Assembly (NCBI RefSeq): GCF_055900595.2
Contig: NZ_CM148325.1
Direction: 5' to 3' (one strand)
Length of the DNA: 64,000 bases
In this document: positions 1 to 64,000 of the stretch, in pieces
Layout: each line of letters begins with the position of its first letter
How positions within the stretch are numbered: position 1 is the stretch's first letter
Program-made: the position numbers and the translations under genes
Notes under the pieces: generated by a model
Told to the model about the DNA's origin: nothing
The model's input: the letters and a program-made list of their open reading frames with translations, nothing else
Database searches by the model: none

Positions 1-955
1 CAACCAGCAGGTAACGAGCCAGTGAGTTAGCGTTCACTTCGCGGATAAACTTGTCGTAGTACGCCAGCACTGCCGGGATAATCCCGCACGCACCGTTAGT
101 CGGCGCAGTCACCACGCGACCGCCCGCAGCGTTCTCTTCGTTCACTGCCAGCGCAAACATGTTGATCCAGTCAACAACTGCCATCGGATCAGTGGTGGTT
201 TTATCCTGGCTAACCAGCATCCGGCGCAGTGCCGCAGCGCGGCGTGGAACGCGCAGTTTGCCTGGCAAAACGCCTTCGGTGACAATACCGCGCTCAATAC
301 CGCCACGCATTACTTCCCAGACATTCGCCAGGTGCTGTTCCAGTTCTTCTTTGCTGTGCAGCGCCAGCTCGTTTTTCATCATCAGACCAGAGAGTGACAG
401 CCCGGTCTCCTGACAATGTTTTTGAAGATCGGCAGCGGAACTGTACGGATAAGGAACTTCAACCGGTGCGCTATCCTGCTGACCAAAATGTTCTTCATCA
501 ACGATAAAGCCACCGCCGATAGAGTAGTAAGTCTGACTGTAAACGACTTTATCGCCCGCCAGCGCGGTAATGCGCATGCCGTTTTCATGTAGAGAAAGGT
601 TATCGGCATGGAAGTTCATGCACTGATCAACCGGGAACTCCACTTCGTGCTGACCGTTTGCCAACATCAGGCGACCATGAGTATTCACATCCTGAATAAA
701 ACCAGGGATGGAATCGATATCCACGGTATCCGGCAGGTTACCCGCCAGACCCATAATTATGGCGATATCTGTGTGGTGGCCTTTACCGGTCAGAGAGAGC
801 GAGCCGTACACGTCAACCACCACGCGGGTCACGTCTTTAAGCAGGTTACGGGCAATCAGATCGTCGGTAAATTGCTTACCCGCTTTCATTGGTCCAACGG
901 TATGAGAACTGGAAGGGCCAATGCCGATTTTGAAAATATCGAATACGCTAATCAT
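1..955 (-). CDS. sdaB: L-serine dehydratase 2, N-terminal part (3' end lies off-window)
   Basis: Reverse complement from ATG at 953-955 translates MISVF..., matching the recalled SdaB N-terminus; lies directly downstream of sdaC on the same strand. Confidence 0.88.
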   Translation of the reverse strand, partial: MISVFDIFKIGIGPSSSHTVGPMKAGKQFTDDLIARNLLKDVTRVVVDVYGSLSLTGKGHHTDIAIIMGLAGNLPDTVDIDSIPGFIQDVNTHGRLMLANGQHEVEFPVDQCMNFHADNLSLHENGMRITALAGDKVVYSQTYYSIGGGFIVDEEHFGQQDSAPVEVPYPYSSAADLQKHCQETGLSLSGLMMKNELALHSKEELEQHLANVWEVMRGGIERGIVTEGVLPGKLRVPRRAAALRRMLVSQDKTTTDPMAVVDWINMFALAVNEENAAGGRVVTAPTNGACGIIPAVLAYYDKFIREVNANSLARYLLV

Positions 956-1012
956 AGGAAATACATCGCGTTAAAACGGAGGAAGCGCCGCCCGAAAGCG
1001 GCGCGAAAGGAC

Positions 1013-2302
1013 TTAGCTGAACAGAGAGTAGAAGATTGCGGAGATTGCAATCAGACCCATCACGACAACGAATACGTTGCTGATGTGACCGCTGTATTTA
1101 CGCATTGCCGGTACTTTCTGAATTGCGTACATCGGCATCAGGAACAGGATCATCGCGATGATTGGGCCGCCCAGGGTTTCAATCATACCCAGGATGCTCG
1201 GGTTCAGGGTGGCAACAATCCAGGTCGTTACCAGCATGAACAGCGCAGTGATACGGTTCAGCTTGTTGATTTCGATAGACTTACCTTTACCACGCAGAGA
1301 TTTAATCACCATACCGTTGAAGCCTTCACGTGCGCCCAGGTAGTGGCCGAGGAAGGATTTGGTGATAGCGATAATCGCGATAATCGGAGCCATCCACGCG
1401 ATGATCGGCGCGTTAAAGTGGTTAGCCAGGTAAGACAGAATCGAGATGTTCTGCTCTTTAGCCGCAGCCAGGTCTGCCGGAGTCAGGCTCAGTACGCAGC
1501 TGAAGACGAAGAACATTACGGTCAGCACCATCATGATGTGTGCGAATGCCAGGATCTTCGAGCATTTCTGTTCTGCCATATCGCCGTACTCTTCACGCTT
1601 CGCAACGGCGAAAGAAGAGATGATCGGAGAGTGGTTGAACGAGAACACCATGACCGGAATCGCCAGCCACAGGGTCATCCACAGACCGTTGCCGGTTGCC
1701 GATGCAGTGTCCAGAGACAGCGTTTCCAGTGCTGCGCCGTTCCACTGCGGGATCAGGTACAGAGCCAGCAGCATCAGTACACCAACAAACGGGAATACCA
1801 GAATACTCATCGCCTTCACGATCATCTGCTCACCGAAGCGAACAATGGTCATCATACCCACAATCAGGATCAGAGACAGAATCGCACGCGGCGGCGGCGT
1901 CATACCCAGCTGGTGAGACATGAAGCTTTCAACCGTGTTGGTGATTGCCACACTGTAAACCAGCAGGATCGGGTAGATAGCAAAGAAGTAGAGCAGGGTA
2001 ATCAGTTTACCTGCACCAATACCAAAGTGTTCTTCTACAACCTCGGTGATGTCTTCGCCTGGGTTTTTACCAGACAGTACGAAGCGAGTCAGGCCGCGGT
2101 GAGCAAAAAACGTCATCGGGAACGCAAGGATAGCCATGATGATCAGCGGGATCATACCGCCAACACCGGCGTTGATTGGCAGGAACAGCACGCCCGCGCC
2201 GATTGCCGTGCCGTAAAGGCCCAGCATCCACATGGTGTCTGTCTTGCGCCATGCACTACGTGAGTCTTTCGACACAATCGTGCTGGTTTGAGTCGTTTCC
2301 AT
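1013..2302 (-). CDS. sdaC: Serine:H+ symporter SdaC
   Basis: ORF 1013..2305 (430 aa) [21 protein letters not shown]..., multi-pass membrane protein; start taken at second Met to give the recalled 429 aa. Confidence 0.92.
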
Positions 2303-2858
2303 CAATTTCTCCTGGAGGAATGCAAATAATTCAGCTTTTAGCCAGTTCAGCCCGGGAAGGTGCCTGACCGTAAAAATGAAATCTGTCTATCGGCGATGGC
2401 TTAATCATTTTCCGCCGTAATAATTTGAGGGCGGAAAGATACACACAAGTTATGTATCTATCAGTGATCTTGATCTCAAATACAATAATCTACTTGGAAG
2501 ATAGATAATCTCAACGCTTTACTCTGTAAATCAAAAGTAAAAGAGAATTTAAGGGCAATATTTGCCCATTAAACGACATCTGACCTCTTCCGGGGCGCGC
2601 AATATATGTAGGTTGAGCTGAAAAAATCAATACTTTTAGTGAATAATGGGGATAATTTATTTTTCATAGCGATAAAATGTGGTTTGTGAAAACAGGGAAA
2701 CGTTTGCGTTGTAATATAAATTGTATGACATATTAACTGTGATGATGTTTATCGCGTGAGGACGGTAAGAAACATTTATATAACAAATGAAATGAATTGA
2801 TGGGTAAGTAACCAAAAACGAGAAAACCCGGCAACTAATGTCACCGGGGAAGGGGAGA

Positions 2859-4223
2859 TTACGTGCAGATTTCGTAGCAAGGGATGTACGCTGAGCCTGG
2901 CAACTTCATACGATGCTGGGCAACAAAACCCTGTAGCAGGTCGTCCATACGACGCATAATCTCTTTATCGCCGTTGATTTTGTAAGGACCAAACTCTTCA
3001 ATGGCGCGAATACCGACTTCTTTTACGTTACCCGCCACAATACCGGAGAAGGCACGACGCAGATCAGCGGCCAAAACTTCTACTGGCTGATCCGGGTACA
3101 GTTTCAGATTAGCCATGTTCTCGTGAGACGGCTCAAACGGCATTTGCAGATCGGGCGCAATACGCATTGACCAGTTAAAGCTGTAGGCATCGCCCGTATC
3201 GCGACGGTTTTCTTTCACCAGCGGCATCGATTTTTTCATCTGACGAGCGACTTCAGCGGCGTCATCAATGATGATGCGATAATGGCGTCGCGCGTTTTCT
3301 CCCAGCGTATGCACGACAAACTCGTCCAGTACGCGGAAATAGTCGGCGCTCTCTTTTGGCCCGGTGAGGATCAATGGTAAAACCTGATCTTTGTTGGCCG
3401 GATTCATTAAAATTCCCAGCAAATACAGCAACTCTTCTGCCGTACCCACACCGCCAGGGAAGATAATGATGCCGTGAGCGATACGAACAAAAGCTTCCAG
3501 ACGTTTTTCGATATCCGGCATGATGATCAATTCGTTGACCAGCGGGTTAGGCGGTTCAGCGGCGATAATCGACGGCTCTGTCATACCAATAAAACGACTG
3601 TCTTTGTAACGCTGCTGTGCGTGTCCGACCGCAGCACCTTTCATCGGCGCTTCCATCGCTCCCGGACCACAGCCGGTGCAGATATTCAGCTCACGCAGGC
3701 CCAGCTGATTCCCGACGCGACGGGCATACAAATACTCGTTTTCGTTAATTGAGTGCCCGCCCCAGCAGACCACCATATTTGGCGCTTCACCGACATGCAG
3801 CGCACGAGCGTTACGCAAGATGGAAAAGACCAGGTTAGTGATGTGGACGGAGTTGTCGAGATTCAGGTTGGGAAAACGAACGGTGTTATGGATTTGCCCG
3901 TAAACGAAGAGAATGTCACGCAGAACCGCGAACAAGTTGGCCTGCAAAGCGCGGATAATACGCCCATCGACAAAAGCATCTTCCGGTGGATTAATCAGTT
4001 CCAGCTTTACGCCGCGTTCACGGCGCAGGACGTTAATATCGAAATTTTCAAAACGAGACAGCAATTCTTTGCTGTTATCGGTCAAACTACCGGAGTTCAG
4101 TACGGCAAGTGAACAGTTGCGAAACAGTTGATAGAGGTCGCTGCTGGCGGTGCGTTTAAGCATATCCACTTCCAGCTGCGACAACATATCCATGGAGCCA
4201 AGCGGGCTAATATGTGTAATCAA
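2859..4223 (-). CDS. ppnN: Nucleotide 5'-monophosphate nucleosidase PpnN (LOG family, YgdH)
   Basis: 454-aa [27 protein letters not shown]... with PGGxGTxEE LOG-type motif. Confidence 0.88.
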
Positions 4224-4334
4224 GAAAAACTCCTTATGGGACGAATATCGTCATTCCCTTTGATTACAATAGCCCTGCCTGATGACCTTTCACAACCTTC
4301 TGCGTGAATCCAGCACGCAAAATTGAGAAAAAAT

Positions 4335-5183
4335 TTATTGCCGAACCAGTCTTGTGGTCGATGGGACAAAATCGCTATTACTGCGCCACGGGTTAATGTC
4401 CAGACCGCCACGACGGGTATAACGTGCGTAAACGCTCAATTTCTCTGGCTGGCAGAAGCGTAACAGGTCATTAAAGATGCGTTCCACGCACTGTTCGTGG
4501 AACTCGTTGTGATGACGGAATGAGACCAGGTAACGCAGCAGTTTTTCTCTGTCAATTTGGCGTCCACGATACTGAATTTGGATCGAACCCCAATCTGGTT
4601 GATGGGTGATCAGGCAGTTTGATTTCAGCAGGTGGCTGACGAGCGTCTCTTCTACTACTTTTTCACCACTGGTGGCATTCTCAAGATAGTCAGTAGTGAA
4701 TTCATAGTTATCGATAGTGATATCCTGGTCATCAATGCAGGTGCCATTGAAATGACCTATCGGCTGGCCTTCCAGTTCATCAAGACGATATAACGCCACG
4801 CTAACCTTACCCTGAGCGCAAGTGCTTAAGTCGCGCTCCAGCGTCTGGCGCACCTCATCCCAGTTATTAAAACGCGTCTGGTTAAAACTGTTGAGATAAA
4901 GCTTAAAACTCTTCGACTCAATCAGATTTACGCTGGTGTAATCAAGTTCAACATGACCGACAGCGACCTGCGGCAAACCTTTCGCATTCAGCCAGGAAAG
5001 TTCATACAGCGTCCAGATATCCGTACCGTGAAAAGGCAGGTTATCCGCTTTCAGACCCAGCGGGTCGCGATTCAGGCTGCGTGGAACGCCTTGCAGTAGG
5101 CTGGCGTCATAGGTATCCCGGTAATCGGTTGATTTTCCAAGAGTCAGGCCCGCAAGTGCCTGATGGTTTGCATAAGAAGACAT
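4335..5183 (-). CDS. queF: NADPH-dependent 7-cyano-7-deazaguanine reductase QueF
   Basis: 282-aa [29 protein letters not shown]..., length and sequence fit two-domain QueF. Confidence 0.9.
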
Positions 5184-5250
5184 GTTTCACCGTCATAAAC
5201 CAGATAAACTAAACGACAAGTGTATCTGGTTTAAGTGAAGAGAGAAATTA

Positions 5251-5796
5251 GTGGACGATTTGACCGCACAAGCCCTGAAAGATTTTACTGCACGCTACTG
5301 CGATGCGTGGCATGAAGAGCATAAAAGCTGGCCGTTAAGTGAGGAACTGTACGGCGTTCCTTCACCGTGCATTATTTCAACCACCGAAGACGCTGTATAC
5401 TGGCAACCCCAGCCGTTTACCGGTGAACAAAATGTAAACGCGGTTGAACGTGCTTTTGATATTGTGATACAACCCACGGTTCATACTTTTTACACGACCC
5501 AGTTTGCCGGGGATATGCACGCGCAGTTTGGCGATATCAAACTGACATTGCTGCAAACCTGGAGTGAAGACGACTTCCGTCGGGTGCAGGAAAATCTGAT
5601 TGGTCATCTGGTGACTCAGAAAAGGCTAAAACTGCCGCCCACGCTATTTATCGCGACGCTGGAAGAAGAGTTAGAGGTCATCTCGGTGTGTAATCTCTCC
5701 GGTGAAGTGTGCAAAGAGACGCTGGGAACACGTAAACGGACGCATTTAGCCTCAAATCTTGCGGAATTCCTTAATCAACTTAAGCCTCTTCTGTAA
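5251..5796 (+). CDS. syd: SecY-interacting protein Syd
   Basis: 181-aa [38 protein letters not shown]... Confidence 0.88.
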
Positions 5797-5815
5797 TCCA
5801 AATACCCCATCTTGT

Positions 5816-5833
5816 TGTGAGAGATCTCTTACA
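5816..5833. promoter_or_regulatory. UvrY/SirA-type response-regulator box upstream of csrB
   Basis: Perfect 18-bp palindrome TGTGAGAGATCTCTTACA centred about 183 bp upstream of the inferred csrB 5' end. Confidence 0.7.
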
Positions 5834-6006
5834 GACTCTGTAGGAGATCGCCAGGAAATAAGCGAATACTTAAAAAGATAAGAATCGTTATTTTCATTTA
5901 AAATCAATATATTGCTTGTTAATTCCTAACTTTCATATGAAATTTTCCTTAAGGCATTGTCTGTAAGCGCCTTGTAAGACTTCGCGAAAAAGACGATTCT
6001 ATCTTC

Positions 6007-6370
6007 GTCGACAGGGAGTCAGACAACGAAGTGAACATCAGGATGATGACACTTCTGCAGGACACACCAGGAGGGTGTTTCAGGGAAAGGCTTCTGGATG
6101 AAGCGAAGAGGATGACGCAGGACGCGTTAAAGGACACCTCCAGGATGGAGAATGAGAACCGGTCAGGATGATTCGGTGGGTCAGGAAGGCCAGGGACACT
6201 TCAGGATGAAGTATCACATCGGGGTGGTGTGAGCAGGAAGCAATAGTTCAGGATGAACGATTGGCCGCAAGGCCAGAGGAAAAGTTGTCAAGGATGAGCA
6301 GGGAGCAACAAAAGTAGCTGGAATGCTGCGAAACGAACCGGGAGCACTGTGAATACAGTGCTCCCTTTTT
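6007..6370 (+). ncRNA. csrB: CsrB small RNA (CsrA-sequestering)
   Basis: About 360 nt with no long ORF, many CAGGATG/AGGA motifs spaced along it, ending in a GC stem plus T-run; 5' end approximate. Confidence 0.9.
6339..6370 (+). terminator. csrB intrinsic terminator
   Basis: Stem GGGAGCACTG / CAGTGCTCCC followed by TTTTT. Confidence 0.8.
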
Positions 6371-6371
6371 G

Positions 6372-7085
6372 TGCACAGAAAACCCCCAGCTAGGCTGGGG
6401 GTTCCGGAAAGCTTTCAGCTTTGAGCCAGTTATTAAAACCCCTTTTGATTTGTTAAAACACCTTGCGGTCTGGCAACTGCAAGTGTCAAACAAGAAATCA
6501 AAAGGGGGTCCCAATGGGGGACGAAAAGAGCTTAGCGCACACCCGCTGGAACTGTAAATATCACATAGTTTTTGCGCCGAAATACCGAAGACTGGCGTTT
6601 TACGGAGAGAAGCGTAGGGCGATAGGCAGTATTTTGAGAAAGCTGTGTGAGTGGAAAAGCGTACGGATTCTGGAAGCAGAGTGCTGCGCAGATCATATCC
6701 ATATGCTTGTGGAAATCCCACCCAAAATGAGCGTATCCGGCTTTATGGGATATCTGAAAGGGAAAAGCAGTCTGATGCTTTACGAGCAGTTTGGGGATTT
6801 GAAATTCAAATACAGAAACAGGGAGTTCTGGTGCCGAGGGTACTATGTCGATACGGTGGGTAAGAACACGGCGAAGATACAGGACTACATAAAGCACCAG
6901 CTTGAAGAGGATAAAATGGGGGAGCAGTTATCGATTCCATATCCGGGCAGCCCGTTTACGGGCCGTAAGTAACGAAGTTGAATGCAAATGTCAGATCGTA
7001 TGCGCCTGTTAGGGCGCGGCTGGTAACAGAGCCTTACAGGCGCATTTGAAAAACCTCCGGCTATGCCGGAGGATATTTATTTTTA
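6372..7085 (+). mobile_element. IS200-like insertion sequence (IS200/IS605 family); boundaries approximate
   Basis: About 710 bp unit holding a 152-aa Y1-transposase ORF, a perfect palindrome CCCCCAGCTAGGCTGGGGG at the left end and stem-loops at the right end; no inverted terminal repeats, as expected for IS200. Confidence 0.72.
6514..6972 (+). CDS. tnpA: IS200 transposase TnpA (HUH/Y1 type)
   Basis: MGDEKSLAHTRWNCKYHIVFAPKYRR...HIHMLVEIPPKMSVSGFMGYLKGKSS...; 152 aa from the internal Met of ORF 6463..6972. Confidence 0.9.
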   Translation: MGDEKSLAHTRWNCKYHIVFAPKYRRLAFYGEKRRAIGSILRKLCEWKSVRILEAECCADHIHMLVEIPPKMSVSGFMGYLKGKSSLMLYEQFGDLKFKYRNREFWCRGYYVDTVGKNTAKIQDYIKHQLEEDKMGEQLSIPYPGSPFTGRK

Positions 7086-7129
7086 TTCCTGCTATCCTTC
7101 GCGGCAGTTTTTCTTATTGAGGTTGCTTT

Positions 7130-7459
7130 ATGACCACTCATGACCGCGTTCGTCTCCAGTTGCAGGCGCTTGAAGCATTACTGCGTGAACATCAGCACTG
7201 GCGAAACGATGATCCTCAGCCGCATCAATTTAACAGTACCCAACCGTTCTTTATGGACACCATGGAACCACTGGAGTGGTTGCAATGGGTGCTGATCCCG
7301 CGAATGCACGATTTGTTAGATAATAACCAGCCATTACCGGGCGCTTTTGCTGTTGCACCCTATTATGAAATGGCGCTGGCGACGGACCATCCGCAACGCG
7401 CGCTTATTCTGGCTGAGCTGGAAAAACTGGATGCTCTTTTTGCGGATGATGCGAGCTGA
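7130..7459 (+). CDS. yqcC: DUF446 protein YqcC
   Basis: 109-aa ORF immediately upstream of truC with stop/start overlap. Confidence 0.8.
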   Translation: MTTHDRVRLQLQALEALLREHQHWRNDDPQPHQFNSTQPFFMDTMEPLEWLQWVLIPRMHDLLDNNQPLPGAFAVAPYYEMALATDHPQRALILAELEKLDALFADDAS

Positions 7460-8241
7460 TGCTGGAAATAATCTACCAGGATGAATGGCTGGTTGCGGTA
7501 AATAAACCCTCCGGCTGGCTGGTTCACCGCAGCTGGCTGGATCGCGACGAGAAAGTGGTGGTTATGCAAACCGTGCGTGACCAGATTGGTCAGCATGTAT
7601 TTACCGCGCATCGGCTGGATCGACCGACGTCCGGCGTATTGCTGATGGGACTATCCAGCGAGGCCGGACGGCTGCTGGCACAACAGTTTGAACAGCACCA
7701 AATCCAGAAACGTTACCATGCGATTGTGCGCGGCTGGCTGATGGAAGAGGCTGTGCTGGATTATCCGCTGGTGGAAGAACTGGACAAAATCGCTGATAAA
7801 TTCGTCCGCGAAGATAAAGGTCCACAGCCAGCGGTGACACATTATCGCGGTCTGGCGACCGTAGAAATGCCTGTAGCGACCGGACGTTACCCGACTACGC
7901 GCTACGGTCTGGTGGAACTGGAGCCGAAAACAGGACGCAAGCATCAGCTCCGTCGCCATCTTGCCCACTTGCGCCATCCGATTATTGGCGACAGCAAACA
8001 TGGTGATTTACGTCAAAATCGTAGCGGTGCTGAACATTTTGGCCTTCAGCGGTTAATGCTGCATGCCAGTCAGTTGTCATTGACACATCCTTTTACTGGC
8101 GAGCCGTTGACTATTCACGCGGGCCTGGACGGCACCTGGATGCAGGCGTTATCACAATTTGGCTGGCGGGGTCTGCTTCCTGAAAATGAAAGGGTTGAGT
8201 TCAGTGCGCCATCGGGTCAGGATGGAGAGATAAGTTCCTAA
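7459..8241 (+). CDS. truC: tRNA pseudouridine(65) synthase TruC
   Basis: 260-aa [28 protein letters not shown]... with the RluA-family HRLDRPTSG motif. Confidence 0.9.
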
Positions 8242-8258
8242 TCCAGGGAGAAAACGGT

Positions 8259-8708
8259 ATGGCGGAAATTGGTATTTTTGTGGGCACAATGTACGGAAAT
8301 TCGCTGTTAGTGGCGGAAGAAGCGGAAGCAATTCTGACCGCGCAGGGCCACAAAGCAACGGTATTTGAAGATCCTGAATTAAGCGACTGGCTGCCCTATC
8401 AGGATAAGTATGTTCTGGTGGTTACGTCCACGACCGGGCAGGGCGACCTTCCTGATAGCATTGTGCCGCTCTTTCAGGGAATTAAAGATACCCTGGGCTT
8501 CCAGCCGAATCTGCGTTATGGCGTGATTGCGCTCGGCGACAGTAGTTATGTGAATTTCTGCAATGGCGGCAAACAGTTCGATGCCTTGTTGCAGGAACAG
8601 AGTGCGCAGCGGATAGGGGAAATGCTGCTGATTGACGCCAGTGATAACCCGGAACCGGAAACGGAATCAAATCCGTGGGTCGAACAGTGGGGCACGCTGT
8701 TGTCCTGA
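8259..8708 (+). CDS. yqcA: Flavodoxin-like protein YqcA
   Basis: 149-aa [26 protein letters not shown]... flavodoxin fold signature. Confidence 0.85.
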
Positions 8709-9127
8709 AAAATTGCCGTTTTAAGCAAACTGAATCGAATCTTTTCAGGCAAATGCCAGTAAAAACTGCTTCATAGCGCGGATTTTTACTGGCGTTTGCC
8801 TGGAGTCAAGCGATCCATTTCATACTCTTCTTTATTTCTTCGTTTTAACCCTTCCTTTCTTGTTCTTGTTTTCATTTCCGTGAAGTGGATTCCACCGTCC
8901 AGGGCTAATGCCAAAATCGGGCCTCATTGAACGCATTAATGTTGTGTTGTTGCACGGTGAGCCGCTATGGCGCGCTTTTTATACTGTTATTGCCAGATAT
9001 AAACACGCGCCGTATTCGGCGAACGACCTATAAAAACGGCAAAAAATACCCTACGTCACCTCTGATTTCCTGGCGATGTCGCAGTCCAGAGTGAGCGTGG
9101 CTAACGCGAATTTTCAGGAGTGCAACA

Positions 9128-10480
9128 ATGAGTTCTTTAAGTCAGGCTGCGAGCAGTGTGGAAAAACGCACGAATGCTCGTTACTGGATAGTGGTGATGT
9201 TGTTTATCGTCACATCCTTCAACTACGGCGACCGCGCTACGCTCTCTATCGCCGGTTCGGAAATGGCCAAAGATATCGGCCTTGATCCTGTGGGAATGGG
9301 CTATGTGTTCTCTGCCTTCTCATGGGCTTATGTTATCGGGCAGATCCCTGGTGGCTGGTTGCTGGATCGTTTTGGTTCAAAACGCGTCTACTTTTGGTCG
9401 ATCTTTATCTGGTCGATGTTTACCTTGCTGCAAGGCTTCGTCGATATCTTTAGTGGATTCGGCATTATCGTTGCCCTGTTTACGCTGCGCTTCCTGGTCG
9501 GGCTTGCTGAAGCGCCATCTTTCCCTGGCAACAGCCGCATTGTTGCGGCCTGGTTTCCGGCGCAGGAAAGGGGAACGGCGGTGTCGATTTTTAACTCCGC
9601 CCAATACTTCGCAACGGTGATCTTCGCGCCGATTATGGGCTGGCTGACTCATGAAGTGGGTTGGTCACATGTCTTCTTCTTCATGGGCGGTCTGGGCATT
9701 GTCATCAGCTTTATCTGGTTGAAAGTCATCCATGAGCCAAATCAACATCCGGGCGTAAATCAGAAAGAGCTGGAGTACATCGCCGCGGGTGGTGCGCTGA
9801 TCAATATGGATCAGCAAAATACCAAAGTTAAAGTGTCGTTCAGCGTGAAGTGGGGGCAGATCAAACAGCTGCTCGGGTCACGGATGATGATCGGCGTTTA
9901 TATCGGTCAGTACTGTATCAACGCCCTGACTTACTTCTTCATTACCTGGTTTCCGGTTTATCTGGTGCAGGCACGCGGGATGTCGATTCTGAAAGCGGGC
10001 TTTGTGGCTTCCGTACCGGCGGTTTGCGGTTTTATCGGCGGCGTGTTGGGGGGGATTATTTCAGACTGGCTGATGCGCCGCACAGGTTCGCTGAACATTG
10101 CGCGTAAAACACCGATCGTGATGGGCATGTTGCTATCAATGGTGATGGTGTTCTGTAACTACGTCAACGTTGAGTGGATGATCATCGGCTTTATGGCGCT
10201 GGCCTTCTTCGGTAAGGGCATTGGGGCGCTGGGTTGGGCAGTAATGGCAGATACCGCGCCAAAAGAGATCAGCGGTCTTTCCGGTGGCCTGTTCAATATG
10301 TTTGGTAACATTTCCGGTATCGTCACGCCAATCGCAATTGGTTATATCGTTGGCACGACTGGCTCCTTTAATGGGGCGCTGATTTATGTTGGTGTTCATG
10401 CCCTAATCGCGGTACTGAGCTACCTGGTGCTGGTGGGCGATATCAAGCGTATCGAGTTGAAACCTGTTGCGGGGCAATAA
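9128..10480 (+). CDS. gudP: Glucarate/galactarate MFS transporter
   Basis: 450-aa multi-pass ORF directly upstream of gudX and gudD. Confidence 0.88.
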
Positions 10481-10481
10481 G

Positions 10482-11822
10482 ATGGCGACACAATCCAGTC
10501 CTGTTATTACTGATATGAAAGTCATTCCGGTGGCCGGGCATGACAGCATGTTGCTTAATATTGGTGGGGCACATAACGCATATTTCACCCGCAATATTGT
10601 GGTACTCACCGATAACGCCGGGCATACCGGTATTGGTGAAGCGCCCGGCGGAGAGGTGATTTATCAGACACTGGTCGATGCTATTCCGATGGTGCTGGGC
10701 CAGGAGGTCGCACGCCTGAATAAAGTGGTTCAGCAGGTGCATAAAGGTAATCAGGCAGCCGATTTTGATACCTTCGGCAAAGGTGCCTGGACTTTTGAAT
10801 TGCGCGTTAATGCCGTGGCGGCGCTGGAAGCCGCCTTGCTTGACCTGCTAGGTAAGGCGCTGAATGTTCCGGTCTGCGAACTGTTAGGGCCAGGCAAGCA
10901 ACGCGATGCTATTACTGTCCTCGGTTATCTGTTTTATATCGGTGATCGGACTAAAACCGATCTTCCTTATCTGGAAAATACGCCGGGCAACCATGAGTGG
11001 TATCAATTGCGGCATCAGAAAGCGATGAACAGCGAAGCCGTTGTGCGTCTGGCGGAAGCCTCACAGGATCGCTACGGCTTTAAAGATTTCAAACTTAAGG
11101 GCGGAGTGTTACCTGGCGAGCAAGAAATCGACACTGTTCGTGCATTGAAGAAACGCTTCCCGGATGCGCGGATTACCGTTGATCCCAACGGTGCATGGCT
11201 GCTTGATGAAGCCATTTCTCTGTGCAAAGGGCTGAATGATGTTCTTACCTATGCCGAAGATCCATGCGGAGCAGAACAGGGCTTCTCCGGACGTGAAGTG
11301 ATGGCGGAGTTTCGGCGGGCGACCGGCTTGCCCGTCGCGACTAATATGATCGCCACCAATTGGCGCGAAATGGGCCATGCGGTGATGCTCAATGCGGTAG
11401 ATATTCCACTTGCCGATCCGCACTTCTGGACGCTTTCCGGTGCAGTCCGCGTGGCGCAGCTTTGCGACGACTGGGGGCTGACCTGGGGCTGCCATTCCAA
11501 CAACCATTTCGATATCTCTCTGGCGATGTTTACCCATGTGGGTGCGGCGGCACCGGGTAATCCTACCGCTATCGATACCCACTGGATTTGGCAGGAGGGA
11601 GATTGTCGCCTGACCAAAAATCCGCTGGAGATTAAAAACGGAAAAATTGCCGTTCCTGATGCGCCCGGTCTGGGCGTGGAACTGGACTGGGAGCAGGTAC
11701 AAAAGGCGCATGAGGCCTATAAACGTCTGCCTGGCGGTGCGCGTAACGACGCAGGCCCGATGCAGTACCTGATCCCCGGCTGGACCTTTGACCGTAAACG
11801 TCCCGTTTTCGGCCGTCATTGA
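10482..11822 (+). CDS. gudX: Glucarate dehydratase-related protein (enolase superfamily)
   Basis: ORF from [31 protein letters not shown]...; paralogous to the next gene. Confidence 0.88.
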
Positions 11823-11842
11823 TTTTGAAAAAGGACATAAAG

Positions 11843-13183
11843 ATGAGTTCTCAATTTACGACGCCTGTTGTTACTGAAATGCAGGTCATCCCGGTGGCGG
11901 GCCATGACAGTATGCTGATGAATCTGAGTGGTGCACACGCACCGTTCTTCACGCGTAATATTGTGATTATCAAAGATAATTCTGGTCACACTGGCGTAGG
12001 GGAAATTCCCGGCGGCGAGAAAATCCGTAAAACGCTGGAAGATGCAATTCCGCTGGTGGTGGGTAAAACGCTGGGTGAATACAAAAACGTTCTGACGCTG
12101 GTGCGTAATACATTTGCCGATCGTGATGCCGGCGGGCGCGGTTTGCAGACATTTGATTTGCGGACCACTATTCATGTGGTTACCGGGATAGAAGCGGCAA
12201 TGCTGGATCTGCTGGGGCAGCATCTGGGGGTTAACGTGGCATCGCTGCTGGGCGATGGTCAACAGCGTAGCGAAGTCGAAATGCTCGGTTATCTGTTCTT
12301 CGTCGGTAATCGCAAAGCCACACCGCTGCCGTATCAAAGCCAGCCGGATGACTCATGCGACTGGTATCGCCTGCGTCACGAAGAAGCGATGACGCCGGAT
12401 GCGGTGGTGCGCCTGGCGGAAGCGGCATATGAAAAATATGGCTTCAACGATTTCAAACTGAAGGGCGGTGTACTGGCCGGAGAAGAAGAAGCCGAATCTA
12501 TTGTGGCACTGGCGCAACGCTTCCCGCAGGCGCGTATTACCCTCGATCCTAACGGTGCCTGGTCGCTGAACGAAGCGATTAAAATCGGTAAATACCTGAA
12601 AGGTTCGCTGGCTTATGCAGAAGATCCGTGTGGTGCGGAGCAAGGTTTCTCCGGGCGTGAAGTGATGGCAGAGTTCCGTCGCGCGACTGGCCTGCCGACC
12701 GCAACCAATATGATCGCCACCGACTGGCGGCAGATGGGCCATACGCTCTCGTTACAATCCGTTGATATCCCGCTGGCGGATCCGCATTTCTGGACGATGC
12801 AAGGTTCGGTACGTGTGGCGCAAATGTGCCATGAATTTGGCCTGACCTGGGGTTCACACTCTAACAACCACTTCGATATTTCCCTGGCGATGTTTACCCA
12901 TGTAGCCGCTGCTGCACCGGGTAAAATTACTGCTATTGATACGCACTGGATCTGGCAGGAAGGCAATCAGCGTCTGACCAAAGAACCGTTTGAGATCAAA
13001 GGCGGGCTGGTACAGGTGCCGCAAAAACCAGGATTGGGCATAGAAATCGATATGGATCAGGTGATGAAAGCCCACGAGCTGTATCAGAAACACGGGCTTG
13101 GCGCGCGTGACGATGCAATGGGAATGCAGTATCTGATTCCTGGCTGGACGTTCGATAACAAGCGTCCGTGCATGGTGCGTTAA
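11843..13183 (+). CDS. gudD: Glucarate dehydratase
   Basis: ORF from [32 protein letters not shown]...; enolase superfamily. Confidence 0.9.
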
Positions 13184-13193
13184 GACAGAAAAC

Positions 13194-13224
13194 CAAAACC
13201 GGCTCTGTCAGGAGCCGGTTTTTA
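13194..13224. terminator. Hairpin terminator between convergent gudD and barA
   Basis: AAAACCGGCTC-tgtcagg-GAGCCGGTTTTT, with A-run and T-run on either side. Confidence 0.65.
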
Positions 13225-13240
13225 CTGGATAACATATTTA

Positions 13241-15997
13241 TTACCCAAGAATTTTGCTGGCTTCGCGCGCTACATTATCCATCTCGTCCAACAGTTCCAG
13301 CAGCTCCGGCTCCAAATCTTCTTCTTTAGTACCGCTGCGTAGCTGTTGTTCGATCAGTTGGCAGAGATTCTTCATACGCGGCACACCGCTATAGCCGCAA
13401 CTGCCATGCAGTTTATGAATCAAATCAACCAGGCCTTCCGGGTTTTCTCCAACCAGCTGTTCCTCAACTTTGTTGCGAACTTCAGGCAGGAAATCGAGTA
13501 ACATTTGCAGCATATCGCGCGCTAAATCGGTTTTTCCTGCTGCCTGGCGTAGTGCCAGTTGCCAGTCGAGGGTCGCATTCGGGTTCACCACAATTTCATT
13601 GACTTCGGGGGTCACGACGCGAGAGGAAATACCGCTGCCAGGCTTGTAGCGCAACAGCAAATTATGCAATCGTTCTTCTTCAATCGGTTTCGCCAGATAA
13701 TCGCTCATCCCTGCGCCAAGCAGCTTCTCTTTTTGCCCGGCCATTGCATGCGCCGTTACCGCGATAACCGGCGTTTGTTGCTGATGTGGGAGCTGGTGGA
13801 TGAGTTCGCAGGCCCGAATTCCGTCCATGTCCGGCATTTGAATATCCATTAAGATCAGATCGAACGGCATCTGTTTCGCCCGTTCAACGGCCTGATGCCC
13901 GCTATCGCAAAGTTCCACATGTTGCACCATATCTTCCAGCAATGCGCCGATAAGTTTCAGGTTAGCGGGGTTGTCATCAACCGCCATGACTGTCATTGCC
14001 AGCTTACTTTCATCGGTTACAGGCAAAAGCGTGTTTTGTTTGTGATGACAAAATTCCGTCAGGGCAGGGAACAGGCGTGTAGGTGTTAATGGTTTCAGCA
14101 GACACGCGCCGATACCATCTTGCTTAAGTTTTTCAGCATTGACTTGTGCATGGCAAGGAAGTGCCAGCATCAGAAAATCGGTCATCGATACCGCTTTCGC
14201 TAATCGCTCATGTTGCATTGTTAGCGGCTCGCGGAAGGTCACCGCAATGCCTAATAACATCATGTCGTAATGCGCGGGAGGCAGCGCGGAGAACGTTGGG
14301 CTATAAACCACTTCCAGCGGCGTTTCACTTAAAATATCCAGCGTGCATTGCGCTGCTGCGGAGTTTGGTTCGACATAGGCCAGGCGCTTGCCGGCGAGGC
14401 ACTGGGTGGATGGCCCTTCGATAATAATGTTCGGATTCAGATCGAGATTAATGTGGAACCAGAAAGTTGAACCGCGATTCGGCTGGCTATGGAACGAAAT
14501 ATCGCCGCCCATTTCATTAACCAGTTTCTGTGTGATCACCAGCCCCAGCCCGGTGCCACCATGACGGCGGGAAATACTGGCATCAGCCTGTCGGAAGGCC
14601 TGGAATAAGCGCGATTGATCGCGTTCCGGAATACCAATGCCGGTATCCCGAATCTGCACTTCAATCTGCACTTTGGTATTACTCAGCGCACGTTTTTCTA
14701 CCAGAATATCAATGTTGCCATTCTCGGTGAATTTAATTGCATTCCCTACCAGGTTAGTGATGATTTGCTGTAATCGCAGTGGGTCGCCAATTACATTATC
14801 GGGCACGTCGCTCTTAATATTGAGCGTCAGTTCCAGCCCTTTATCGTGAGAAGAATGTGCCAGCAGGGTAACGACTTCATCCAGCGTGCTGCGTAGTGGG
14901 AATGGAATACTTTCCAGAATCAGCTTACCTGCTTCCAGTTTCGAGAAGTCGAGAACATCATTAATAATTGCCAGCAAATTATTTGCCGAACGTTCAATCG
15001 TATTCAGGTGATCGCGCTGCGTTGGTGTTAATTCTGTTTTCAGCGTCAGGCGGGTAAAGCCAATAACGCCATTGAGCGGAGTTCGCAGCTCGTGGGACAT
15101 ATTTGCCAGAAACTCAGACTTAATCCGCGCCGCTTCCTGGGCACGTTTTTTCGCCAGATCCAACTCAACGTTCTGAATTTCCATCTGCTCCAGCGTTTCA
15201 CGTAGATCGGACGTCGCCTGGTCGATATTGTGCTGCATCTCTTCGTGATAAGCTGCCAGCGACATTGCCATCGAGTTGATGCCATTTTTCAGCATATCCA
15301 GCTCGCCGAGCATAAATCCTTCCACTCGGCTGTCGAGTTGTCCGCGACGGATACGGTCGACGGTATTCACCATGTTGCGAATTGGACCGGTTACATCACG
15401 CATGAGTCGCCAGCCAAAAATAAGCGCAATACCGATACAAAACAGCATCATCACGCTGGAAATAAAGATCTCTTTATATTGCTGCAAGCGAACCGATTTT
15501 AGATCCAGTTCAAGCGCGATATATCCCAGCATATTTTGACTATTTTTGGCATCACTACTGGGCGATTCGTCGGGGGAATAACTCTCGGAAATAATTGGTG
15601 TGCGTAAGATCATAATATCACCGTCACGTGTGACAGTGAGCTGGCGAGGAAACGGCACGTTGCTGCCGAGCTGCATTGATGAGGGATCAAGATGAAAATT
15701 GGAGGTGACAAAGAGTCGGTTATTTTCATCATAAACCGAAATCGCGCGAACAATATCGGAATGGCGACGATGCAGTACGCTTATTAACTGACCGATAGAT
15801 TCGCGATTTTGCAGGCTCATGCCATATTCAGTAGAAACTGCAAGCGGCTCAATAATGCTGGCTCCGGCATCTTCCAGTTGACGCTGCAAGTCGTTATAGC
15901 GATGCACAACGAAAAAGATACTCAGCAATAAACCAATAAGGACGGTCGGTGCCAGGATCAGAATCATCATGCGTGCGCGCAGGCTGTAGTTGGTCAT
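13241..15997 (-). CDS. barA: Hybrid sensor histidine kinase BarA
   Basis: 918-aa ORF with N-terminal TM segments, HAMP, HisKA (HELRTPLN), receiver and HPt regions. Confidence 0.93.
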
Positions 15998-16053
15998 GGA
16001 GTTCCGTTATGGGACAATTAAGGTCACACTGTTAAATTGAGAAAGTCTCGCCA

Positions 16054-17355
16054 ATGGCGCAATTCTACTCTGCAAAACGACGCACGACGACGCGTCAGAT
16101 CATAACTGTTTCAGTCAACGACCTCGACTCTTTTGGTCAGGGCGTGGCACGACATAACGGCAAAGCGTTATTTATTCCTGGATTATTGCCACAGGAAAAC
16201 GCGGAAGTTACTGTTACTGAAGATAAAAAACAGTACGCCCGCGCTAAAGTCGTGCGCCGGTTAAGCGATAGCCCGGAACGCGAAACGCCACGCTGCCCTC
16301 ATTTTGGCGTATGCGGTGGCTGTCAGCAACAACACGCCAGCGAGGATTTACAGCAGCGAAGCAAAAGTGCGGCACTTGCCCGATTAATGAAACACGAAGT
16401 CTCTGAAGTGATCGCCGATGTTCCCTGGGGCTATCGCCGTCGCGCGCGTTTAAGTTTGAACTACTTACCGAAAACACAGCAACTTCAGATGGGGTTTCGC
16501 AAAGCGGGCTCCAGTGACATTGTCGACGTTAAACAATGCCCCATTTTAGTGCCCCAACTTGAAGCATTGCTGCCCAAAGTCAGGGCATGCCTGGGCAGCT
16601 TACAAGCTATGCGCCATCTTGGTCATGTTGAACTGGTACAGGCAACCAGCGGCAAGCTGATGATTTTGCGCCATACCGCACCGCTAAGTTCGGCAGATCG
16701 CGAAAAACTGGAACGCTTTTCGCATTCTGAAGGCCTGGATCTGTATCTCGCCCCCGATAGTGAGATACTCGAAACCGTCTCTGGTGAGATGCCCTGGTAT
16801 GACTCAAACGGGTTGCGCTTAACTTTTAGCCCGCGCGATTTTATTCAGGTCAATGCGGGTGTGAACCAAAAAATGGTAGCGCGTGCGTTGGAATGGCTGG
16901 ATGTACAACCTGAAGATCGCGTACTGGATCTGTTCTGCGGTATGGGCAACTTTACACTGCCATTGGCGACACAAGCTGCCAGTGTGGTGGGTGTAGAAGG
17001 CGTTCCGGCGCTGGTTGAAAAAGGCCAGCAGAATGCGCGTCTTAATGGCTTACACAATGTGACGTTTTATCACGAAAATCTTGAAGAAGATGTCACAAAG
17101 CAGCCGTGGGCGAAAAACGGCTTCGATAAAGTGTTGCTGGACCCGGCGCGAGCAGGTGCCGCAGGTGTTATGCAGCAAATTATAAAACTGGAACCTATTC
17201 GTATAGTTTATGTATCCTGTAATCCTGCAACGCTGGCTCGGGATAGCGAAGCGTTATTAAAAGCAGGATATACCATTGCGCGACTGGCGATGCTGGATAT
17301 GTTCCCACACACGGGACATCTGGAATCGATGGTACTTTTCTCGCGCGTTAAATAG
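16054..17355 (+). CDS. rlmD: 23S rRNA m5U1939 methyltransferase RlmD (RumA)
   Basis: 433-aa ORF with TRAM region, CxxxxxCGGC Fe-S motif and SAM-methyltransferase fold. Confidence 0.9.
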
Positions 17356-17402
17356 TTACGATTTGCCGATTTCGGCAGGTCTGGTCCCTAAAGGAGAGGA
17401 CG

Positions 17403-19637
17403 ATGGTTGCGGTAAGAAGTGCACATATCAATAAGGCTGGTGAATTTGATCCGGAAAAATGGATCGCAAGTCTGGGTATTACCAGCCAGAAGTCGTGTGA
17501 GTGCTTAGCCGAAACCTGGGCGTATTGTCTGCAACAGACGCAGGGGCATCCGGATGCCAGTCTGTTATTGTGGCGTGGTGTTGAGATGGTGGAGATCCTC
17601 TCGACATTAAGTATGGACATTGACACGCTGCGGGCGGCGCTGCTGTTCCCTCTGGCGGATGCCAACGTAGTTAGCGAAGATGTGCTGCGTGAGAGCGTCG
17701 GTAAGTCGGTCGTTAACCTTATTCACGGCGTGCGTGATATGGCGGCGATCCGCCAGCTGAAAGCGACGCATACCGATTCTGTTTCCTCCGAACAGGTCGA
17801 TAACGTTCGCCGGATGTTATTGGCGATGGTCGATGATTTCCGCTGCGTGGTCATCAAACTGGCAGAGCGTATTGCTCATCTGCGCGAAGTAAAAGACGCG
17901 CCGGAAGATGAACGCGTACTGGCGGCAAAAGAGTGCACCAATATCTACGCGCCGTTGGCGAACCGTCTTGGGATTGGACAACTGAAATGGGAGCTGGAAG
18001 ATTACTGCTTCCGTTATCTCCACCCGACCGAATACAAACGCATCGCAAAACTGCTGCATGAACGCCGTCTCGACCGCGAACACTATATCGAAGAGTTTGT
18101 CGGTCATCTGCGCGCTGAGATGAAAGCTGAAGGCGTTAAAGCTGAAGTGTATGGTCGTCCGAAACACATCTACAGTATCTGGCGCAAAATGCAGAAAAAG
18201 AACCTCGCCTTCGATGAGCTGTTTGATGTGCGTGCGGTACGTATTGTCGCCGAGCGTTTACAGGATTGTTATGCCGCACTGGGGATAGTGCACACTCACT
18301 ATCGCCACCTGCCGGATGAGTTTGATGATTACGTTGCTAACCCGAAACCAAACGGTTATCAGTCTATTCATACCGTGGTTCTGGGGCCGGGTGGCAAAAC
18401 CGTTGAGATCCAAATCCGCACCAAACAGATGCATGAAGATGCAGAGTTGGGTGTTGCTGCGCACTGGAAATATAAAGAGGGCGCGGCTGCTGGCGGCGCA
18501 CGTTCGGGACATGAAGACCGAATTGCCTGGCTGCGTAAACTGATTGCGTGGCAGGAAGAGATGGCTGATTCCGGCGAAATGCTCGACGAAGTACGCAGCC
18601 AGGTCTTTGACGACCGGGTGTATGTCTTTACGCCGAAAGGTGATGTCGTTGATTTGCCTGCGGGATCAACGCCGCTGGACTTCGCTTACCACATCCACAG
18701 TGATGTCGGACACCGCTGCATCGGGGCAAAAATAGGCGGGCGCATTGTGCCGTTCACCTACCAGTTGCAGATGGGCGACCAGATTGAAATTATCACCCAG
18801 AAACAGCCGAACCCCAGCCGTGACTGGTTAAACCCAAACCTCGGTTACGTCACAACCAGCCGTGGGCGTTCGAAAATTCACGCCTGGTTCCGTAAACAGG
18901 ACCGTGACAAAAACATTCTGGCAGGGCGGCAAATCCTTGACGACGAGCTGGAACATCTGGGGATCAGCCTGAAAGAAGCAGAAAAACATCTGCTGCCGCG
19001 TTACAACTTCAATGATGTCGACGAGTTGTTGGCAGCGATTGGTGGCGGGGATATCCGTCTCAATCAGATGGTGAACTTCCTGCAATCACAATTTAATAAA
19101 CCGAGTGCCGAAGAGCAGGATGCCGCCGCGCTGAAGCAACTTCAGCAAAAAAGCTATACGCCACAAAACCGCAGTAAAGATAACGGTCGGGTGGTGGTTG
19201 AAGGTGTCGGCAACCTGATGCACCACATCGCGCGCTGCTGCCAGCCGATTCCTGGAGATGAGATTGTCGGCTTCATTACCCAGGGGCGCGGTATTTCAGT
19301 ACACCGCGCCGATTGCGAACAACTGGCGGAACTGCGCTCCCATGCGCCAGAACGCATTGTTGACGCGGTATGGGGTGAGAGCTACTCCGCCGGATATTCG
19401 CTGGTGGTCCGCGTGGTGGCTAATGATCGTAGTGGGTTGTTACGTGATATCACGACCATTCTCGCCAACGAGAAAGTGAACGTGCTTGGCGTTGCCAGCC
19501 GTAGCGACACCAAACAGCAACTGGCAACCATCGACATGACTATTGAGATTTACAACCTGCAAGTGCTGGGCCGCGTGCTGGGTAAACTCAACCAGGTGCC
19601 GGATGTTATCGACGCGCGTCGGTTGCACGGGAGTTAG
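17403..19637 (+). CDS. relA: GTP pyrophosphokinase RelA ((p)ppGpp synthetase I)
   Basis: 744-aa ORF MVAVRSAHINKAGEFDPEKWIASLG... Confidence 0.95.
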   Translation: MVAVRSAHINKAGEFDPEKWIASLGITSQKSCECLAETWAYCLQQTQGHPDASLLLWRGVEMVEILSTLSMDIDTLRAALLFPLADANVVSEDVLRESVGKSVVNLIHGVRDMAAIRQLKATHTDSVSSEQVDNVRRMLLAMVDDFRCVVIKLAERIAHLREVKDAPEDERVLAAKECTNIYAPLANRLGIGQLKWELEDYCFRYLHPTEYKRIAKLLHERRLDREHYIEEFVGHLRAEMKAEGVKAEVYGRPKHIYSIWRKMQKKNLAFDELFDVRAVRIVAERLQDCYAALGIVHTHYRHLPDEFDDYVANPKPNGYQSIHTVVLGPGGKTVEIQIRTKQMHEDAELGVAAHWKYKEGAAAGGARSGHEDRIAWLRKLIAWQEEMADSGEMLDEVRSQVFDDRVYVFTPKGDVVDLPAGSTPLDFAYHIHSDVGHRCIGAKIGGRIVPFTYQLQMGDQIEIITQKQPNPSRDWLNPNLGYVTTSRGRSKIHAWFRKQDRDKNILAGRQILDDELEHLGISLKEAEKHLLPRYNFNDVDELLAAIGGGDIRLNQMVNFLQSQFNKPSAEEQDAAALKQLQQKSYTPQNRSKDNGRVVVEGVGNLMHHIARCCQPIPGDEIVGFITQGRGISVHRADCEQLAELRSHAPERIVDAVWGESYSAGYSLVVRVVANDRSGLLRDITTILANEKVNVLGVASRSDTKQQLATIDMTIEIYNLQVLGRVLGKLNQVPDVIDARRLHGS

Positions 19638-19649
19638 GCCGAAATTAGC

Positions 19650-19700
19650 TCGTATCTACAATGTAGATTGATATATACTGTATCTACATATGATAGCGGT
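19650..19700 (+). promoter_or_regulatory. mazEF promoter with alternating palindrome
   Basis: TCTACAATGTAGATTGATATATACTGTATCTACATATGA repeated half-sites immediately upstream of mazE. Confidence 0.55.
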
Positions 19701-19714
19701 TTGAGGAAAGGGTT

Positions 19715-19963
19715 ATGATCCACAGTAGCGTAAAGCGTTGGGGAAATTCACCGGCGGTGCGGATCCCGGCTACGTTAATGCAGGCGCTCAATCTGAATAT
19801 TGATGATGAAGTGAAGATTGACCTAGTGGATGGCAAATTAATTATTGAGCCAGTGCGTAAAGAGCCCGTATTTACGCTTGCTGAACTGGTCAACGACATC
19901 ACGCCGGAAAACCTCCACGAGAATATCGACTGGGGGGAGCCGAAAGATAAGGAAGTCTGGTAA
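19715..19963 (+). CDS. mazE: Antitoxin MazE
   Basis: 82-aa [30 protein letters not shown]... Confidence 0.93.
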
Positions 19964-20298
19964 TGGTAAGCCGATACGTACCCGATACGGGCGATCTGAT
20001 TTGGGTTGATTTTGACCCGACAAAAGGTAGCGAGCAAGCCGGACATCGTCCGGCTGTTGTCCTGAGTCCGTTCATGTACAACAACAAAACAGGTATGTGT
20101 CTGTGTGTTCCTTGTACAACGCAATCAAAAGGATATCCGTTCGAAGTTGTTTTATCCGGTCAGGAACGTGATGGTGTAGCGTTAGCTGATCAGGTAAAAA
20201 GTATCGCCTGGCGGGCAAGAGGAGCAACGAAGAAAGGAACGGTTGCCCCAGAGGAATTACAACTCATTAAAGCCAAAATTAACGTACTGATTGGGTAG
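19963..20298 (+). CDS. mazF: mRNA interferase toxin MazF
   Basis: 111-aa [38 protein letters not shown]...; start overlaps mazE stop. Confidence 0.93.
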   Translation: MVSRYVPDTGDLIWVDFDPTKGSEQAGHRPAVVLSPFMYNNKTGMCLCVPCTTQSKGYPFEVVLSGQERDGVALADQVKSIAWRARGATKKGTVAPEELQLIKAKINVLIG

Positions 20299-20368
20299 TG
20301 TTACTAACTCACTTCTATTCTGGTCACAGGTTTCCACCTGACAGACCCGCAATTTTCAGGACAATTCA

Positions 20369-21160
20369 ATGAATCAAATCGACCGTTTGCTCACTATTAT
20401 GCAGCGCCTGCGCGACCCGGAAAACGGCTGCCCGTGGGATAAAGAGCAGACATTTGCCACCATTGCACCTTACACCCTTGAAGAAACCTACGAAGTGCTG
20501 GACGCCATCGCCCGTGAAGATTTTGACGATCTGCGCGGTGAGCTCGGCGATCTATTGTTTCAGGTGGTGTTTTACGCGCAAATGGCTCAGGAAGAAGGGC
20601 GCTTTGATTTTAATGATATCTGCGCCGCGATTAGCGATAAGCTAGAACGTCGCCATCCACATGTTTTTGCAGGCAGTTCTGCCGAAAACAGTAATGAAGT
20701 GCTTGCCCGTTGGGAGCAAATCAAAACCGAAGAGCGCGCGCAGAAAGCGCAGCATTCGGCGCTAGACGATATTCCTCGTAGTTTACCGGCTTTAATGCGT
20801 GCGCAAAAAATCCAGAAACGTTGCGCCAACGTTGGCTTCGATTGGACGACGCTTGGTCCGGTAGTCGATAAAGTCTACGAAGAGATCGACGAGGTGATGT
20901 ACGAGGCGCGGCAGGCTGTTGTCGACCAGGCTAAACTGGAGGAGGAAATGGGTGACCTGCTGTTTGCCACGGTCAACATGGCCCGCCATTTAGGGACAAA
21001 AGCAGAGATTGCACTACAAAAAGCCAATGAAAAATTCGAGCGCCGTTTTCGCGAAGTGGAGCGTATTGTTGCCGCGCGTGGACTGGAAATGACAGGTGTT
21101 GACCTCGAAACAATGGAAGAAGTCTGGCAACAGGTAAAACGGCAGGAAATTGATCTCTAA
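20369..21160 (+). CDS. mazG: Nucleoside triphosphate pyrophosphohydrolase MazG
   Basis: 263-aa ORF MNQIDRLLTIMQRLRDPENGCPWDKEQTF... Confidence 0.92.
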   Translation: MNQIDRLLTIMQRLRDPENGCPWDKEQTFATIAPYTLEETYEVLDAIAREDFDDLRGELGDLLFQVVFYAQMAQEEGRFDFNDICAAISDKLERRHPHVFAGSSAENSNEVLARWEQIKTEERAQKAQHSALDDIPRSLPALMRAQKIQKRCANVGFDWTTLGPVVDKVYEEIDEVMYEARQAVVDQAKLEEEMGDLLFATVNMARHLGTKAEIALQKANEKFERRFREVERIVAARGLEMTGVDLETMEEVWQQVKRQEIDL

Positions 21161-21372
21161 GGGAATTACGTGGTCAAGCGCGATTTGTGTCATTTTTTAA
21201 ATGACAAGCGCTTGATTTGCGTCAAAAACATTTACCCCAAAGGGGCTATTTTCTCACTCCTGATTTCAATAGTGCGCTGGCGAAGAGGAGGGATAATGAA
21301 AGTTTGTGGCACAGGTCATGTTCGGGTATACTGCTTTCCCGTCCTGGTTATTCCATCGTCTTTTCAACCTAA

Positions 21373-23025
<1,653 letters not shown>

Positions 23026-23096
23026 GAAAAAAGTTAGAACGGCAACGCGTACCCTGGGTACGCGTTGTTTGTCTGGAGTTTCAGTTTAACTAGTGA

Positions 23097-24410
<1,314 letters not shown>

Positions 24411-24429
24411 GCCTGACTTTATCTGATTT

Positions 24430-24461
24430 AAAAATGCCAGCCTTCGGGCTGGCATTTTTTA
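24430..24461. terminator. Bidirectional intrinsic terminator between eno and the convergent TPM gene
   Basis: AAAAATGCCAGCC-ttcg-GGCTGGCATTTTTT, flanked by A-run and T-run. Confidence 0.8.
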
Positions 24462-24469
24462 TGGCTGAG

Positions 24470-25375
24470 TTACCAGCGGCCAGACGCGCCGCCACCGCCA
24501 GAAGAACCGCCACCTCCGCTAAATCCGCCGCCACTTGAGCCGCCACCGGAAGAGGATGAAGAAGAACCTTTTCTTGAAGCTCTTTCTTTACCGAGCGTCT
24601 TGTATTTGGCTCGTAGCTTTTTATTAACGATAAGCCAAAAGATAAGCAGCGCTACGATCGCAAAAGGCGTTAACATACCGCAGGCAACGATTAAATTCGT
24701 CCATGGTCCTGGCTCGGCAACATAGAGGAATACCATCCCGTAAATTGCGGCAGTGAGAGTTATCCAGGGTAGATTCGACGGATCGGTAAAAACAATAAAA
24801 TATGAAAGCACTGCCAGCAATATAAGTACAGCAAGCGAAAATGGGATAGGGGGATTGATACTGTAATAATTCCCCCTGCCTTCCGGTAATTCACCATTCA
24901 TCAGAAGTGCGCCGATATTTTCGCTTGCCAGTGTTACCCCCCCCATCAGGTCATCACTTTTGAAAGCAGGGATTAATATATCACGGATAATCTTTGCCGC
25001 TTGCAGGTCGGTAACCACCCCTTCCAGCCCATAGCCGACTTCTATACGAACAGCATGATCTTCCCAGGCAACCAGAAGTAAAATGCCATCGTTTCGCTGC
25101 TTATCTCCCAGTTTCCAGCTATCAAAAACGCGTGTTGCATATTGTTCAATGGTATCGTCTCCGGTGGATGGCACTATTAATACGGCAACCTGTGCCCGTG
25201 TTTTTTGTGTAATATCCTGCAGCTGTTGTGTCAGTGATTGTTGTTCAGACGTGCTTAAGGTACCAGTAATATCGGTCACATGTTGGCGCAGCTCCGGCAC
25301 AGCAATTTGCTGGGCAAGCACAGGAAGGCACCATAAAGTGAGTAGAAAAAGGATTATACGCATAACGATCACCAA
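24470..25375 (-). CDS. TPM-domain membrane protein (YgcG family), paralog 1
   Basis: 301-aa ORF with signal peptide, TPM-like region, two TM segments and Gly/Ser tail ending GGGASGRW. Confidence 0.8.
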   Translation of the reverse strand: MVIVMRIILFLLTLWCLPVLAQQIAVPELRQHVTDITGTLSTSEQQSLTQQLQDITQKTRAQVAVLIVPSTGDDTIEQYATRVFDSWKLGDKQRNDGILLLVAWEDHAVRIEVGYGLEGVVTDLQAAKIIRDILIPAFKSDDLMGGVTLASENIGALLMNGELPEGRGNYYSINPPIPFSLAVLILLAVLSYFIVFTDPSNLPWITLTAAIYGMVFLYVAEPGPWTNLIVACGMLTPFAIVALLIFWLIVNKKLRAKYKTLGKERASRKGSSSSSSGGGSSGGGFSGGGGSSGGGGASGRW

Positions 25376-26517
25376 CGGCCGGATGAACCGCCACCGCCAG
25401 AAGAACCGCCGCCACCGCGGAAAGAGTTTTTCGACGAAGAGCGAGAATGAGCATTACGATTCCCCATTTTCCTGTTGATTTTATGTCCTGATCCCAGTTT
25501 AAGATTGCCAGTAAATTTGGCCACAATGATCAGCAGAACGATGCCAGCAATGGTTATTGGGCCGATAAAATGATCAATTAGCCCAATAATTGTTGAGATG
25601 AACGCAATATCTTTATTACTGGCAAATACCAGGCACCATCCCACAACAATTATCAGCAGCACGACAAACAATGAATTTCGTCCTGATTCACGAACCTGCG
25701 GAGCCTTCTTTTGTTTTTTCACTTTAGCGTTTTTATTTTGGGGGGCCAGCATCATAGGAAATGCGCGGCATATATTAAAAACTACCGCGAGACGCTGCCA
25801 GTAGATTGCTGCGAAAAATAAACTAAAACAAACGACCGATACCCGTCGAATGATGACATCGTTCTGAAAGCAGAAAAACCAGACCATAGGGGTAATCATC
25901 GATATCATCCATATGCCAGGCCCTGGATGGGTGGTAAATCGCCAGAGGACAACGATGGCAACGATCATCAGCAGTGTCCAGGCAAGACATGGCAGAGAGC
26001 GTTGCGGATTAGCAAACAGATGATTGGCTAAAGCATCCAAAGGGCTAAGATTCGCTTTTATATAGGTAAACTGTGCAATGCCTTCAATTCCCTGCGTTAA
26101 CCCGGAGAAGAGATTATTTTTTTTGAATTCCGGTTGCATATGGTAATGAACAATTTGCGCAGCTTGTTCCGGTGGCAGCATCTCTTCCAGTCCATGCCCA
26201 ATCTTCATTGACGCCAGCCCTTCCGGCCAAACGACGAGAATTAAGATACCTTCGCCGTACCGCTTCTCTCCAACAGGTTTCCAGTGATATAACCCGTAGC
26301 TTTGCGAGGCTGCAAGTTTAATGTCTTTACCCCCAGTGGTCGGCGTTACCAACACGGCAACCTGAAAGTGGTTTTGCTGCTCGAGAGTCTGTAATTGTTG
26401 AGTTAAAGCAGTTTGTTCTTCTGTCGTTAATGTCCCGGTTAAGTCAGTTACTGAAGGCAATTGTTCAGCGAATGCCTGGAAACCACATAGCATCAGAAGT
26501 AAGAGAAAAATACGCAT
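25369..26517 (-). CDS. TPM-domain membrane protein, paralog 2 (extended multi-TM region)
   Basis: 382-aa ORF, signal peptide plus TPM-like N-terminus, about five hydrophobic segments, tail GGGGSSGGGGSSGRW. Confidence 0.75.
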   Translation of the reverse strand: MRIFLLLLMLCGFQAFAEQLPSVTDLTGTLTTEEQTALTQQLQTLEQQNHFQVAVLVTPTTGGKDIKLAASQSYGLYHWKPVGEKRYGEGILILVVWPEGLASMKIGHGLEEMLPPEQAAQIVHYHMQPEFKKNNLFSGLTQGIEGIAQFTYIKANLSPLDALANHLFANPQRSLPCLAWTLLMIVAIVVLWRFTTHPGPGIWMISMITPMVWFFCFQNDVIIRRVSVVCFSLFFAAIYWQRLAVVFNICRAFPMMLAPQNKNAKVKKQKKAPQVRESGRNSLFVVLLIIVVGWCLVFASNKDIAFISTIIGLIDHFIGPITIAGIVLLIIVAKFTGNLKLGSGHKINRKMGNRNAHSRSSSKNSFRGGGGSSGGGGSSGRW

Positions 26518-26531
26518 TTCAATTCCTTTTG

Positions 26532-27464
26532 TTACCAGCGCCCGGAGGCGCCACCGCCGCCAGATGAACCGCCGCCGCCGCTGAAATTATCATTGTCAAA
26601 AGAGGATGAAGAGGAAGATGACGACGATGATGAAGAACGCCTGGAGGCCGAGTTACTTCTTTCGTAATGTGACGGTCGGTTGGCACTGCGCATCGAATCC
26701 CGAACCTTTTTGCCGAAGGGGGTAAAAGCGATGGCGACAGCCAGGAACGGTGTGGCGAAGCAGAGTAATGTTGCGAGTACTCCCCAGCTTCCGCTGAAAC
26801 CTGCTATAGGTAAAACAAAGGCCAGTACAATAGCTGTGAAGCAAATTAGTCCCAGCGTTTTGACATATCCTCTGGCGGAAATAAAGGTCAGTACTATTGC
26901 CCAGACTAACAAAGCCCACCAACCGTTAAAGGGCAAAGGGTGATCGGTCGGTGTTATCGTTGCTAAATTATTCCCCGTCAGACGATTATCAATATCGCTT
27001 ATTCCCTTTTGCAAGCCGCCAGCCAGGTCGCCATTTTTAAATGCCGGAATAATACTGTTGCGAATAATTTTCCCGGACTGCGCATCCGTAATAACGCCTT
27101 CCAGTCCGTAACCGACTTCAATACGCACGGTATGATCCTGCCAGGCGACTAACAGTAGAACGCCATCATCGCGGTCTTTATCACCCGGTTTCCAGCTATC
27201 GAATACCCGCGTAGCGTACTGCTCGATGGTTTCATCGCCCGTTGTTTCAACCACTAACACGACCAGTTGTGCGTGGCTTTTTTGCGTCAGCTCTTTAATC
27301 TGATTGGTCAACGTATTTACTTCATCGTTCGTCAATTTGCCGGTTAAGTCATTCACATACCTGGGTGATTCAGGTACTGGAATTTGTATGGCAAACACAG
27401 ATGAACAAAAGAAAGCCATAAGGAAGATAAAATTTCGCACAGGACTTCCTCGCTTAATGAGCAT
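26532..27464 (-). CDS. TPM-domain membrane protein, paralog 3
   Basis: 310-aa ORF, strongly similar to paralog 1 through ATRVFDSWKPGDK...LLLVAW..HTVRIEVGYGLEGV; Ser run and tail GGGGSSGGGGASGRW. Confidence 0.8.
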   Translation of the reverse strand: MLIKRGSPVRNFIFLMAFFCSSVFAIQIPVPESPRYVNDLTGKLTNDEVNTLTNQIKELTQKSHAQLVVLVVETTGDETIEQYATRVFDSWKPGDKDRDDGVLLLVAWQDHTVRIEVGYGLEGVITDAQSGKIIRNSIIPAFKNGDLAGGLQKGISDIDNRLTGNNLATITPTDHPLPFNGWWALLVWAIVLTFISARGYVKTLGLICFTAIVLAFVLPIAGFSGSWGVLATLLCFATPFLAVAIAFTPFGKKVRDSMRSANRPSHYERSNSASRRSSSSSSSSSSSSFDNDNFSGGGGSSGGGGASGRW

Positions 27465-28056
27465 TAGTATTCTGGCTAAAATCTATTGTCGGGGCTTTAC
27501 TCACAGCGGCGACATCATCCGGCAAATAATTTTTCTTTGGTGTGTAATCCATAACCTTTGCGGTTAACACTGCGGGGAATTTGCGGATAGTGACATTATA
27601 TTGTTCAATAGCTTTAATATATCTTCCTCGCGCAACGGCAATTCGATTTTCACTTCCTTCGAGCTGTACCATCAAATTTTGATAGAGTTCCTGGGCCTTT
27701 AGCTCAGGGTAACGTTCACTAATTATCGTTAACTGACCGAGAGTGCGAGACACCTGCGCCTGAGCTTGTTGCCAGGTTTGTAATTTTTGTTCATCTCCCG
27801 GAGTTTGCTGAAGAGCACTACTGGCGCGATTAGCCTGACTACGTGCCAATGTTACGGCTTCCAGTACCTCTTGTTCATGGCTGGAATAACCTTTAATACT
27901 GGCGACAAGATTAGGAATAAGATCGGCGCGACGTTGATATTGATTTAATACCTCAGACCAGGAAGCGTTAACCTGCTCATCATAGGTTTGAATATCGTTA
28001 TATCCACAGCCTGATAAATTGAAAATAAATATAATTACGATGAATGTTCTGAGCAT
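27454..28056 (-). CDS. lemA: LemA-family protein
   Basis: 200-aa ORF with N-terminal lipoprotein-like signal (LSGCGY) and coiled-coil-rich body typical of LemA; stop overlaps the start of TPM paralog 3. Confidence 0.8.
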   Translation of the reverse strand: MLRTFIVIIFIFNLSGCGYNDIQTYDEQVNASWSEVLNQYQRRADLIPNLVASIKGYSSHEQEVLEAVTLARSQANRASSALQQTPGDEQKLQTWQQAQAQVSRTLGQLTIISERYPELKAQELYQNLMVQLEGSENRIAVARGRYIKAIEQYNVTIRKFPAVLTAKVMDYTPKKNYLPDDVAAVSKAPTIDFSQNTNAH

Positions 28057-28128
28057 GGTTAAATCCCTTTTAATTAATTCCTTAAAACATAATACGCCAC
28101 TTCATTTTATTCTTTATGATCTAATCCA

Positions 28129-28137
28129 CTTTTTGCC
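28129..28137. repeat. IS10 target-site duplication, left copy (CTTTTTGCC)
   Basis: Identical 9-mer directly abuts both IS10 ends. Confidence 0.9.
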
Positions 28138-29466
28138 CTGAGAGATCCCCTCATAATTTCCCCAAAACGTAACCATGTGTGAATAGATTTTGAGTAAGCA
28201 GGGTTGCAGCCACGAGTGAGTCTTCCCTTGTTATTGTGTAGCCAGAATGCCGCAAAACTTCCATGCCTAAGCGAACTGTTGAGAGTACGTTTCGATTTCT
28301 GACTGTGTTAGCCTGGAAGTGCTTGTCCCAACCTTGTTTCTGAGCATGAACGCCCGCAAGCCAACATGTTAGTTGAAGCATCAGGGCGATTAGCAGCATG
28401 ATATCAAAACGCTCTGAGCTGCTCGTTCGGCTATGGCGTAGGCCTAGTCCGTAGGCAGGACTTTTCAAGTCTCGGAAGGTTTCTTCAATCTGCATTCGCT
28501 TCGAATAGATATTAACAAGTTGTTTGGGTGTTCGAATTTCAACAGGTAAGTTAGTTGCTAGAATCCATGGCTCCTTTGCCGACGCTGAGTAGATTTTAGG
28601 TGACGGGTGGTGACAATGAGTCCGTGTCGAGCGCTGATTTTTTCGGCCTTTAGAGCGAGATTTATACAATAGAATTTGGCATGAGATTGGATTGCTTTTA
28701 GTCAGCCTCTTATAGCCTAAAGTCTTTGAGTGACTAGATGACATATCATGTAAGTTGCTGATAGGTTTCCAGTTTTCCGCTCCTAGGTCTGCATATTGTA
28801 CTTTTCCTCTTACTCGACTTAACCAGTACCAACCCAGCTTCTCAACGGATTTATACCATGGCACTTTAAAGCCAGCATCACTGACAATGAGCGGTGTGGT
28901 GTTACTCGGTAGAATGCTCGCAAGGTCGGCTAGAAATTGGTCATGAGCTTTCTTTGAACATTGCTCTGAAAGCGGGAACGCTTTCTCATAAAGAGTAACA
29001 GAACGACCGTGTAGTGCGACTGAAGCTCGCAATACCATAAGCCGTTTTTGCTCACGGATATCAGACCAGTCAACAAGTACAATGGGCATCGTATTGCCCG
29101 AACAGATAAAGCTAGCATGCCAACGGTATACAGCGAGTCGCTCTTTGTGGAGGTGACGATTACCTAACAATCGGTCGATTCGTTTGATGTTATGTTTTGT
29201 TCTCGCTTTGGTTGGCAGGTTACGGCCAAGTTCGGTAAGAGTGAGAGTTTTACAGTCAAGTAAGGCGTGGCAAGCCAACGTTAAGCTGTTGAGTCGTTTT
29301 AAGTGTAATTCGGGGCAGAATTGGTAAAGAGAGTCGTGTAAAATATCGAGTTCGCACATTTTGTTGTCTGATTATTGATTTTTGGCGAAACCATTTGATC
29401 ATATGACAAGATGTGTATCCACCTTAACTTAATGATTTTTACCAAAATCATTAGGGGATTCATCAG
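28138..29466 (-). mobile_element. IS10 (IS4 family), complete 1329-bp copy
   Basis: Ends CTGAGAGATCCCCTCATAATTTCCCC (inside end) and, on the reverse strand, CTGATGAATCCCCTAATGATTTTGGT (outside end); exact length 1329 bp; 402-aa transposase; flanked by 9-bp direct repeat. Confidence 0.93.
28151..29359 (-). CDS. IS10 transposase
   Basis: 402-aa ORF MCELDILHDSLYQFCPELHLKRLNSLTLACHALLDCK... Confidence 0.93.
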   Translation of the reverse strand: MCELDILHDSLYQFCPELHLKRLNSLTLACHALLDCKTLTLTELGRNLPTKARTKHNIKRIDRLLGNRHLHKERLAVYRWHASFICSGNTMPIVLVDWSDIREQKRLMVLRASVALHGRSVTLYEKAFPLSEQCSKKAHDQFLADLASILPSNTTPLIVSDAGFKVPWYKSVEKLGWYWLSRVRGKVQYADLGAENWKPISNLHDMSSSHSKTLGYKRLTKSNPISCQILLYKSRSKGRKNQRSTRTHCHHPSPKIYSASAKEPWILATNLPVEIRTPKQLVNIYSKRMQIEETFRDLKSPAYGLGLRHSRTSSSERFDIMLLIALMLQLTCWLAGVHAQKQGWDKHFQANTVRNRNVLSTVRLGMEVLRHSGYTITREDSLVAATLLTQNLFTHGYVLGKL

Positions 29467-29475
29467 CTTTTTGCC
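29467..29475. repeat. IS10 target-site duplication, right copy (CTTTTTGCC)
   Basis: Matches 28129..28137 exactly. Confidence 0.9.
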
Positions 29476-29566
29476 TTAAACCTGCCTGTAACAGAATGTT
29501 AATAAGACATGATTGTTGTGGCAGGATCTGCAATAATTAACAATTATCCACTTCACAGAGAATGCT

Positions 29567-30238
29567 ATGCAGTACCCGATTAACGAGATGTTCCAGACCC
29601 TGCAAGGTGAGGGTTACTTTACCGGCGTCCCCGCCATTTTTATTCGTTTACAGGGATGCCCGGTCGGCTGTGCCTGGTGCGACACCAAACACACCTGGGA
29701 AAAGCTTGAGGATCGGGAAGTCTCCCTTTTCAGCATTCTGGCGAAGACCAAAGAGAGTGATAAGTGGGGGGCGGCGAGCAGTGAAGATTTGCTGGCTGTC
29801 ATTGGTCGTCAGGGATACACCGCGCGGCATGTGGTGATTACGGGTGGTGAGCCTTGCATTCATGATTTGCTGCCACTGACTGACCTGCTCGAAAAGAACG
29901 GTTTTAGCTGCCAGATCGAAACCAGCGGTACTCATGAAGTACGCTGCACGCCGAATACCTGGGTTACCGTATCGCCAAAGCTGAACATGCGCGGCGGCTA
30001 TGAAGTGTTGTCACAGGCACTGGAACGAGCCAACGAAATCAAGCATCCAGTGGGACGCGTACGTGATATTGAAGCACTGGATGAACTACTGGCAACGCTG
30101 ACCGATGATAAACCACGAGTCATTGCACTGCAGCCAATTAGCCAGAAGGACGATGCCACACGTTTGTGCATTGAAACCTGTATTGCGCGTAACTGGCGTT
30201 TATCGATGCAAACACATAAATATTTAAATATTGCCTGA
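29567..30238 (+). CDS. queE: 7-carboxy-7-deazaguanine synthase QueE (radical SAM)
   Basis: 223-aa ORF with CPVGCAWCDT radical-SAM cysteine motif. Confidence 0.9.
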   Translation: MQYPINEMFQTLQGEGYFTGVPAIFIRLQGCPVGCAWCDTKHTWEKLEDREVSLFSILAKTKESDKWGAASSEDLLAVIGRQGYTARHVVITGGEPCIHDLLPLTDLLEKNGFSCQIETSGTHEVRCTPNTWVTVSPKLNMRGGYEVLSQALERANEIKHPVGRVRDIEALDELLATLTDDKPRVIALQPISQKDDATRLCIETCIARNWRLSMQTHKYLNIA

Positions 30239-30576
30239 TTAAACATTTATAAGCGTTATAAATGGGTGGAACCTGTAAAGACTTCCACTCATTTATATTC
30301 TTTGTCGCCTCTGAAAAAACTCCATTTTGCCCATCCTGGACTAATCATTATCATTCTCTACAAATTCTCTGGCGTTAATTTTTCGTTGGAGTGAAAATTA
30401 TTGCGGTAAAGTTTGGTAGATTTTAGTGGGTATAGAGTTATTTTAAATATTTACTTTTTTAATCAATGGATTAAGTGTTCTTTAACATAATGGATGTGTT
30501 GTTTGTGTGATCCTGTAAAGTTGGTAGATTGTGACTGGCTTAAAAAATCATTAATTAATAATAGGTTATGTTTAGA

Positions 30577-31154
30577 GAGTTCCCCACGTCAGCGGGGATA
30601 AACCTTGCTCGATGCGGGCGTTAACTTTTTTATAGGCGAGTTCCCCGCGCCAGCGGGGATAAACCGCGTAATTTTGTACGCTCAACACGTAACTAAATGA
30701 GTTCCCCGCGCCAGCGGGGATAAACCGATCACCAGTGCGGATTGTTCAAATAGTGCCTGGAGTTCCCCGCGCCAGCGGGGATAAACCGAGAGCTATATCG
30801 CAGCGTTTAACTGGATGACAGAGTTCCCCGCGCCAGCGGGGATAAACCGGTGTTTTTTGCCATCTGAACTGTGGCACGCCGGAGTTCCCCGCGCCAGCGG
30901 GGATAAACCGTCTATAATGTCTCATCCGGGGTTAATTCAATCGAGTTCCCCGCGCCAGCGGGGATAAACCGATCAGCCCCACATCCGGTTTTGCCAGCAA
31001 CGTGAGTTCCCCGCGCCAGCGGGGATAAACCGTAAGATGATCTCACGGAATTGAACGAACTACGGAGTTCCCCGCGCTAGCGGGGATAAACCGGACACAG
31101 AGCGCCGCTATAGCGCCTATGCCAAGAGTTCCCCGCACCAGCGGGAATAAACCA
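30577..31154 (+). CRISPR. Type I-E CRISPR array (CRISPR 2.3-like): 10 repeats, 9 spacers of 32 nt
   Basis: 29-nt repeat GAGTTCCCCGCGCCAGCGGGGATAAACCG at 61-bp period starting 30577, 30638, ... 31126; first and last repeats degenerate; AT-rich leader-like region 30240..30576. Confidence 0.95.
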
Positions 31155-31608
31155 CCATATAACCCGTTATCTCTTTCTCAAGTTTTTATATTAGCAGTAC
31201 TCGTATTAAGCAACATATCCACGTAACACCTCATGTTCAAAATAGCTCTCCATATATGAGAAGTTCACAATTATCGATACAAAAAATCAAATTTAATTAA
31301 AGTGTTAGTTGTATAATACTTAAATCATTAAGAAATTATCATATATTATTTTTTTAATATTGAATTGATGTTTGTTAATTTTTTCTTTAGGATAATAGTT
31401 TGTTTTTTAAGCTTATTATTCATTGATTAAGTAATAAATCTGGAAATTTGTCTTTGTTTTGAGGCTAATGAGTGATTTTACATAATCGCCTCTATAGGCT
31501 GTTGATGAATAGTTCTTATGAATAAAGATATCCAGTTCATACTTTAAGTGAAAATTGATAAAGTGCGATTCGTATTGTCTTTTATTCTAATGACATCGAG
31601 TGTAGTTA

Positions 31609-31746
31609 ATATTCCTTGTAAAAACAGGGATAAACCGAACTAGTTAAAGTTTTTATTATGTTCCCTGCATCAGCGGGGATAAACCGGACTTGTTATCATT
31701 TTTTAAGTTGTCGAACTTATGTTCCCCGCGCCAGCGGGGATAACCA
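31609..31746 (+). CRISPR. Degenerate mini-array (CRISPR 2.2-like remnant), about 3 repeats
   Basis: Repeats ATGTTCCCTGCATCAGCGGGGATAAACCG (31658) and ATGTTCCCCGCGCCAGCGGGGATAACC (31719) plus a partial upstream copy ending ...CAGGGATAAACCG (31637). Confidence 0.7.
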
Positions 31747-31792
31747 TTCAGGTATGTTCAGGCCGGGCAGTTTCCCGCCCGGCCTTCCTCAC

Positions 31793-33271
31793 TTACGCAT
31801 TCGACCAGCTCTGGATCGAATCTTCATTCCCCAGCTCACCATGCATCACTTCATACGATTTTTTCAGGATCACATCAGTGTGCTTGGTTAGGTCTTTGAA
31901 AATGCCTTTATTCATCGCGTCGTAGCGTTTGGCGTTGCTCTCAACAGGCATAAAGATATCTTTCACGCGAACCATTTTGTCGACAGCCGTTGCGTAATCC
32001 GGGTATAGCCCCAGACCTACCGTCGTATTAATCGCTGCCCCCAGACTTGCACAACCATTAATGGCGTTACGGCGTGCCGGAAGGTTGAACACGTCGGCAA
32101 AAATCTGCATAAACAGATCGCTGTTCGAACCGCCGCCAGTAATGATCACATGCTTTGCAAAGTGATTCATTTCATTACACATATTGTCGTAATTGTTCTT
32201 CAGCGTCAGCGCCACGCTTTCCAGTATTGAACGATATATCCATGCGTAATCCATGCTGGAATCAAAGCCGATCATAATCCCGCGTTTGTACGGTTCCCAC
32301 GGATTGGTCAGCCAGTCCAGCACCGTCATCAGACCATTACAGCCAGGCGGCACACAAGACGCTTTTTTGTTGAGCAAATCTTCCGGTGAAAGATCCTGTG
32401 CTTTGGCATCCTGAATTAACGACTCGCCTAACATGTCGCGCAGCCAGCTCACTGTCCACATGCCTTTGCGGATACCGTAACCTTCATACAGCAAGGTTTG
32501 CGGAATAGAAGACATAATCGGCCAGTACGCTACCGGATCTTTCGGCAGTACTTTGCCGTTCATCATCAACGCGATGTAAGTGCCAAGAGAAATTACCGCA
32601 GTTTCATCATCCAGTAACCCGGCTCCCAGTGCTTCTACCGGTTTATCACTGGTGGTACAAACAACCGGCAGCCCAGCCGGGAAATGTGTCGCCAGCGCGG
32701 CTTGTGGTGTGATATGCCCAAGAACAGTGCCCGGCATTTGCACATCAAAAAGCATCTGTCGGGGAATATTAAACTTCTCCATTACCGCGGTATCTTCGCT
32801 CCATGCCCAGGTCTTATAATCCACCGGCCACTGACCAAAATAGTTGGCGATATTGTCTTTAAACTCGCCGGTTAAACGGTGTGTCAGATAACCTGAAAAA
32901 GAGGTGACATATGCCACATCAGGATTGGTGTGCTCGTAGGGACGTGTTACGCGTGCATCCTGCCAGCTAATCAACGGCGCAGCTGGCGTGCCATCGGCTT
33001 TCAATAACGCACGGCAGCAACGGATAGATCCCAGACCAATGCCGACAATATCTTCTTTATTCCCGGCAAACTGGCTCATCAAATCGTGACCGGCAAAACA
33101 TAATGATGCCCATAAATCGTCGTCAGGATGTTCTGCGGTATCGGCATCTGGCGTGCGCATCGGCTGCAATAAGCCTTTGCCTTCGCATACCACATTACCT
33201 TCCAGATCGTACATCACCACTTTTGTGCTCTGACTTCCGCCATCAATCCCTATGATGTATTTTTTCGACAT
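31793..33271 (-). CDS. ygcE: FGGY-family carbohydrate kinase
   Basis: 492-aa ORF MSKKYIIGIDGGSQSTKVVMYDLEGN... sugar-kinase N-terminus. Confidence 0.85.
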   Translation of the reverse strand: MSKKYIIGIDGGSQSTKVVMYDLEGNVVCEGKGLLQPMRTPDADTAEHPDDDLWASLCFAGHDLMSQFAGNKEDIVGIGLGSIRCCRALLKADGTPAAPLISWQDARVTRPYEHTNPDVAYVTSFSGYLTHRLTGEFKDNIANYFGQWPVDYKTWAWSEDTAVMEKFNIPRQMLFDVQMPGTVLGHITPQAALATHFPAGLPVVCTTSDKPVEALGAGLLDDETAVISLGTYIALMMNGKVLPKDPVAYWPIMSSIPQTLLYEGYGIRKGMWTVSWLRDMLGESLIQDAKAQDLSPEDLLNKKASCVPPGCNGLMTVLDWLTNPWEPYKRGIMIGFDSSMDYAWIYRSILESVALTLKNNYDNMCNEMNHFAKHVIITGGGSNSDLFMQIFADVFNLPARRNAINGCASLGAAINTTVGLGLYPDYATAVDKMVRVKDIFMPVESNAKRYDAMNKGIFKDLTKHTDVILKKSYEVMHGELGNEDSIQSWSNA

Positions 33272-33297
33272 GATTTTTCTCCTGTAATTTTCTGGAC

Positions 33298-34575
33298 TTA
33301 CTTGCTGCTAGCCATTGCGGGGGCGCTATCAGCAGTACGAATTTTTTGGAACAGCAAAAAGGTAAAGACGATCACCATGCCAAGCGCCGCCATGCCCATC
33401 AGCCACATATTGCGGTAGGCTTCTGCCGCGGGCAGGGTGTCTTGCCAGTAGCCGATAATTGGGTAAACGAAGACATCCGGCAGGAATCCAATCACCGAAC
33501 AAATACCTACCGTGGTGCCCATAATGTAAGACGGTGTTCTCGCTTCGCCGGGGCAGGCCCAGTACAGCCCGCGTGAGGCGTAACAGGTGAATCCCAGAAG
33601 TAAAATCAGACCAACCCCCATCGCGACCGATTGCGGGTTAGAGTTCGTGATGAGCAGGGCAGTTAACGCCAGCAGGCCGAGTACGGAAAGGATTTGGATC
33701 ACGCGGGTAGGGGATTTCACTTTGCTGTAGGTGGTGATAATGCCACCAAGTGGGCCGCACAGTGCGCGGAAGATTTTGTTGATCACAATCCCCATGTAGC
33801 TCGCCGCCACCAGCGACATGCCGTACATTTCGGTCAGATAGTTGGTGGAGTAACTCAGAATGGCGTAGATGGTGAAGACGCCAAAAATCACCATGCTGCA
33901 GTACCATGTGGTGCTGATACGCAAAACGGCAAGGATGTCGCTAAGCTGGAATGACTGTTTTTCTTCGGTGTTGGTATTGCGCAGGTTGTTGTTATCGCTA
34001 ACAAAAAACCAGCACAGAATCCCCAACAAGATGTAAACCACACTATAGATGATAATGACCGTTTTCAGGCTGGCGCTGTCATCCGGTGCAAAGCGAGAAA
34101 AGACCCACATGGTAAACACCGCCAGCGACATTACACCGACGCCGCGCAGCCCTTCCATCCAGCCCATAATTTTCCCTTGCTCGCTATGATCGCCAAGCAA
34201 CGATGCGGCTTTAATCGACACCGACCACAGCATTAAAATCGTCGTTATCGCAAAGGCGACCTGAATACAGAGCATTACCCACAGCGGTGGATACGTTGCC
34301 ATTAACAGACCCAGCAATCCGGTAATGATCATCGCGGAAGTAATCATTTTGCGATGCGAAAATTTATCGGCAATAACGCCGCTGGGGGCATAAAGAATAA
34401 TAGCCGCAATACCAAAGGTACTCATTATTAAACCTATCTCGGTATTGCTGAATCCCATAAATTTAGCCATGGGAATTTGATAAATATAACGTAAATAAGC
34501 CAGATCAAAACTAACGCCGCCACTAAAACTAATTATCGCGAGGGTTATCCAACGGCGATATGAGTTGTGTTGCAT
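33298..34575 (-). CDS. yqcE: MFS transporter
   Basis: 425-aa multi-pass membrane ORF. Confidence 0.82.
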   Translation of the reverse strand: MQHNSYRRWITLAIISFSGGVSFDLAYLRYIYQIPMAKFMGFSNTEIGLIMSTFGIAAIILYAPSGVIADKFSHRKMITSAMIITGLLGLLMATYPPLWVMLCIQVAFAITTILMLWSVSIKAASLLGDHSEQGKIMGWMEGLRGVGVMSLAVFTMWVFSRFAPDDSASLKTVIIIYSVVYILLGILCWFFVSDNNNLRNTNTEEKQSFQLSDILAVLRISTTWYCSMVIFGVFTIYAILSYSTNYLTEMYGMSLVAASYMGIVINKIFRALCGPLGGIITTYSKVKSPTRVIQILSVLGLLALTALLITNSNPQSVAMGVGLILLLGFTCYASRGLYWACPGEARTPSYIMGTTVGICSVIGFLPDVFVYPIIGYWQDTLPAAEAYRNMWLMGMAALGMVIVFTFLLFQKIRTADSAPAMASSK

Positions 34576-34753
34576 ATCGTATTCCCATTTGTAATAGACA
34601 AAAAAAAGAGAAAAGTAAGCCGCCCTTTCAGGTGGATTACTTTTCTCAGGTCTCTAGTAATTGCAATAAGAAATAACATGGAAAGCAGTGGTGTTGTGTG
34701 AGAGTAGTCACGCTTCTGCTTTTTAAAATTATTTGATAATACGAATATCACAC

Positions 34754-34769
34754 TGTGATTACGATCACA
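34754..34769. promoter_or_regulatory. Consensus CRP box TGTGA-N6-TCACA
   Basis: TGTGATTACGATCACA exact consensus half-sites, centred about 30 bp upstream of a TAAAAT -10-like hexamer (34791..34796). Confidence 0.6.
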
Positions 34770-34826
34770 TTAGCGCTTATGCCCTTATGCTAAAAATTAT
34801 CTCCAGTTACCAGAGATAATGAGAAA

Positions 34827-34869
34827 GGTAACTTCCCTCTCGCGGGGGAAGTTACCTTTCTTTTTTTTT
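34827..34869 (+). terminator. Leader intrinsic terminator (attenuator) upstream of ygcW
   Basis: 11-bp perfect stem GGTAACTTCCC / GGGAAGTTACC, 8-nt loop, then TTTCTTTTTTTTT; sits 25 nt before the ygcW RBS. Confidence 0.65.
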
Positions 34870-34893
34870 GCCTTACGGAAATTGGAGCTAACT

Positions 34894-35679
34894 ATGTCAA
34901 TCGAATCTCTCAATGCGTTCTCAATGGATTTTTTCTCCCTGAAAGGTAAAACCGCAATTGTTACTGGTGGGAATAGCGGTTTAGGCCAGGCATTTGCCAT
35001 GGCACTGGCAAAAGCAGGCGCAAATATCTTTATTCCTAGTTTCGTTAAAGATAATGGCGAAACAAAGGAAATGATTGAAAAACAGGGGGTTGAGGTGGGC
35101 TTCATGCAGGTGGATATCACCGCAGAAGGCGCGGCGCAGAAGATAATTGCCGCCTGTTGTGAACGTTTCGGCACCGTCGATATTCTGGTTAACAATGCCG
35201 GTATATGTAAGCTGAATAAGGTGCTGGATTTCGGTCGTGCCGACTGGGACCCGATGATTGACGTGAACCTGACCGCCGCATTCGAGTTAAGCTACGAAGC
35301 GGCAAAAATTATGATCCCGCAGAAAAGCGGTAAAATCATTAATATCTGTTCACTGTTTTCCTACTTAGGTGGTCAATGGTCTCCTGCTTATTCTGCCACT
35401 AAACATGCTCTTGCCGGATTCACCAAAGCTTATTGCGATGAACTAGGTCAATATAATATTCAGGTAAATGGTATTGCCCCTGGCTATTATGCAACAGATA
35501 TCACCCTGGCGACACGCAGTAATCCAGAAACTAATCAGCGCGTTCTTGATCATATTCCGGCAAACCGTTGGGGCGATACTCAGGATTTAATGGGCGCAGC
35601 CGTATTCCTCGCAAGTCCGGCTTCAAATTATGTTAACGGGCATTTATTAGTGGTCGATGGCGGTTATTTAGTGCGCTAA
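34894..35679 (+). CDS. ygcW: Short-chain dehydrogenase/reductase (deoxygluconate-dehydrogenase-like)
   Basis: ORF from MSIESLNAFSMDFFSLKGKTAIVTGGNSGLGQA... with TGGxSGxG Rossmann motif; GGAG RBS at 34885. Confidence 0.85.
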   Translation: MSIESLNAFSMDFFSLKGKTAIVTGGNSGLGQAFAMALAKAGANIFIPSFVKDNGETKEMIEKQGVEVGFMQVDITAEGAAQKIIAACCERFGTVDILVNNAGICKLNKVLDFGRADWDPMIDVNLTAAFELSYEAAKIMIPQKSGKIINICSLFSYLGGQWSPAYSATKHALAGFTKAYCDELGQYNIQVNGIAPGYYATDITLATRSNPETNQRVLDHIPANRWGDTQDLMGAAVFLASPASNYVNGHLLVVDGGYLVR

Positions 35680-35748
35680 TCCATAACGGTGGTTTCTGTT
35701 TTCTCTTATTAATGATTATTCCATTTTTATTATCAGGAAGGAATTACT

Positions 35749-37203
35749 ATGTCTTTATCTCGCGCAGCGATTGTCGACCAGCTAAAGGAAATTGTTGGTG
35801 CAGATCGCGTAATTACCGATGAAACAGTATTAAAGAAAAACAGTATTGACCGTTTTCGCAAATTTCCGGATATTCATGGCATTTATACTTTGCCGATTCC
35901 GGCAGCGGTCGTAAAACTCGGTTCCACAGAACAAGTATCCCGTGTGCTGAATTTTATGAATGCGCACAAAATTAACGGTGTGCCGCGTACCGGTGCTTCC
36001 GCTACCGAAGGTGGACTGGAAACTGTTGTGGAAAACTCGATAGTGCTTGATGGCTCTGCAATGAATCAAATCATTAATATTGATATAGAGAATATGCAGG
36101 CGACGGCGCAATGTGGCGTTCCGCTGGAAGTGCTGGAAAACGCGTTGCGTGAAAAAGGTTACACCACGGGGCATTCTCCGCAGTCAAAACCGTTGGCGCA
36201 GATGGGGGGACTGGTGGCGACCCGTAGTATCGGGCAGTTCTCCACACTCTACGGCGCAATCGAGGATATGGTCGTTGGCCTGGAAGCAGTACTGGCTGAT
36301 GGCACCGTGACACGCATTAAAAACGTGCCACGACGCGCGGCGGGCCCGGACATTCGTCACATCATCATCGGCAACGAAGGCGCATTGTGCTATATCACTG
36401 AAGTCACTGTGAAAATCTTTAAATTCACCCCGGAAAACAACCTCTTCTACGGTTATATCCTGGAAAACATGAAAACCGGCTTCAACATCCTACGTGAAAT
36501 CATGGTGGAAGGATATCGTCCGTCGATCGCTCGTTTATATGATGCTGAAGATGGCACGCAACACTTCACCCATTTTGCCGACGGTAAATGTGTACTGATC
36601 TTTATGGCTGAAGGTAACCCTCGCATTGCGAAGGCGACGGGCGAAGGGATTGCAGAAATCGTGGCACGTTACCCGCAATGCCAGCGCGTGGACAGTAAGC
36701 TGATCGAAACCTGGTTTAACAACCTGAACTGGGGACCGGATAAAGTGGCTGCCGAACGTGTGCAGATCCTCAAAACCGGCAACATGGGCTTTACCACCGA
36801 AGTGTCCGGCTGCTGGAGTTGTATACACGAAATCTACGAAAGCGTTATTAACCGTATTCGTACCGAGTTCGCGCACGCCGACGACATCACCATGCTGGGC
36901 GGTCACTCCTCTCATAGCTATCAGAACGGCACCAACATGTACTTCGTCTACGACTACAACGTCGTTGACTGTAAGCCGGAAGAGGAAATCGACAAATACC
37001 ACAATCCGCTCAACAAAATCATCTGCGAAGAAACCATTCGCCTCGGCGGTTCGATGGTACACCATCACGGTATCGGTAAACATCGTGTTCACTGGAGCAA
37101 ACTGGAACACGGCAGCGCGTGGACATTGCTGGAAGGGCTGAAAAAACAGTTCGATCCTAACGGCATTATGAATACGGGTACTATCTATCCGATTGAAAAA
37201 TAA
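35749..37203 (+). CDS. ygcU: FAD-linked oxidase (alkyl-DHAP synthase / D-lactate dehydrogenase-like)
   Basis: 484-aa ORF MSLSRAAIVDQLKEIVGADRVITDETVLKK... Confidence 0.82.
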   Translation: MSLSRAAIVDQLKEIVGADRVITDETVLKKNSIDRFRKFPDIHGIYTLPIPAAVVKLGSTEQVSRVLNFMNAHKINGVPRTGASATEGGLETVVENSIVLDGSAMNQIINIDIENMQATAQCGVPLEVLENALREKGYTTGHSPQSKPLAQMGGLVATRSIGQFSTLYGAIEDMVVGLEAVLADGTVTRIKNVPRRAAGPDIRHIIIGNEGALCYITEVTVKIFKFTPENNLFYGYILENMKTGFNILREIMVEGYRPSIARLYDAEDGTQHFTHFADGKCVLIFMAEGNPRIAKATGEGIAEIVARYPQCQRVDSKLIETWFNNLNWGPDKVAAERVQILKTGNMGFTTEVSGCWSCIHEIYESVINRIRTEFAHADDITMLGGHSSHSYQNGTNMYFVYDYNVVDCKPEEEIDKYHNPLNKIICEETIRLGGSMVHHHGIGKHRVHWSKLEHGSAWTLLEGLKKQFDPNGIMNTGTIYPIEK

Positions 37204-37296
37204 TGTGTCAGGCAGCGTTTCGCGATGACGGGGCGTTGTCTTTTCGGCTTCTCAACAGGGAAGCCGTTCTTATTACCGGACAATGAAGGGGTAAAG

Positions 37297-38634
37297 ATGA
37301 ACACTTCACCGGTGCGAATGGATGATTTACCGCTTAACCGTTTTCACTGTCGAATTGCTGCGCTGACTTTCGGCGCACACCTGACCGACGGTTATGTTCT
37401 CGGCGTCATTGGTTACGCCATAATTCAGCTTACACCCGCCATGCAACTGACGCCGTTTATGGCGGGAATGATCGGCGGCTCGGCGCTACTTGGCCTGTTT
37501 ATCGGCAGCCTGGTTTTGGGCTGGATCTCCGACCATATCGGGCGGCAAAAAATCTTCACCTTCAGCTTTATGCTGATTACACTCGCCTCGTTCCTGCAAT
37601 TTTTTGCCACCACGCCAGAGCATCTTATTGGACTGCGCATTTTGATCGGCATTGGGCTGGGAGGCGATTACTCAGTAGGCCACACCTTGCTGGCTGAATT
37701 TTCTCCGCGCCGCCATCGCGGTATTTTGCTGGGCGCTTTCAGCGTGGTGTGGACCGTAGGTTATGTGTTGGCAAGTCTTGCCGGACATCACTTTATTAGC
37801 GAAAGCCCCGAAGCCTGGCGATGGTTACTTGCATCGGCGGCATTTCCTGCCCTGTTGATTACGTTGTTACGTTGGGGAACGCCAGAATCGCCACGCTGGC
37901 TACTGCGCCAGGGGCGTTTTGCAGAAGCTCACGCTATCGTGCATCGCTATTTTGGTCCCCATGTTTTACTGGGCGATGAAGTGGCAACGGCGACCCATAA
38001 ACACATCAAAACCTTGTTCTCTTCGCGCTACTGGCGGCGCACGGCGTTTAACAGTGTCTTCTTTGTCTGCCTCGTGATCCCGTGGTTTGTGATTTATACC
38101 TGGCTGCCAACTATCGCCCAGACTATTGGACTGGAAGATGCGCTGACTGCCAGCCTGATGCTTAATGCGTTGTTAATTGTGGGCGCGCTGCTGGGATTAT
38201 TTCTGACGCACCTGCTGGCACATCGCAAATTTTTGCTGGGAAGTTTTTTGCTGCTGGCGGCAACGCTGGTAGTGATGGCCTGTTTGCCTTCTGGCAGTTC
38301 ATTAACGCTGCTGCTTTTTGTTCTCTTCAGCACCACCATTTCGGCAGTCAGTAATCTGGTGGGCATTTTGCCTGCGGAAAGTTTTCCTACTGACATTCGC
38401 TCGCTGGGTGTCGGTTTTGCCACTGCCATGAGTCGGTTGGGGGCGGCGGTAAGTACTGGCCTGCTGCCGTGGGTGCTGGCGCAGTGGGGAATGCAAGTCA
38501 CCTTATTGCTCCTGGCGGCAGTGTTGTTGGTTGGTTTTGTTGTGACCTGGCTATGGGCACCAGAAACCAAAGCACTCCCGCTGGTGGCGGCGGGAAATGT
38601 AGGAGGTACGAATGAACATTCTGTTAGCGTTTAA
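37297..38634 (+). CDS. ygcS: MFS transporter
   Basis: Multi-pass membrane ORF; start taken at MNTSPVRMDD. Confidence 0.8.
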   Translation: MNTSPVRMDDLPLNRFHCRIAALTFGAHLTDGYVLGVIGYAIIQLTPAMQLTPFMAGMIGGSALLGLFIGSLVLGWISDHIGRQKIFTFSFMLITLASFLQFFATTPEHLIGLRILIGIGLGGDYSVGHTLLAEFSPRRHRGILLGAFSVVWTVGYVLASLAGHHFISESPEAWRWLLASAAFPALLITLLRWGTPESPRWLLRQGRFAEAHAIVHRYFGPHVLLGDEVATATHKHIKTLFSSRYWRRTAFNSVFFVCLVIPWFVIYTWLPTIAQTIGLEDALTASLMLNALLIVGALLGLFLTHLLAHRKFLLGSFLLLAATLVVMACLPSGSSLTLLLFVLFSTTISAVSNLVGILPAESFPTDIRSLGVGFATAMSRLGAAVSTGLLPWVLAQWGMQVTLLLLAAVLLVGFVVTWLWAPETKALPLVAAGNVGGTNEHSVSV

Positions 38635-39391
38635 AGCCGAACCGGATGCCGGAATGCTGGCGGAAAAAGAGTGGCAGGCAGCGGCTCAGGGTAATAGCGG
38701 ACCGGATGTTTCGCTTCTGCGAAGTTTACTCGGTGCTGATGAACAGGCTGCCGCCGCGCTGCTGTTGGCGCAGAGAAAAAACGGTATGTCGATGTCTTTA
38801 ACCGCGTTGAGCATGGGGGATGAACGGGCGTTGCACTGGCTGCGCTATCTCATGGCTCTTGGGTTTGAGGAAGCTGTATTGCTGGAGACGGCGGCAGATA
38901 TGCGCTTTGCGCCGGAATTTGTCGCTCGCCATATTGCCGAATGGCAGCGCCAGAATCCGCTGGATCTGATCATTACTGGCTGCCAGAGCAGCGAAGGGCA
39001 GAACGGGCAAACGCCATTTTTGCTGGCGGAAATGCTGACCTGGCCCTGCTTTACCCAGGTGGAGCGTTTTACTCTCGACGCACCGTTTATCTCGCTCGAA
39101 CAGCGTACTGAACATGGATTACGCTGTTGTCGGGTTCGCTTGCCTGCGGTGATTGCCGTGCGCCAGTGTGGCGAGGTGGCCTTGCCAGTACCGGGAATGC
39201 GCCAGCGAATGGCTGCGGGGAAAGCTGAAATTATCCGCAAAACTGTTACTGCTGAATCGCCAGCGATGCAGTGCCGGCAACTGGAAAGGCCAGAGCAACG
39301 ACGCGGTGCAACGCTTCTTGATGGGCCAACGGTAGCAGAAAAAGCGCAAAAACTGTGGCGGGATTATTTGTGCCAGAGGATGCAGCCATGA
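38612..39391 (+). CDS. ygcR: Electron-transfer-flavoprotein beta-subunit-like protein (FixA-like)
   Basis: 259-aa ORF; start overlaps the ygcS 3' end. Confidence 0.8.
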   Translation: MNILLAFKAEPDAGMLAEKEWQAAAQGNSGPDVSLLRSLLGADEQAAAALLLAQRKNGMSMSLTALSMGDERALHWLRYLMALGFEEAVLLETAADMRFAPEFVARHIAEWQRQNPLDLIITGCQSSEGQNGQTPFLLAEMLTWPCFTQVERFTLDAPFISLEQRTEHGLRCCRVRLPAVIAVRQCGEVALPVPGMRQRMAAGKAEIIRKTVTAESPAMQCRQLERPEQRRGATLLDGPTVAEKAQKLWRDYLCQRMQP

Positions 39392-40248
39392 ATATCGCAA
39401 TTGTGACAATAAATCAGGACCATGCCGCAATAGCGAGCTGGCTGGCGGAGCAGGATTTCAGCGGCAGCACATTAACGCACTGGCAAATCGAGCCGCAGCC
39501 GATGGTCGCGGAACAGGTGCTGGATGCGCTGGTAGAACAGTGGCAGCGAACGCCTGCGGACGTTGTTCTCTTTCCGCCGGGAACGTTTGGCGATGAACTG
39601 GCTACCCGCCTGTCCTGGCGTTTACATGGTGCCAGTATATGCCAGGTGACTTCATTAAATATTCCAACCGGAAGCGTACGCAAATCCCACTGGGGAAATG
39701 CGCTAACGGCGACGCTGCAAACAGAAAAACGCCCGCTATGCCTTTCCCTTGCCCGCCAGGCGGGAGCAGTGAAAAATGCCACGTTGCCCTCTGGTATGCA
39801 GCAACTGAACATTGTCCCCGGCGCGCTTCCCGACTGGCTGGTTAGCACAGAGGATCTGAAAAATGTTACCCGTGACCCATTAGCTGAGGCCAGACGGGTG
39901 CTGGTGGTGGGGCAGGGCGGAGAGGCAGATAACCAGGAAATCGCTATGCTGGCAGAAAAGCTGGGAGCCGAAGTGGGCTACAGTCGGGCGCGAGTAATGA
40001 ACGGTGGCGTTGATGCCGAAAAAGTGATTGGTATTTCCGGACATCTGCTGGCACCTGAGGTGTGTATTGTTGTTGGCGCTTCCGGCGCAGCAGCGTTAAT
40101 GGCGGGCGTCCGCAATAGCAAGTTTGTGGTGGCGATTAATCATGACGCCAGCGCGGCGGTATTTTCACAGGCAGATGTTGGCGTGGTTGATGACTGGAAA
40201 GCGGTGCTGGAGGCACTGGTGACAACCATTCACGCAGATTGCCAATAA
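39388..40248 (+). CDS. ygcQ: Electron-transfer-flavoprotein alpha-subunit-like protein (FixB-like)
   Basis: ORF from MNIAIVTINQDHAAIASWL...; ATGA overlap with the ygcR stop. Confidence 0.8.
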   Translation: MNIAIVTINQDHAAIASWLAEQDFSGSTLTHWQIEPQPMVAEQVLDALVEQWQRTPADVVLFPPGTFGDELATRLSWRLHGASICQVTSLNIPTGSVRKSHWGNALTATLQTEKRPLCLSLARQAGAVKNATLPSGMQQLNIVPGALPDWLVSTEDLKNVTRDPLAEARRVLVVGQGGEADNQEIAMLAEKLGAEVGYSRARVMNGGVDAEKVIGISGHLLAPEVCIVVGASGAAALMAGVRNSKFVVAINHDASAAVFSQADVGVVDDWKAVLEALVTTIHADCQ

Positions 40249-40261
40249 CGTGCTGCCGGAT

Positions 40262-40365
40262 GATCCTGCCTACGGTTCTGGGCTGGGGACTTGTAAGCCT
40301 GATAAGACGCGTCAAGCGTCGTATCAGGCGCTGAATGTCGGATGTGGCGTGCAGCCTACAAATCA
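40262..40365. repeat. REP/BIME-type extragenic palindromes
   Basis: GCCTGATAAGACGCG...CGTCGTATCAGGC and related GCCGGATG / GTCGGATG units between convergent ygcQ and ygcP. Confidence 0.7.
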
Positions 40366-40394
40366 CACAAATTCAATTCGTTACGATTATCTCG

Positions 40395-40970
40395 TCAAAG
40401 CAATTTTTTCGCTAACGTCCAGACCCCGGTATTCGTGGTAGAAAGCGCCACTACACCGGCGTTAATCGCATTACGCGCATCTTCTTCATCGCACACCAGC
40501 CCGCCAGCAACCAGCGGCTGGTGGATTTTCTCCGTTACCCAGCCCAGTACTTTAGGCATACAGCCTGGCAGAATTTCAATACAATCCGGGTTCGATTGCG
40601 CAACCTGTTTATCAATGTTGTGAAATGAAATCGAATCAACAATAAACAAGCGATGAATACAGAAAAAGCCTTCCGCTCTCGCCGCTTTTAGCATTGACGC
40701 TTTGGTACTGATAATGCCGTCCGCCTCGGTCACCAGTTTCAGAAACTGAATTACTACTTCTTTATTTGACGCGCCTTCCAGCAAATCGACATGAATAAAA
40801 GCATATTTTCCGGCGTTCTTAATCTTTTTGACGATATGACTGATGGTGCAAATATTGCCGTACAACACGGAAATAAACCGGCATTCAGAGTCGATTGCCA
40901 GTTGCAGGCTGGCATTGTCTTTAACGGCAGCAATCACCGGATTCTGGCGGAGCAGGTGTAAGAGGGGCAT
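40395..40970 (-). CDS. ygcP: GlpP-like (glycerol-3-phosphate-responsive antiterminator family) protein
   Basis: 191-aa ORF MPLLHLLRQNPVIAAVKDNASLQLAIDSE... Confidence 0.8.
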   Translation of the reverse strand: MPLLHLLRQNPVIAAVKDNASLQLAIDSECRFISVLYGNICTISHIVKKIKNAGKYAFIHVDLLEGASNKEVVIQFLKLVTEADGIISTKASMLKAARAEGFFCIHRLFIVDSISFHNIDKQVAQSNPDCIEILPGCMPKVLGWVTEKIHQPLVAGGLVCDEEDARNAINAGVVALSTTNTGVWTLAKKLL

Positions 40971-40986
40971 AAATTATCCTTATTAT

Positions 40987-41247
40987 TTATCCAAAGCGGT
41001 AGGTGATGCCGAATCCGGAAGGCGGATAGCGCCACTGTTGTAGGGTTTTTTCATCACACAGTAAACGGCAGGTGCCACACTCCAGGCAGCCGCGATAATC
41101 AACGCGTAAGTCGCCTTCCGGCGTGAGCGAAAAAAGACCAGCCGGACAAGCGTTAATCAACCGTTCTGCCGTCTGGCGCTCAACGGAGTCTGCCGGAACA
41201 ATATGTGGCGCATCAGCAGCGCGCCAGAGATTACGGGCTACAGACAT
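40987..41247 (-). CDS. ygcO: Ferredoxin-like protein (FixX-like)
   Basis: 86-aa product from MSVARNLWRAADAPHIVP... with CxxCxxC-type cysteines. Confidence 0.78.
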   Translation of the reverse strand: MSVARNLWRAADAPHIVPADSVERQTAERLINACPAGLFSLTPEGDLRVDYRGCLECGTCRLLCDEKTLQQWRYPPSGFGITYRFG

Positions 41248-42509
41248 CGAATACTCCTGACAACATCGCCCGCCAGATGCCACAGGCCATGACGACGTAA
41301 ATGACGCCAGAGCAACTGGCGCAGCGGCGGAACAGGTTTATCACCTTGATCCCATAAATCACGGGAAATATCCTGCATTAACGCAGGCCACGCCCGATAC
41401 CAGCCAGGGCGTTGCAAAAGCGCCGGAACATGCTGATAACGCTGTAGAACATCCCACAACAGGCTGCGCTCTACGTTGTAATGATAAAGCGGAAACAGAT
41501 TTTGCAGCTCGCGGTGCTGGCAGGCGCTTATCAGCGTTTGTGCCGCCGCCTGCGCGCCAGTCAGCGCCATATCCATGCCGCGCACGGAAATTCCGGTATT
41601 GACGCAACTGCGTAACGTATCGCCCACCAGCAGCCAGCCGTTACCGCCATATTGCACCGGCATACTGTGCAAGCCACCTTCTGGCACCAGATGCGCACCA
41701 TACTCCAGTGATTCCGTGTTTTTGATAAGCGGGCGCACTGCCGGATGCGTTTTAAAGCGAGCCAGCAGCTCGCTTGCCGGAACACGACTTTGCGTAAGTG
41801 AAGAGAGCGGGCAAACAATCCCTAACGAGAGCGTTTGTTGATTAGTATAAAGAAATGCGCCGCCGGGTAAGTCATCACAGATTCCGCCGCTGAACAGCAA
41901 CGCTGCGCCTTCGTTATTCTCCAGATGAAAACGTTCTTCAATAGCGGATGTTTCCAGTGAAAGAACTTCTTTGATCCCCAACGCCATCACTTCGCCAGCA
42001 GGACGAGTCACTAACCCGTGACGCTCAGCCAGGACGCTGTTGGCACCTTCTGCCAGCACCACATAACGGGCGCGGAGAATATCGTCACCACAAATAACGC
42101 CGCAAACTCTGCCGTTTTCTTCATACAGTGCATCCACCGTCGCACCAGGGATGCATTCGACACCTTCTTTTTCGGCTTCGGCAACCAGCCACGGATCGAA
42201 CCGTGCACGTAATACGCTCCAGGATTCACCGCCGGGCTGTAAGCTGGAAAACGTCGTTGCGCCATCCGGCGTTAGCAGAGAAAGACTTTCGTGAGTGATG
42301 CGTCGTTCAAGAGGCGCGGTCAGGTGAAACTGAGGGAGGAGTTCCGCGAGCGCATGGGTGTATAAACGCCCGCCGGAAAGGTTTTTACTGCCGGGAATTT
42401 CAGCGCGTTCCAGTAACAGAACGGATAAACCTGCCCGCGCGCAGCGTAAAGCACAAGCGGTGCCTGCTATACCCGCACCAATAATAATAATGTCGCAGTC
42501 GTCTTCCAT
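41238..42509 (-). CDS. ygcN: FAD-dependent oxidoreductase (FixC / ETF-quinone-oxidoreductase-like)
   Basis: ORF with N-terminal dinucleotide-binding motif DIIIIGAGIAG; start taken at MEDDCD. Confidence 0.8.
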   Translation of the reverse strand: MEDDCDIIIIGAGIAGTACALRCARAGLSVLLLERAEIPGSKNLSGGRLYTHALAELLPQFHLTAPLERRITHESLSLLTPDGATTFSSLQPGGESWSVLRARFDPWLVAEAEKEGVECIPGATVDALYEENGRVCGVICGDDILRARYVVLAEGANSVLAERHGLVTRPAGEVMALGIKEVLSLETSAIEERFHLENNEGAALLFSGGICDDLPGGAFLYTNQQTLSLGIVCPLSSLTQSRVPASELLARFKTHPAVRPLIKNTESLEYGAHLVPEGGLHSMPVQYGGNGWLLVGDTLRSCVNTGISVRGMDMALTGAQAAAQTLISACQHRELQNLFPLYHYNVERSLLWDVLQRYQHVPALLQRPGWYRAWPALMQDISRDLWDQGDKPVPPLRQLLWRHLRRHGLWHLAGDVVRSIRCL

Positions 42510-42586
42510 GTCATGCCCCAGATATCCAGAGCGCAACACCCTAACATAGCGTTACTTAAGGGAAATTGACCGCCGACACACTCTTA

Positions 42587-42952
42587 TCATTCGCCGCGAT
42601 AGATACAACCTGCGGTGCAGGTTTCTTTTACCATCACCGCACTTAACAGCGGCACAACGGGTTTAACCTGATCCCAAATCCATTTTGCTAAAACTTCGCT
42701 GGTTGGGTTTTCCAGACCTGGAATATCATTGAGATAATGGTGATCGAGGCGCTCATAAGTTGGCTTAAACGCTGCTTTCAGTTCAGCGAAATCGATAATC
42801 CAGCCCGTATGCGGATCGACTTCCCCGGTAATTTCCAGTCGCACCATAAAGGAATGCCCGTGCAGGCGACCACATTTATGTCCTTCCGGGACGTGTGGTA
42901 AGCGGTGAGCGGCTTCGAAGGTGAAATCTTTAAATAACGTGGTGGACATCAT
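42587..42952 (-). CDS. queD: 6-carboxy-5,6,7,8-tetrahydropterin synthase QueD
   Basis: 121-aa product from [34 protein letters not shown]... Confidence 0.9.
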
Positions 42953-43267
42953 AATTTCTCTACATGACGATAAAACCGCCGTAGAGTACCGGAAAGGCTG
43001 TTTTTTCGCATTATCTAAAACGACTTTGTTGCGCAAAATCGCTGATTTATCTTAATGATTGGCTAAATTCATTTGTTTTTCATTGGGTTGGTTAATCTGT
43101 TTTGTTGTTAAAGACTATTGCTAAAACAGGTTAGTCGATTTGGTTATTAGTTATCGCTATCCCGTCTTTAATCCACACCGTTCACCCCGTTAACCTTACC
43201 TTCTCTTCTGTTTTATGGGCGCTGACAGGGCGCAGAAACAGCTTTGCTTACTGGAACATAACGACGC

Positions 43268-45073
43268 ATGACGACACAGGTCCCACCTTCCGCGTTGCTT
43301 CCGTTGAACCCGGAGCAACTGGCACGCCTTCAGGCGGCCACGACCGATTTAACTCCCACCCAGCTTGCCTGGGTTTCTGGCTATTTCTGGGGCGTGCTCA
43401 ACCAACAGCCTGCTGCGCTTACAGCGACGCCAGCGCCCGCCCCCGCCGCAGAAATGCCGGGTATAACTATTATCTCCGCTTCGCAAACCGGCAATGCGCG
43501 CCGGGTTGCTGAAACATTACGCGATGATTTATTAGCGGCAAAACTGAACGTTAAGCTGGTGAACGCGGGCGACTATAAATTCAAACAAATCGCCAGCGAA
43601 AAACTGCTCATCGTGGTGACGTCAACGCAAGGTGAAGGGGAACCGCCGGAAGAAGCCGTCGCGCTGCATAAGTTCCTGTTCTCCAAAAAAGCGCCAAAGC
43701 TGGAAAACACTGCATTTGCCGTGTTTAGCCTCGGCGATAGCTCTTATGAATTTTTCTGCCAGTCCGGGAAAGATTTTGACAGCAAGCTGGCGGAACTGGG
43801 CGGTGAACGCCTGCTCGACCGTGTCGATGCCGACGTTGAATACCAGGCTGCTGCCATCGAGTGGCGCGCCCGCGTGGTTGATGTTCTGAAGTCCCGTACG
43901 CCTGTCGCGGCACCTTCGCAATCCGTCGCTACTGGCGCGGTAAATGAAATCCACACCAGCCCGTACAGCAAAGACGCGCCGCTGGTGGCGAGCCTCTCTG
44001 TTAACCAGAAAATTACCGGGCGTAACTCTGAAAAAGACGTTCGCCATATCGAAATTGACTTAGGTGACTCGGGCCTGCGTTACCAGCCGGGTGACGCGCT
44101 GGGCGTCTGGTATCAGAACGATCCGGCACTGGTGAAAGAACTTGTCGAACTGCTGTGGCTGAAAGGCGATGAACCTGTCACCGTCGAGGGCAAAACGTTA
44201 CCTCTGAACGAGGCCCTACAGTGGCACTTCGAACTGACCGTCAACACCGCCAACATCGTTGAGAACTACGCCACGCTTACCCGCAGTGAAACGCTGCTGC
44301 CGCTGGTGGGCGATAAAGCGAAGTTACAGCATTACGCCGCGACGACGCCGATTGTCGATATGGTGCGTTTCTCTCCGGCACAGCTTGACGCTGAAGCCCT
44401 CATTAACTTGCTGCGCCCGCTGACGCCGCGCCTGTATTCCATCGCCTCCTCGCAGGCGGAAGTCGAGAACGAAGTACACGTCACCGTTGGTGTCGTTCGT
44501 TATGACATTGAAGGCCGCGCCCGTGCCGGTGGTGCCTCCAGCTTCCTTGCGGATCGTGTGGAAGAAGAGGGCGAAGTCCGCGTCTTTATCGAACATAACG
44601 ATAACTTCCGCCTGCCCGCTAACCCGGAAACGCCGGTGATTATGATTGGTCCAGGCACCGGCATCGCGCCGTTCCGCGCCTTTATGCAGCAACGTGCTGC
44701 TGACGAAGCGCCGGGCAAAAACTGGCTGTTCTTTGGCAATCCGCACTTTACGGAAGATTTCCTCTACCAGGTGGAGTGGCAGCGCTACGTCAAAGAGGGC
44801 GTGCTGACACGTATTGATCTTGCCTGGTCGCGCGATCAAAAAGAAAAAGTTTACGTACAAGACAAACTGCGCGAACAGGGCGCAGAGCTGTGGCGCTGGA
44901 TCAATGACGGTGCCCACATTTATGTCTGCGGCGACGCTAATCGCATGGCGAAAGACGTTGAACAGGCACTTCTGGAAGTGATTGCCGAATTTGGTGGCAT
45001 GGACACCGAAGCGGCGGATGAATTTTTAAGTGAGCTGCGCGTAGAGCGCCGTTATCAGCGAGATGTCTACTAA
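43268..45073 (+). CDS. cysJ: Sulfite reductase [NADPH] flavoprotein alpha component
   Basis: 601-aa [31 protein letters not shown]... Confidence 0.95.
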
Positions 45074-46785
45074 TGAACGAAAAACATCCAGGGCCTTTAG
45101 TGGTCGAAGGAAAACTGACAGACGCGGAGCGCATGAAGCTTGAGAGCAACTACCTGCGCGGGACCATTGCGGAAGATTTAAACGACGGTCTGACCGGCGG
45201 CTTTAAGGGCGACAACTTCCTGCTGATCCGTTTCCACGGTATGTATCAGCAGGATGACCGCGATATCCGCGCGGAACGTGCTGAACAGAAGCTGGAACCG
45301 CGTCATGCGATGCTGCTGCGCTGCCGTCTGCCGGGTGGGGTGATCACCACTAAACAGTGGCAGGCAATTGATAAATTCGCCGGTGAAAACACCATTTATG
45401 GCAGCATTCGCCTGACCAACCGCCAGACGTTCCAGTTCCACGGCATTCTGAAAAAGAACGTCAAACCGGTGCACCAGATGCTGCATTCGGTCGGTCTTGA
45501 TGCGCTGGCGACCGCCAACGACATGAACCGTAACGTGTTGTGCACCTCGAACCCGTACGAGTCGCAACTGCACGCAGAAGCGTATGAGTGGGCGAAGAAA
45601 ATCTCTGAACATCTGCTGCCGCGTACCCGCGCCTACGCGGAGATCTGGCTCGATCAGGAGAAAGTCGCCACCACCGATGAAGAACCGATCCTCGGTCAGA
45701 CCTACCTGCCGCGTAAATTCAAAACCACGGTAGTGATCCCACCGCAGAACGATATCGATCTGCACGCCAACGACATGAACTTTGTGGCGATCGCGGAAAA
45801 CGGCAAGCTGGTGGGCTTCAACCTGCTGGTGGGCGGTGGGCTTTCTATCGAACACGGCAACAAGAAAACCTACGCCCGCACGGCGAGCGAGTTTGGCTAT
45901 CTGCCACTGGAGCATACGCTGGCGGTGGCGGAAGCGGTCGTTACCACTCAGCGTGACTGGGGTAATCGTACTGACCGTAAAAACGCCAAAACCAAATACA
46001 CGCTGGAGCGCGTGGGTGTTGAGACGTTTAAAGCAGAAGTGGAACGTCGCGCGGGGATCAAATTTGAGCCGATCCGTCCTTATGAATTTACCGGACGCGG
46101 CGATCGTATCGGCTGGGTAAAAGGGATCGACGACAAATGGCACCTGACGCTGTTTATCGAAAATGGCCGAATTCTTGATTATCCGGGGCGTCCGCTGAAA
46201 ACCGGCCTGCTGGAGATCGCAAAGATCCACAGAGGTGATTTCCGCATTACGGCGAACCAGAATCTGATCATCGCTGGTGTACCGGAAAGCGAGAAAGCGA
46301 AGATTGAGAAGATCGCCAAAGAGAGCGGATTGATGAATGCCGTCACGCCGCAGCGCGAAAACTCAATGGCCTGCGTGTCATTCCCGACTTGCCCGTTGGC
46401 GATGGCGGAAGCGGAGCGTTTCCTGCCGTCGTTTATCGATAACATCGATAATTTAATGGCGAAACATGGTGTCAGCGATGAGCACATCGTGATGCGTGTA
46501 ACAGGCTGCCCGAACGGTTGTGGTCGCGCGATGCTGGCGGAAGTTGGCCTGGTGGGTAAAGCGCCTGGGCGCTACAACCTGCATCTTGGTGGCAACCGCA
46601 TTGGGACACGTATCCCACGGATGCATAAAGAAAACATCACCGAGCCGGAAATCCTGGCGACGCTTGATGAACTGATAGGGCGCTGGGTGAAAGAACGTGA
46701 AGCGGGTGAAGGCTTCGGCGACTTTACGGTGCGTGCGGGCATCATTCGCCCGGTGCTCGATCCGGCGCGCGATTTGTGGGATTAA
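45073..46785 (+). CDS. cysI: Sulfite reductase [NADPH] hemoprotein beta component
   Basis: 570-aa [34 protein letters not shown]... Confidence 0.95.
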
Positions 46786-46800
46786 CCATCAGTCCAGTCT

Positions 46801-46838
46801 TGTAGGCCTGATAAGACGCGTAAGCGTCGCATCAGGCA
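46801..46838. repeat. REP element
   Basis: TGTAGGCCTGATAAGACGCGTAAGCGTCGCATCAGGCA palindrome between cysI and cysH. Confidence 0.75.
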
Positions 46839-46858
46839 AGGCAAACAGTGAGGAATCT

Positions 46859-47593
46859 ATGTCCAAACTCGATCTAAATGCCCTGAACGAACTGCCGAAG
46901 GTAGATCGCATTCTGGCGCTGGCGGAAACTAACGCCGAGCTTGAAAAACTGGATGCTGAAGGCCGCGTTGCCTGGGCGCTGGATAATCTGCCCGGTGAAT
47001 ATGTACTTTCTTCCAGCTTTGGCATTCAGGCGGCGGTGAGCCTGCATCTGGTGAATCAGATTCGCCCGGATATTCCGGTGATCCTCACCGATACCGGTTA
47101 TCTGTTCCCGGAAACCTACCGCTTTATTGACGAGTTAACGGACAAACTCAAGCTCAACCTGAAAGTGTACCGCGCTACCGAAAGCGCCGCCTGGCAGGAA
47201 GCACGCTACGGCAAACTGTGGGAACAGGGCGTTGAAGGCATTGAAAAGTACAACGATATCAACAAAGTCGAACCGATGAACCGGGCGCTGAAAGAACTAA
47301 ACGCGCAAACGTGGTTTGCTGGCCTGCGCCGTGAACAATCCGGCAGCCGCGCTAATTTACCGGTGCTGGCAATTCAGCGTGGCGTATTTAAGGTGCTGCC
47401 CATTATTGACTGGGATAATCGGACGATATATCAGTATCTGCAAAAACATGGCCTGAAATATCATCCATTATGGGACGAAGGATATTTATCGGTCGGTGAT
47501 ACCCATACAACCCGTAAATGGGAACCTGGTATGGCGGAAGAAGAAACGCGTTTCTTTGGCTTAAAAAGGGAATGTGGGCTGCACGAAGGGTAA
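46859..47593 (+). CDS. cysH: Phosphoadenosine phosphosulfate reductase
   Basis: 244-aa product from [30 protein letters not shown]... Confidence 0.93.
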
Positions 47594-47855
47594 ATATTGC
47601 CGGATAAAATAAACGCCTCTGTCAGAAATGATGGGGCGTTTTTATTTTGCGAGCAGCATTCCGGCATTTAAACGTGAATATAGCAAGGGAAATCAACAGT
47701 TATAGAATGGCGTCGGGTGCTTGAGGCTGTCTGGCGTTGAGCATTCGCGAGGTTCCAGATGGACAAAAGCCCCAGGCGATATTTCTATCAACCTGAGGCT
47801 CGCGTTCGAACGTAGCAATTCGGATGTTAGTCTCTTCTTTGCAGGGAGGCAAGAC

Positions 47856-48008
47856 ATGCTGACAAAATATGCCCTTGTGGCAATCATCGTACTGTGTTGT
47901 ACAGTACTGGGATTCACGCTGATGGTAGGCGACTCGTTGTGTGAGTTGAGTATCAGAGAACGTGGTATGGAGTTTAAGGCAGTTCTCGCTTACGAATCGA
48001 AGAAGTAG
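47856..48008 (+). CDS. Hok/Gef-family type I toxin peptide (hokX-like)
   Basis: 50 aa [50 protein letters not shown]: one TM helix plus Hok C-terminal signature; GGGAGG RBS at 47844; GC hairpin ACGCGGGGGTAAAACCCCGCGT follows the stop. Confidence 0.7.
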
Positions 48009-48246
48009 CCACCACGCGGGGGTAAAACCCCGCGTATTGAATTGTGATGGTTTGGTCTCCTGCACCCTTTTTTTCATTTATATTGTTTTTGTGAATATTA
48101 TGCCTGTGTTTATTATTTATATATATCACCAATGAAAATCATTGAATTATTTACAATGTAAATATTTTATTGAACGATATATATCACAGATAATTCTTAA
48201 TATATGCGTAAATATCCTTTAAGTTTTACTGAAGGATAAAAACATT

Positions 48247-50904
48247 GTGACTTTCTTTGATTTCTGGGGAAAAACCCGACGTGGCGAGAAAGAGGGTGGC
48301 GACGATTATCACCTTCTTTGCTGGCATTCGCTGGATGTAGCCGCGATAGGCTATTTAATGGTCAAAAACAACTGTTTCGGGCTGGCTGACTATTTTCGTC
48401 AATTAGGTTTCGCTGACACGGATCAGGCAGCACAATTTTTCGCCTGGTTGTTGTGCTGGCACGATACTGGAAAATTTGCCCGCTCATTTCAGCAACTTTA
48501 CCTGCACCCACAACTCAAGGTTCCGGAAGGCGCAAGAAAGAATTACGAAAAGATCTCTCATTCAACGCTGGGTTACTGGTTGTGGCATCATTATTTAATT
48601 GAATGTGAAGAGTTGCTTCCTTCATCTTCACTCTCTTTGCGCAAACTTAAACGGGTAATAGATATGTGGATGCCCGTGACGACCGGGCATCATGGTCGGC
48701 CTCCTGACCGTATCGATGAACTGGACAACTTTCTGCCTGAAGACAAAGCTGCCGCACGAGATTTTCTCCTTGCAATCAAGTCACTGTTTCCGCTCATAGA
48801 GATCCCCACATTCTGGGATGATGACGAGGGCGTTGAACTTATAAAACATCTTTCCTGGTATATATCTGCAACCGTCGTACTCGCAGACTGGACGGGATCG
48901 TCAACGCGGTTTTTTCCACGCGTCGCACATGTAATGGATATTAAAGATTACTGGCAGAATGCTTTAGCTCAGGCTCAAAACGCATTAACCGTCTTTCCTC
49001 CAAAAGCAGAAACCGCACCTTTCACTGGAATTAACACGCTGTTTCCTTTTATTGAGAACCCAACACCGTTACAGCAAAAGGTGCTGGATCTGGATATCAG
49101 CCAGCCAGAACCGCAGTTGTTTATTCTGGAAGATGTGACTGGCGCAGGTAAAACAGAAGCGGCGCTTATCCTGGCGCACAGGTTGATGTCTGCGGGTAAC
49201 GCTCAGGGGCTGTTTTTTGGTTTGCCGACAATGGCAACGGCCAATGCCATGTACGATAGGCTGGTCAAAACCTGGCTTGCTTTCTATTCGCCGGAATCCC
49301 GCCCCAGCCTGGTGCTGGCACACAGCGCTCGTTCGCTAATGGATCGCTTTAACGCATCGCTGTGGTCTGGTGATTTTGTGGGGTCAGAAGAACCGGATGA
49401 ACAAGCGTTCAGTCAGGGATGTGCGGCCTGGTTTGCTGGCAGTAACAAGAAGGCGTTGCTGGCTGAAATTGGCGTCGGCACGCTGGATCAGGCGATGATG
49501 GCGGTGATGCCGTTCAAACATAATAATCTGCGGCTTCTGGGGCTGAGTAACAAAATCCTGCTAGCCGATGAGATCCACGCCTGTGACGCTTATATGTCGT
49601 GCATTCTTGAAGGGCTGATCGAGCGGCAGGCGCGTGGCGGAAACAGCGTTATTTTGCTTTCTGCTACGTTGTCTCAACAGCAGCGTGACAAACTCGTCGC
49701 CGCCTTTGCGCGTGGTGCAGAGGGCCAGCAAGAAGCTCCGTTGCTGGAAAAAGATGATTATCCCTGGCTGACGCATGTCACGAAATCCGATGTGCATTCG
49801 CACCGGGTAGCGACGCGCAAAGACGTTGAGCGCAGCGTGAGTGTGGGTTGGCTTCATAGCGAACAAGAGTGTATTGCGCGTATCGAATCGGCGGTAAGTC
49901 AGGGGAAATGCATCGCCTGGATTCGGAATTCTGTCGATGACGCCATCCAGGTTCATCGTCAGCTGCTTGCCCGCGGCGTCATTCCTGCTTCCAGCCTTTC
50001 ACTTTTTCATAGCCGCTTTGCTTTTAGCGATCGCCAGCGAATTGAAACGGAGACGCTGGCACGCTTTGGTAAAGAAGACTGTTCACAGCGTGCCGGAAAA
50101 GTCCTCATTTGTACTCAGGTCCTGGAGCAGAGCGTCGACTGCGACCTGGACGAAATGATTTCCGACCTTGCCCCTGTTGATTTACTGATCCAGCGAGCAG
50201 GGCGATTACAGCGACATATCCGCGATATTAATGGTCAGTTAAAGCGTGACGGTAAAGACGAGCGTCACCCTCCTGTATTGCTGATTCTGGCCCCCGTCTG
50301 GGACGACTCTCCGGGTGAAGAATGGTTTGCCAGTGCCATGCGTAACAGTGCATTTGTCTATCCCGATCATGGGCGAATCTGGTTGACGCAGCGTGTGCTG
50401 CGTGAACAAGGCGCGATTCAGATGCCACACTCAGCCCGGCTTCTGATTGAATCAGTCTACGGTGAGGACGTGGTAATGCCGGAAGGGTTTGCCCGCAGCG
50501 AGCAGGAGCAAGTGGGCAAATACTACTGCGATCGTTCAATGGCTAATAAGTTTGTGCTGAACTTCAGGCCCGGCTATGCCGCCAATATCAACGATTACCT
50601 TCCGGAAAAACTGTCGACACGTCTGGCTGAGGAGTCTGTTTCCTTGTGGTTGGCTACCTGTATTGACGGTGTGGTGAAGCCTTATGCCACTGGCGCTCAC
50701 GCATGGGAAATGAGCGTTGTCAGAGCGCGCCAAAGCTGGTGGAAAAAACATCGGGATGAGTTTTCTTTACTGGAAGGGGATGCGTTCAGGCAGTGGTGCG
50801 TTGAACAGCGGCAAGATCCGGAGATGGTAAATGTGATTTTAGTTACCGATGACGAAAGTTGCGGGTATTCGGCTACGGAGGGATTGATTGGCAAGGTTGG
50901 TTGA
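48247..50904 (+). CDS. cas3: Cas3 HD-nuclease/helicase (type I-E)
   Basis: 885-aa ORF (GTG start) with HD motifs, Walker A TGAGKTEAAL and DEIH box. Confidence 0.9.
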   Translation: MTFFDFWGKTRRGEKEGGDDYHLLCWHSLDVAAIGYLMVKNNCFGLADYFRQLGFADTDQAAQFFAWLLCWHDTGKFARSFQQLYLHPQLKVPEGARKNYEKISHSTLGYWLWHHYLIECEELLPSSSLSLRKLKRVIDMWMPVTTGHHGRPPDRIDELDNFLPEDKAAARDFLLAIKSLFPLIEIPTFWDDDEGVELIKHLSWYISATVVLADWTGSSTRFFPRVAHVMDIKDYWQNALAQAQNALTVFPPKAETAPFTGINTLFPFIENPTPLQQKVLDLDISQPEPQLFILEDVTGAGKTEAALILAHRLMSAGNAQGLFFGLPTMATANAMYDRLVKTWLAFYSPESRPSLVLAHSARSLMDRFNASLWSGDFVGSEEPDEQAFSQGCAAWFAGSNKKALLAEIGVGTLDQAMMAVMPFKHNNLRLLGLSNKILLADEIHACDAYMSCILEGLIERQARGGNSVILLSATLSQQQRDKLVAAFARGAEGQQEAPLLEKDDYPWLTHVTKSDVHSHRVATRKDVERSVSVGWLHSEQECIARIESAVSQGKCIAWIRNSVDDAIQVHRQLLARGVIPASSLSLFHSRFAFSDRQRIETETLARFGKEDCSQRAGKVLICTQVLEQSVDCDLDEMISDLAPVDLLIQRAGRLQRHIRDINGQLKRDGKDERHPPVLLILAPVWDDSPGEEWFASAMRNSAFVYPDHGRIWLTQRVLREQGAIQMPHSARLLIESVYGEDVVMPEGFARSEQEQVGKYYCDRSMANKFVLNFRPGYAANINDYLPEKLSTRLAEESVSLWLATCIDGVVKPYATGAHAWEMSVVRARQSWWKKHRDEFSLLEGDAFRQWCVEQRQDPEMVNVILVTDDESCGYSATEGLIGKVG

Positions 50905-50995
50905 GATGCCTGCGACAGGATTCTCTGAATAGTTGATACACAAAAAAGGATGGAAGGATGGATAACCGACCTGGGATGGTCTTTTTTACGAGAGG

Positions 50996-52564
50996 ATGCG
51001 TATGAACTCGTTTTCACTTCTGACAACCCCGTGGTTGCCCGTTCGTTATAAAGACGGAACGACAGGCAAACTGGCGCCAGTCGATCTGGCGGATGAAAAT
51101 GTTGTCGATATCGCTGCGCCGCGGGCAGATCTCCAGGGGGCGGCATGGCAGTTTTTGCTGGGACTACTACAAACCAGCTTCGCGCCCAAAAATCACGGTC
51201 GTTGGGATGATATCTGGGAAGACGGGCTGGAGGTTGAAAAGCTACGGGAAGCATTGCTGTCTTTAGAACACGTTTTCCAGTTTGGCCCAGATTCCCCTTC
51301 ATTTATGCAGGATTTCGAGGCGCTTACGGGAGATAAAGTTCCGGTAGCTTCATTACTGCCTGAAATTCCCGGCTCTCAAACGACGAAGTTTAATAAAGAC
51401 CACTTTATCAAGCGTGGTGTAACGGAACACCTGTGCCCCCATTGCTTAGCATTGGCCTTGTTCTCTTTACAGTTGAATGCACCAGCGGGCGGCAAAGGCT
51501 ATCGCACCGGTTTGCGCGGCGGTGGGCCGATGACGACGCTGATTGAATTGCAGGAATATCAGGGCAATCAACAAACTCCCTTGTGGCGCAAACTGTGGCT
51601 CAACGTGATGCCGCAGGATGAATCTGACTTACCGCTACCCAAAAAATTTGACGATCTGGTTTTCCCCTGGCTTGGCCCGACGCGTACCAGTGAACTGGCC
51701 GGTGCGGTGGTAACTGATGATCAGGTCAACAAACTCCAGGCGTACTGGGGAATGCCTCGGCGCTTACGTGTTGATTTTAATACCACGACAGTCGGCAACT
51801 GCGATATTTGCGGTGAGCAGAGCGACGCGCTCCTGAGCCTGATGACGACCAAAAATTACGGTGCGAATTATGCCATGTGGCAGCATCCCTTAACGCCCTA
51901 CCGTGTACCACTTAAAGAGGGCGGCGAGCTTTACTCGGTCAAGCCACAACCGGGCGGTTTAATCTGGCGCGACTGGTTAGGTCTTATCGAAACGGGTAAG
52001 TCAGAAAACAATACGGAATTTCCCGCGCTGGTGGTGAAACTCTTTAATGCCAGCAGTCTGAAACAGGCAAAAGTGGGCCTGTGGGGATTTGGCTATGATT
52101 TCGACAACATGAAAGCGCGCTGTTGGTACGAACACCATTTCCCGCTACTGCTCAATAAAAAAGAAGGCCAGATACCAAAGCTGCGGCTGGCTGCGCAAAC
52201 GGCTTCACGGATTCTAAGTCTGTTACGGAGTGCATTGAAAGAAGCATGGTTCTCCGATCCAAAAGGTGCACGGGGTGATTTCAGTTTTGTGGATATCGAC
52301 TTCTGGAACAAAACTCAGCATCGCTTCCTGAGGTTAGTGCGTCAAATTGAAGAAGGTCAGGAGCCGGATGAATTACTCAGCAAATGGCAAAAGGAAATGT
52401 GGTTATTCGCGCGTCAGGATTTTGACGAGCGGGTATTCACTAATCCTTATGAGCCCGTTGATTTGAAACGCGTCATGACCGCGCGCAAGAAATATTTTAC
52501 AACATCGGCGGAGAAGCAAAGTGCTAAAGCCGCCAGGGAGAAAAAGCAGGAGGCTGCTGAATGA
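50996..52564 (+). CDS. casA: Cascade large subunit Cse1/CasA
   Basis: 522-aa ORF in the cas3-cse1-cse2-cas7-cas5-cas6e order; start may be the Met at 51002. Confidence 0.85.
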   Translation: MRMNSFSLLTTPWLPVRYKDGTTGKLAPVDLADENVVDIAAPRADLQGAAWQFLLGLLQTSFAPKNHGRWDDIWEDGLEVEKLREALLSLEHVFQFGPDSPSFMQDFEALTGDKVPVASLLPEIPGSQTTKFNKDHFIKRGVTEHLCPHCLALALFSLQLNAPAGGKGYRTGLRGGGPMTTLIELQEYQGNQQTPLWRKLWLNVMPQDESDLPLPKKFDDLVFPWLGPTRTSELAGAVVTDDQVNKLQAYWGMPRRLRVDFNTTTVGNCDICGEQSDALLSLMTTKNYGANYAMWQHPLTPYRVPLKEGGELYSVKPQPGGLIWRDWLGLIETGKSENNTEFPALVVKLFNASSLKQAKVGLWGFGYDFDNMKARCWYEHHFPLLLNKKEGQIPKLRLAAQTASRILSLLRSALKEAWFSDPKGARGDFSFVDIDFWNKTQHRFLRLVRQIEEGQEPDELLSKWQKEMWLFARQDFDERVFTNPYEPVDLKRVMTARKKYFTTSAEKQSAKAAREKKQEAAE

Positions 52565-53097
52565 GTATTGTAAAAGAGGAGCACAAAGCCACGCTGCGCA
52601 AATGGCACGAGGAATTGCAGGAAAAACGCGGCAATCGTGCCAGTCTGCGGCGTAGTACGACGGTTAATGATGTTTGTTTGTCAGAAGGGTTTCGTTCTCT
52701 GCTGATGCAGACCCACACGTTGTGGAAAGTTGAAGCGCAAGAGTGGCGTTTTACCGCACTGGCACTGGTCGCTGCAGTTAGCGCCAATGTAAAAGCCATT
52801 GATGAACGGCAGCCTTTTGCCGCGCAGCTGGCGGCAGTAATGTCAGAAGGGCGGTTTTCGCGCCTGTCGGCAGTAAAAACGCCGGATGATTTACTGCGCC
52901 AGTTACGTCGCGCGGTCAAATTATTAAACGGTTCCGTCAATCTTATCTCTTTGGCAGACGATATTTTCCGCTGGTGCCAGGAGAGTGACGACCTGCTCAA
53001 CCATCACCGCCGTCAGCAGCGGCCAACAGAATTTATCCGTATCCGCTGGGCGCTGGAATATTACAAGGCTGGCGACGCCGATAACGAACAAAATTAA
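52561..53097 (+). CDS. casB: Cascade small subunit Cse2/CasB
   Basis: 178-aa ORF overlapping the casA stop. Confidence 0.85.
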   Translation: MSIVKEEHKATLRKWHEELQEKRGNRASLRRSTTVNDVCLSEGFRSLLMQTHTLWKVEAQEWRFTALALVAAVSANVKAIDERQPFAAQLAAVMSEGRFSRLSAVKTPDDLLRQLRRAVKLLNGSVNLISLADDIFRWCQESDDLLNHHRRQQRPTEFIRIRWALEYYKAGDADNEQN

Positions 53098-53111
53098 TAA
53101 AGGACTATCTC

Positions 53112-54167
53112 ATGACGACATTTATTCAGCTCCATTTGTTAACCGCTTACCCTGCAGCCAACCTTAACCGTGATGACACCGGTGCGCCGAAAACCGTGGT
53201 GCTGGGTGGAGCAACGCGTCTGCGCGTTTCCTCGCAAAGTCTGAAACGTGCGTGGCGCACTTCTGCACTTTTTGAACAGGCGCTGGCGGGCCATATTGGT
53301 ATTCGTAGTGGGCGTATCGCGCGCGAGGCAGCAACTATCATGATTGAGAAAGGAATCGAAGAAAAAAAAGCCATCGAATGGGCGGCAGATATTGCCGATT
53401 ATCTTGGTAAAGCCAAAAAAGACAAAAAAACAAAAGATCCGCTCACTAACGCTGAAACTGAACAGCTCGTCCATATCAGCCCGGCAGAATTTGACGCCGT
53501 AAAAGCGCTGGCCCATCAACTGGCAGAAGAAAAGCGCGCGCCAAAAGAGGACGATCTCGCTTTGTTACGTAAAGATCGTATGGCGGTAGATATCGCCATG
53601 TTTGGTCGTATGCTGGCGAATAAACCCGAGTTTAATGTTGAAGCCGCCTGTCAGGTCGCGCACGCGTTTGGTGTCAGTGAAACGATTGTCGAAGATGATT
53701 TTTTCACCGCCGTTGATGATTTGCGCCAGGCCTCTGAAGATGCTGGTGCAGGGCATCTTGGTGAAACTGGGTTTGGTTCTGCGCTGTTCTACACCTATAT
53801 CTGCATTGATAAAGATCTGCTGGTCGAAAACCTCGGCGGTGACGAAGCATTAGCTAATCAGACCCTGCGCGCCTTTACGGAAGCAGCGTTTAAAGTTTCC
53901 CCAACCGGTAAACAAAACAGCTTTGCCAGCCGTGCCTACGCCTCCTGGGCGCTGGCAGAAAAAGGCACCGAACAACCGCGTTCTCTGGCGGCGGCTTTCT
54001 ATGAACCCATTAATGGCACACGTCAGTTAGATGTGGCAGTGCAGCGTATTACAACGCTTCGCGAAAACATGAATACGGTTTACGAACAGAAGACCGAATG
54101 CGCAAGTTTTGACGTGATGAACAAACAGGGAAGCATGAAGGACGTGCTGGACTTTATCTGCGCGTAA
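53112..54167 (+). CDS. casC: Cascade backbone Cas7e/CasC
   Basis: 351-aa ORF MTTFIQLHLLTAYPAANLNRDDTGAPKT... Confidence 0.88.
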   Translation: MTTFIQLHLLTAYPAANLNRDDTGAPKTVVLGGATRLRVSSQSLKRAWRTSALFEQALAGHIGIRSGRIAREAATIMIEKGIEEKKAIEWAADIADYLGKAKKDKKTKDPLTNAETEQLVHISPAEFDAVKALAHQLAEEKRAPKEDDLALLRKDRMAVDIAMFGRMLANKPEFNVEAACQVAHAFGVSETIVEDDFFTAVDDLRQASEDAGAGHLGETGFGSALFYTYICIDKDLLVENLGGDEALANQTLRAFTEAAFKVSPTGKQNSFASRAYASWALAEKGTEQPRSLAAAFYEPINGTRQLDVAVQRITTLRENMNTVYEQKTECASFDVMNKQGSMKDVLDFICA

Positions 54168-54177
54168 GGGGCGGCTT

Positions 54178-54924
54178 ATGAGCCAATATCTGATTTTTCA
54201 GCTTCATGGGCCAATGGCATCCTGGGGCGTTGATGCACCCGGTGAGGTGCGTCATACCCATGAACTGCCTTCGCGTTCAGCATTGCTGGGGCTGCTGGCT
54301 GCCGGGTTAGGGATACGGCGTGATGACACCGAATGCTTAAACGCGTTTAATCGCCACTATTCACTGGTGGTTTGCGCCAGCCGTAACCCGCGCTGGGCAC
54401 GGGATTATCACACGGTCCAGATGCCAAAAGAGGTGCGTAAAGCGCGTTATTTCAGCCGTCGCGAAGAGTTGAGCGACCCTGATCTTCTAAGCGCGATTAT
54501 CTCCCGGCGCGACTACTACACCGATGCCTGGTGGATGGTGGCCGTGGCAACAACAGCTGATGCGCCTTACAGCCTCGAACAGTTGCAGGAAGGTTTACGC
54601 CATCCGGTTTTTCCGCTTTATCTGGGGCGAAAAAGCCATCCGCTGGCGTTACCCCTTGCGCCGTTACTGCTCGAAGGCAACGCGTCTGATGCCTTACGTA
54701 CCGCATATCAACAGTATCAGGATCGTTTCCACGAACTAAAAGTCTCACTCCCGAAACTTCAGGATGAATGCTGGTGGGAAGGGGAGCACGATGGCCTGGT
54801 CGCGAGCAAAATATTACGCCGCCGGGATGTTCCTTTAAATCGTCAGCAGTGGCTGTTTGGGGAACGCACCGTCAATCAGGGGCCGTGGCTCAGCAAGGAG
54901 GAACCATGTACCTCTCAAGAATAA
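54178..54924 (+). CDS. casD: Cascade Cas5e/CasD
   Basis: 248-aa ORF MSQYLIFQLHGPMASWG... Confidence 0.85.
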   Translation: MSQYLIFQLHGPMASWGVDAPGEVRHTHELPSRSALLGLLAAGLGIRRDDTECLNAFNRHYSLVVCASRNPRWARDYHTVQMPKEVRKARYFSRREELSDPDLLSAIISRRDYYTDAWWMVAVATTADAPYSLEQLQEGLRHPVFPLYLGRKSHPLALPLAPLLLEGNASDALRTAYQQYQDRFHELKVSLPKLQDECWWEGEHDGLVASKILRRRDVPLNRQQWLFGERTVNQGPWLSKEEPCTSQE

Positions 54925-55552
54925 CCTTACATACCGGCCAGCTTTCGCCTGCGCAGTTACTGCATCTGGTGGATCGCGGTGAATATGTGATGCATCAGTG
55001 GCTGTGGGATCTTTTTCCTGGCGGCAAAGAAAGGCAATTTCTTTATCGTCGGGAAGAACTCCAGGGCGCGTTTCGCTTTTTTGTCCTGTCGCAGGAACGC
55101 CCGGCGGAAAGTGAAACGTTCACCATCGAATGCCGGTCATTTGCGCCGGAACTGCGTACCGGACAATCCCTTTTTTTCAACCTGCGAGCGAATCCAACAG
55201 TCTGTAAAGCGGGTAAGCGCCACGATCTGCTGATGGAGGCGAAACGGCAGGTGAGGGGGCAGGCGGAAGGAAGTGATGTCTGGTTGCATCAACAACAGGC
55301 GGCGCTGGGCTGGCTGGCTGCGCAGGGAGAGAGAAGTGGTTTTACACTGCTGGATACCTCGGTCGATGCCTACCGACAACAGCAACTGCGGCGGGAAAAT
55401 GCCCGGCAACTGATCCAGTTCAGTAGCGTGGATTATACGGGGATGCTGACGGTCACCGAGCCAGGGTTATTTCTGCAACGTCTCTGCCTGGGGTATGGCA
55501 AAAGCCGGGCGTTCGGCTGTGGTCTGATGTTAATCAAACCCGGAGCAGAGGC

Positions 55553-55556
<4 letters not shown>
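54906..55556 (+). CDS. casE: CRISPR repeat endoribonuclease Cas6e/CasE
   Basis: 216-aa product from MYLSRITLHTGQLSP... ending ...GKSRAFGCGLMLIKP; the longer ORF 54768..55556 is a 5' extension. Confidence 0.85.
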
Positions 55557-56766
<1,210 letters not shown>

Positions 56767-56862
56767 GTTACCCGTTCTTTAAAAATAAGGAAATGTTTGA
56801 ATTTAGTTGGTAGATTGTTGATGTGGAATAAAATTGTTTAAAAACAGATACGTATGCTTAGT
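56767..56862 (+). promoter_or_regulatory. CRISPR I leader
   Basis: AT-rich 96 bp between cas2 stop and first repeat. Confidence 0.75.
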
Positions 56863-57563
56863 GTGTTCCCCGCGCTAGCGGGGATAAACCGGTAATAAAT
56901 TCTTTGTGCGCGAAGAAATGAAGGTGTTCCCCGCGCTAGCGGGGATAAACCACGTGGCAACAATATTCCGCTGCTTTAACGCAAGTGTTCCCCGCGCTAG
57001 CGGGGATAAACCGGCGGCGATCATCTTTGACGCCGACCTGTTTCGGTGTTCCCCGCGCTAGCGGGGATAAACCGCGCTACCACAGGTCGCTACCGCATGG
57101 GCTTCAGTGTTCCCCGCGCTAGCGGGGATAAACCGCGGTCATATTGCGCCTGCACAGACTCACTGCGGTGTTCCCCGCGCTAGCGGGGATAAACCGGGGC
57201 AGGGAAATCACGGGCACGGTGACGATATGTGTTCCCCGCGCTAGCGGGGATAAACCGCCAAAACCATGACGTTCTCACTATCGGATGTGGTGTTCCCCGC
57301 GCTAGCGGGGATAAACCGTGGCCACCGGCAAAGAAAAAACGGAGTTCTGGCGTGTTCCCCGCGCCAGCGGGGATAAACCGGAAACTGTACTTGATGCGCT
57401 GAAAGCGATGGGGTGTTCCCCGCGCCAGCGGGGATAAACCGATGGCCCAGGGATTTGTTCAGTCCAGCGTGCCGTGTTCCCCGCGCCAGCGGGGATAAAC
57501 CGCTCTCGGTTCTGGGGTACTGTTACCCATAACTGAGCTCCCCCGCGTCAGCGGGGAACTCCC
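56863..57563 (+). CRISPR. Type I-E CRISPR array (CRISPR I): 12 repeats, 11 spacers
   Basis: 29-nt repeat GTGTTCCCCGCGC(T/C)AGCGGGGATAAACCG at 61-bp period (one 33-nt spacer); terminal repeat degenerate (GAGCTCCCCCGCGTCAGCGGGGAACTCCC). Confidence 0.96.
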
Positions 57564-57583
57564 AGCTCCCATTTTCAAACGCC

Positions 57584-58621
57584 TCATGACGCCTTCGCCA
57601 GTTCCTTCACCAGCGGTAGCATTATCCGCATAACGTCACGGCAGCGACGTTCTATTCTTCCAGGAAGCGCCTTATCAATATGCTGTTGATTATCAAGCCT
57701 TACATCATGCCAGCTATTTCCCGCCGGGAAGGCCGGTGTTTTTGCGCGTTGCTGATAACCATCCTTATTTCCAAGATTCCAGTTGGTCGCCTCCACCGAA
57801 AGTACCGCAATACCGGCTTTGTCGAAAACTTCTGCATCGTTACAACACCCGGTGCCTTTCGGATAGTTTTTATTCAAACCTGGATTTGTTGTCGCTGCAA
57901 TCCCATGATTACGCGCAATTGCCAGCGCTCGATCACGGGTTAATTTCCTGACAGCCTCTGGTGTATTTACACCACTATTAAAATACAATTTATCGCCAAC
58001 AATTAAGTTATCGAGATTAATCACCAGCAGCGTATTTTTCTTTTCAGTATCGCTCATGCGCTTGAGTAAATTCTCAGCGCCTAATTTCCCTTCTTCTTCT
58101 CCACTGGTTGCCACAAAACGAATACCATACTCGGTAGGCGTATTTTTCAGACGTTCAGCCAGTTCCAGCATGACACCTAAACCTGCGGCGTTATCATCCA
58201 TTCCTTGTAACGTCAGCCCGCCGAGATTGGCATCGGCGTCGGCATCGCTCAGTGGAGCGTACGTATCAAGATGCGCCATAATAATGATCTGCTGCGGCGC
58301 TTTGCCTTCATGAGCGGCAATCACCGTACTTCCCGTCACGTTGTGCCAGTTTTTGCGGTTATCGCGGGCGGTGTAAATATATCGGCTATTAAATGTCCGA
58401 ATATCACTGCGATAACCCATCTGTTGAAACTGTTGGCGAATATAATCGGCGGATAACATTTCTGCAGGAGTTCCGGTCATGCGTCCCGGAAAGAAAGTAG
58501 CAATATGTCGTGCCTGTGTATTAGCAAAATCACCAGGTTTAGGTGACGAGGCGTGTACGGGGAGAATAAAGCATACGCCGAGCGCCAGGGCAGCGGTACG
58601 GTGGCGCAATGCGGAAAACAT
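57584..58621 (-). CDS. iap: Alkaline phosphatase isozyme conversion aminopeptidase
   Basis: 345-aa ORF MFSALRHRTAALALGVCFILPVHASSPKPGD... with signal peptide and M28-peptidase-like body. Confidence 0.88.
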   Translation of the reverse strand: MFSALRHRTAALALGVCFILPVHASSPKPGDFANTQARHIATFFPGRMTGTPAEMLSADYIRQQFQQMGYRSDIRTFNSRYIYTARDNRKNWHNVTGSTVIAAHEGKAPQQIIIMAHLDTYAPLSDADADANLGGLTLQGMDDNAAGLGVMLELAERLKNTPTEYGIRFVATSGEEEGKLGAENLLKRMSDTEKKNTLLVINLDNLIVGDKLYFNSGVNTPEAVRKLTRDRALAIARNHGIAATTNPGLNKNYPKGTGCCNDAEVFDKAGIAVLSVEATNWNLGNKDGYQQRAKTPAFPAGNSWHDVRLDNQQHIDKALPGRIERRCRDVMRIMLPLVKELAKAS

Positions 58622-58872
58622 AGTGAGTCCTTAAATACCATGCAAATTTTTTTACCGCCATAGTATGAAACTGCCGCTGCGCTAAAACAATTTCAAATCT
58701 TCCTAAACGCCCGAAATCCGGTGCCTTAAGCACTTTTTGATATTAGCTTTGCCAAATCGTTATTCCGTTAAGGAACTACTCATTCTAATTGGTAATTTCA
58801 TTCGTTCTCTTACGCTCCCTATAGTCGAAACATCTGATGGCAAGAAAATAGCGGTATTGCAAAGGAACGGTT

Positions 58873-59781
58873 ATGGATCAAAAACGACTTACTCACCTGC
58901 GGCAACTGGAGGCGGAAAGCATCCACATTATTCGTGAGGTGGCGGCAGAATTCTCAAATCCGGTGATGCTCTACTCTATCGGTAAAGATTCCAGCGTCAT
59001 GCTGCATCTGGCGCGCAAGGCGTTTTATCCGGGTACGCTGCCTTTCCCATTGCTGCATGTCGATACTGGCTGGAAATTCCGCGAGATGTATGAGTTCCGC
59101 GATCGTACGGCTAAAGCCTACGGCTGCGAGCTCCTGGTACATAAAAACCCGGAAGGCGTGGCGATGGGGATTAACCCGTTCGTGCACGGCAGCGCAAAAC
59201 ATACCGATATTATGAAAACCGAAGGTTTGAAGCAGGCGTTGAACAAGTACGGTTTTGATGCCGCCTTCGGTGGCGCGCGCCGCGACGAAGAGAAATCCCG
59301 CGCTAAGGAGCGAATCTACTCTTTCCGTGACCGCTTTCATCGCTGGGACCCGAAAAATCAGCGCCCGGAGCTGTGGCACAACTACAACGGGCAAATTAAC
59401 AAAGGCGAAAGTATCCGCGTCTTCCCGCTCTCTAACTGGACCGAGCAGGATATCTGGCAATACATCTGGCTGGAAAATATCGACATTGTTCCGCTGTATC
59501 TTGCTGCGGAACGTCCGGTTCTGGAACGCGACGGTATGTTGATGATGATTGATGACAACCGTATCGACCTGCAACCAGGCGAAGTGATTAAAAAACGGAT
59601 GGTGCGTTTCCGTACGCTGGGCTGCTGGCCGCTGACCGGCGCGGTGGAGTCAAATGCGCAAACACTGCCGGAGATCATCGAAGAGATGCTGGTTTCCACC
59701 ACCAGTGAACGTCAGGGCCGCGTAATTGACCGCGACCAGGCGGGGTCTATGGAGCTGAAAAAACGTCAGGGGTATTTTTAA
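58873..59781 (+). CDS. cysD: Sulfate adenylyltransferase subunit 2
   Basis: 302-aa [30 protein letters not shown]... Confidence 0.95.
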
Positions 59782-59782
59782 G

Positions 59783-61210
59783 ATGAACACCGCACTTGCA
59801 CAACAAATCGCCAATGAAGGCGGCGTCGAAGCCTGGATGATTGCGCAACAACATAAAAGCCTGCTGCGTTTTCTGACCTGTGGTAGCGTCGATGACGGCA
59901 AAAGTACCCTGATTGGTCGCCTGCTACACGATACCCGCCAAATCTACGAAGATCAGCTCTCATCGCTGCATAACGACAGTAAGCGTCACGGCACCCAGGG
60001 CGAAAAGCTGGATCTGGCACTGCTGGTGGACGGCCTGCAAGCTGAGCGCGAACAGGGCATCACTATTGATGTGGCCTACCGCTATTTCTCTACCGAGAAG
60101 CGTAAATTTATTATCGCCGACACCCCAGGGCACGAGCAGTACACCCGCAATATGGCGACTGGCGCATCGACATGTGAACTGGCGATCTTACTGATCGATG
60201 CCCGTAAAGGCGTGCTCGATCAAACCCGTCGTCACAGTTTTATCTCCACACTGTTGGGGATCAAACATCTGGTCGTGGCGATCAACAAAATGGATCTGGT
60301 GGATTACAGTGAAGAGACGTTCACCCGTATTCGTGAAGATTATCTGACTTTTGCCGGGCAGCTGCCGGGTAATCTGGATATCCGCTTTGTGCCGCTCTCT
60401 GCACTGGAAGGCGACAACGTGGCTTCGCAAAGTGAAAGTATGCCGTGGTACAGCGGTCCGACACTGCTCGAAGTGCTGGAAACCGTGGAAATCCAGCGAG
60501 TGGTGGATGCTCAGCCAATGCGCTTTCCGGTGCAGTACGTTAACCGCCCGAATCTCGATTTTCGTGGCTATGCCGGAACGCTGGCATCCGGTCGCGTGGA
60601 AGTCGGACAACGTGTCAAAGTGCTGCCCTCTGGTGTGGAATCAAACGTCGCGCGGATCGTGACCTTTGATGGCGATCGCGAAGAAGCCTTTGCCGGAGAA
60701 GCGATCACCCTGGTGCTAACGGATGAGATCGACATCAGCCGTGGTGATCTGCTGCTGGCGGCAGACGAAGCGCTACCGGCAGTGCAGAGCGCGTCGGTGG
60801 ATGTGGTGTGGATGGCGGAACAGCCACTTTCCCCTGGACAAAGCTACGACATCAAAATTGCCGGTAAGAAGACGCGTGCCCGTGTTGATGGTATTCGCTA
60901 TCAGGTTGATATTAATAACCTTACTCAACGCGAAGTTGAAAATCTGCCGCTAAACGGCATTGGTTTGGTGGATCTCACTTTTGACGAGCCGCTGGTGTTA
61001 GATCGTTATCAGCAAAACCCGGTTACTGGTGGGCTGATTTTTATCGATCGCCTGAGCAATGTGACCGTGGGGGCCGGTATGGTGCACGAGCCAGTTAGCC
61101 AGGCAACTACTGCGCCATCTGAATTCAGTGCATTCGAACTGGAATTGAATGCCCTGGTTCGCCGCCATTTTCCACACTGGGGCGCGCGCGATTTACTGGG
61201 GGATAAATAA
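59783..61210 (+). CDS. cysN: Sulfate adenylyltransferase subunit 1 (GTPase)
   Basis: 475-aa ORF with [10 protein letters not shown]1 motif. Confidence 0.95.
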
Positions 61211-61815
61211 TGGCGCTGCATGACGAAAACGTCGTCTGGCATAGCCATCCAGTCACTGTACAACAACGCGAGCTACACCACGGTCATCGTGGTGTAGTGC
61301 TGTGGTTTACCGGCCTCTCCGGGTCCGGTAAATCAACGGTCGCCGGGGCGCTGGAGGAGGCGTTACATAAACTCGGCGTCAGTACGTATCTGCTGGATGG
61401 CGACAATGTTCGCCACGGATTATGCAGCGATCTCGGTTTTAGCGATGCCGATCGTAAAGAGAATATCCGTCGCGTCGGTGAAGTGGCGAATTTAATGGTT
61501 GAAGCTGGACTGGTGGTGCTGACCGCGTTTATCTCGCCACACCGCGCCGAACGCCAGATGGTTCGCGAACGTGTAGGAGAAGGGCGTTTTATCGAAGTGT
61601 TTGTCGATACGCCGCTGGCGATTTGCGAGGCCCGCGATCCAAAAGGCTTATATAAGAAAGCGCGTGCCGGTGAACTGCGCAACTTTACGGGAATAGATTC
61701 CGTTTACGAAGCGCCTGAATCGGCAGAAATTCATCTCAATGGTGAACAATTAGTAACAAATTTGGTACAGCAATTATTAGATCTGTTGAGACAGAACGAT
61801 ATTATCAGATCCTGA
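61210..61815 (+). CDS. cysC: Adenylyl-sulfate kinase
   Basis: 201-aa ORF with P-loop GLSGSGKST. Confidence 0.95.
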
Positions 61816-61864
61816 GACACCACCGGGTTTCCATGCCCGGTCCGTCAAAGTTACAGGATCAAAT

Positions 61865-62188
61865 ATGCGTAATAGCCATAACATTACACTAACAAATAAC
61901 GACAGCCTTACTGAGGATGAAGAAACCACATGGTCACTGCCAGGTGCTGTGGTCGGTTTTGTCTCCTGGTTATTTGCGCTGGCGATGCCGATGTTGATTT
62001 ATGGCTCTAACACGCTGTTCTTCTTTATCTACACCTGGCCTTTCTTTCTGGCACTGATGCCTGTCGCGGTGGTGGTGGGGATTGCACTGCATTCATTGAT
62101 GGACGGAAAGCTACGCTACAGTATTGTTTTCACCCTGGTGACAGTCGGCATTATGTTTGGCGCACTGTTTATGTGGCTACTGGGCTAA
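61865..62188 (+). CDS. ygbE: Small inner-membrane protein YgbE
   Basis: 107-aa ORF with three hydrophobic segments. Confidence 0.75.
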   Translation: MRNSHNITLTNNDSLTEDEETTWSLPGAVVGFVSWLFALAMPMLIYGSNTLFFFIYTWPFFLALMPVAVVVGIALHSLMDGKLRYSIVFTLVTVGIMFGALFMWLLG

Positions 62189-62381
62189 TTTGTACTTTCC
62201 CGTCTCCTCTGTTCATAATTCAAACCGTAACGAATAATGAGATTATGTTCTGCACGCCCTGGGTATACGTAACAATGGACAAATGTGGTACATTTGCCCG
62301 CGTTGTCGCGGTATCCCCAACAGAGGATGTAGAGTCGTCTTCGGATGCATGGGATGATGATGCCGTTTTTCAGGGGGCAGG

Positions 62382-62693
62382 ATGGGTAAACTAACGCTGC
62401 TGTTGCTGGCTATTCTGGTCTGGCTACAGTATTCGCTGTGGTTCGGTAAGAACGGTATACATGACTATACCCGCGTCAATGATGATGTGGCGGCACAGCA
62501 AGCTACAAACGCGAAACTTAAAGCGCGAAACGATCAACTTTTTGCCGAAATTGACGATCTCAATGGCGGCCAGGAGGCGCTCGAAGAGCGTGCGCGTAAT
62601 GAACTCAGCATGACCAGGCCGGGCGAAACTTTTTATCGTCTGGTGCCTGACGCGTCGAAACGCGCACAGTCTGCGGGGCAAAACACTCGATAA
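62382..62693 (+). CDS. ftsB: Cell division protein FtsB
   Basis: 103-aa [32 protein letters not shown]... Confidence 0.92.
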
Positions 62694-62711
62694 ATCAGCC
62701 CGGGAATTAAC

Positions 62712-63422
62712 ATGGCAACCACTCATTTGGATGTTTGCGCCGTGGTTCCGGCGGCCGGATTTGGCCGTCGAATGCAAACGGAATGTCCTAAGCAATATCT
62801 CTCAATCGGTAATCAAACCATTCTTGAACACTCGGTGCATGCGCTGCTGGCGCATCCCCGGGTGACTCGTGTCGTCATTGCCATAAGTCCTGGCGATAGC
62901 CGCTTTGCACAACTTCCTCTGGCGAATCATCCGCAAATTACCGTTGTAGATGGCGGTAATGAGCGTGCCGATTCCGTGCTGGCAGGTCTGAAAGCCGCTG
63001 ACGGCGCGCAGTGGGTATTGGTGCATGACGCCGCTCGTCCTTGTCTGCATCAGGATGACCTTGCGCGATTGTTGGCGTTGAGCGAAACCAGTCGCACAGG
63101 GGGGATCCTCGCCGCACCGGTGCGCGATACCATGAAACGTGCCGAACCTGGCAAAAATGCCATTGCTCATACCGTTGATCGCAACGGCTTATGGCACGCG
63201 CTGACGCCGCAATTTTTCCCTCGTGAGCTGTTACATGACTGTCTGACGCGCGCTTTAAATGAAGGTGCGACTATTACCGACGAAGCCTCGGCGCTGGAAT
63301 ATTGCGGATTCCATCCGCAGTTGGTCGAAGGCCGCGCGGATAACATTAAAGTCACGCGTCCGGAAGATTTGGCACTGGCCGAGTTTTACCTCACCCGAAC
63401 CATCCATCAGGAGAATACATAA
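62712..63422 (+). CDS. ispD: 2-C-methyl-D-erythritol 4-phosphate cytidylyltransferase
   Basis: 236-aa [25 protein letters not shown]... Confidence 0.94.
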
Positions 63423-63901
63423 TGCGAATTGGACACGGTTTTGACGTACACGCCTTTGGCGGTGAAGGCCCAATTATCATTGGTGGCGTACGCATTCCTT
63501 ACGAAAAAGGGTTGCTGGCGCATTCTGATGGCGACGTGGCGTTACATGCGCTGACCGATGCATTGCTTGGTGCAGCGGCGTTGGGGGATATCGGCAAGCT
63601 GTTCCCGGATACCGATCCATCATTTAAAGGGGCCGACAGCCGCGAATTGCTGCGCGAAGCCTGGCGTCGTATTCAGGCGAAGGGGTATACCCTCGGTAAC
63701 GTCGATGTCACTATCATCGCTCAGGCACCGAAGATGTTGCCGCATATTCCACAAATGCGCGTGTTTATTGCCGAAGATCTCGGCTGCCATATGGATGATG
63801 TTAACGTGAAAGCCACTACTACGGAAAAATTAGGATTTACCGGGCGTGGGGAAGGGATTGCCTGTGAAGCGGTGGCGCTACTCATTAAGGCAACAAAATG
63901 A
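63422..63901 (+). CDS. ispF: 2-C-methyl-D-erythritol 2,4-cyclodiphosphate synthase
   Basis: 159-aa [42 protein letters not shown]... Confidence 0.95.
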
Positions 63902-64000
63902 TTGAGTTTGATAATCTCACTTACCTCCACGGTAAACCGCAAGGTACCGGGCTGCTGAAAGCCAATCCGGAAGACTTTGTGGTGGTGGAAGATTTGGGCT
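63898..64000 (+). CDS. truD: tRNA pseudouridine(13) synthase TruD, N-terminal fragment (runs off-window)
   Basis: ATG at 63898 overlapping the ispF stop; translation [34 protein letters not shown]. Confidence 0.85.

Follow-up and report, generated by a model that had tools for sequence, protein, structure and literature searches.

The gene for the regulatory RNA CsrB is found in the analysed window (the whole stretch of 64,000 nucleotides) together with an IS200 insertion at its 3' end, which raises the question whether this csrB copy is still in working order and why the element lies at just this place. Our main reading, drawn from the sequence and held with a probability of about 85%, is that of a canonical E. 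coli csrB in working order, in which IS200 would have entered the T-tract of the terminator by target preference and with a small effect on CsrB.

The window represents E. coli chromosomal DNA, and its first 24.7 kb are collinear with the genome of strain Z0117EC0005 (NZ_CP098223) at 99.97% identity. The gene order round csrB is sdaB, sdaC, ppnN, queF, syd, csrB, the IS200, yqcC, truC, yqcA, gudP, gudX, gudD, barA, rlmD, relA, and mazEF, which, IS200 excepted, matches the order in K-12 (syd-csrB-yqcC-truC-yqcA-gudPXD-barA). The RNA gene itself and its terminator hairpin were located as follows:

6007..6370, + strand: csrB, gene for the CsrA-sequestering sRNA, with 22 GGA motifs (Rfam RF00018 and alignment with K-12)
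6340..6365, + strand: intrinsic terminator hairpin of csrB, 11-bp stem and 4-nt loop, dG -19.9 kcal/mol (terminator scan and fold)

Comparison with the Rfam CsrB family (RF00018) resulted in a match at 6016-6375 that covered the full model (1-356 of 356) with 373.6 bits and E = 1.4e-108, the gathering score being 71. Alignment with csrB of K-12 (b4408, 369 nt) revealed 362 identical residues at 364 aligned positions (99.5%), and both genes share the syd-csrB-yqcC locus, 22 GGA sites, the terminator hairpin, and the 3' decay segment. One of the two substitutions, 6073 T>G, lies in the third hairpin loop, where CAGGAUG becomes CAGGAGG and GGA is left in place; this loop varies naturally in E. 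coli, with strain N96 displaying CCATGAGGG. The other, 6346 G>A, falls in the terminator stem and replaces the one G.U pair of K-12 by A-U, so that the stem is perfect in the window. Within 6007-6370, we counted 22 GGA, 14 AGGA, 7 CAGGA[TA]G, and 5 CAGGATG motifs, compared with 15.2 +/- 2.6 GGA in dinucleotide shuffles and a median of 5 in other 364-nt windows. In the minimum free energy fold, 18 of the 22 GGA motifs were mostly unpaired, and nine of the 22 were located in hairpin loops. Vakulskas et al. (2016) likewise number 22 GGA sites, the last one in the terminator stem, and describe an unstructured segment 5' of the csrB terminator which is needed for CsrD/RNase E decay, the RNase E cleavage site lying immediately upstream of the terminator (PMC5027483). 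This decay segment is unaltered in the window. From the 99.5% identity to K-12 CsrB, we infer that the RNA of the window binds and sequesters CsrA in the same manner.

Upstream of csrB, the following elements were assigned:

5816..5833, no strand given: UvrY~P binding site, 18-bp inverted repeat TGTGAGAGATCTCTTACA (exact match to the published sequence and position)
5839..5847, + strand: auxiliary partial half-site TGTAGGAGA (read in the sequence; 5 bp downstream of the inverted repeat, spacing as in PMC4682653)
5902..5914, + strand: putative IHF core AATCAATATATTG (match to the consensus WATCAANNNNTTR read in the sequence; at about -99, between two UvrY cross-linking regions)
5927..6006, + strand: core promoter region of csrB (identical to K-12 in the alignment; includes a weak TTGTAA-17-GATTCT pair at 5972-6000)

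The transcription start was set to G6007 by alignment of the 5' end of K-12 b4408, which starts with GTCGACAGGG, and the centre of the palindrome is thereby placed at -183/-182. Zere et al. (2015) described the same 18-nt repeat at -183/-182 as the site at which UvrY~P binds to E. coli csrB, and also reported a partial repeat 5 bp downstream of the box and an IHF site between box and promoter; UvrY~P binding and BarA dependence were demonstrated in K-12 (PMC4682653). The 18-bp box is identical in the window, K-12, B20105, and N96, so both properties would be expected for csrB of the window as well. Only a single exact match to the repeat was found in the window, where about 0.04 chance matches are expected at up to three mismatches. 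The sequence-only reading, which had seen an 18-bp palindrome about 183 bp upstream of csrB at the known UvrY/SirA position, was exact in this point. Compared with K-12, one SNP (T for G) was detected at 5813, 3 bp 5' of the otherwise identical box, and the AT-rich spacer contains four more, at 5908, 5911, 5915, and 5926. Two of these, 5908 and 5911, fall on N positions of the consensus in the putative IHF core, whose exact placement at 5902-5914 is our own proposal. Since positions 5927-6072 are identical to K-12, neither the core promoter nor the promoter-proximal UvrY cross-linking region has changed. The hexamers TTGTAA and GATTCT are candidate promoter elements. A scan of 5700-7250 for sigma-70 promoters detected no strong one, a result that says nothing about yqcC; for csrB, the lack of a strong sigma-70 consensus fits its dependence on an activator. 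Both the palindrome and the motif array, whose disruption would count against a functional copy, are intact, in line with the intact UvrY box and the array of CAGGATG-type motifs described from the letters alone.

At the 3' end of csrB, the following arrangement emerged when the window was aligned with two empty sites, those of K-12 and of N96, the latter being the closest relative free of the IS:

6366..6370, + strand: T5 remaining from the csrB T-tract on the left-hand side of the IS (from the K-12 and N96 alignments)
6371..7081, + strand: IS200 element, 711 bp (absent from K-12 and N96; ends set against the empty sites)
6381-6403, + strand: left-end hairpin/terminator of IS200 (inside the STnc490 match)
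6514-6972, + strand: tnpA of IS200, 152-aa Y1 transposase (Pfam Y1_Tnp PF01797, 126.5 bits, E = 7.9e-37; tnpA in RefSeq; the only ORF of the element)
7054-7072, + strand: right-end hairpin of IS200 (terminator scan)
7082..7084, + strand: distal part of the csrB T-tract, three T's moved to the right-hand side of the IS (comparison with the empty sites)
7130..7459, + strand: yqcC, the usual gene 3' of csrB (ORF list and RefSeq annotation of the identical region)

While the empty site reads GTGCTCCC-TTTTTTT-ATTCCTGC, i.e., CCC-T7-ATTCC, the window displays GTGCTCCC-TTTTT / GTGCACAG...GGAGGATATTTATT / TTT-ATTCCTGC, i.e., CCC-T5/IS/T3-ATTCC. By this alignment, IS200 splits the T-tract that belongs to the intrinsic terminator of csrB, entering behind the fifth of seven T's. 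The IS200 that had been noticed adjacent to csrB is indeed located directly at its 3' end; it is not merely adjacent but lies within the terminator T-tract, and the earlier end coordinate of csrB, 6370, is the last T ahead of the element. The insertion spares the promoter and activator sites as well as the terminator hairpin and the segment for RNase E/CsrD decay. With regard to the T's round the element, the window holds 5+3 = 8, the empty sites 7, and the lineage of strain B20105, which also carries an IS at this place, 6+1 = 7. The B20105 junction exactly fits an insertion without target duplication, though the flanking T's leave the exact ends ambiguous. The extra T of the window possibly goes back to a length polymorphism of the T-run, to slippage, or to a variable cleavage point at the right end. 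We rejected the idea that hairpin and T-run are part of the IS itself, as each locus has a hairpin of different sequence and the empty sites, too, contain the csrB hairpin.

The element of the window is structurally no different from the IS200/IS1541 group, with which it shares the size of 711 bp, a single Y1 transposase gene, the lack of inverted repeats, a right-end hairpin, a left-end terminator hairpin at about nt 11-33, and the 5'UTR/STnc490 structure (Rfam STnc490, 6381-6504, 146.4 bits). Its size falls in the range of about 707-711 bp expected of IS200, and size, subterminal hairpins, left-end terminator, and structured 5'UTR also agree with the published description of IS200 (PMC4513863). 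Specific to this copy is its target, the T-tract of the csrB terminator.

The insertion pushes yqcC 711 bp farther from csrB, the gap between both genes being only 42 bp in K-12. About 35 nt 5' of the yqcC start, at 7090-7098, we noticed TGCTATCCT, which is similar to an extended -10 element. Because this element sits 3' of the insertion point, the core promoter of yqcC may be unaffected by IS200. RefSeq (PGAP) annotates the IS-bearing genomes without a csrB feature between syd and tnpA, so that the junction of csrB and IS200 is not visible in the annotation. The absent csrB feature is a matter of the pipeline, the csrB sequence itself being present.

Screening of 5,426 complete E. coli genomes revealed an IS at the csrB terminator site in only 11, the remaining 5,415 being without. 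Eight of the 11 were identical or nearly identical to the window, and three, namely B20105 and two assemblies of strain 405, carried an IS200C variant with the junction T6/IS/T1 and 96.2% identity to the IS200 of the window. For each of the two variants, copies with 99.5-100% identity exist at unrelated loci in other strains, those of the window's IS200 reaching 100%; judged by these copies, the two E. coli lineages represent two independent and fairly recent insertions into the same csrB T-tract. The divergence of the IS (3.8%) is about that of the flanks (1.7-4%) between the two lineages, and divergence alone is not decisive. A single ancient insertion common to both was rejected in view of the different junctions (T5/T3 and T6/T1), the near-identical copies elsewhere, and the 5,415 of 5,426 genomes without IS. 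A corresponding arrangement was found in Yersinia pestis NCTC5923, whose csrB (locus positions 2429-2879, minus strand; Rfam CsrB, 272 bits) displays 22 GGA and a UvrY-type box TGTGCGAGATCTCTCACA upstream. There, the left end of an IS1541 follows 6 nt past csrB in the terminator T-tract (...CAGTACCCC-TTTTTT/GTGCCCAG...), in the same arrangement and orientation as csrB and IS200 of the window. By these comparisons, at least three independent insertions have struck the csrB terminator, two of them in E. coli and one in Yersinia. In the literature searched, no paper connected csrB with an IS200 or IS1541 beside it.

To place this in a wider frame, E. coli copies of IS200 were inspected, and all seven copies, from six loci, lie next to a terminator-like hairpin and T-run of the same orientation. 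Among them are five copies away from csrB, directly behind a GC-rich hairpin plus T-run and co-oriented with the gene 5' of them, namely a DUF905 gene, ydgJ, dmsC, gadC, and fruA. In a survey of left junctions, the left-end hairpin of IS200 was sought in one genome per species, leading to 118 non-redundant junctions from genomes of Yersinia pestis, Vibrio, Brenneria, Mailhella, Desulfovibrio, Oxalobacter, Bacillota, and others. A junction was scored if a perfect hairpin of 5 bp or more, 3 or more of them GC pairs, ended no more than 12 nt from it and was followed by a T-rich tail, and 448 positions located 150-450 nt upstream in the same loci served as controls, rule and controls being our own simple definitions. 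Hairpin and T-rich tail were present at 81% of the 118 left junctions and at 2% of the 448 control positions. T was found at positions -6, -5, -4, -2, and -1 in 81-98% of the junctions and is nearly invariant at -2/-1. The distance between stem end and junction peaks at 3-6 nt, of which the csrB junctions with 5 and 6 nt are typical. In Y. pestis, two copies immediately follow another copy, whose right end consists of a hairpin and ATATTTATT; such a right end of IS200-type elements itself resembles a target of hairpin and T-run.

Since hairpin and T-run mark 81% of the junctions and 2% of the controls, the placement of IS200 at csrB is explained by the target preference of the element and by nothing special in the function of csrB. 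The preference could partly reflect the survival of harmless insertions and not a mechanistic choice of target. When the literature was searched for papers that state the target specificity of IS200 explicitly, only an enrichment at the family level was found, reported in a preprint of 2025-26 in which terminator-like sequences were most enriched upstream of IS200/IS605-family elements (10.1101/2025.07.22.666184). As this enrichment is already noted there, the association with hairpin and T-run at most gives a sharper form to what is known. An insertion directly behind terminator hairpins explains why IS200-type elements are so often harmless. Elements of the IS200/IS605 family transpose as single strands by 'peel and paste' into the lagging-strand template. 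As csrB is co-directional with replication in K-12, with the sense strand that bears the T-run serving as lagging-strand template, the orientation of IS200 at csrB would fit insertion into that template. Class C group II introns of bacteria are mobile elements that are likewise reported to choose sites just 3' of intrinsic terminator hairpins, but the likeness is restricted to the target, as a retrohoming ribozyme and single-strand transposition by an HUH/Y1 enzyme are unrelated mechanisms.

How far the insertion perturbs CsrB is the point at which the readings diverge. Weaker termination, a 3'-extended CsrB ending at the left-end hairpin of IS200, an altered stability or CsrD/RNase E decay, and finally a shifted Csr output might follow from it, and a hint in this direction comes from the U-tract, which is changed from UUUUUUUAUU to UUUUUGUGCA. 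Five T's are retained and followed by GTGCAC from the IS, so that 7 U (plus AUU) become 5 U (plus GUG) and the d'Aubenton-Carafa tail score drops from 5.26 at the empty site to 4.0 in the window; a U-tract shortened in this way could measurably reduce termination. The hairpin in front of it is intact and even slightly stronger than in K-12 (-19.9 vs -19.5 kcal/mol). The proximal U residues count most for intrinsic termination, and since five of them are kept, most CsrB is expected to end at its normal site. Moreover, Ellis et al. (2015) describe nt 12-34 of IS200 as a bidirectional Rho-independent terminator by which the element is shielded from impinging transcription (PMC4513863), so read-through from csrB should be arrested at the left-end hairpin with the efficiency taken from that literature; on the plus strand, only UU follows this hairpin. 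Changes of the 3'-end structure could also matter for the necessary RNase E cleavage site just 5' of the terminator (PMC5027483), and the rarity of the insertion (11/5,426 genomes) is compatible with a mild cost. Against this stand IS200-type elements behind many genes in the same position, which suggests a general tolerance, the csrB body without decay in the IS-bearing lineage, and Y. pestis, which retains a csrB with 22 GGA in front of its IS1541. Because the position is the standard target of IS200-type elements, a strong effect is not expected, and with the hairpin intact and five U remaining, the predicted effect on CsrB is mild. A real perturbation of CsrB thus appears unlikely to us.

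Far less probable still is a csrB copy that is decaying or non-functional, be it through the IS or through the substitution in a CsrA-binding loop. The change of CAGGAUG to CAGGAGG at 6073 and the missing csrB entry in RefSeq for the IS-bearing genomes might be taken in its favour, but the GGA core of this loop and all 22 GGA are kept, the loop is variable among E. coli including strains without IS, the match to the full Rfam model is strong, and promoter, UvrY box, and terminator hairpin are intact. A decaying allele was therefore rejected, there being only two substitutions in all. Compared with these readings, a csrB in working order with an IS200 placed by target preference agrees best with the junctions, the survey, and the alignment with K-12.

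The vicinity of barA allows a further reading, which concerns the locus as a whole:

13241..15997, - strand: barA, gene for the tripartite sensor kinase that phosphorylates UvrY (918-aa ORF; BarA in the RefSeq annotation of the 99.97% identical region)

As had been pointed out in the sequence-only reading, barA shares the window with csrB at a distance of about 7 kb, in exact terms 6.9 kb. The gene is intact. Its product of 918 aa differs from that of K-12 by one substitution (L643F), and the Pfam architecture sCache-HAMP-HisKA-HATPase-REC-Hpt is complete, all six domain types scoring above their cut-offs. A functional clustering of the signalling pathway, with co-regulation or co-transfer of kinase and target, might be seen in the location of both genes within 7 kb and in the fact that barA is adjoined by relA, whose product ppGpp also stimulates csrB. 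We regard it as very improbable, as csrB and barA are separated by seven unrelated genes (yqcC, truC, yqcA, gudP, gudX, gudD, and here also tnpA), barA lies on the opposite strand with neighbours of its own, and the response regulator gene uvrY is absent from the window and lies elsewhere. The identical csrB...barA order in K-12 with unrelated genes in between led us to reject clustering; the distance between csrB and barA is the ordinary conserved gene order of E. coli and is without functional meaning.

For the preferred reading of a working csrB, the regulatory steps established in K-12 would, given the near-identity of the sequences, proceed in the window as follows. BarA would phosphorylate UvrY, and UvrY~P would bind the 18-bp inverted repeat at -183/-182; IHF would bend the intervening DNA, and the weak csrB promoter would be activated. 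The resulting 364-nt RNA would sequester CsrA dimers through about 20 GGA motifs exposed as single strands, and its decay would begin at the unstructured segment just 5' of the terminator. IS200 would have inserted after the fifth T, as IS200-type elements target the 3' side of a hairpin plus T-run; most transcripts should still terminate natively, and read-through should stop about 35 nt further at the left-end hairpin of IS200. Overall, csrB, UvrY box, GGA array, and barA are all located at their published positions, as expected from the remark that this is known biology. The csrB/BarA-UvrY observation is textbook matter, to which the exact placement of IS200 and its explanation by target preference are added in detail.

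A more far-reaching idea is that IS200-type elements recognise terminator hairpin and T-run in single-stranded DNA, that the highly transcribed csrB is a recurrent hot spot for them, and that the insertion measurably changes 3'-end formation or stability of CsrB and, with it, the set-point of the Csr system. We put this forward as speculation with a small chance of being right. If the shortened U-tract does alter termination or decay of CsrB, the natural variants would readily lend themselves to studies on the role of 3'-end formation in tuning CsrA sequestration.

Some further features were noticed elsewhere in the window. A complete IS10 (1,329 bp) with a 9-bp target duplication CTTTTTGCC is located at 28138-29466 between queE and a gene of the LemA family; it accounts for an Rfam RNA-OUT match at 29352-29421 and is absent from the near-identical genome NZ_CP098223. 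The type I-E cas3 gene at 48247-50904 is an intact ORF of 885 aa, while cas3 of NZ_CP098223 is frameshifted or partly deleted, with an adjoining IS421, and the two CRISPR arrays of the window have spacers that differ from those of NZ_CP098223. A GGA-dense stretch at about 50600-50900 was considered as a further sRNA and rejected, as it lies within the cas3 coding region. Finally, a chromosomal hok/sok locus (Rfam sok, 103 bits) was detected at 47715-47871, adjoining cysH.

Follow-up and report, generated by a model that had tools for sequence, protein, structure and literature searches.

INTRODUCTION

IS200 of Salmonella and IS200C of Escherichia coli are insertion sequences of about 707 to 711 bp with a sole gene, tnpA, that encodes a protein of 152 aa. 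A terminator hairpin lies at nucleotides 11 to 33 of their left end (12 to 34 in the Salmonella numbering), a stem-loop in the 5' untranslated region (5'UTR), known as STnc490, sequesters the SD sequence, and the right end carries a further hairpin. There are no terminal inverted repeats, and insertion produces no target duplication. The left-end hairpin is described as terminating transcription strongly in both directions and as halting about 85% of the transcripts that run into it (PMC5435999, PMC4513863), and in the laboratory IS200 is reported to be nearly immobile (PMC4513863).

IS608 of Helicobacter pylori and ISDra2 of Deinococcus have a homologous TnpA and subterminal hairpins, and they too insert 3' of a short specific sequence without duplicating it. 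They also prefer the lagging-strand template, as the IS200/IS605 family does (PMC5027513). For IS608, the target TTAC is read by AAAG, a guide located 5' of the foot of the left-end (LE) hairpin (PMC5027513), and a hairpin at the target is no part of the model. Unlike IS200, both of these elements also carry tnpB, and in place of a T-run they target TTAC and TTGAT. In IS200, by contrast, no more than 10 nt separate the left hairpin from the end of the element, and both ends also serve as transcription terminators.

IS1541 of Yersinia pestis and Yersinia pseudotuberculosis is a close relative within the IS200 group and has the same left end. It differs from the element described here in its host and in its much higher copy number (30 to 50 or more), a comparison that did not extend to its sequence in detail. 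In Y. pestis, IS1541 reportedly lies downstream of genes, beside stem-loops that resemble rho-independent terminators, and Odaert et al. are said to have proposed these as hot spots in 1998. RAYT (TnpA-REP) proteins also act on hairpin-forming DNA and have a distantly related Y1 HUH fold (PMC3333891).

Here we describe an IS200 copy in a 64,000-nucleotide stretch of DNA (the window). It has all of the structural features listed above for IS200 and IS200C, differs from IS200C at 27 of 711 nucleotides (about 4%), and lies within the T-run of the csrB terminator. The CsrB RNA titrates the global regulator CsrA.

RESULTS

The unit beside csrB has the anatomy of IS200

The features of the element, all on the plus strand, are as follows.

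6371 to 7081, plus strand: IS200 element, 711-bp core, GTGCACAG...ATATTTATT (alignment to other copies; filled/empty pair at gadC)
6377 to 6380, plus strand: A-rich tetranucleotide AGAA, putative left guide, directly 5' of the left hairpin foot (from its position, by analogy with IS608)
6381 to 6403, plus strand: left-end subterminal hairpin with a 10-bp stem and 3-nt loop, AACCCCCAGC-TAG-GCTGGGGGTT (DNA fold of -11.7 kcal/mol, z -4.0)
6439 to 6507, plus strand: 5'UTR stem-loop sequestering the ribosome-binding site, in the 5'tnpA/art200 sRNA region (Rfam; RNA fold; PMC4513863)
6514 to 6972, plus strand: tnpA, intact, encoding a 152-aa Y1 HUH transposase (Pfam, NCBIfam; RefSeq WP_000502112.1)
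about 6996 to 7049, plus strand: internal imperfect right-end stem-loop, with a 10-bp core pairing 7000 to 7009 with 7036 to 7045 (DNA fold)
7050 to 7053, plus strand: A-run AAAA, putative right guide, directly 5' of the right hairpin foot (by analogy with the IS608 right guide)
7054 to 7072, plus strand: right-end subterminal hairpin CCTCCGGCTATGCCGGAGG, 8-bp stem and 3-nt loop (DNA fold of -10.0 kcal/mol, z -3.6)
7073 to 7081, plus strand: right-end tail ATATTTATT; its final TTATT closes the element, and T's follow (right-flank divergence among copies)

The original prediction had placed a unit of about 710 bp directly after the csrB T-run. We aligned other IS200 copies and a filled/empty pair at gadC, and this fixed the ends as GTGCACAG...GGAGGATATTTATT, 711 bp apart and without target duplication. 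Both the abutment and the size therefore stood, and only the borders moved: the first base is G6371 rather than 6372, and the core ends at 7081. At gadC, the sequence is CCCTTTTTCGTGC without the element and CCCTTTTT[GTGCAC..TTATT]CGTGC with it. Spelled out through the terminator, these are CGCTCCC TTTTT CGTGCTTGC when empty and CGCTCCC TTTTT [GTGCACAG...GGAGGATATTTATT] CGTGCTTGC when filled. The distance between the ends was 711 bp in all six E. coli copies examined, and the right flanks diverged straight after TTATT, reading CGTGC at gadC and CTGAG and GTTTT at two other loci (L026 and L015, respectively). On inspection, the two termini, GTGCACAG... and ...ATATTTATT, do not form inverted repeats. 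Each end motif (a 23-mer and a 26-mer, with 0 matches expected in shuffled sequence) occurs once in the 64-kb window, which holds no second IS200 copy.

Ten bases, GTGCACAGAA, precede the left hairpin. This hairpin had been described as a perfect 19-nt palindrome at 6389 to 6407. The structure is real and has a 19-nt GC core (6383 to 6401), but it lies some 6 to 8 nt further left and, with a TAG loop between its inverted arms, it is no palindrome in the strict sense. It is also the first helix of Rfam STnc490 (RF01405), which matched at full length at 6381 to 6504 with 146.4 bits. Folding 6410 to 6530 as RNA gave -43.8 kcal/mol (z -4.5) with the SD paired, in agreement with the published structure. 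The long imperfect stem-loop and the terminator-like hairpin that had been noted at the right end both appeared in DNA folds, in which 6985 to 7081 reached -24.2 kcal/mol (z -5.1), and a terminator scan scored the right-end hairpin as terminator-like on both strands. Both subterminal hairpins move with the element: they accompany it at the ompX, gadC and ykgR sites and in other genera.

The assignment of the 152-aa product to the IS200 Y1 transposases was borne out. TnpA matched Pfam Y1_Tnp (PF01797) with an E value of 9.1e-37 over model positions 2 to 121 of 121, and it matched the NCBIfam equivalog transpos_IS200 at 2e-42 and 144.4 bits against a cutoff of 55. RefSeq labels the matching CDS "IS200/IS605 family transposase." Homologues in the PDB were the Sulfolobus protein 2EC2 (2e-23), IS608 TnpA (2A6M; 3e-19) and 2XM3 (5e-16). 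The HUH motif is H61-I-H63 and the catalytic tyrosine is Y125; these residues align to the HIH motif and the catalytic-helix tyrosine of 2EC2. Y125F is the catalytic-dead mutant of IS200 TnpA (Ellis 2015, PMC4513863).

Might the protein instead belong with RAYT/TnpA-REP? We rejected this assignment: the REP_Tyr_transpos model reached 30 bits against a cutoff of 80, and on either side lie the csrB terminator and the yqcC leader, with no REP or BIME sequences. Unlike RAYT, moreover, the window element is multicopy and mobile. Of the features that define the IS200 group within the IS200/IS605 family, all those open to a test by sequence were present. The element is an already annotated subtype, about 4% from IS200C; what is uncommon is its site, and the phenomenon itself is known.

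The element splits the T-run of the csrB terminator

The surrounding features, again all on the plus strand, are as follows.

6016 to 6375, plus strand: csrB sRNA gene (Rfam RF00018, 373.6 bits, E value of 1e-109, full-length model, 1 to 356)
6340 to 6365, plus strand: csrB intrinsic terminator hairpin, 11-bp stem and 4-nt loop (terminator scan; DNA fold of -13.2 kcal/mol, z -8.6)
6366 to 6370, plus strand: left piece of the split csrB T-run (T5), the target 5' of the IS left end (empty-site comparison)
7082 to 7084, plus strand: TTT left over from the csrB T-run on the right, before native ATTCC (empty-site comparison)
7130 to 7459, plus strand: yqcC, first gene of yqcC-truC-yqcA, with its ATG at 7130 (ORF list; RefSeq annotation)

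Native csrB ends in the T-run, and the last 5 positions of its Rfam match already lie inside the IS. The window also contains barA.

A 1.6-kb query across the locus matched 5,425 of 5,426 complete E. coli genomes. Empty csrB-yqcC sites read ...GTGCTCCC TTTTTTT ATTCC in UTI89, B379, TOE51 and about 5,400 others, with neither stem-loop present; a longer reading from UTI89, B379 and TOE51 is ...ACAGTGCTCCC TTTTTTT ATTCCTGCTAT... The IS was found at csrB in 11 of the 5,426 genomes (0.2%), and the empty sites are 712 bp shorter. The insertion pushes yqcC about 712 bp from csrB: the distance between the csrB terminator and the yqcC start codon is about 57 nt in empty sites but about 770 nt in the window. 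That IS200 is absent from K-12 proved correct, W3110 and DH5alpha each matching at one place only, which is the flank. We found no report of an IS200 insertion at csrB in the literature searched.

In the window, the core is flanked by 5 plus 3 T's, 8 in all, against 7 in every empty allele found. Accordingly, the net gain over the empty sites is 712 bp for a 711-bp core, and one flanking T (6370 or 7082) is ambiguous. Perhaps the ancestral allele had 8 T's? A synthetic query for such an empty allele matched none of 5,413 empty sites perfectly; the best hits reached 199/200 and had 7 T's. The extra T could stem from cleavage one base off within the T-run (of donor or target), from slippage, or from a flanking T carried over with the element. 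An extra T in a homopolymer is not the duplication of a defined target. The filled ompX allele also has one extra T, located in the T-run before a G and not beside the IS.

The element had further been said to insert beside hairpins without duplicating its target. The lack of duplication is exact in two filled/empty pairs, gadC and B20105/TOE51. The family rule, however, is insertion 3' of a short specific sequence rather than beside a hairpin. For IS200 this sequence is, to judge from the flanks described below, a T-run, and a terminator hairpin precedes it in nearly every case.

We conclude with considerable confidence that the unit is a complete, probably transposition-competent IS200 that was placed in the csrB terminator T-run by single-strand peel-and-paste; the argument is one from sequence.

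Nearly all IS200 copies lie behind terminators at TTNTT

An exact-match scan with the 30-nt left end, one genome per species, returned 26 loci in Citrobacter, Brenneria, Kluyvera, Pluralibacter, Mangrovibacter, Entomohabitans, Kosakonia, Yersinia and other genera. The Yersinia pekkanenii copy (L033) has the identical 30-nt LE and follows a hairpin and T7. In E. coli, one copy lies in the ompX terminator (left flank GGCGGATTTTTTGTT) and one in the gadC terminator (left flank CGCTCCCTTTTT), each flank ending at the IS, and another follows a hairpin and T-run upstream of ykgR. The pooled set comprised 29 distinct IS200 left flanks from Enterobacterales.

A GC-rich hairpin with a T-run ending at the IS was present in 28 of the 29 left flanks (97%), and its stem was at least 9 bp long in 26 (90%). 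The five bases before the IS were T in 28, T in 27, T in 22 (otherwise A in 4, G in 2 and C in 1), T in 29 and T in 29, giving TTNTT at the insertion point with T invariant at -1 and -2. By a hand count from the flank table, insertion occurred 5 to 10 nt past the last G or C of the stem. Background frequencies of hairpins before TTNTT, scored by the same criterion, were as follows.

All TTNTT sites in the window: any hairpin at 66 of 846 (7.8%); stem of at least 9 bp at 14 of 846 (1.7%)
Non-coding TTNTT sites in the window: any hairpin at 15 of 166 (9%); stem of at least 9 bp at 3 of 166 (1.8%)
Non-coding TTNTT sites at the other-species loci: any hairpin at 82 of 559 (15%); stem of at least 9 bp at 36 of 559 (6.4%)

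With 28 of 29 flanks set against a non-coding background of 9 to 15%, abutment to the csrB terminator is the rule for IS200 and no peculiarity of this locus.

The association with terminators has itself already been reported at the family level. A preprint found that the over-representation of terminator-like sequences is strongest immediately upstream of IS200/IS605 elements, and it reads the upstream terminator as a context that limits transposase expression and favors persistence of the IS (10.1101/2025.07.22.666184). A literature search for explicit statements that IS200 targets terminators turned up this preprint only.

What could draw the element to these sites? We tentatively propose that enterobacterial IS200 may read intrinsic terminators as structure plus sequence, a GC hairpin with TTNTT 5 to 10 nt later; the idea is more likely wrong than right. 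Three reasons are possible. A terminator resembles the right end of IS200, which is itself a hairpin with a 9-nt T-rich tail, ATATTTATT. The hairpin might present the T-run and keep it accessible in single-stranded DNA on the lagging-strand template. Finally, RNA polymerase pausing at the U-tract might expose the non-template T-run. If terminators are indeed targeted, IS200 would be a "safe-harbor" transposon that settles behind them, which would account for its being both harmless and transcriptionally silent, and recurrent independent hits would be expected, such as the two in the csrB T-run described below.

Alternatively, IS200 might need only a short T-rich target, with insertions away from terminators, in genes or promoters, being purged by selection. 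Insertions of IS200 and IS1541 within genes are known under selection (hisD984, inv), and these count for such a reading. So does the family paradigm, in which a tetra- or pentanucleotide target suffices (PMC5027513), as does the interpretation of upstream terminators as a persistence-favoring context (10.1101/2025.07.22.666184). Selection for harmless sites probably contributes to the enrichment. As the sole explanation, however, we consider it unlikely: a hairpin precedes only 9 to 15% of non-coding TTNTT sites (2 to 6% for stems of at least 9 bp) against the 97% (90%) seen for IS200, two independent hits fell inside one 7-nt T-run, and copies that are 100% identical, and hence recent, are already at terminators.

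Likely consequences for csrB, tnpA and yqcC-truC-yqcA

The original prediction raised the possibility that the insertion affects csrB 3'-end formation or read-through into yqcC-truC-yqcA, and effects on the csrB 3' end and on expression of the operon are plausible. The csrB U-tract is now UUUUUGUG (U5-GUG) instead of U7. The terminator hairpin is kept, its stem intact, and it dominates the predicted RNA fold of the csrB-IS junction. Any csrB read-through would likely meet the IS200 left-end terminator 10 nt downstream. Behind two terminators, tnpA is likely silent, and its translation would in addition be blocked by the SD-sequestering stem, which is predicted to fold as published (PMC4513863). 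For its part, yqcC-truC-yqcA has likely been shifted about 0.7 kb from whatever transcription formerly arrived across csrB.

Perhaps, then, the insertion was kept because it is useful, altering CsrB 3'-end formation or stability or rewiring yqcC-truC-yqcA, and is not a neutral passenger? The shortening of the U-tract from 7 to 5 would fit this idea, as would the closeness of the operon start to the terminator in empty sites, combined with the finding that a scan of 5900 to 7300 for an outward IS promoter or a yqcC promoter detected no sigma-70-like promoter. The window-type allele is moreover present in 8 genomes, from dog and human isolates, and IS200 5'UTR RNAs regulate the host in Salmonella (PMC5435999; 10.1101/2024.06.26.600842). 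Against this stand the great rarity of the allele, found in 0.2% of genomes, an undisrupted csrB terminator stem that is predicted still to fold, and a general target preference that accounts fully for the placement. We therefore judge a useful insertion to be improbable.

Two IS200 subtypes at adjacent T's of one tract

IS200 matches occurred at 10,274 places in 2,644 of the 5,426 complete E. coli genomes. Queried with the junction, the carriers of the csrB insertion gave 15 to 26 places per record, the csrB locus itself counted as one. A copy in the same lineage, at the ompX terminator (L003), shares 100% identity with the window element, which differs from IS200C-type copies at 27 of 711 nucleotides (about 96% identity).

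The 11 carriers fell into two groups. Eight records have the left junction of the window; seven of these are 100% identical to the window and one is 99.6% identical. For one of the complete genomes, NZ_CP098223.1 (strain Z0117EC0005, from a dog in Korea), the identity to the window is 100% over 1.6 kb around the insertion. A 1,338-bp IS10-type insertion upstream of queE is present in the window and absent from NZ_CP098223.1, and its junction was matched by no complete genome in the collection.

The second group consists of B20105 and two assemblies of strain 405. These read T6[IS]T, the sum of which equals the T7 of the empty site, so that the B20105 element sits one T further along than that of the window. 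It is of the IS200C type, with its 27 differences from the window copy spread over the whole IS. The flanks of B20105 show 0 differences in 918 from the empty-site strain TOE51 and 15 in 918 from the window lineage. The simplest reading of these sequences would be two separate insertions, by two IS200 subtypes, at adjacent T's of one 7-nt tract.

Could a single ancient insertion instead have diverged later, through gene conversion among IS200 copies and slippage of the T-run? Both alleles lie in the same T-run in the same orientation, homopolymer length is labile, and IS copies can convert one another. Nevertheless, we find this very improbable: the B20105 flanks match a strain with an empty site and not the window lineage, the 27 differences are scattered along the entire element, and with carriers at only 11 of 5,426 genomes, one old insertion would require very many precise losses. 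Two separate insertions are thus the reading that we retain.

There remains the scenario in which the stem-loops are native to the spacer between csrB and yqcC, with the transposase ORF a stray remnant that lacks element ends. That spacer does contain a terminator, as a general fact, but the chance of this scenario is close to nil, as more than 5,400 empty sites join CCC-T7 directly to ATTCC and lack both hairpins, which hence belong to the element with which they travel, and the ORF retains its whole length and the catalytic residues.

DISCUSSION

The sequences suggest how the element may have arrived. TnpA would excise the top strand of a donor copy as a single-stranded DNA circle. The circle would then integrate 3' of a T-rich pentanucleotide, in a strand that is single-stranded on the lagging-strand template. 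By analogy with IS608, the T-run would probably be read by A-rich bases just 5' of the foot of the left hairpin. The neighboring terminator hairpin might help to present the T-run, or it might mimic the right end of the element itself.

Several observations bear on this scheme. At the cleavage points, the target reads TTNTT and the right end TTATT. The feet of the two hairpins are preceded on their 5' side by AGAA and AAAA, and A-rich guides facing T-rich cleavage sites would fit the family model, as we infer from IS608. GC skew on the plus strand is positive in all eight 8-kb bins of the window, which places the top strand of the IS, the sense strand of csrB, on the lagging-strand template. 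This orientation is consistent with the family rule, at a single locus.

As a rare polymorphism of a well-known and annotated IS, the csrB insertion carries little weight for the locus. It is of use as a lineage marker, and it calls for caution where the 3' end of csrB and the promoter region of yqcC-truC-yqcA are annotated in strains that carry it. The insertion would gain in importance if the level or 3' end of CsrB, or the expression of truC or yqcA, turned out to be altered by the shorter U-tract or by the shift of 0.7 kb. Of some value for understanding target choice is a by-product of the analysis: 28 of 29 copies abut terminator hairpins at TTNTT, and one T-run took two hits. This bears on how the TnpA-only IS200 group chooses its targets and on why IS200 is so benign.

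Strand of the STnc490 match

The Rfam STnc490 model (RF01405) matched the csrB-linked IS200 element at 6381..6504 on the + strand, which is the tnpA-sense strand, and the match includes the left-end terminator hairpin. STnc490/art200 has been described as an antisense RNA to the tnpA 5'UTR (Ellis et al. 2015, PMC4513863). Since the match lies on the opposite strand to that described for art200, the Rfam model seems to capture the sense-strand structure of the 5' tnpA region rather than art200 itself.

Flanks of IS200 insertions

At both the csrB site and the ompX terminator site (L003), we observed that alleles filled by the window-type IS200 carry one more T than the sampled empty alleles. 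The T's at csrB, of which 7082..7084 are those to the right of the element, total 8 when the site is filled and 7 when it is empty. At ompX the run preceding G is T6 in the filled allele and T5 in the empty one. The extra T may reflect lineage polymorphism, slippage or imprecise cleavage.

Two other IS200 loci, one in Citrobacter braakii (L020) and one in a metagenome-assembled genome (MAG) labelled uncultured Raoultella (L032), have identical left flanks over 40 nt. The two genomes are assigned to different genera. Such identity points to a locus common to both, to a wrong label on the MAG or to horizontal transfer of the DNA next to the element.

Other elements in the window

An IS10-type element occupies approximately 28138..29466 on the - strand, about 100 bp upstream of queE:

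28151..29359, - strand: IS10-type transposase ORF, 402 aa
29352..29421: full-length RNA-OUT match (97 bits), within the element
29444..29466: outside end of the - strand element, CTGATGAATCCCC...
29567: queE start ATG

At this site the window has 1,338 bp more than the related E. coli record NZ_CP098223.1, with which it is otherwise collinear; this length equals the sum of an IS10 (1,329 bp) and a duplication of 9 bp. The junction upstream of queE occurs in none of the complete E. coli genomes of the collection.

At 47715..47871 on the + strand, the Rfam model of the sok antitoxin is matched over its full length (103 bits). The match corresponds to an annotated Hok/Gef gene in NZ_CP098223.1, where that gene adjoins both the IS4-like transposase of IS421 and a cas3 with a frameshift. 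This is a chromosomal hok/sok locus that has an IS as its neighbour and lies next to a type I-E CRISPR-Cas region in decay.

Proximity of barA to csrB

The BarA-UvrY system, of which barA encodes the sensor kinase, activates csrB transcription. Collinearity with NZ_CP098223.1 (3733677..3736433) places barA at ~13200..16000, only ~7 kb downstream of csrB and, like it, in the window. This position is normal E. coli synteny. The proximity of barA is relevant to any study of csrB expression.

Follow-up and report, generated by a model that had tools for sequence, protein, structure and literature searches.

The relA-mazG mazEF toxin-antitoxin operon in an Escherichia coli chromosome: genes, three-site operator, putative antisense RNA, and a cassette present in most complete genomes

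We analyzed a stretch of 64,000 nucleotides from contig NZ_CM148325.1 (RefSeq assembly GCF_055900595.2), hereafter the window, with a focus on positions 19638 to 20298, where a first-pass annotation had placed a mazEF toxin-antitoxin pair downstream of relA. The sequence from 19300 to 20700 and the list of open reading frames (ORFs) revealed four plus-strand genes in series, with ORFs of 744, 82, 111, and 263 amino acids (aa), namely relA, mazE, mazF, and mazG (Table 1). The relA stop codon ends at 19637, leaving 19638 as the first base beyond it, and 20298 is the end of the mazF stop codon; the ORFs, the Pfam families, and the RefSeq annotation of identical DNA all agree with the position originally proposed. 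At the mazE/mazF junction, GTCTGGTAATGGTAAG, we found the stop-start overlap that had been described for the pair, a one-base TAATG overlap at 19961-19965 in which the A at 19963 is common to the mazE TAA (19961-19963) and the mazF ATG (19963-19965). The two genes therefore form an antitoxin-first bicistronic operon with overlapping stop and start codons, as in E. coli MazEF, and they occupy the chromosomal position of that system, between relA and mazG. The AAGGAAG motif at 19949-19955, together with the TAATG overlap, further suggests that translation of mazE and mazF may be coupled.

Table 1. Features of the mazEF locus and its flanks, with positions counted from the first base of the window
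Feature	Position	Strand	Basis or remark
relA (GTP diphosphokinase)	17403..19637	+	744-aa ORF; Pfam HD_4, RelA_SpoT, TGS, RelA_AH_RIS, ACT
mazE, predicted antitoxin and autorepressor, 82 aa	19715..19963	+	ORF, Pfam PF04014, NCBIfam NF007312, PDB 1MVF_D
mazF, predicted ACA-specific endoribonuclease toxin, 111 aa	19963..20298	+	ORF, Pfam PF02452, NCBIfam NF007386, PDB 3NFC_A
mazG (nucleoside triphosphate pyrophosphohydrolase)	20369..21160	+	263-aa ORF; Pfam MazG 133.9 bits; RefSeq annotation
Fis-like 15-mer GGCCGAAATTAGCTC	19637..19651		K-12 version GGCCGAAATTTGCTC matches the consensus
mazEF operator 'cab', 50 bp, three MazE-dimer sites	19649..19698	+	exact match to PMC4333400 oligonucleotides
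Operator site c	19652-19670		exact match to PMC4333400 oligonucleotide
Operator site a (ATATAT core 19671-19676)	19668-19681		exact match to PMC4333400 oligonucleotide
Operator site b	19673-19691		exact match to PMC4333400 oligonucleotide
Alternating palindrome	19654..19689		ATCTACA 19654-19660, TGTAGAT 19662-19668, ATCTACA(T) 19682-19689; repeat search
Shine-Dalgarno-like GAGGA	19703..19707	+	7 nt 5' of mazE ATG; from sequence
Shine-Dalgarno-like AAGGAAG	19949..19955	+	in mazE 3' end, 7 nt 5' of mazF ATG; from sequence
Weak promoter-like site	20338..20365		5' of mazG; promoter scan
Position equivalent to K-12 antisense RNA aMEF (b4844)	20003→19604	-	NC_000913.3 feature 2911051..2911450, transferred via gap-free alignment
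mazEF cassette, ~698 bp	19639..20336		alignment to mazEF-less NZ_CP030768.1

At the protein level, MazE is identical at 82 of 82 residues to the crystallized E. coli MazE (PDB 1MVF chain D), while MazF matches PDB 3NFC chain A at 110 of 111 residues, with M9T as the sole change. Both proteins scored above the cut-offs of their NCBIfam equivalog models (MazE against NF007312, 196.2 bits with a cut-off of 113; MazF against NF007386, 226.4 bits with a cut-off of 120), and Pfam returned, above threshold, MazE_antitoxin (PF04014, AbrB/SpoVT-type, 52.9 bits) and PemK_toxin (PF02452, 85 bits). The MazF translation retains E24, R29, and T52, of which R29 and T52 are what we take to be functionally important residues. 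For E24, an inactive E24A mutant has been described (PMC5888573). MazE has the architecture of an N-terminal AbrB/SpoVT-type DNA-binding domain followed by a disordered MazF-binding C-terminal tail, and all of K7, R8, W9, N11, and R16, reported as its DNA-contact residues (PMC4333400), are retained in the translation. At 82 and 111 aa, the two ORFs have their full length, and neither shows the frameshift or truncation whose absence had already been remarked upon. From the 82/82 and 110/111 identities, we infer ACA-specific, ribosome-independent cleavage by MazF and its neutralization by MazE. Judged from its sequence, the locus is almost certainly mazEF (chpA), the type II toxin-antitoxin operon of the E. 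coli chromosome, complete and apparently functional. It is an ordinary mazEF, already known in every respect, and its earlier description as a canonical, known system is borne out by the equivalog scores, the two protein identities, and the match of its operator to the published 'cab' sequence.

Over 841 bp (19560-20400), the alignment to K-12 MG1655, which is the comparison with a reference mazEF that the first-pass annotation had called for, is gap-free, with 10 substitutions and 98.8% identity, and eight RefSeq chromosomes of E. coli, annotated with relA, mazE, mazF, and mazG, match the same 841 bp at 100% identity. Single-nucleotide differences from K-12 lie at 19988 (M9T), 20241, 19647, 20040, 20052, and 20070, the remainder being silent. 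Residue 9 of MazF is Thr (ACG, 19987-19989), as opposed to Met in K-12 and in all top PDB entries. Across our population survey, which comprised 5426 complete E. coli genomes, T9 was found in 490, including the type strain DSM 30083, and M9 in 3919; T9 is thus common among natural strains. The A at 19647 occurs in 341 complete E. coli genomes. The mazF coding sequence contains eight ACA sites, compared with nine in K-12 mazF (PMC5888573), the site at 20239-20241 being lost by a synonymous change of ACA to ACG. The effect of these small allele differences on function is probably negligible.

Upstream of mazE lies the autoregulatory 'cab' operator with its alternating palindrome, as in E. coli MazEF, and it overlaps the autoregulated promoter region. 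The 'cab' oligonucleotide was used by Zorzini et al. 2015 in ITC, EMSA, and NMR experiments, which placed three MazE-dimer sites in the order c-a-b, with 'a', the best studied, centered on an ATATAT palindrome; MazF near a 1:1 ratio strengthens MazE-operator binding, and excess MazF relieves it (PMC4333400). Here, the middle arm of the alternating palindrome, TGTAGAT, is 100% complementary to its upstream neighbor over 7 nt, across a gap of 1 nt, and to its downstream neighbor over 8 nt, across a gap of 13 nt, and the ATATAT core of site 'a' falls between the second and third arms. Counted on both strands, the heptamer ATCTACA has 6 copies in the 64 kb, against 4.7 expected from shuffles, and three of these heptamers lie within 35 bp, a cluster that is not due to chance because ~1.5e-5 such clusters are expected per window. 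The alternating palindrome was reportedly named by Marianovsky et al. in 2001 (a study cited in PMC5888573, PMC1626106, and PMC4333400), who are also said to have mapped the P2 and P3 promoters and a Fis site. Although the CTACA/TGTAG arms noted in the first-pass annotation are real, its description of them as repeated operator half-sites simplifies how MazE reads the DNA: the MazE sites are c-a-b, with 'a' centered on ATATAT (PMC4333400), so that the heptamers cannot simply be equated with half-sites. The 50-bp operator is highly conserved: of the 4407 complete E. coli genomes that have it, 4015 show 100% identity.

The only intergenic SNP, an A at 19647 where K-12 has T, lies just 5' of the operator and breaks a Fis-like motif. 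The K-12 version of the 15-mer, GGCCGAAATTTGCTC, is a perfect match to GNNYRWWWWWYRNNC, which we take to be a Fis-like consensus, and is the single such match in the K-12 locus, compared with none at the locus here. A match of this kind is expected 0.39 times by chance per 3 kb and is not statistically compelling. Fis binding on the upstream side of the mazEF promoter has been reported (PMC7167474), and we treat the 15-mer at 19637-19651 as a putative Fis site and a lead only. A simple sigma-70 consensus scan detected no strong promoter within the operator and yielded three weak 9/12 matches against 1.6 expected. The match near the operator, at 19690-19719, extends into the mazE start codon, and the scan was therefore not used to assign P2 and P3. 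The terminator scan found no plus-strand terminator-like sites in the relA-mazE gap or in the mazF-mazG gap, which is consistent with the published co-transcription of relA-mazEFG (PMC7167474).

The minus strand of the locus includes the position equivalent to the K-12 antisense RNA aMEF. Transferred to the window, this 400-nt RNA would start 40 nt inside mazF and span the whole of mazE, the operator, and 34 nt at the relA 3' end. In K-12, aMEF becomes visible only when RNase III is mutated and has a non-canonical promoter, a role played by the 75-bp region upstream of its start, and knock-down of this promoter results in less mazE-only transcript and altered MazE and MazF levels (Van Gundy et al. 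2022, PMC8749433). The equivalent 75 bp here (20004-20078) differ from K-12 by three synonymous SNPs, at 20040, 20052, and 20070. An Rfam search over 19400-20500 at a permissive E-value returned no family for aMEF or for a leader; the only match in that interval, to an archaeal snoRNA, was attributed to chance (17.7 bits versus a gathering score of 44). Also antisense to the operon is a 146-aa minus-strand ORF (19684-20124, TTG start), which lies wholly opposite the conserved mazE and mazF, has its start codon upstream of the start mapped for aMEF, and has no family match in NCBIfam; we judged it to be mechanical or spurious and probably not a gene. Annotation of this stretch should add aMEF and the three-site 'cab' operator beside the two genes.

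The differences from K-12 described above, i.e., T9, eight rather than nine ACA sites, A19647, and the three silent SNPs in the region of the aMEF promoter, might in combination set an expression or activation threshold different from that of K-12, a reading to which we give little credence. If it were true, natural E. coli lineages would bear functionally distinct mazEF "settings".

Elsewhere in the window, several RNA and repeat features were observed. A CsrB sRNA (6016-6375, 374 bits) is directly followed by the Hfq-binding RNA STnc490 (6381-6504, 146 bits). Rfam RNA-OUT matched at 29352-29421 on the plus strand (97 bits) and abuts a 402-aa minus-strand ORF (28151-29359); together (28151-29421) they resemble an IS10-type insertion sequence, ~1.3 kb from a short CRISPR array. 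That array, at 30699-31093, has a period of 61 and ~6-7 repeats, the repeat GAGTTCCCCGCGCCAGCGGGGATAAACCG being the E. coli type I-E repeat. Finally, the sok antitoxin RNA matched at 47715-47871 on the plus strand (103 bits) and is presumably the module that the first-pass annotation had listed as "hok-like".

Across the 5426 genomes surveyed, the mazEF cassette is present in 4415 (81%), in agreement with the published prevalence above 80% (Nikolic et al. 2025, PMC12151602), while an undisturbed relA-mazG junction without the cassette is found in 1007 (19%). Aligned against one such genome, NZ_CP030768.1, homology ends one base past the relA stop and resumes at CCTGACAGACCC (20337), 32 nt short of the mazG ATG; in place of the cassette, the empty allele has ~63 unrelated bases with a GCTGGATA...TATCCAGC hairpin. 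The GC content of the cassette is 46%, that of relA 53.5%, and that of mazG 51%. A mobile-element origin by way of a plasmid was considered, and the cassette had 0 plasmid places among the 20,395 records of the 5426 complete genomes. This presence/absence polymorphism of mazEF has been described before: Fraikin et al. 2020 noted the undisturbed relA-mazG operon of UTI89 (PMC7167474). Because 19% of genomes carry the empty-site allele, adjacency to relA is better regarded as an accident of insertion than as functional coupling, and the polymorphism argues against using the relA neighborhood as evidence of a functional link.

How such an operon would work can be drawn from the literature on the K-12 proteins, which are the same as those here bar one residue (PMC4333400, PMC5888573, PMC1626106, PMC7167474). 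MazE dimers would occupy the three operator sites via AbrB-type domains at their N-termini, thereby repressing the promoter, and MazF dimers would bind the disordered MazE C-termini, giving a MazF2-MazE2-MazF2 complex in which MazF is neutralized. Formation of this complex would raise operator affinity at a ratio of ~1:1, and excess MazF would lower it again. MazE would be labile, being degraded by the ClpAP and Lon proteases, as reported for the antitoxin in contrast to its stable toxin (PMC5888573, PMC1626106). Freed MazF would then cleave ACA sites in single-stranded RNA, among them the eight found here in its own message, and translation and growth would stop. In addition, aMEF may tune the levels of the mazE and mazEF transcripts and proteins.

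What this machinery does for the cell is disputed in the literature. Programmed cell death has been proposed (PMC1626106), reversible stasis or the absence of a measurable phenotype has been reviewed (PMC7167474), modest protection from RNA phages has been reported (PMC12151602), and selfish maintenance has also been argued. One explanation, in our view somewhat less likely than not, is that mazEF is mainly a selfish, addictive insertion without a host role linked to either relA or mazG, which would persist because its loss frees a stable toxin and because it is otherwise near-neutral. The sharp borders of the polymorphism (4415 genomes with the cassette versus 1007 undisturbed junctions) and the lower GC content of the cassette than of its flanking genes speak for this, and PMC7167474 argues likewise, citing UTI89 and deletion strains without fitness defects. 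However, several points speak against it: the cassette has no plasmid copies among the 5426 complete genomes, its operator hardly varies, aMEF has been added as a further layer of control, and small fitness gains under RNA-phage attack have been reported (PMC12151602).

A second, rather doubtful explanation is that mazEF is a weak native anti-phage element in which infection would disturb the supply of MazE and MazF would cleave phage and host RNA at ACA. The relative fitness of wild type versus ΔmazEF was 1.15-1.29 under MS2 or Qβ, ACA is depleted in RNA-phage genomes (both PMC12151602), and higher P1 infection loads in ΔmazEF are cited by PMC7167474; other defense or stress modules also lie in the window (the CRISPR array at 30699-31093 and the sok RNA at 47715). 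Against it, the effects in these reports are small, the cassette is dispensed with in 19% of genomes, and neither MazE nor MazF matched an anti-phage model in PADLOC-DB v2, although this last result means that mazEF is not in that catalog and says nothing against an anti-phage effect.

The programmed-cell-death model, as set out in PMC1626106, fits the position of mazEF immediately downstream of relA without an intervening terminator-like site, but we consider it improbable: the effects are bacteriostatic and reversible, strains with multiple toxin-antitoxin deletions have no fitness defect, the leaderless-mRNA and specialized-ribosome claims were not reproduced (all PMC7167474), and relA and mazG are intact and adjacent in the 1007 cassette-less genomes, which argues that functional coupling is not obligatory. 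A remnant that has decayed or become inactive, or a paralog (ChpBS/ChpBK or the plasmid PemIK/Kis-Kid) in place of mazEF proper, to which the single M9T substitution and the few SNPs of the regulatory region are all that could point, is effectively refuted by the PDB identities and NCBIfam scores, with both ORFs full length, key residues intact, the T9 allele common to 490 genomes, ChpB and ChpS models far from reached (55.4 bits versus a cut-off of 129 and 34.6 versus 101, respectively), and a distant Kid match (E = 7.8e-9).

The known systems most similar to the operon include K-12 MazE/MazF (ChpAI/ChpAK; b2783/b2782; PDB 1UB4, 1MVF, 3NFC, and 5CR2), with which it shares locus, neighbors, gene order, and stop-start overlap; MazE and the 'cab' operator are identical, and the two are collinear without indels over 841 bp. 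The mazEF-less allele (e.g., UTI89 and NZ_CP030768.1) has identical flanks, comprising the relA 3' end and the sequence from 32 nt upstream of mazG onward. ChpBS/ChpBK (chpB) belongs to the same fold families, with an AbrB-type antitoxin and a PemK/MazF-type endoribonuclease, and likewise places the antitoxin first in its operon, but it is a separate paralog at another chromosomal site, and ACG/ACU are reported as the sequences recognized by ChpB (PMC12151602) as compared with ACA for MazF. Kis-Kid (PemI-PemK) of plasmid R1/R100 (PDB 1M1F) has a toxin of homologous fold and is regulated in the same way as mazEF, with toxin-antitoxin stoichiometry tuning operator binding (PMC4333400); it differs in being a distant sequence match, borne on a plasmid and acting in post-segregational killing, whereas the mazEF cassette is chromosomal only.

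Follow-up and report, generated by a model that had tools for sequence, protein, structure and literature searches.

The eno–queE interval of this strain was shown to hold an Escherichia-specific expanded form of a widespread proteobacterial lemA–TPM module, apparently an intact four-gene operon (lemA-TPM3-TPM2-TPM1) on the minus strand. From the remnants still present in K-12 and the genes at the same site in E. albertii and Klebsiella spallanzanii, the cluster was shown to be the older state of this locus and the K-12 form a reduced relic. The best explanation we can offer joins this anatomy and history with an envelope assembly or repair complex that would be stress-regulated and whose expression an IS10 insertion has possibly altered; as a whole it is tentative, with a chance of being right that falls a little short of even.

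Organization of the operon

The ORF list of the window (64,000 nucleotides, the whole stretch of DNA analysed) contained four minus-strand ORFs in one direction at the positions given by an earlier sequence-only reading. With revised starts the gene spacing was 14 nt or less throughout and the terminator scan detected no terminator-like sites between the four genes, in keeping with the co-directional operon which that reading had proposed. Promoter-like sites in the scanned region were fewer than in shuffled sequence (5 compared to a mean of 8.7). The stop/start overlaps that had been described for lemA/TPM3 and TPM2/TPM1 depend on the longest ORFs; the likely starts place TPM3 after a 13-nt gap, and TPM1 would either follow TPM2 at a distance of +5 or overlap it by 4 nt. 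The GC content of the four genes was 0.42–0.49 compared to 0.51–0.52 for pyrG, eno and queE, and GC3 was 0.35–0.49 compared to 0.53–0.56, so the computation agreed with the impression that the cluster is more AT-rich than its flanks.

The first gene, lemA (27454..28056, minus strand), encodes a 200-aa LemA-family lipoprotein (Pfam LemA PF04011; E=2e-48) with a signal peptide (MLRTFIVIIFIFNLSG), a lipobox cysteine (Cys17) and a helical bundle matching PDB 2ETD. Due to the lipoprotein signal peptide, the four-helix-bundle domain is predicted to be lipid-anchored in the periplasm, and the destination is probably the outer membrane, because the residue after the cysteine is Gly and not Asp (the E. 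coli Lol sorting rule). Gly directly followed the lipobox cysteine in all 82 sampled LemA ORFs (82/82). The Pfam description of Gram-positive LemA takes the opposite orientation.

TPM3 (26532..27464, minus strand; 310 aa as the longest ORF) matched the Pfam TPM family (PF04536; E=7e-41) as well as PDB 7TBR (1.5e-21) and 5ANP (2.9e-19), and is predicted to consist of a signal peptide, a periplasmic TPM domain, three transmembrane (TM) helices and a cytoplasmic Ser/Gly tail. Its real start is likely the GTG at 27440, which is preceded by a GAGGA Shine-Dalgarno sequence, lies 13 nt after the lemA stop and gives a protein of 302 aa. By synteny its positional orthologue in Klebsiella (locus L004) is the one long TPM located after lemA, and the dN/dS of TPM3 was 0.12–0.16. 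PGAP calls TPM3 a pseudogene in other genomes, yet the ORF is intact in those genomes.

TPM2 (25369..26517, minus strand; 382 aa; PF04536, E=2e-22) has a predicted signal peptide, TPM domain, three TM helices, Lys-rich cytoplasmic loop, two further TM helices and Gly/Ser tail. AF2 modelled the TPM domain with a pLDDT of 80–90 and the five TM helices with low confidence. Full-length homologues occurred in Escherichia only, among the matches listed, and the membrane block returned 11 matches in 1.84 billion representative proteins; this five-helix block is lineage-restricted, essentially limited to Escherichia and Klebsiella. The dN/dS of TPM2 was 0.2–0.58. TPM1 (24470..25375, minus strand; 301 aa as the longest ORF; PF04536, E=1e-38) is predicted to have a signal peptide, a TPM domain and three TM helices, followed by a Gly/Ser tail with SGRW at its end, and likely starts at ATG 25363 (the +5 gap) or GTG 25372 (the 4-nt overlap).

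All three TPM proteins begin with a hydrophobic signal sequence that has an AxA-type site and carry hydrophobic helices C-terminal of the TPM domain, and all end in SGRW, with the tail ...GGGGSSGGGGASGRW in TPM1 and TPM3 and ...GGGGSSGGGGSSGRW in TPM2. The shared architecture of signal peptide, TPM domain, TM segments and Gly/Ser tail noticed earlier was thus confirmed. So was the kinship of paralogs 1 and 3 through a common core (ATRVFDSWK...LLLVAW...RIEVGYGLEGV), which extends to 47% identity over the full length, and the larger multi-TM region of paralog 2, with five predicted helices compared to three each in TPM1 and TPM3. TPM2 is approximately 32% identical to each of the other two. As DNA, the tail-coding segments of the paralogs are 85–88% identical, whereas the TPM gene bodies cannot be aligned. 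The possibility that the three ORFs are frameshift fragments of one gene was rejected, as each encodes a complete set of signal peptide, TPM domain and tail, and other strains carry orthologous ORFs without disruption.

Boundaries of the locus and the IS10 insertion

The left boundary of the variable cassette (24413..24551) comprises the eno–TPM1 spacer along with the final ~80 nt of TPM1, coding for the Gly-rich tail, and is conserved in nearly all E. coli; segments related to this TPM1 end recur at ~25371-25418 in TPM2 and ~26531-26585 in TPM3. The cluster query found a match in 5412 of 5426 genomes, with sampled non-cluster genomes aligning to no more than its initial ~141 nt. A GC-rich hairpin (24400..24417) separates eno from the convergent TPM1; the terminator scan marked it on each strand, and as a consensus match only it is a probable terminator common to both genes.

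On the other side, queE diverges from the lemA operon and the two have a regulatory region in common. The lemA-side remnant of this region (28057..28137, minus strand; 81 nt) is collinear with strain L001, which has no insertion, and is homologous (85%) to the K-12 yqcG–queE intergenic region. It is followed by an IS10 element (28138..29466, minus strand; 1329 bp; transposase gene 28151-29359, minus strand), with breakpoints defined by alignment to L001 and flanked by a 9-bp target duplication (CTTTTTGCC) at 28129-28137 and 29467-29475; the element's ends and the duplication were also verified by inspecting the letters themselves. Within it, RNA-OUT (29352-29421, plus strand; Rfam RF00240, 97 bits) is directed towards queE, and beyond it the other 100 nt of intergenic sequence, followed by queE, occupy 29467..30238 (plus strand; queE 29567-30238). 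The element therefore lies 81 bp upstream of lemA and interrupts the regulatory region that lemA has in common with queE; expression of the operon in this strain may have been altered as a result. The IS10 junction was found in none of 5426 complete E. coli genomes (0/5426). All four ORFs are intact and 99.9% identical to those of L001, indicating that the insertion is recent.

Distribution and ancestry

Across the 5426 complete E. coli genomes surveyed, the K-12 form (yqcG and ygcG) was present in 3924 (72%), lemA in 1454 (27%) and all four genes (at least 80% of the cluster) in 1102 (20%), which substantiates the suggestion that this content is strain-variable. Approximately 300 of the four-gene genomes have the O157 form, in which TPM3 is interrupted by a nonsense codon and the lemA start is lost. 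The cluster was chromosomal only and always at the eno–queE locus with conserved flanks, with no plasmid copies in these genomes, and a mobile island was rejected on these grounds. CRISPR arrays border this site in both E. coli and Klebsiella.

As stated in the sequence-only reading, K-12 has a single ygcG between eno and queE (b2778 region), and the 46-aa yqcG is also present there; RefSeq names YqcG a cell envelope stress response protein. YgcG, like TPM1, has a signal peptide, a TPM domain, a TM block and a tail (GGGGASGRW), and the last ~80 nt of its gene together with the eno spacer are 91% identical to their TPM1 equivalents. TPM1 and ygcG are alleles of one position, where strain E50 carries a gene with 95% identity over 753 nt to K-12 ygcG. 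The two proteins are 41% identical overall, with 56% in the TPM domain but only 16% in the TM blocks, which are unrelated in sequence. K-12, in contrast to the strain studied here, is without a functional lemA, TPM3 and TPM2. At yqcG, the promoter region of lemA is retained together with the initial ~35 nt of the gene at 85% identity, which marks the K-12 form as a relic, with YqcG a stump that has lost the lipobox. Most E. coli were thus shown to have lost lemA-TPM3-TPM2, the remainder being yqcG, a stump of lemA, and ygcG, a single allele of TPM1.

The expansion had been taken, implicitly, as an addition to a K-12-like ground state, that is, a genomic island which a K-12-like ancestor had recently acquired between its eno and queE genes. 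A GC content below that of the flanks and the restriction of the cluster to only 20–27% of genomes would fit such an island; however, all four genes lie at eno/queE in E. albertii (L010), lemA-TPM-X lies at the same position in Klebsiella spallanzanii (L004), and K-12 keeps the lemA promoter region and 5' stump. Integrase, tRNA, repeat boundary and plasmid copy are all absent, and the sole mobile element is the private IS10. A recent island is thereby largely refuted and we regard it as highly improbable.

Alleles of the four genes were shown to be deeply diverged mosaics under purifying selection, with dN/dS of 0.07–0.58 (mostly 0.07–0.4) and dS of 0.2–1.0, compared to a dS of 0.03–0.06 for adjacent eno and a raised dS of 0.1–0.24 for queE. 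One reading of such divergence is a locus shaped by conflict, whose proteins would be inner-membrane or periplasmic components used for entry by phages, colicins or contact-dependent toxins, or would themselves be an exclusion or defence factor; the resulting pressure would preserve alleles of great age, exchange of modules and repeated loss. This would suit the high allele dS relative to eno, the presence of at least three architectures at one site, the segmental mosaicism (TM block compared to ectodomain in TPM1/ygcG; ectodomain 76% and TM block 92% identity in RM10466 TPM3), the independent decay in O157 and the adjoining CRISPR arrays. Yet dN/dS remained below 1 throughout, giving no sign of ongoing positive selection, PADLOC matched none of the four proteins (0/4), nuclease, NTPase and other effector-like domains are absent, and the raised dS of queE means that part of the diversity may be regional. 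Moreover, among sampled loci lemA–TPM is a stable chromosomal pair across beta- and gamma-proteobacteria and not a mobile island. We consider conflict very unlikely as the explanation.

In the sampled loci, a same-strand TPM gene followed lemA in 54 of the 63 with room downstream, and no conserved neighbours other than TPM were found. A Gly-rich tail with SGxW at the end was present in 63 of 74 long TPMs compared to 0 of 34 short TPMs. Three long TPMs were found in Escherichia only, and no short TPM is present at this locus.

The operon could also be a functionless passenger in this strain, a remnant heading for loss with its promoter already cut off by IS10. The position of the element in the regulatory region and its absence from the 5426 genomes would be explained in this way, as would the lack of the cluster in 72% of E. 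coli, the TPM3 nonsense codon and mutated lemA start in 300 O157-type genomes, and the low GC3. We judge this to be distinctly unlikely, since the insertion is recent, the four ORFs are intact and 99.9% identical to the IS-free strain, purifying selection across alleles is clear and the module is kept in many proteobacteria. The absence from 72% of E. coli and the decay in O157 do imply that any role is dispensable.

Proposed function

As far as the literature could be searched, no function has been assigned to, and no experiment reported on, any lemA–TPM operon. The membrane-stress or envelope-repair role that the sequence-only reading offered as speculation is still inferred, though it gains indirect support from the factors that bind the homologous K-12 regulatory region and from work on other TPM proteins. 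In the explanation we favour, assembly or repair of envelope complexes, TPM1, TPM2 and TPM3 would be exported via cleavable signal peptides, with their alpha/beta TPM domains facing the periplasm and three, five and three helices (TPM3, TPM2 and TPM1, respectively) anchoring them in the inner membrane. Beyond the last helix, a basic segment would lead into a disordered Gly/Ser tail ending SGRW, most likely cytoplasmic. LemA and the TPM ectodomains may form a periplasm-facing complex, as suggested by gene adjacency, the one pointer to their contact. By analogy with other TPM proteins, this complex could act like a chaperone in the assembly, repair or maintenance of membrane-protein complexes of the envelope, and the three paralogs may be specialised or hetero-oligomeric subunits.

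Expression would be induced from the regulatory region common with queE, either in stationary phase or in response to envelope stress or low Mg. The K-12 yqcG–queE intergenic region is bound by sigma-S RNA polymerase (PMC4447067, PMC5493296) and phospho-PhoP (PMC4974570), data that concern the relic locus, 85% identical to a region that is split by IS10 in this strain. In Flavobacterium columnare, an sppA mutant under membrane stress showed upregulation of both lemA and a TPM gene (PMC13236525). Firmicutes TPM proteins partner PspA, and a chaperone-like role has been proposed for them (PMC11237479).

The Asp, Leu and Glu of the metal site of CrLMTP1 and 7TBR are all present in TPM1, TPM2 and TPM3, and in a 44-sequence alignment (A3) these positions were conserved in 43/44, 44/44 and 30/44 sequences, respectively. 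The G-x-G-L-E motif is almost invariant. The conserved Asp/Leu/Glu positions would be as compatible with an enzyme as with a chaperone, and the TPM ectodomains could instead be metal-dependent periplasmic phosphatases or nucleotidases (acting on, for example, nucleotides, lipid-linked pyrophosphates or phosphoproteins), with LemA as anchor or regulator and the paralogs differing in substrate. Passages in two sources (PMC11237479, bioRxiv 10.1101/2024.10.28.620569) derive the family name from a reported acid-phosphatase activity of TLP18.3 and mention a reported ATPase/ADPase activity of BA41, but the same literature finds that the reported activities give no consensus on TPM-domain function (bioRxiv 10.1101/2024.10.28.620569). 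Psb32, moreover, works by binding according to cryo-EM, the periplasm does not readily suggest ATP as a substrate, pathway genes are absent from the conserved neighbours, and a simple hydrolase would explain neither the conservation of the cytoplasmic tail nor the partnership with a helical LemA. An enzyme set is unlikely on this evidence.

Comparison with known systems

The thylakoid lumen is topologically equivalent to the periplasm. Psb32 is a late PSII assembly factor that docks on the lumenal face (bioRxiv 10.1101/2025.05.08.652833), and assembly factors of this type, docking on a membrane complex, are by analogy the best functional precedent for the E. coli operon. Psb32, TLP18.3 and LMTP1 likewise have a membrane-tethered extracytoplasmic TPM domain, with the metal-site Asp/Leu/Glu of LMTP1/7TBR conserved here. 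However, they are thylakoid-lumen proteins of PSII assembly and repair with no LemA partner and no Gly-rich tail, and E. coli has no photosystem. The analogies are distant, with the NCBIfam Psb32 model scoring 34 bits (cut-off 160) and the MamQ model 91 (cut-off 250).

BA41 of Bizionia argentinensis (PDB 5ANP; E=2.9e-19 with TPM3) shares the TPM domain, a membrane segment and a Gly-rich tail (GGGGASGGW), but is a Bacteroidetes protein reported to be an ATPase/ADPase in vitro. Structures of BA41/BA42 are available (PDB 5ANP, 4OA3, 2MPB), and the BA42-type TPM matched TPM3 weakly (E=3e-4). In the pspA-ydjGHI operon of B. subtilis, the partners of YdjH are PspA and a band-7 protein rather than LemA; no PspA-family gene is adjacent to the cluster described here.

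LemA of Listeria monocytogenes, TM0961 (PDB 2ETD) and MamQ of magnetotactic bacteria belong to the same Pfam family as E. coli LemA and have the same four-helix bundle, although they are helix-anchored whereas E. coli LemA is lipoprotein-anchored. To our knowledge, MamQ is the only LemA-family protein for which a role in the cell has been described, namely in forming the magnetosome membrane. The generic proteobacterial module (COG1704 plus COG1512-type TPM) likewise begins with a lipoprotein LemA followed by a same-strand long membrane TPM, but it contains one or two TPM genes, the second being a short form of ~170 aa without the tail, whereas the Escherichia locus carries three long ones.

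Organization and boundaries of the lemA-TPM cluster

The window is E. coli chromosomal DNA in which plus-strand pyrG and eno are followed at some distance by queE, and the interval from eno to queE contains the cluster described in the sequence-only reading. Four open reading frames lie on the minus strand, lemA (27454-28056; Pfam PF04011), TPM3 (26532-27464), TPM2 (25369-26517) and TPM1 (24470-25375), the last three each with the Pfam domain PF04536. For TPM3 and TPM1 these coordinates give the longest possible ORF. Agreement with homologues places the TPM3 start at GTG 27440, closely preceded by GAGGA and lying 13 nt beyond the lemA stop, and the TPM1 start at ATG 25363 or GTG 25372. The overlapping stop and start codons noted earlier are a product of choosing the longest ORFs, but the tight packing stands, as intergene spacing with the homologue-matched starts is still ≤14 nt. 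A scan found no terminator-like site between the four genes, and promoter-like sites across the cluster region were fewer than in shuffled sequence. The gap between eno and TPM1, which converge on each other, contains a hairpin (24400-24417). The AT-richness first judged by eye was borne out by computation, with a GC content of 0.42-0.49 in the cluster compared to 0.51-0.52 in the flanking genes and a GC3 of 0.35-0.49 compared to 0.53-0.56. Conserved DNA frames the variable cassette, on the left the final ~80 nt of the last TPM gene with the adjoining eno spacer, and on the right the start of lemA with the lemA-queE spacer.

Predicted properties of the LemA and TPM proteins

LemA matched PF04011 over model positions 1-149 of 149 (E = 2.1e-48) and has the four-helix-bundle fold of TM0961 (2ETD). 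Past 2ETD, a fold search with the LemA model returned just generic helical bundles (talin rod, catenin, designed proteins) that are uninformative on function. The N-terminus is hydrophobic, as expected of the membrane anchor of this family, and closes in the lipobox LSGC, the Cys of which is followed by Gly in 82/82 sampled LemA ORFs. LemA is predicted to be a lipoprotein, which would place its domain outside the cytoplasm. With Gly and not Asp next to the lipid-modified Cys, LemA would probably be sorted to the outer membrane under the Lol rule.

The three TPM proteins each matched PF04536 at model positions 1-124 of 125 (TPM3, E = 7.1e-41; TPM2, 2.2e-22; TPM1, 1.3e-38). Over their whole length TPM1 and TPM3 share 47% identity, and TPM2 shares ~32% with either. 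Each protein has a hydrophobic signal sequence with an AxA-type cleavage motif, the TPM domain, hydrophobic helices (three in TPM1 and TPM3, five in TPM2), a basic segment and, last, a Gly/Ser tail with SGRW at its end. The idea that the three ORFs are pieces of one gene was rejected, since signal peptide, domain and tail occur in every one of them and other strains carry each of them intact. The alpha/beta sandwich of the TPM family is indicated by sequence similarity to 7TBR, 5ANP and 2KW7 together with an AF2 model of TPM2; the model has four strands with flanking helices (pLDDT 80-90 over residues 20-150) and a membrane block of low confidence (pLDDT 35-65). The TPM domains are predicted to be exported and tethered to the inner membrane, and the basic segment after the last helix would put the tail in the cytoplasm. 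A crude hydropathy count across homologues, made to check the side of the tail from the parity of the helices, gave three helices in 35 proteins and two in 23 and was too noisy to count for or against a cytoplasmic tail.

The membrane block of TPM2 matched 11 proteins among 1.84 billion representatives, which included full-length TPM2, short fragments and more distant proteins of ~230-265 aa (38-41% identity). Among the relatives listed, those of full length came from Escherichia only (77-92% identity).

The TPM ectodomains might instead form a set of periplasmic metal-dependent phosphatases or nucleotidases, as suggested by the family name, the activity reported for BA41 (from a Bacteroidetes species) and the conservation of Asp/Leu/Glu positions that correspond to a metal site. 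However, the field has no consensus on TPM domains (bioRxiv 10.1101/2024.10.28.620569) and the neighbors expected of a pathway are absent, and we consider such an enzymatic role unlikely.

Distribution and forms of the cluster in E. coli

Across 5,426 complete E. coli genomes, a pan-genome comparison confirmed that the cluster varies between strains, as suggested earlier from the single ygcG of K-12. The four-gene segment was present to 80% or more in 1102 genomes compared to the K-12 arrangement of yqcG and ygcG in 3924, and lemA was found in 1454. Every copy of the cluster was chromosomal and at the same locus, with none on a plasmid among the 5,426 genomes. About 350 genomes carry lemA without the full cluster. 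A third architecture, found in RM10466, keeps lemA and TPM3 but has an unrelated hydrophobic membrane ORF of 120 aa (L002 3603-3965, the RM10466 locus) where TPM2 and TPM1 would be.

A nonsense mutation at codon 235 of TPM3 (TTA to TGA) was detected, as the exact 61-mer around it, in 300 complete genomes, which were O157:H7 where sampled. In strain 144, the one nonsense-allele strain examined (O157:H7-type; locus L008, nonsense codon 5351-5353), the lemA ATG is lost too (6639-6641) and PGAP takes an upstream ATT. An intact four-gene operon is therefore present in roughly 15% of genomes. In several strains with an intact TPM3 ORF of 307-311 aa, RefSeq/PGAP nonetheless gives the gene the pseudogene tag "incomplete, missing C-terminus" (L001 5359-6030, in a strain 99.9% identical to that of the window; L002 4235-4906, in RM10466; and the further loci L007 5342-6013 and L009 5321-5992). 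This tag is probably an annotation error, with the truncated 224-aa O157 protein serving as the reference.

Allelic divergence and selection

Most pairs of cluster alleles have a dS of 0.2-0.3, rising to ~1 for the TPM3 of RM10466 and the TPM1 of strain E50. The dS of the adjacent eno was 0.03-0.06 and that of queE (29567-30238) was 0.1-0.24, several-fold above eno, so that on the CRISPR side the raised diversity is not confined to the lemA-TPM cassette. Divergence is uneven along the proteins. TPM1 and K-12 YgcG share 56% identity in the ectodomain and 16% in the TM block, and in the TPM3 of RM10466 the ectodomain is the diverged part (76% compared to 92% in the TM block). At informative divergence, dN/dS was 0.07-0.18 for lemA, 0.12-0.16 for TPM3, 0.2-0.58 for TPM2 and 0.15-0.4 for TPM1, and all four genes are under purifying selection.

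IS10 insertion and the queE-CRISPR side

A 1329-bp IS10 (28138-29466), with the 9-bp duplication CTTTTTGCC on both sides, sits between lemA and queE and upstream of both, 81 bp from the lemA ATG and 100 bp from the queE ATG. The 99.9%-identical strain lacks it, and its junction was found in none of the 5,426 complete E. coli genomes. An Rfam scan of the neighborhood returned nothing besides the IS10 RNA-OUT (29352-29421, plus strand; RF00240, 97 bits), which points out of the element to queE, and pOUT therefore faces queE. As over-expression of queE in K-12 causes filamentation (PMC4974570), outward transcription from pOUT toward queE could matter for this strain. Upstream of lemA, a promoter scan turned up no convincing sigma-70 site. 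That the operon is a silenced passenger in the strain of the window seems to us quite improbable.

Downstream of queE is a type I-E-like CRISPR array (30577-31153) of 10 repeats (GAGTTCCCCGCGCCAGCGGGGATAAACC) with a 61-nt period, and two degenerate repeats (31645-31746) lie about 500 bp beyond it. The stretch at 31250-31749, between array and degenerate repeats, is very AT-rich (GC 0.29).

This CRISPR neighborhood, the deep mosaic alleles and the repeated loss of the cluster would suit a locus driven by conflict. Against this, PADLOC-DB 2.0 defense profiles searched with all four proteins gave no match at E ≤ 0.01, dN/dS is below 1 and inheritance is stably chromosomal, which makes such an origin of the variation very unlikely.

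An old locus and its remnants in K-12

E. albertii (L010) carries lemA and three TPM genes at the same site. In Klebsiella spallanzanii (L004) the order is queE-lemA-TPM-X-[CRISPR]-eno, where X (6001-6858) is a TPM2-like membrane protein with a signal peptide, TM block and SGRW tail and without a TPM domain. The repeats of the CRISPR array between X and eno (6900-8400) read ...RFIPAGAGNT... in translation. LemA homologues are also on record from E. marmotae and other Klebsiella species. The four-gene cluster is the old state at this site and not a recent gain.

The K-12 form is what is left of it. Over 206 nt beside queE, K-12 matches the lemA-queE spacer together with the first ~35 nt of lemA at 82-86% identity. 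Set against lemA-bearing strains, K-12 yqcG (L003 4944-5084 at the K-12 locus; compared with window 28022-28137) is 85% identical in the promoter region and those ~35 nt. Weaker similarity of yqcG to lemA continues to about codon 30, the lipobox is lost, and yqcG extends 11 codons upstream relative to the lemA 5' end. Since yqcG and its spacer resemble the lemA 5' end and the lemA-queE spacer, YqcG (46 aa; "cell envelope stress response protein" in RefSeq) is a decayed 5' stump of lemA. Similarly, ygcG is the positional allele of TPM1; strain E50 has a four-gene cluster in which the 3' 753 nt of TPM1 are 95% identical to K-12 ygcG. A recent TPM3/TPM1 recombinant was rejected as the source of ygcG, because YgcG is 38-41% identical to either protein and the 5' quarter of the gene has no DNA match to either. 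Mosaic alleles nonetheless exist, E50 being an example.

A recently acquired island is extremely improbable, being largely refuted by the synteny in E. albertii and Klebsiella and by the yqcG stump. The cluster has no integrase, tRNA or repeat boundaries, no variable location and no copies on mobile replicons, and the sole mobile element at it is the private IS10, outside the genes. We are highly confident in the anatomy and evolutionary history of the cluster as described. The two K-12 genes are accordingly recast as a lemA remnant and the last survivor of a larger operon, a reinterpretation that is new to us.

The lemA-TPM module in other bacteria

Species-representative genomes scanned with a LemA alignment yielded 80 loci, mostly from beta- and gamma-proteobacteria. 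A long membrane TPM gene directly follows lemA on the same strand at 54 of the 63 loci with room downstream. Within these 63, one TPM gene was found after lemA in 26, two in 27 and none was detected in nine; three were found in E. albertii alone. Loci with two have the long membrane form and then a short form of ~170 aa. No other conserved neighbor family was found at the lemA loci, the largest other cluster being antisense ORF noise.

The Gly-rich tail with an SG[RSDGK]W end was present in 63/74 long TPMs and 0/34 short ones, and BA41 has the same Gly-rich tail. The tail is therefore a hallmark of long membrane TPMs and not an E. coli oddity. The short TPM, third gene after lemA (loci L014, L020, L022, L025 and others), often ends in a conserved ...NELPDxPxLL motif, unlike the tail of the long form. 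Literature searches brought up no paper that deals with the E. coli cluster.

A possible role in envelope assembly or repair

The adjacency of the two genes at those 54 loci suggests that LemA and the long TPM work together. By analogy and from reported regulation, the module may act as a stress-induced, chaperone-like factor in the assembly or repair of envelope complexes. The TPM protein Psb32 is a late assembly factor on the lumenal face of photosystem II (bioRxiv 10.1101/2025.05.08.652833), and TPM proteins, for which a chaperone-like role has been proposed, accompany PspA in Firmicutes (PMC11237479). The K-12 spacer homologous to the lemA-queE spacer is bound by sigma-S RNA polymerase (PMC4447067, PMC5493296) and by phospho-PhoP (PMC4974570), and in Flavobacterium columnare an sppA mutant under membrane stress shows a joint increase in lemA and a TPM gene (PMC13236525). 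We offer this functional reading tentatively, at rather less than an even chance. Anatomy, history and function taken jointly remain our best explanation overall, which we place just short of even.

A bolder combination is possible, if very doubtful. The outer-membrane-anchored LemA and inner-membrane TPMs might make up an envelope-spanning or periplasm-facing surveillance and repair machine whose cytoplasmic SGxW tails recruit a cytoplasmic partner; use of the TPMs as entry factors by phages or protein toxins would explain why its alleles are ancient, swap modules and have been lost time and again, with YqcG a by-product of one loss. Were this true, natural E. coli variation would be an isogenic series for solving LemA/TPM function.

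Few bacterial envelope proteins without an assigned function are as widespread as the LemA and TPM proteins. E. coli provides a natural experiment at one locus with identical flanks, in the form of the intact four-gene operon (~15%), the two-gene form, the nonsense O157 allele and the K-12 stump. With these forms available in the best model organism, genetic work, the mapping of topology and tests of interaction become simple, and a widespread module becomes tractable. If envelope maintenance proves the wrong reading, the locus still illustrates cleanly how alleles become mosaic and genes are lost at a chromosomal hotspot beside CRISPR.

Comparison with known LemA and TPM systems

The cluster LemA shares the LemA family with MamQ but scored 91 bits against the curated MamQ equivalog (NCBIfam NF040966; cut-off 250) and falls outside it. 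Likewise, the TPM proteins scored 34-35 bits against the Psb32 equivalog of PSII repair (NCBIfam NF047379; cut-off 160) and are distant relatives of Psb32, not members of that equivalog. The operon belongs to the lemA-TPM module, whose defining pair of lemA and then a long tailed TPM on the same strand is found three times over in the window. Elsewhere the module has one long TPM with or without one short, the short tail-less ~170-aa form standing third in about half of the loci and being absent from the Escherichia cluster, whereas the operon of the window has three TPMs, all long and tailed. It differs further from the module in the orphan five-helix membrane block of TPM2 and in its deep allelic mosaicism.

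Follow-up and report, generated by a model that had tools for sequence, protein, structure and literature searches.

Tail repeats of three tandem TPM-domain genes at the eno-queE locus of E. coli: probable coding footprint of a conserved C-terminal motif, with rare deletions

The cassette and its three tail repeats

The window, that is, the whole stretch of 64,000 nucleotides that we analysed (contig NZ_CM148325.1 of RefSeq assembly GCF_055900595.2), carries a trio of TPM-domain genes on the minus strand, downstream of lemA and between eno and queE of E. coli (Table 1). All three products are recognised by Pfam TPM_phosphatase (PF04536) with 132.6, 80.4 and 139.9 bits against a gathering cut-off of 22.1, and LemA by its own family (PF04011; 164.7 bits, gathering score 26.2). 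As whole proteins the paralogs share 32-47% amino-acid identity. TPM1 likely starts at the ATG at 25363, and the PGAP orthologue of TPM3 starts at the position equivalent to the GTG at 27440. A CRISPR array neighbours the cassette.

Table 1. Genes, tail repeats and exact blocks at the TPM locus (positions of the window)
Feature	Position	Strand	Description
TPM1	24470..25375	-	TPM-domain membrane protein; ORF list, Pfam, hydropathy scan
TPM2	25369..26517	-	the paralog that diverges most (32-33% amino-acid identity with TPM1 and TPM3)
TPM3	26532..27464	-	ORF intact in the window
lemA	27454..28056	-	leads the four-gene cassette; ORF list, Pfam
T1 tail repeat	24469..24523	-	last 18 codons and stop of TPM1 (..GFSGGGGSSGGGGASGRW*); repeat search, self-BLAST, translation
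T2 tail repeat	25368..25422	-	end of TPM2 (..SFRGGGGSSGGGGSSGRW*); repeat search, self-BLAST, translation
T3 tail repeat	26531..26585	-	end of TPM3 (..NFSGGGGSSGGGGASGRW*); repeat search, self-BLAST, translation
23-nt block in T1	24489..24511	-	exact match to T2; CCGCCACCGCCAGAAGAACCGCC on the plus strand
23-nt block in T2	25388..25410	-	exact match to T1; the string quoted in the earlier note
T2/T3 exact block in T2, GGCGGCGGTTC	25403..25413	-	crossover position in natural TPM2-deletion alleles
T2/T3 exact block in T3, GGCGGCGGTTC	26566..26576	-	counterpart of the T2 block
Ser/Gly-rich low-complexity stretch 5' of T1	24524..24566	-	unalignable with T2 or T3
Poly-Ser tract and FDNDN segment 5' of T3	26586..26640	-	Ser run of 13 residues in the window, 7 in several other strains

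TPM1 consists of a signal-like leader, the TPM domain, three hydrophobic segments, a basic stretch and the Ser/Gly tail. A simple Kyte-Doolittle scan, used here in place of a dedicated topology predictor, gives the leader and three segments after the domain in TPM1 and TPM3 and about five segments in TPM2; the tail would be placed in the cytoplasm. A Gly-rich C-terminal extension has been noted in bacterial, non-photosynthetic homologues of Psb32 (preprint bioRxiv 10.1101/2025.05.08.652833), and the tails of these YgcG-type proteins fit that description, whereas Psb32 itself is without such an extension. The window proteins are not Psb32 orthologues, since they reach only 34.9 and 34.2 bits on the Psb32 equivalog (NCBIfam NF047379; curated cut-off 160). 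Likewise, LemA remains below the threshold of the MamQ equivalog (NCBIfam; 91.2 bits against 250), and a match of TPM1 to a YxzE-like bacteriocin (Pfam; 21.9 bits, cut-off 40) is low-complexity noise. Regarding function, the literature reports for the TPM domain only a low acid phosphatase activity of plant TLP18.3, and our search of the literature on LemA with the TPM domain and on ygcG returned no functional study of the cassette. PADLOC detected no known defence system in the four cassette proteins and the hypothetical protein of the type B allele described below. Adjacency to LemA is not constant in the gene context of the two distant relatives that were inspected.

An earlier note, made from the sequence alone, held that the three genes end in GGGSSGGGG...SGRW tails encoded by three near-identical direct repeats, which could drive deletion or gene conversion between paralogs and explain differences in gene number between strains. 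The tails and the repeats are there: translation gives GGGGSSGGGG(A/S)SGRW at all three C-termini, and the repeat search returns a direct family (D2) of 55 nt in three copies, with 80% (TPM2) and 84% (TPM3) identity to the copy in TPM1. The term "near-identical", however, is too strong. The self dot-plot of 24470-27464, proposed as a check, does display the three tails as matches of 48-54 nt (E 5e-11 to 2e-9), albeit imperfect ones, at 81-85% identity, and when the last 57 nt are aligned by codon the paralogs are 77-79% identical. Exact in-register runs in the window do not exceed 23 nt (T1/T2 23 nt, T2/T3 11 nt, T1/T3 9 nt). The longer spans that had been given for the first and third repeat, to 24560 and to 26640, include Ser/Gly-rich low-complexity DNA that cannot be aligned between copies, and the stretch 5' of T1 varies in in-frame length between strains. 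Apart from the tails, the dot-plot contains only 265 nt at 70% identity (the TPM domains of TPM1 and TPM3) and a 31-nt patch; at 81-85% DNA identity the tails stand out from the rest of the genes, which share 70% or less.

The peptide motif encoded by the repeats

A phmmer search with TPM3 against 1.84 billion cluster representatives gave 22,704 matches, and the C-terminus was scored on the best 150 of these 22,704. Among these 150, the motif [F/Y]SGGGGx[S/F]GGGGASGxW-COOH is present in 135, all ending in Trp within the motif, with Gly at positions -6, -7, -8, -12 and -13 in 99-100% and Ser at position -4 in 98%; five others have an aromatic-ended variant. Across many taxa, relatives of less than 50% identity keep the motif. 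On an unrelated metagenome contig of low GC, a pair of tandem TPM paralogs ends in this tail as well, with 88% DNA identity over 60 nt. Three DNA repeats exist in the window, in our opinion, because all three proteins share this family-conserved motif.

How much DNA similarity the shared peptide alone would produce was estimated by back-translating the window tail peptides with local codon usage. The simulated tails are 64-72% identical and the observed ones 77-79% (P 0.007-0.13). Most of the similarity can therefore be attributed to coding for the same peptide; as the observed values lie somewhat above the simulated range, shared ancestry or occasional short exchanges contribute as well. The 23-nt run of T1 and T2 is the only exact run clearly longer than the simulation expects (P <= 0.0014).

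We therefore favour, with a probability of roughly 0.85, the reading that the tail DNA is repeated because it encodes a C-terminal motif characteristic of the family, with rare deletions at microhomologies within the repeats, and that the strain difference in gene number results from allele replacement. Purifying selection would have kept the motif in all three tandem paralogs while the gene bodies diverged to their present distance, and the similarity of the tail DNA would be mainly a by-product of GGC and GGT codons for the same Gly-rich peptide, rather than evidence that the genes were duplicated recently or that their ends are still being homogenised. Short DNA repeats in tandem paralogs can thus be the plain footprint of a conserved peptide motif. 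The analysis also highlights how very strongly the C-terminus is conserved in a large, uncharacterised protein family.

One may go further and suppose that ..GGGGx[S/F]GGGGASGxW-COOH acts as a specific signal for recognition or anchoring, with LemA as one conceivable partner among others, and that the tandem TPM genes, since each of them ends in it, are modules exchangeable in frame. This appears unlikely to us. If true, recombination within the tail would always give an intact hybrid and keep the downstream gene junction, and a cell could dispense with one paralog or trade it for another without polar damage.

TPM gene number across E. coli

Our census of the eno-queE site covers 5,426 complete E. 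coli genomes and is provided here as a resource. The cassette (lemA with its TPM genes) is present in about 1,114 of them; loci with one TPM gene number 4,287, of which 340 are of a type that we call B and 3,947 of the K-12 type. The main difference between strains is thus three TPM genes against one. In type B the site holds 428 bp of unrelated DNA of 35% GC with its own ORF, a gene for a hypothetical protein of 120 amino acids, and a terminator, which excludes this type as a product of deletion between T3 and T1. The K-12 type has yqcG and a different 5' end of ygcG, AT-rich and unrelated to the missing genes; neither the 5' part of ygcG nor the 3' part of yqcG has a counterpart in the cassette, so that a simple deletion derivative is rejected here too. 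E. coli K-12 itself resembles the window in that ygcG is a TPM-domain gene at the same site, whose tail and downstream flank match T1 and the T1 flank at 89-95% identity; it differs in that ygcG is the sole TPM gene, that lemA is not intact, just its 5' end surviving in yqcG, and that the ygcG body cannot be aligned with TPM1.

The junctions of the one-gene alleles lie just past the TPM3 stop or in the part of the TPM domain encoding IEQYATRVFD, and do not run from tail to tail. In our reading, the large difference between lineages stems from the exchange of the entire eno-queE locus for other alleles, and not from recombination between tails.

These counts bear directly on the proposal that the tails are active substrates of recombination or conversion and the main reason why TPM number differs. 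Comparing the number of paralogs, as the earlier note suggested, does reveal loci with three, two or one TPM genes, and ten genomes with a tail-to-tail deletion; moreover, the T1 tail marks a boundary of the allelic mosaic. Yet the 3-versus-1 split, which is the bulk of the variation, comes with unrelated AT-rich DNA and non-tail junctions in 4,287 genomes, tail-mediated change is found in only 10 of about 1,114 cassettes, synthetic queries for T2xT1 and T3xT1 deletions and for a tandem duplication of TPM2 matched none of the complete E. coli genomes, and the tails are not homogenised in the 15 loci compared below. We regard the tails as main driver of copy number as largely refuted, and we give this explanation a very small chance. 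The repeats at the paralog ends are, in sum, an ordinary finding of little importance outside the eno-queE locus, and the idea that they shape it is partly supported.

There is nevertheless one respect in which the tail may carry more weight in recombination between alleles than the number of deletions implies. The T1 tail and eno flank are 89-98% identical among alleles whose gene bodies cannot be aligned, so that the tail coincides with a breakpoint of allelic exchange.

TPM2 deletions and possible exchanges between the tails

As substrates of deletion the tails fare better. A synthetic junction query (TPM1 start, tail and TPM3 body) against the same 5,426 genomes found an end-to-end T3xT2 match in 10 of the approximately 1,114 cassette-bearing genomes, in agreement with a count of 1,104 genomes with TPM2. 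The deletion loci, when fetched, consist of lemA, a TPM3/T2 hybrid and TPM1, and lack exactly 1,163 bp, the TPM2 unit. This length equals the spacing of the repeats, as expected for a deletion between direct repeats, and a single hybrid repeat remains, in which the T3 signature is followed by an exact block and then by the T2 signature. The exact block measures 16 nt in O157:H7 and 11 nt in strain 2017-02-2CC, and the lineage-specific bases that flank the crossover on either side differ between the two deletions; hence there were at least two independent events. The hybrid TPM3 is intact in 2017-02-2CC, while TPM3 of O157:H7 already has a nonsense codon.

In-frame exact blocks of 9-23 nt among the tails can serve as microhomology for such rare deletions. 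A T3xT2 event takes out one 1,163-bp unit and leaves an in-frame hybrid TPM3, and it preserves the stop-start junction of TPM2 and TPM1 (the TGA stop of TPM2 sits inside GTGATCGTTATG, in the start region of TPM1), so that the deletion itself causes no new disruption. The minimal exact segment for efficient RecA/RecBC recombination is 23-27 bp, as quoted in PMC12074656. Because the crossover blocks of 16 and 11 nt are shorter than this, we infer that the deletions would be independent of RecA, arising by replication slippage, template switching or sister-strand exchange (the last modelled by Lovett et al. 1993, as cited in PMC12074656). Only the T1/T2 pair of the window reaches 23 nt, yet no T2xT1 deletion was found among the complete E. 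coli genomes.

RecA-independent deletion between short direct repeats is known from E. coli K12 (Azpiroz and Lavina 2017, PMC5426353). The TPM2 alleles are similar in that they lose precisely one repeat period and retain one hybrid repeat, and in that the crossover falls within 11-16 nt, below 23-27 bp. They differ in being natural polymorphisms deduced from genome comparison, and in that the TPM tails are imperfect coding repeats held by selection on the peptide. At the wzy locus of Salmonella Typhimurium, excised between 113-bp direct repeats (PMC12074656), flanking repeats likewise allow some strains to lose a gene; the wzy repeats, however, are long and identical and the event is reversible and tied to phage resistance, whereas the TPM repeats are of 55 nt and about 80% identity and the events are rare. 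The TPM locus thus offers a clean natural case of microhomology that codes for a motif and has twice removed a gene precisely and in frame, one of these losses being found in the O157:H7 clone.

It could be objected that lemA-TPM3-TPM1, the two-gene arrangement, came first and that TPM2 was inserted at the tail, or else that the two-gene alleles are artefacts of assembly, and the direction of change indeed cannot be read from the junction sequence alone. We give very little credence to either. Most O157:H7 genomes have three genes, the O157:H7 deletion strains have the same protein accessions for LemA, TPM3 and TPM1 as intact O157:H7, and the O157 hybrid tail carries the O157-specific T2 codon GTC; as for artefacts, the junction is common to nine independent assemblies, and an exact identity of 11-16 nt is too short for assembly collapse.

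Gene conversion between paralogs, the other role envisaged for the repeats, has left hardly any trace. We compared the tails of 15 three-gene loci, the window and 14 that were fetched. Orthologous tails, taken from corresponding positions of different genomes, are 94.5-96.6% identical, and T1, T2 and T3 each retain a distinct synonymous signature in all 15 loci. An excess of paralogous identity within genomes was looked for in these loci and is absent, the values within and between genomes being 0.735 and 0.734 for T1/T2, 0.793 and 0.795 for T1/T3, and 0.763 and 0.754 for T2/T3. Recent tandem duplication or concerted evolution by repeated conversion of the 3' ends, which might be read from the islands of 81-85% in genes otherwise at most 70% identical and from a T2 patch of the window identical to T1, is thus refuted here and deserves next to no belief, as the proteins are just 32-47% identical, each position keeps its own signature in 15 diverged loci, identity within genomes equals that between them, and distant relatives from many taxa conserve the motif.

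The sole hint of homogenisation is that T2 patch. In the lineage of the window T2 reads TCT GGC GGT, against TCA GGA GGC in the 14 other T2 tails, and these three clustered synonymous changes within 7 nt all match T1, which yields the 23-nt exact run; the other 14 loci have T1/T2 runs of 9-14 nt, and in most genomes the longest exact run is that of T2 and T3, with 16 nt. The patch is a candidate for a single short gene-conversion tract of 7-23 nt, though the three changes may also have arisen by separate mutations or come from an allele outside the sample. Together with GGA CGC, which T2 and T3 have in common in strain W4, it suggests that micro-conversion does occur.

The cassette and its tail repeats

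The region belongs to the E. coli chromosome, with plus-strand pyrG and eno followed by a minus-strand cassette of four genes between eno and queE (see table). The three middle cassette genes score 132.6, 80.4 and 139.9 bits for TPM_phosphatase (Pfam; cut-off 22.1). The three are old paralogs: protein identity is 47% between TPM1 and TPM3, and TPM2 shares 32-33% with each of them. The nearest complete genome is that of strain Z0117EC0005, with a cassette identity of 99.9%.

Features of the eno-queE locus in window coordinates
Feature	Coordinates	Strand	Remarks
lemA	27454-28056	-	Pfam LemA
TPM3	26532-27464	-	Pfam TPM_phosphatase
TPM2	25369-26517	-	Pfam TPM_phosphatase
TPM1	24470-25375	-	Pfam TPM_phosphatase
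T1, tail of TPM1	24469-24523		direct-repeat family, reference copy
T2, tail of TPM2	25368-25422		direct-repeat family; 80% identical to T1
T3, tail of TPM3	26531-26585		direct-repeat family; 84% identical to T1
T1/T2 exact 23-mer	24489-24511; 25388-25410		one copy in each tail
Equivalents of 11-nt crossover block	25403-25413 (T2); 26566-26576 (T3)		
Low-complexity stretches	26586-26640; 24524-24566		upstream of tails
Inverted repeat	24430-24459		likely two-way terminator
IS10-type element	28138-29466		between lemA and queE; queE beyond it

The IS10-type element (named ISVsa5, IS4 family, in annotation elsewhere) lies about 80 nt upstream of lemA with a 9-bp target duplication, CTTTTTGCC, and may perhaps affect cassette expression. 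Z0117EC0005 lacks it, though otherwise 99.9% identical. The inverted repeat between the convergent eno and TPM1 genes is perfect over 13 nt, with a 4-nt loop and flanking A and T runs; type-B loci, a class described below, have a different hairpin at the matching site. In three relatives (L001-L003) the variable locus adjoins a CRISPR array, since one is annotated just downstream of queE, about 340 nt beyond.

A repeat search of the window returns one direct-repeat family with three members of 55 nt each. The earlier note had placed three near-identical repeats at the 3' ends of the TPM genes. The repeats are indeed there, but they are imperfect: a codon alignment of the last 57 nt puts tail identity at 77-79%. 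The self dot-plot of 24470-27464 that it proposed gives three tail HSPs (48-54 nt, 81-85% identity, E 5e-11 to 2e-9), together with 265 nt shared at 70% by the TPM1 and TPM3 TPM domains and one further 31-nt patch. As to extent, the 55-nt cores hold, but the extra length assigned to T1 and T3 is Ser/Gly-rich sequence that does not align. The longest exact in-register runs in the window are 23 nt (T1/T2), 11 nt (T2/T3) and 9 nt (T1/T3); the 23-mer is the very string that had been quoted, and these two copies are the only ones in the window.

Upstream of the tails, the low-complexity stretches vary in length while staying in frame, as do their equivalents in L004-L020. In TPM3 the Ser run is 13 residues long in the window versus 7 in several strains. 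In the TPM1 stretch, O157:H7 and TC_EC10 carry an additional SGGG, and PapM-32-1 is shorter by one residue.

The conserved tail peptide

All three window TPM proteins end in F(S/R)GGGGSSGGGG(A/S)SGRW. A phmmer search with TPM3 against 1.84 billion cluster representatives (E <= 0.001) gave 22,704 relatives. Among the best 150 of these, with pairwise identity of at most 50%, 135 have the motif with its terminal Trp and 5 more an aromatic-ended variant, the remainder being mostly fragments. In the same 150, Gly reaches 99-100% at positions -6, -7, -8, -12 and -13, Ser 98% at -4 and Ala 84% at -5; position -17 is usually aromatic. A 28% GC contig from an unrelated organism has two tandem TPM paralogs, each ending GYSGGGGSFGGGGASGSW, whose DNA is 88% identical over 60 nt. 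With the motif so widely conserved, also in this contig, the window repeats are the footprint in DNA of a conserved peptide.

When the window tail peptides were back-translated with codon usage from the cassette bodies or from pyrG/eno/queE, the expected identity was 64-72% versus the observed 77-79% (P 0.007-0.13), and the only clearly unexpected feature was the 23-nt T1/T2 run (P 0.0001-0.0014). Gly codons in the tails are nearly all GGC or GGT, whereas GGA and GGG make up about half of the Gly codons in the gene bodies; this restriction raises tail-tail similarity further. The preference may reflect avoidance of G runs, or of Shine-Dalgarno-like GGAGG, within runs of Gly codons. In a simple hydropathy scan TPM1 and TPM3 consist of a leader, the TPM domain, three hydrophobic segments, a basic stretch and the Ser/Gly tail, which suggests that the tail is cytoplasmic. 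A PADLOC scan gave no match for the cassette proteins, and no study of the cassette came up in literature searches.

Tests for conversion and deletion between tails

It had been proposed that the repeats could drive gene conversion or deletion between the paralogs. We compared the tails of the window and 14 other three-gene loci, drawn from across the identity range. Over 57 nt, orthologous tails in different genomes are 94.5-96.6% identical. Paralogous tails are no more alike within a genome than between genomes (T1/T2, 73.5% versus 73.4%; T1/T3, 79.3% versus 79.5%; T2/T3, 76.3% versus 75.4%), and each retains its own synonymous signature: T2 ends TCA TCC GxC CGT TGG TGA, T3 ends GCx TCC GGG CGC TGG TAA, and T1 has GGA TTT AGC. 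There is thus no concerted evolution of the tails, and conversion does not homogenise the paralogs. In a single case, T2 of the window and Z0117EC0005 reads TCT GGC GGT where the 14 other T2 tails examined read TCA GGA GGC; all three changes match T1 and generate the 23-nt run. The patch resembles a single short tract of conversion, 7-23 nt long. Strain W4 has a similar small T2/T3 sharing, GGA CGC.

Deletion fared better. With synthetic junction queries, too short for normal loci to match as one place, no genome matched end to end the T2xT1 junction (loss of TPM1) or the T3xT1 junction (loss of TPM2 and TPM1), nor did any of the 1,104 TPM2-bearing genomes match the junction of a TPM2 tandem duplication. 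The T3xT2 junction, left by loss of TPM2, was matched end to end by 10 genomes, those of strain 2017-02-2CC and nine O157:H7 strains; this agrees with the presence of the cassette in 1,114 genomes and of TPM2 in 1,104. The fetched loci read lemA-TPM3-TPM1. The O157 junction is GAC AAT TTT A[GC GGT GGT GGC GGT TC]T TCA GGA GGC GGC GGT TCA TCC GTC CGT TGG TGA. Ahead of the bracketed block, an exact match of 16 nt, the sequence bears the T3 signature of O157; past it, the T2 signature of O157 takes over, clone-specific GTC codon included. In 2017-02-2CC the switch lies within the 11-nt block GGCGGCGGTTC, and the lineage-specific flanking bases differ from those of O157. Both deletions are exactly 1,163 bp, in frame, with the TGA/start junction with TPM1 kept. 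Since the O157 deletion strains share identical LemA, TPM3 and TPM1 protein accessions with intact O157:H7, their deletion arose within the clone. T2/T3 is the pair with the longest exact run (16 nt) in most genomes. The tails mediate a rare and precise deletion of TPM2.

The crossover blocks, 11 and 16 nt, are shorter than the minimal RecA/RecBC segment of 23-27 bp (as quoted in PMC12074656), and E. coli K12 is documented to delete DNA between short direct repeats without RecA (PMC5426353). Hence we infer that TPM2 would be lost by replication slippage, template switching or sister-strand exchange at the motif-coding microhomology. Both elements, repeats from a conserved motif and microhomology deletion, are of known kind.

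In O157:H7, TPM3 (L006 2384-3277) is interrupted by a nonsense codon at position 225, the annotated protein being 224 aa long, and T2 encodes an unusual Val at -3. In this clone the cassette seems to be in decay, and selection against TPM2 loss is unlikely. In most other genomes (L003-L017) PGAP calls TPM3 "incomplete, missing C-terminus" over the same 672 nt, though the ORF is unbroken and, in the window, 310 aa long; the label is probably an annotation artefact.

Copy number across E. coli

Whole-locus searches of 5,426 complete E. coli genomes gave discrete classes: A, lemA plus TPM genes (about 1,114 genomes; 1,102 at >=80% cassette coverage); B, lemA, TPM3 and an unrelated 120-aa ORF with 35% GC and its own terminator (340); and C, the K-12 type, with yqcG and ygcG (3,947). 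Paralog number does differ by class, but the tails are not the main cause, as the boundaries between classes do not join one tail to another. Homology of type B to the window runs from lemA to the TPM3 stop codon only (86%) and resumes at the end of eno. The K-12 type matches A2 from eno to the IEQYATRVFD-coding part of the TPM domain, then only at the 5' end of lemA.

Class A has two forms, A1 with a window-like gene at the TPM1 position and A2 (e.g. NRG 857C) with a chimera there (L004/L005 310-1182 versus window 24470-25375), TPM1-like in its 5' part up to the IEQYATRVFD-coding motif and K-12 ygcG-like in the rest. A recombination breakpoint is thus marked by a second conserved-motif sequence as well. 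In sliding-identity alignments A1 and A2 share 95-100% identity between the start codon and the motif, 22-68% across the gene body and 93-98% from the tail start onward; A2 and K-12 share 90-100% between the motif and the end. The T1 tail moves together with the eno flank, which maps an allelic-exchange breakpoint to it; its role here is in recombination between alleles, not tandem paralogs.

The type-B protein (L002 1968-2330), hydrophobic and hypothetical, replaces TPM2 and TPM1; it has no Pfam-independent family match in NCBIfam or PADLOC, and the 340 type-B loci are 99-100% identical to each other. The first ~22 codons of yqcG and their upstream sequence (L001, K-12 DHB4, 2858-2998) are 78-91% identical to the lemA start region (window 28022-28120; KTFTKIIFIF versus LRTFIVIIFIF), the remainder being unrelated AT-rich sequence, so this K-12 small-protein gene looks like what is left of the 5' end of lemA. 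The same K-12 record marks ygcG (L001 1972-2844) as a pseudogene; its codon 39 is an in-frame stop. In one genome, that of strain E5, ISEcp1 is inserted in TPM2 (L009 1188-4003), and in L008 and L015 IS4 elements adjoin TPM1, replacing the end of eno.

Follow-up and report, generated by a model that had tools for sequence, protein, structure and literature searches.

IS10 moves by non-replicative, cut-and-paste transposition with a 9-bp staggered cleavage of the target, and the role of Dam GATC sites at the pIN promoter and the inside end is established knowledge for this element. The closest described relatives of the copy studied here are the two arms of Tn10. IS10-Right (GenBank J01829; plasmid R100, next to tetD) is 1,329 bp long, has both ends, a 402-aa DDE transposase, RNA-IN/RNA-OUT control and two Dam sites, and is associated with a 9-bp duplication; all of these features are common to the present copy. 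IS10-Left lies on the other side of Tn10 (R100, next to jemA/gltS). Iso-IS10 elements are also carried by Shigella.

Beyond mobility, IS10 can influence genes next to it. Read-through from its outward promoter pOUT amounts to about 10% of lacUV5 according to a review (PMC9330008). In rpoS-null E. coli that had been evolved, otsBA owes its activation to such read-through, and 19 of the 21 up-regulating mutants carried IS10 with pOUT facing the gene (PMC2744996); in Salmonella DT204 a selected IS10 insertion places pOUT toward acrEF (PMC9330008). In both systems IS10 sits just upstream with pOUT reading into the gene, as it does at queE in the locus described here. The otsBA and acrEF insertions arose repeatedly under selection and demonstrably increased expression, whereas the queE case is a single unselected observation; as a further difference, queE probably retains a proximal promoter region of its own.

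Here we characterize an IS10 copy between lemA and queE in a 64-kb stretch of E. coli chromosome (the window; all coordinates refer to it). It is a known element with known behaviour at a new, strain-private site. We are highly confident that the locus records a genuine, recent transposition of an iso-IS10, private to the strain and neutral or mildly regulatory in its effect.

Anatomy of the element

The element spans 28138..29466 on the minus strand and bears the RefSeq label 'ISVsa5 family'. In canonical numbering, bp 1 (outside end) corresponds to window position 29466 and bp 1329 (inside end) to 28138. Sequence reading and an end-motif search place the start of the inside end, CTGAGAGATCCCCTCATAATTT, at 28138 and the terminus of the outside end, CTGATGAATCCCCTAATGATTT on the minus strand, at 29466. 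The terminal inverted repeats form the characteristic imperfect pair, with the outside CTGATGAATCCCC... and the inside CTGAGAGATCCCC... both exact, in an element of IS10 length. They occupy 29444..29466 (minus strand) and 28138..28160 (plus strand) and share 17 of their first 23 bp. A degenerate end search, for which the chance expectation is 0, returned no further IS10 ends in the 64-kb window. The sequence-only reading had described a complete, in-place IS10 of 1,329 bp with canonical ends and an intact 402-aa transposase, and on each of these points it is borne out.

Within the element, the motif GATC is found at just two places, both of them canonical Dam sites: one lies in the pIN promoter region (29397..29400; IS bp 67-70) and the other in the inside end (28144-28147; IS bp 1320-1323). 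We take pIN to start at the published IS bp 81, which is window position 29386, and the IHF site presumably lies within IS bp 1-82, a segment identical to IS10-Right that includes the outside-end repeat.

The transposase gene (28151..29359, minus strand) is a single long open reading frame encoding an intact IS4-family DDE enzyme, which scores 402 bits against NCBIfam NF033591 (IS4 family transposase; cutoff, 152) and is identical to WP_001352368.1. It carries D97, D161 and E292, which we take, following the Tn10 literature, to be the catalytic triad. The start of the gene is overlapped by the antisense RNA-OUT (29352..29421, plus strand), a full-length match (1-70) to Rfam RF00240 at 97.3 bits against a gathering threshold of 41; the element thus has the pOUT-driven antisense RNA of IS10.

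With its two ends, its pair of Dam sites, its DDE transposase and its pOUT/RNA-OUT unit all intact, this copy should still be mobile. Its apparent mobility also accords with the fresh, perfect duplication around it and with the identical or near-identical multi-copy elements found in wild genomes.

Target site and recovered empty site

The element is bounded by two copies of the 9-bp repeat CTTTTTGCC, at 28129..28137 on the left and 29467..29475 on the right, so that the perfect duplication noted from the sequence is confirmed at both positions. To compare the site with related genomes, as the sequence-only reading had proposed, the flanks were searched separately (left, 27400-28137; right, 29467-30300) against 5,426 complete E. 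coli genomes. In every close relative, the left-flank and right-flank BLAST matches overlap by exactly 9 bp; in NZ_CP098223.1, for instance, they fall at 3721537-3722274 and 3720712-3721545.

Once the element and one repeat are removed, the window aligns to E. coli Z0117EC0005 over 1,162 bp, end to end, with one mismatch and no gaps. This is the closest E. coli genome, and positions 1-28137 of the window are colinear with it, without gaps, at 99.964% identity. The lemA-queE intergenic region of the relatives measures 172 bp and holds a single CTTTTTGCC, in agreement with the two distances that flank the element here (81 + 100 - 9 = 172). The uninterrupted site is thereby recovered, and the gapless alignment of the empty site, together with the exact 9-bp overlap of the flanks, indicates that the 9-bp repeat is no chance match.

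The target conforms partly to the IS10 consensus. CTTTTTGCC (GGCAAAAAG on the other strand) contains one half-site (GC) of the consensus NGCTNAGCN (relaxed, NRCNNNGYN) and agrees with it at 3 of the 6 core positions. The targets of the wild IS10 copies that we examined mostly end in ...GCC or GCN, and non-consensus insertion sites are documented (PMC2744996, PMC4574204). In the proposed course of events, the transposase would have made 9-bp staggered cuts at this half-consensus target, the iso-IS10 would have entered the 172-bp divergent intergenic region by cut-and-paste, and gap repair would have duplicated the 9 bp.

Relation to the Tn10 arms and to wild copies

The sequence-only reading had called the element an exact IS10, a description that suits its length and ends but not its sequence. 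As reference arms, both Tn10 copies of IS10 were extracted from plasmid R100. We assigned the R100 arm taken as IS10-Right on the assumption that the Tn10 gene order is IS10L-jemA...tetD-IS10R; this tetD-side copy matches the IS10-Right outside-end and RNA-IN sequences. The arms disagree at 15 positions. In the window copy, four of these (bp 24, 25, 27 and 47) have the base of the right arm and the remaining eleven that of the left.

The window copy and IS10-Right agree over IS bp 1-82, 108-409 and 904-1248 and differ at 11 nucleotides (bp 83, 107, 410, 425, 903, 1249, 1268, 1271, 1272, 1281 and 1300), so that nucleotide identity with the canonical element (J01829/R100 right arm) was not found. 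The differences at bp 83 and 107 fall within the RNA-IN/RNA-OUT overlap, and the transposase departs from the IS10-Right protein by V266I, L381S, A389T and A398V. IS10-Left is closer. It is identical to the window copy over bp 48-1329 and encodes the same protein, WP_001352368.1; the 4 differences (bp 24, 25, 27 and 47) lie in the outside end and the pIN -35 region.

Six wild chromosomal copies (from 55989, AF56, CFSAN061769, APEC O2-211, KSC9 and MSHS133) were compared at the 15 arm-distinguishing positions. All six are of IS10-Right type at bp 24, 25 and 27 and of IS10-Left type from bp 410 onward, and among these positions they vary solely at bp 47, 83 and 107. Each has its own flanking 9-mers, which form a perfect duplication in five of the six. 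Over the full 1,329 bp, the window copy is matched at 100% identity by those of 55989 (EAEC) and AF56 (a blood isolate), which occupy other genomic sites (yafC/dkgB and cdgI), each with its own 9-bp duplication, and are annotated 'IS4-like element ISVsa5 family'. Judged by its sequence, the window element is a natural mosaic iso-IS10 with an outside end of IS10-Right type and a body of IS10-Left type. Wild E. coli harbours IS10 copies in which an outside end of IS10-Right type is paired with the transposase of 'IS10-Left', an element supposed to be defective.

This composition bears on whether the insertion is present in the real strain at all. A clone of the region might have acquired its IS10 in a Tn10-derived host such as DH10B, DH5alpha, JM109 or XL1-Blue, or an assembler might have misplaced a repeat. 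The sequence-only reading had raised such a laboratory origin, and its general premise is sound, as the movement of IS10 out of laboratory E. coli and into clones has been documented repeatedly (PMC4574204, PMC11481808, PMC11148124); the insertion, moreover, is found in no other genome. The IS10 copies of laboratory K-12 and B derivatives are, however, Tn10 arms: DH10B carries two IS10R copies and one IS10L, JM109 one IS10R and two IS10L, XL1-Blue IS10R plus Tn10, and NEB5alpha IS10L (PMC11148124, PMC11481808). IS10-Left-type copies have also been found hopped in BL21-Gold, NEB5alpha and JM109, and the laboratory copy that we checked, BL21-Gold fhuA::IS10, is of pure IS10-Left type.

The window copy equals neither Tn10 arm and reproduces exactly the mosaic of wild isolates, which makes a hop from a laboratory host, and hence contamination of that kind, unlikely on sequence grounds. 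The perfect 9-bp duplication with exact ends indicates true transposition rather than simple misassembly, and the surrounding 64 kb form a clean, colinear chromosome. Had IS10 hopped while the strain itself was being passaged in the laboratory, the picture would be the same. Taken as a whole, an artefactual origin appears highly improbable.

Distribution of the insertion

The junction between flank and element, queried with a 600-bp probe at a coverage of at least 80%, was absent from all 5,426 complete E. coli genomes. Conversely, a 600-bp probe for the empty site was spanned unbroken in 1,453 of the 1,454 lemA-bearing genomes, and K-12-type genomes in a sample spread over the ranking crossed the empty site as one piece. 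Across 25 contigs read for an identical LemA protein, the empty 172-bp lemA-queE region was present in all seven of the places listed. The exact junction strings gave no match in GTDB representative genomes and none in JGI metagenome contigs, and no parallel insertion at the lemA-queE locus was found among 5,421 genomes.

The absence of the junction elsewhere, combined with 99.96% identity to an uninterrupted relative, points to a recent, lineage-private event. The IS10 insertion is real, precise, recent and private to one E. coli strain. The element itself is widespread: about a fifth of the complete E. coli genomes (1,173 of 5,426) have it in full length, at up to 45 places per genome. As Shigella has iso-IS10 too, a Shigella origin of the window was considered, but it is unlikely: the window is colinear with an E. 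coli chromosome, its type I-E cas operon is intact, and its sole other insertion sequence is an IS200 copy that the relative shares.

The neighbouring genes lemA and queE

On the inside-end side, lemA (27454..28056, minus strand; 200 aa; Pfam PF04011) is the first gene of a lemA-TPM cluster and runs in the same direction as the transposase gene, with its ATG (28056) 81 bp from the element. On the outside-end side, queE (29567..30238, plus strand; 223 aa; TIGR04322 at 368 bits against a cutoff of 200; RefSeq annotation) has its ATG (29567) 100 bp away. Both distances agree with those first read from the sequence. RefSeq names the corresponding genes of relatives, which are 99.9-100% identical, 'LemA family protein', 'TPM domain-containing protein' and 'queE'.

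The two sides of the intergenic region differ in conservation. The queE-proximal block of 91 bp (29476..29566, plus strand) is 100% identical to K-12, whereas to the left of it the empty site is only about 80% identical, and the change starts at the target 9-mer. Given this break in conservation, the element leaves the conserved queE-proximal block joined to queE. What remains of the lemA 5′ end in K-12 is yqcG (46 aa, 'cell envelope stress response protein').

Work in K-12 suggests that the DNA upstream of queE matters for its regulation. Phosphorylated PhoP binds the first 300 bp upstream of queE as well as the 300 bp beyond these, and an mgrB mutant that lacks yqcG transcribes queE at a very high level and filaments strongly (PMC4974570). 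QueE dosage sets cell length (PMC11142719), and over-production of QueE blocks division (PMC4974570, PMC11142719). Displacement of the lemA-side DNA by 1.3 kb could, by analogy, alter the control of queE in this strain.

On the queE side of the element, a single base separates the duplication from a weak PhoP-box-like match, TGTTACAGGCAGGTTTA (29477-29493, minus strand; 2 mismatches). Matches of such quality are frequent: 58 were counted in 12.7 kb at up to 3 mismatches, against about 37 expected. The supplement to PMC4974570 gives no PhoP-box positions. If the site serves lemA/yqcG, the insertion would have cut lemA off from it, but this is only a lead.

Outward transcription toward both neighbours

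The outside end of the element faces queE and the inside end faces lemA. We take pOUT to start at the published IS bp 115, which is window position 29352 and coincides with the start of the Rfam RNA-OUT match, 215 nt from the queE ATG. Since this match is on the plus strand, pOUT fires toward queE. A terminator scan with folding detected no terminator-like site between pOUT and queE, nor between IS bp 1000 and lemA. Two hairpins appear in the predicted fold, one belonging to RNA-OUT and the other, AT-only, located at the outside end; no U-run follows directly on either. The orientation proposed from the sequence, with the outside end and pOUT directed at queE, is supported by these results.

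Outward promoters have also been described at the other end. According to PMC11481808, pIII and OUTIIp are reported to read out through the inside end, which here would be toward lemA, and their reported location, IS bp 1000-1230, corresponds to 28237..28467 on the minus strand. This segment is identical to IS10-Right, with 0 differences between bp 904 and 1248. These reported inside-end promoters facing lemA did not figure in the sequence-only reading. From the layout of the element, we infer that lemA and queE may both be exposed to IS-borne outward transcription.

A sigma-70 consensus scan of the interrupted and empty sites gave no convincing native promoter, and it missed the known pOUT and pIN as well, so that this negative result does not bear on the lemA and queE promoters. 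Inspection by eye of either junction between element and flank suggested no convincing hybrid promoter.

Consequences for queE and lemA

Effects of the insertion on the expression of queE and lemA are plausible from this arrangement. queE probably keeps its own proximal control through the 91-bp block and would gain a modest, constitutive read-through from pOUT. At the same time, it is shifted 1.3 kb from the lemA/yqcG-side DNA, which influences PhoP-dependent queE expression in K-12. lemA retains only 81 bp of native upstream DNA, and it would rely on any promoter within these 81 bp and on read-through from the element (pIII/OUTIIp and the transposase transcript).

These possible effects raise the question of selection. 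The insertion might have been favoured because it provides constitutive, PhoP-independent queE expression through pOUT or removes upstream repression, a scenario that we consider very unlikely. Its expected outcome, equally doubtful, would be altered QueE-dependent division control or queuosine supply, or a lemA-TPM operon that is shut down or re-driven. Several features are compatible with such adaptive rewiring: pOUT faces queE with no intervening terminator, selected pOUT-facing insertions of IS10 are known from otsBA and acrEF (PMC2744996, PMC9330008), the loss of yqcG upstream of queE in K-12 raises queE expression and filamentation (PMC4974570), and the conserved 91-bp queE-proximal block is left intact. 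The insertion nevertheless occurs once, in one strain, with no parallels at the locus among the 5,421 genomes, which is the pattern expected of a neutral, recent event. Over-production of QueE, which blocks division, is also likely to be costly (PMC4974570, PMC11142719).

A related idea, to which we give a small chance, is that the insertion is non-neutral in that it uncouples QueE from PhoQ/PhoP control and severs lemA-TPM from the PhoP-box-like element. If this is true, filamentation or a changed queuosine supply might appear under Mg2+ limitation or antimicrobial-peptide stress. A genuine, recent transposition with neutral or mildly regulatory consequences remains the reading that we prefer.

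The locus illustrates cleanly how a precise insertion can be matched to its empty site, and it may serve as a strain marker. It may also represent a natural perturbation of queE. As QueE dosage governs the division block triggered by PhoQ/PhoP, the split promoter region is relevant to work on PhoPQ, queuosine and lemA-TPM. Past strain-level annotation, the insertion of so common an element has little importance.

The IS10 form of wild E. coli

The IS10 copies of wild E. coli, among them the element at window 28138-29466 (compared at loci L002, L014 and L016-L021), are mosaic relative to the two arms of Tn10. Their outside end is of the IS10-Right type at bp 24, 25 and 27, while the body is of the IS10-Left type across bp 410-1300, and their transposase is the 'IS10-Left' protein WP_001352368.1. 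The literature describes the IS10-Left transposase as inactive or weak. Wild genomes nevertheless hold the mosaic form as a multi-copy element, and a single genome can have as many as 45 IS10 places. This suggests that the changes in its end and in pIN, not the protein, account for the IS10-Left defect.

Genes flanking the insertion

On the queE side, the 91 bp upstream of the gene (29476-29566) are 100% identical to K-12, whereas the adjoining DNA is only ~80% identical. This block is probably the queE regulatory core. It contains an inverted repeat, CCTGCC...GGCAGG (29481-29525), and a PhoP-box-like match, TGTTACAGGCAGGTTTA (29477-29493, minus strand, 2 mismatches), which is a lead only given the high background rate of such matches. 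Among the complete E. coli genomes searched, one, FXCREC004 (NZ_CP196743.1; H185), matches the 600-bp empty-site probe only partially, from ~96 bp inside queE onward; the queE 5′ end and promoter region are thus deleted or replaced in that strain.

On the other side, lemA (27454-28056, minus strand) is present at this locus in only 1,454 of 5,426 complete genomes. Its start region and signal-peptide-like residues are common to K-12 yqcG, and K-12 lacks both the remainder of lemA and the two TPM genes. K-12 yqcG, a 46-aa 'cell envelope stress response protein', is a 5′ remnant of lemA (window 28022-28137 versus 5558-5698 of the K-12 locus, L006). The two genes downstream of lemA (25369-27464) encode products of 310 and 382 aa, named TPM domain-containing proteins by RefSeq in relatives. 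Both proteins carry the same Gly/Ser-rich C-terminal tail, GGGGSSGGGG(S/A)SGRW, and the 310-aa protein additionally contains 12 consecutive serines. In the nearly identical relative, RefSeq classes the counterpart of this protein's gene as a pseudogene, incomplete, whereas the window ORF is whole.

CRISPR-Cas and RNA features

The window holds two type I-E CRISPR arrays (30577-31154 and 56863-57502) of 10 and 11 repeats, with a 29-bp repeat and 61-bp spacing. The first array is flanked by queE and ygcE, and the second adjoins iap and the cas genes. In the closest relative, Z0117EC0005, spacer content differs and the alignment breaks at both arrays. In the window, an intact cas3 (48247-50904, 885 aa) is preceded by a complete type I-E cas operon, whereas cas3 of Z0117EC0005 (L005 15346-18105) has a 1.46-kb deletion and, just upstream, an IS421 insertion that is absent from the window.

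Rfam matches comprise the sok antitoxin RNA (47715-47871), adjoining a hok/gef gene upstream of cas3, the CsrB sRNA (6016-6375) and STnc490 (6381-6504). The 5′ end of an IS200 element common to the window and Z0117EC0005 accounts for the STnc490 match.
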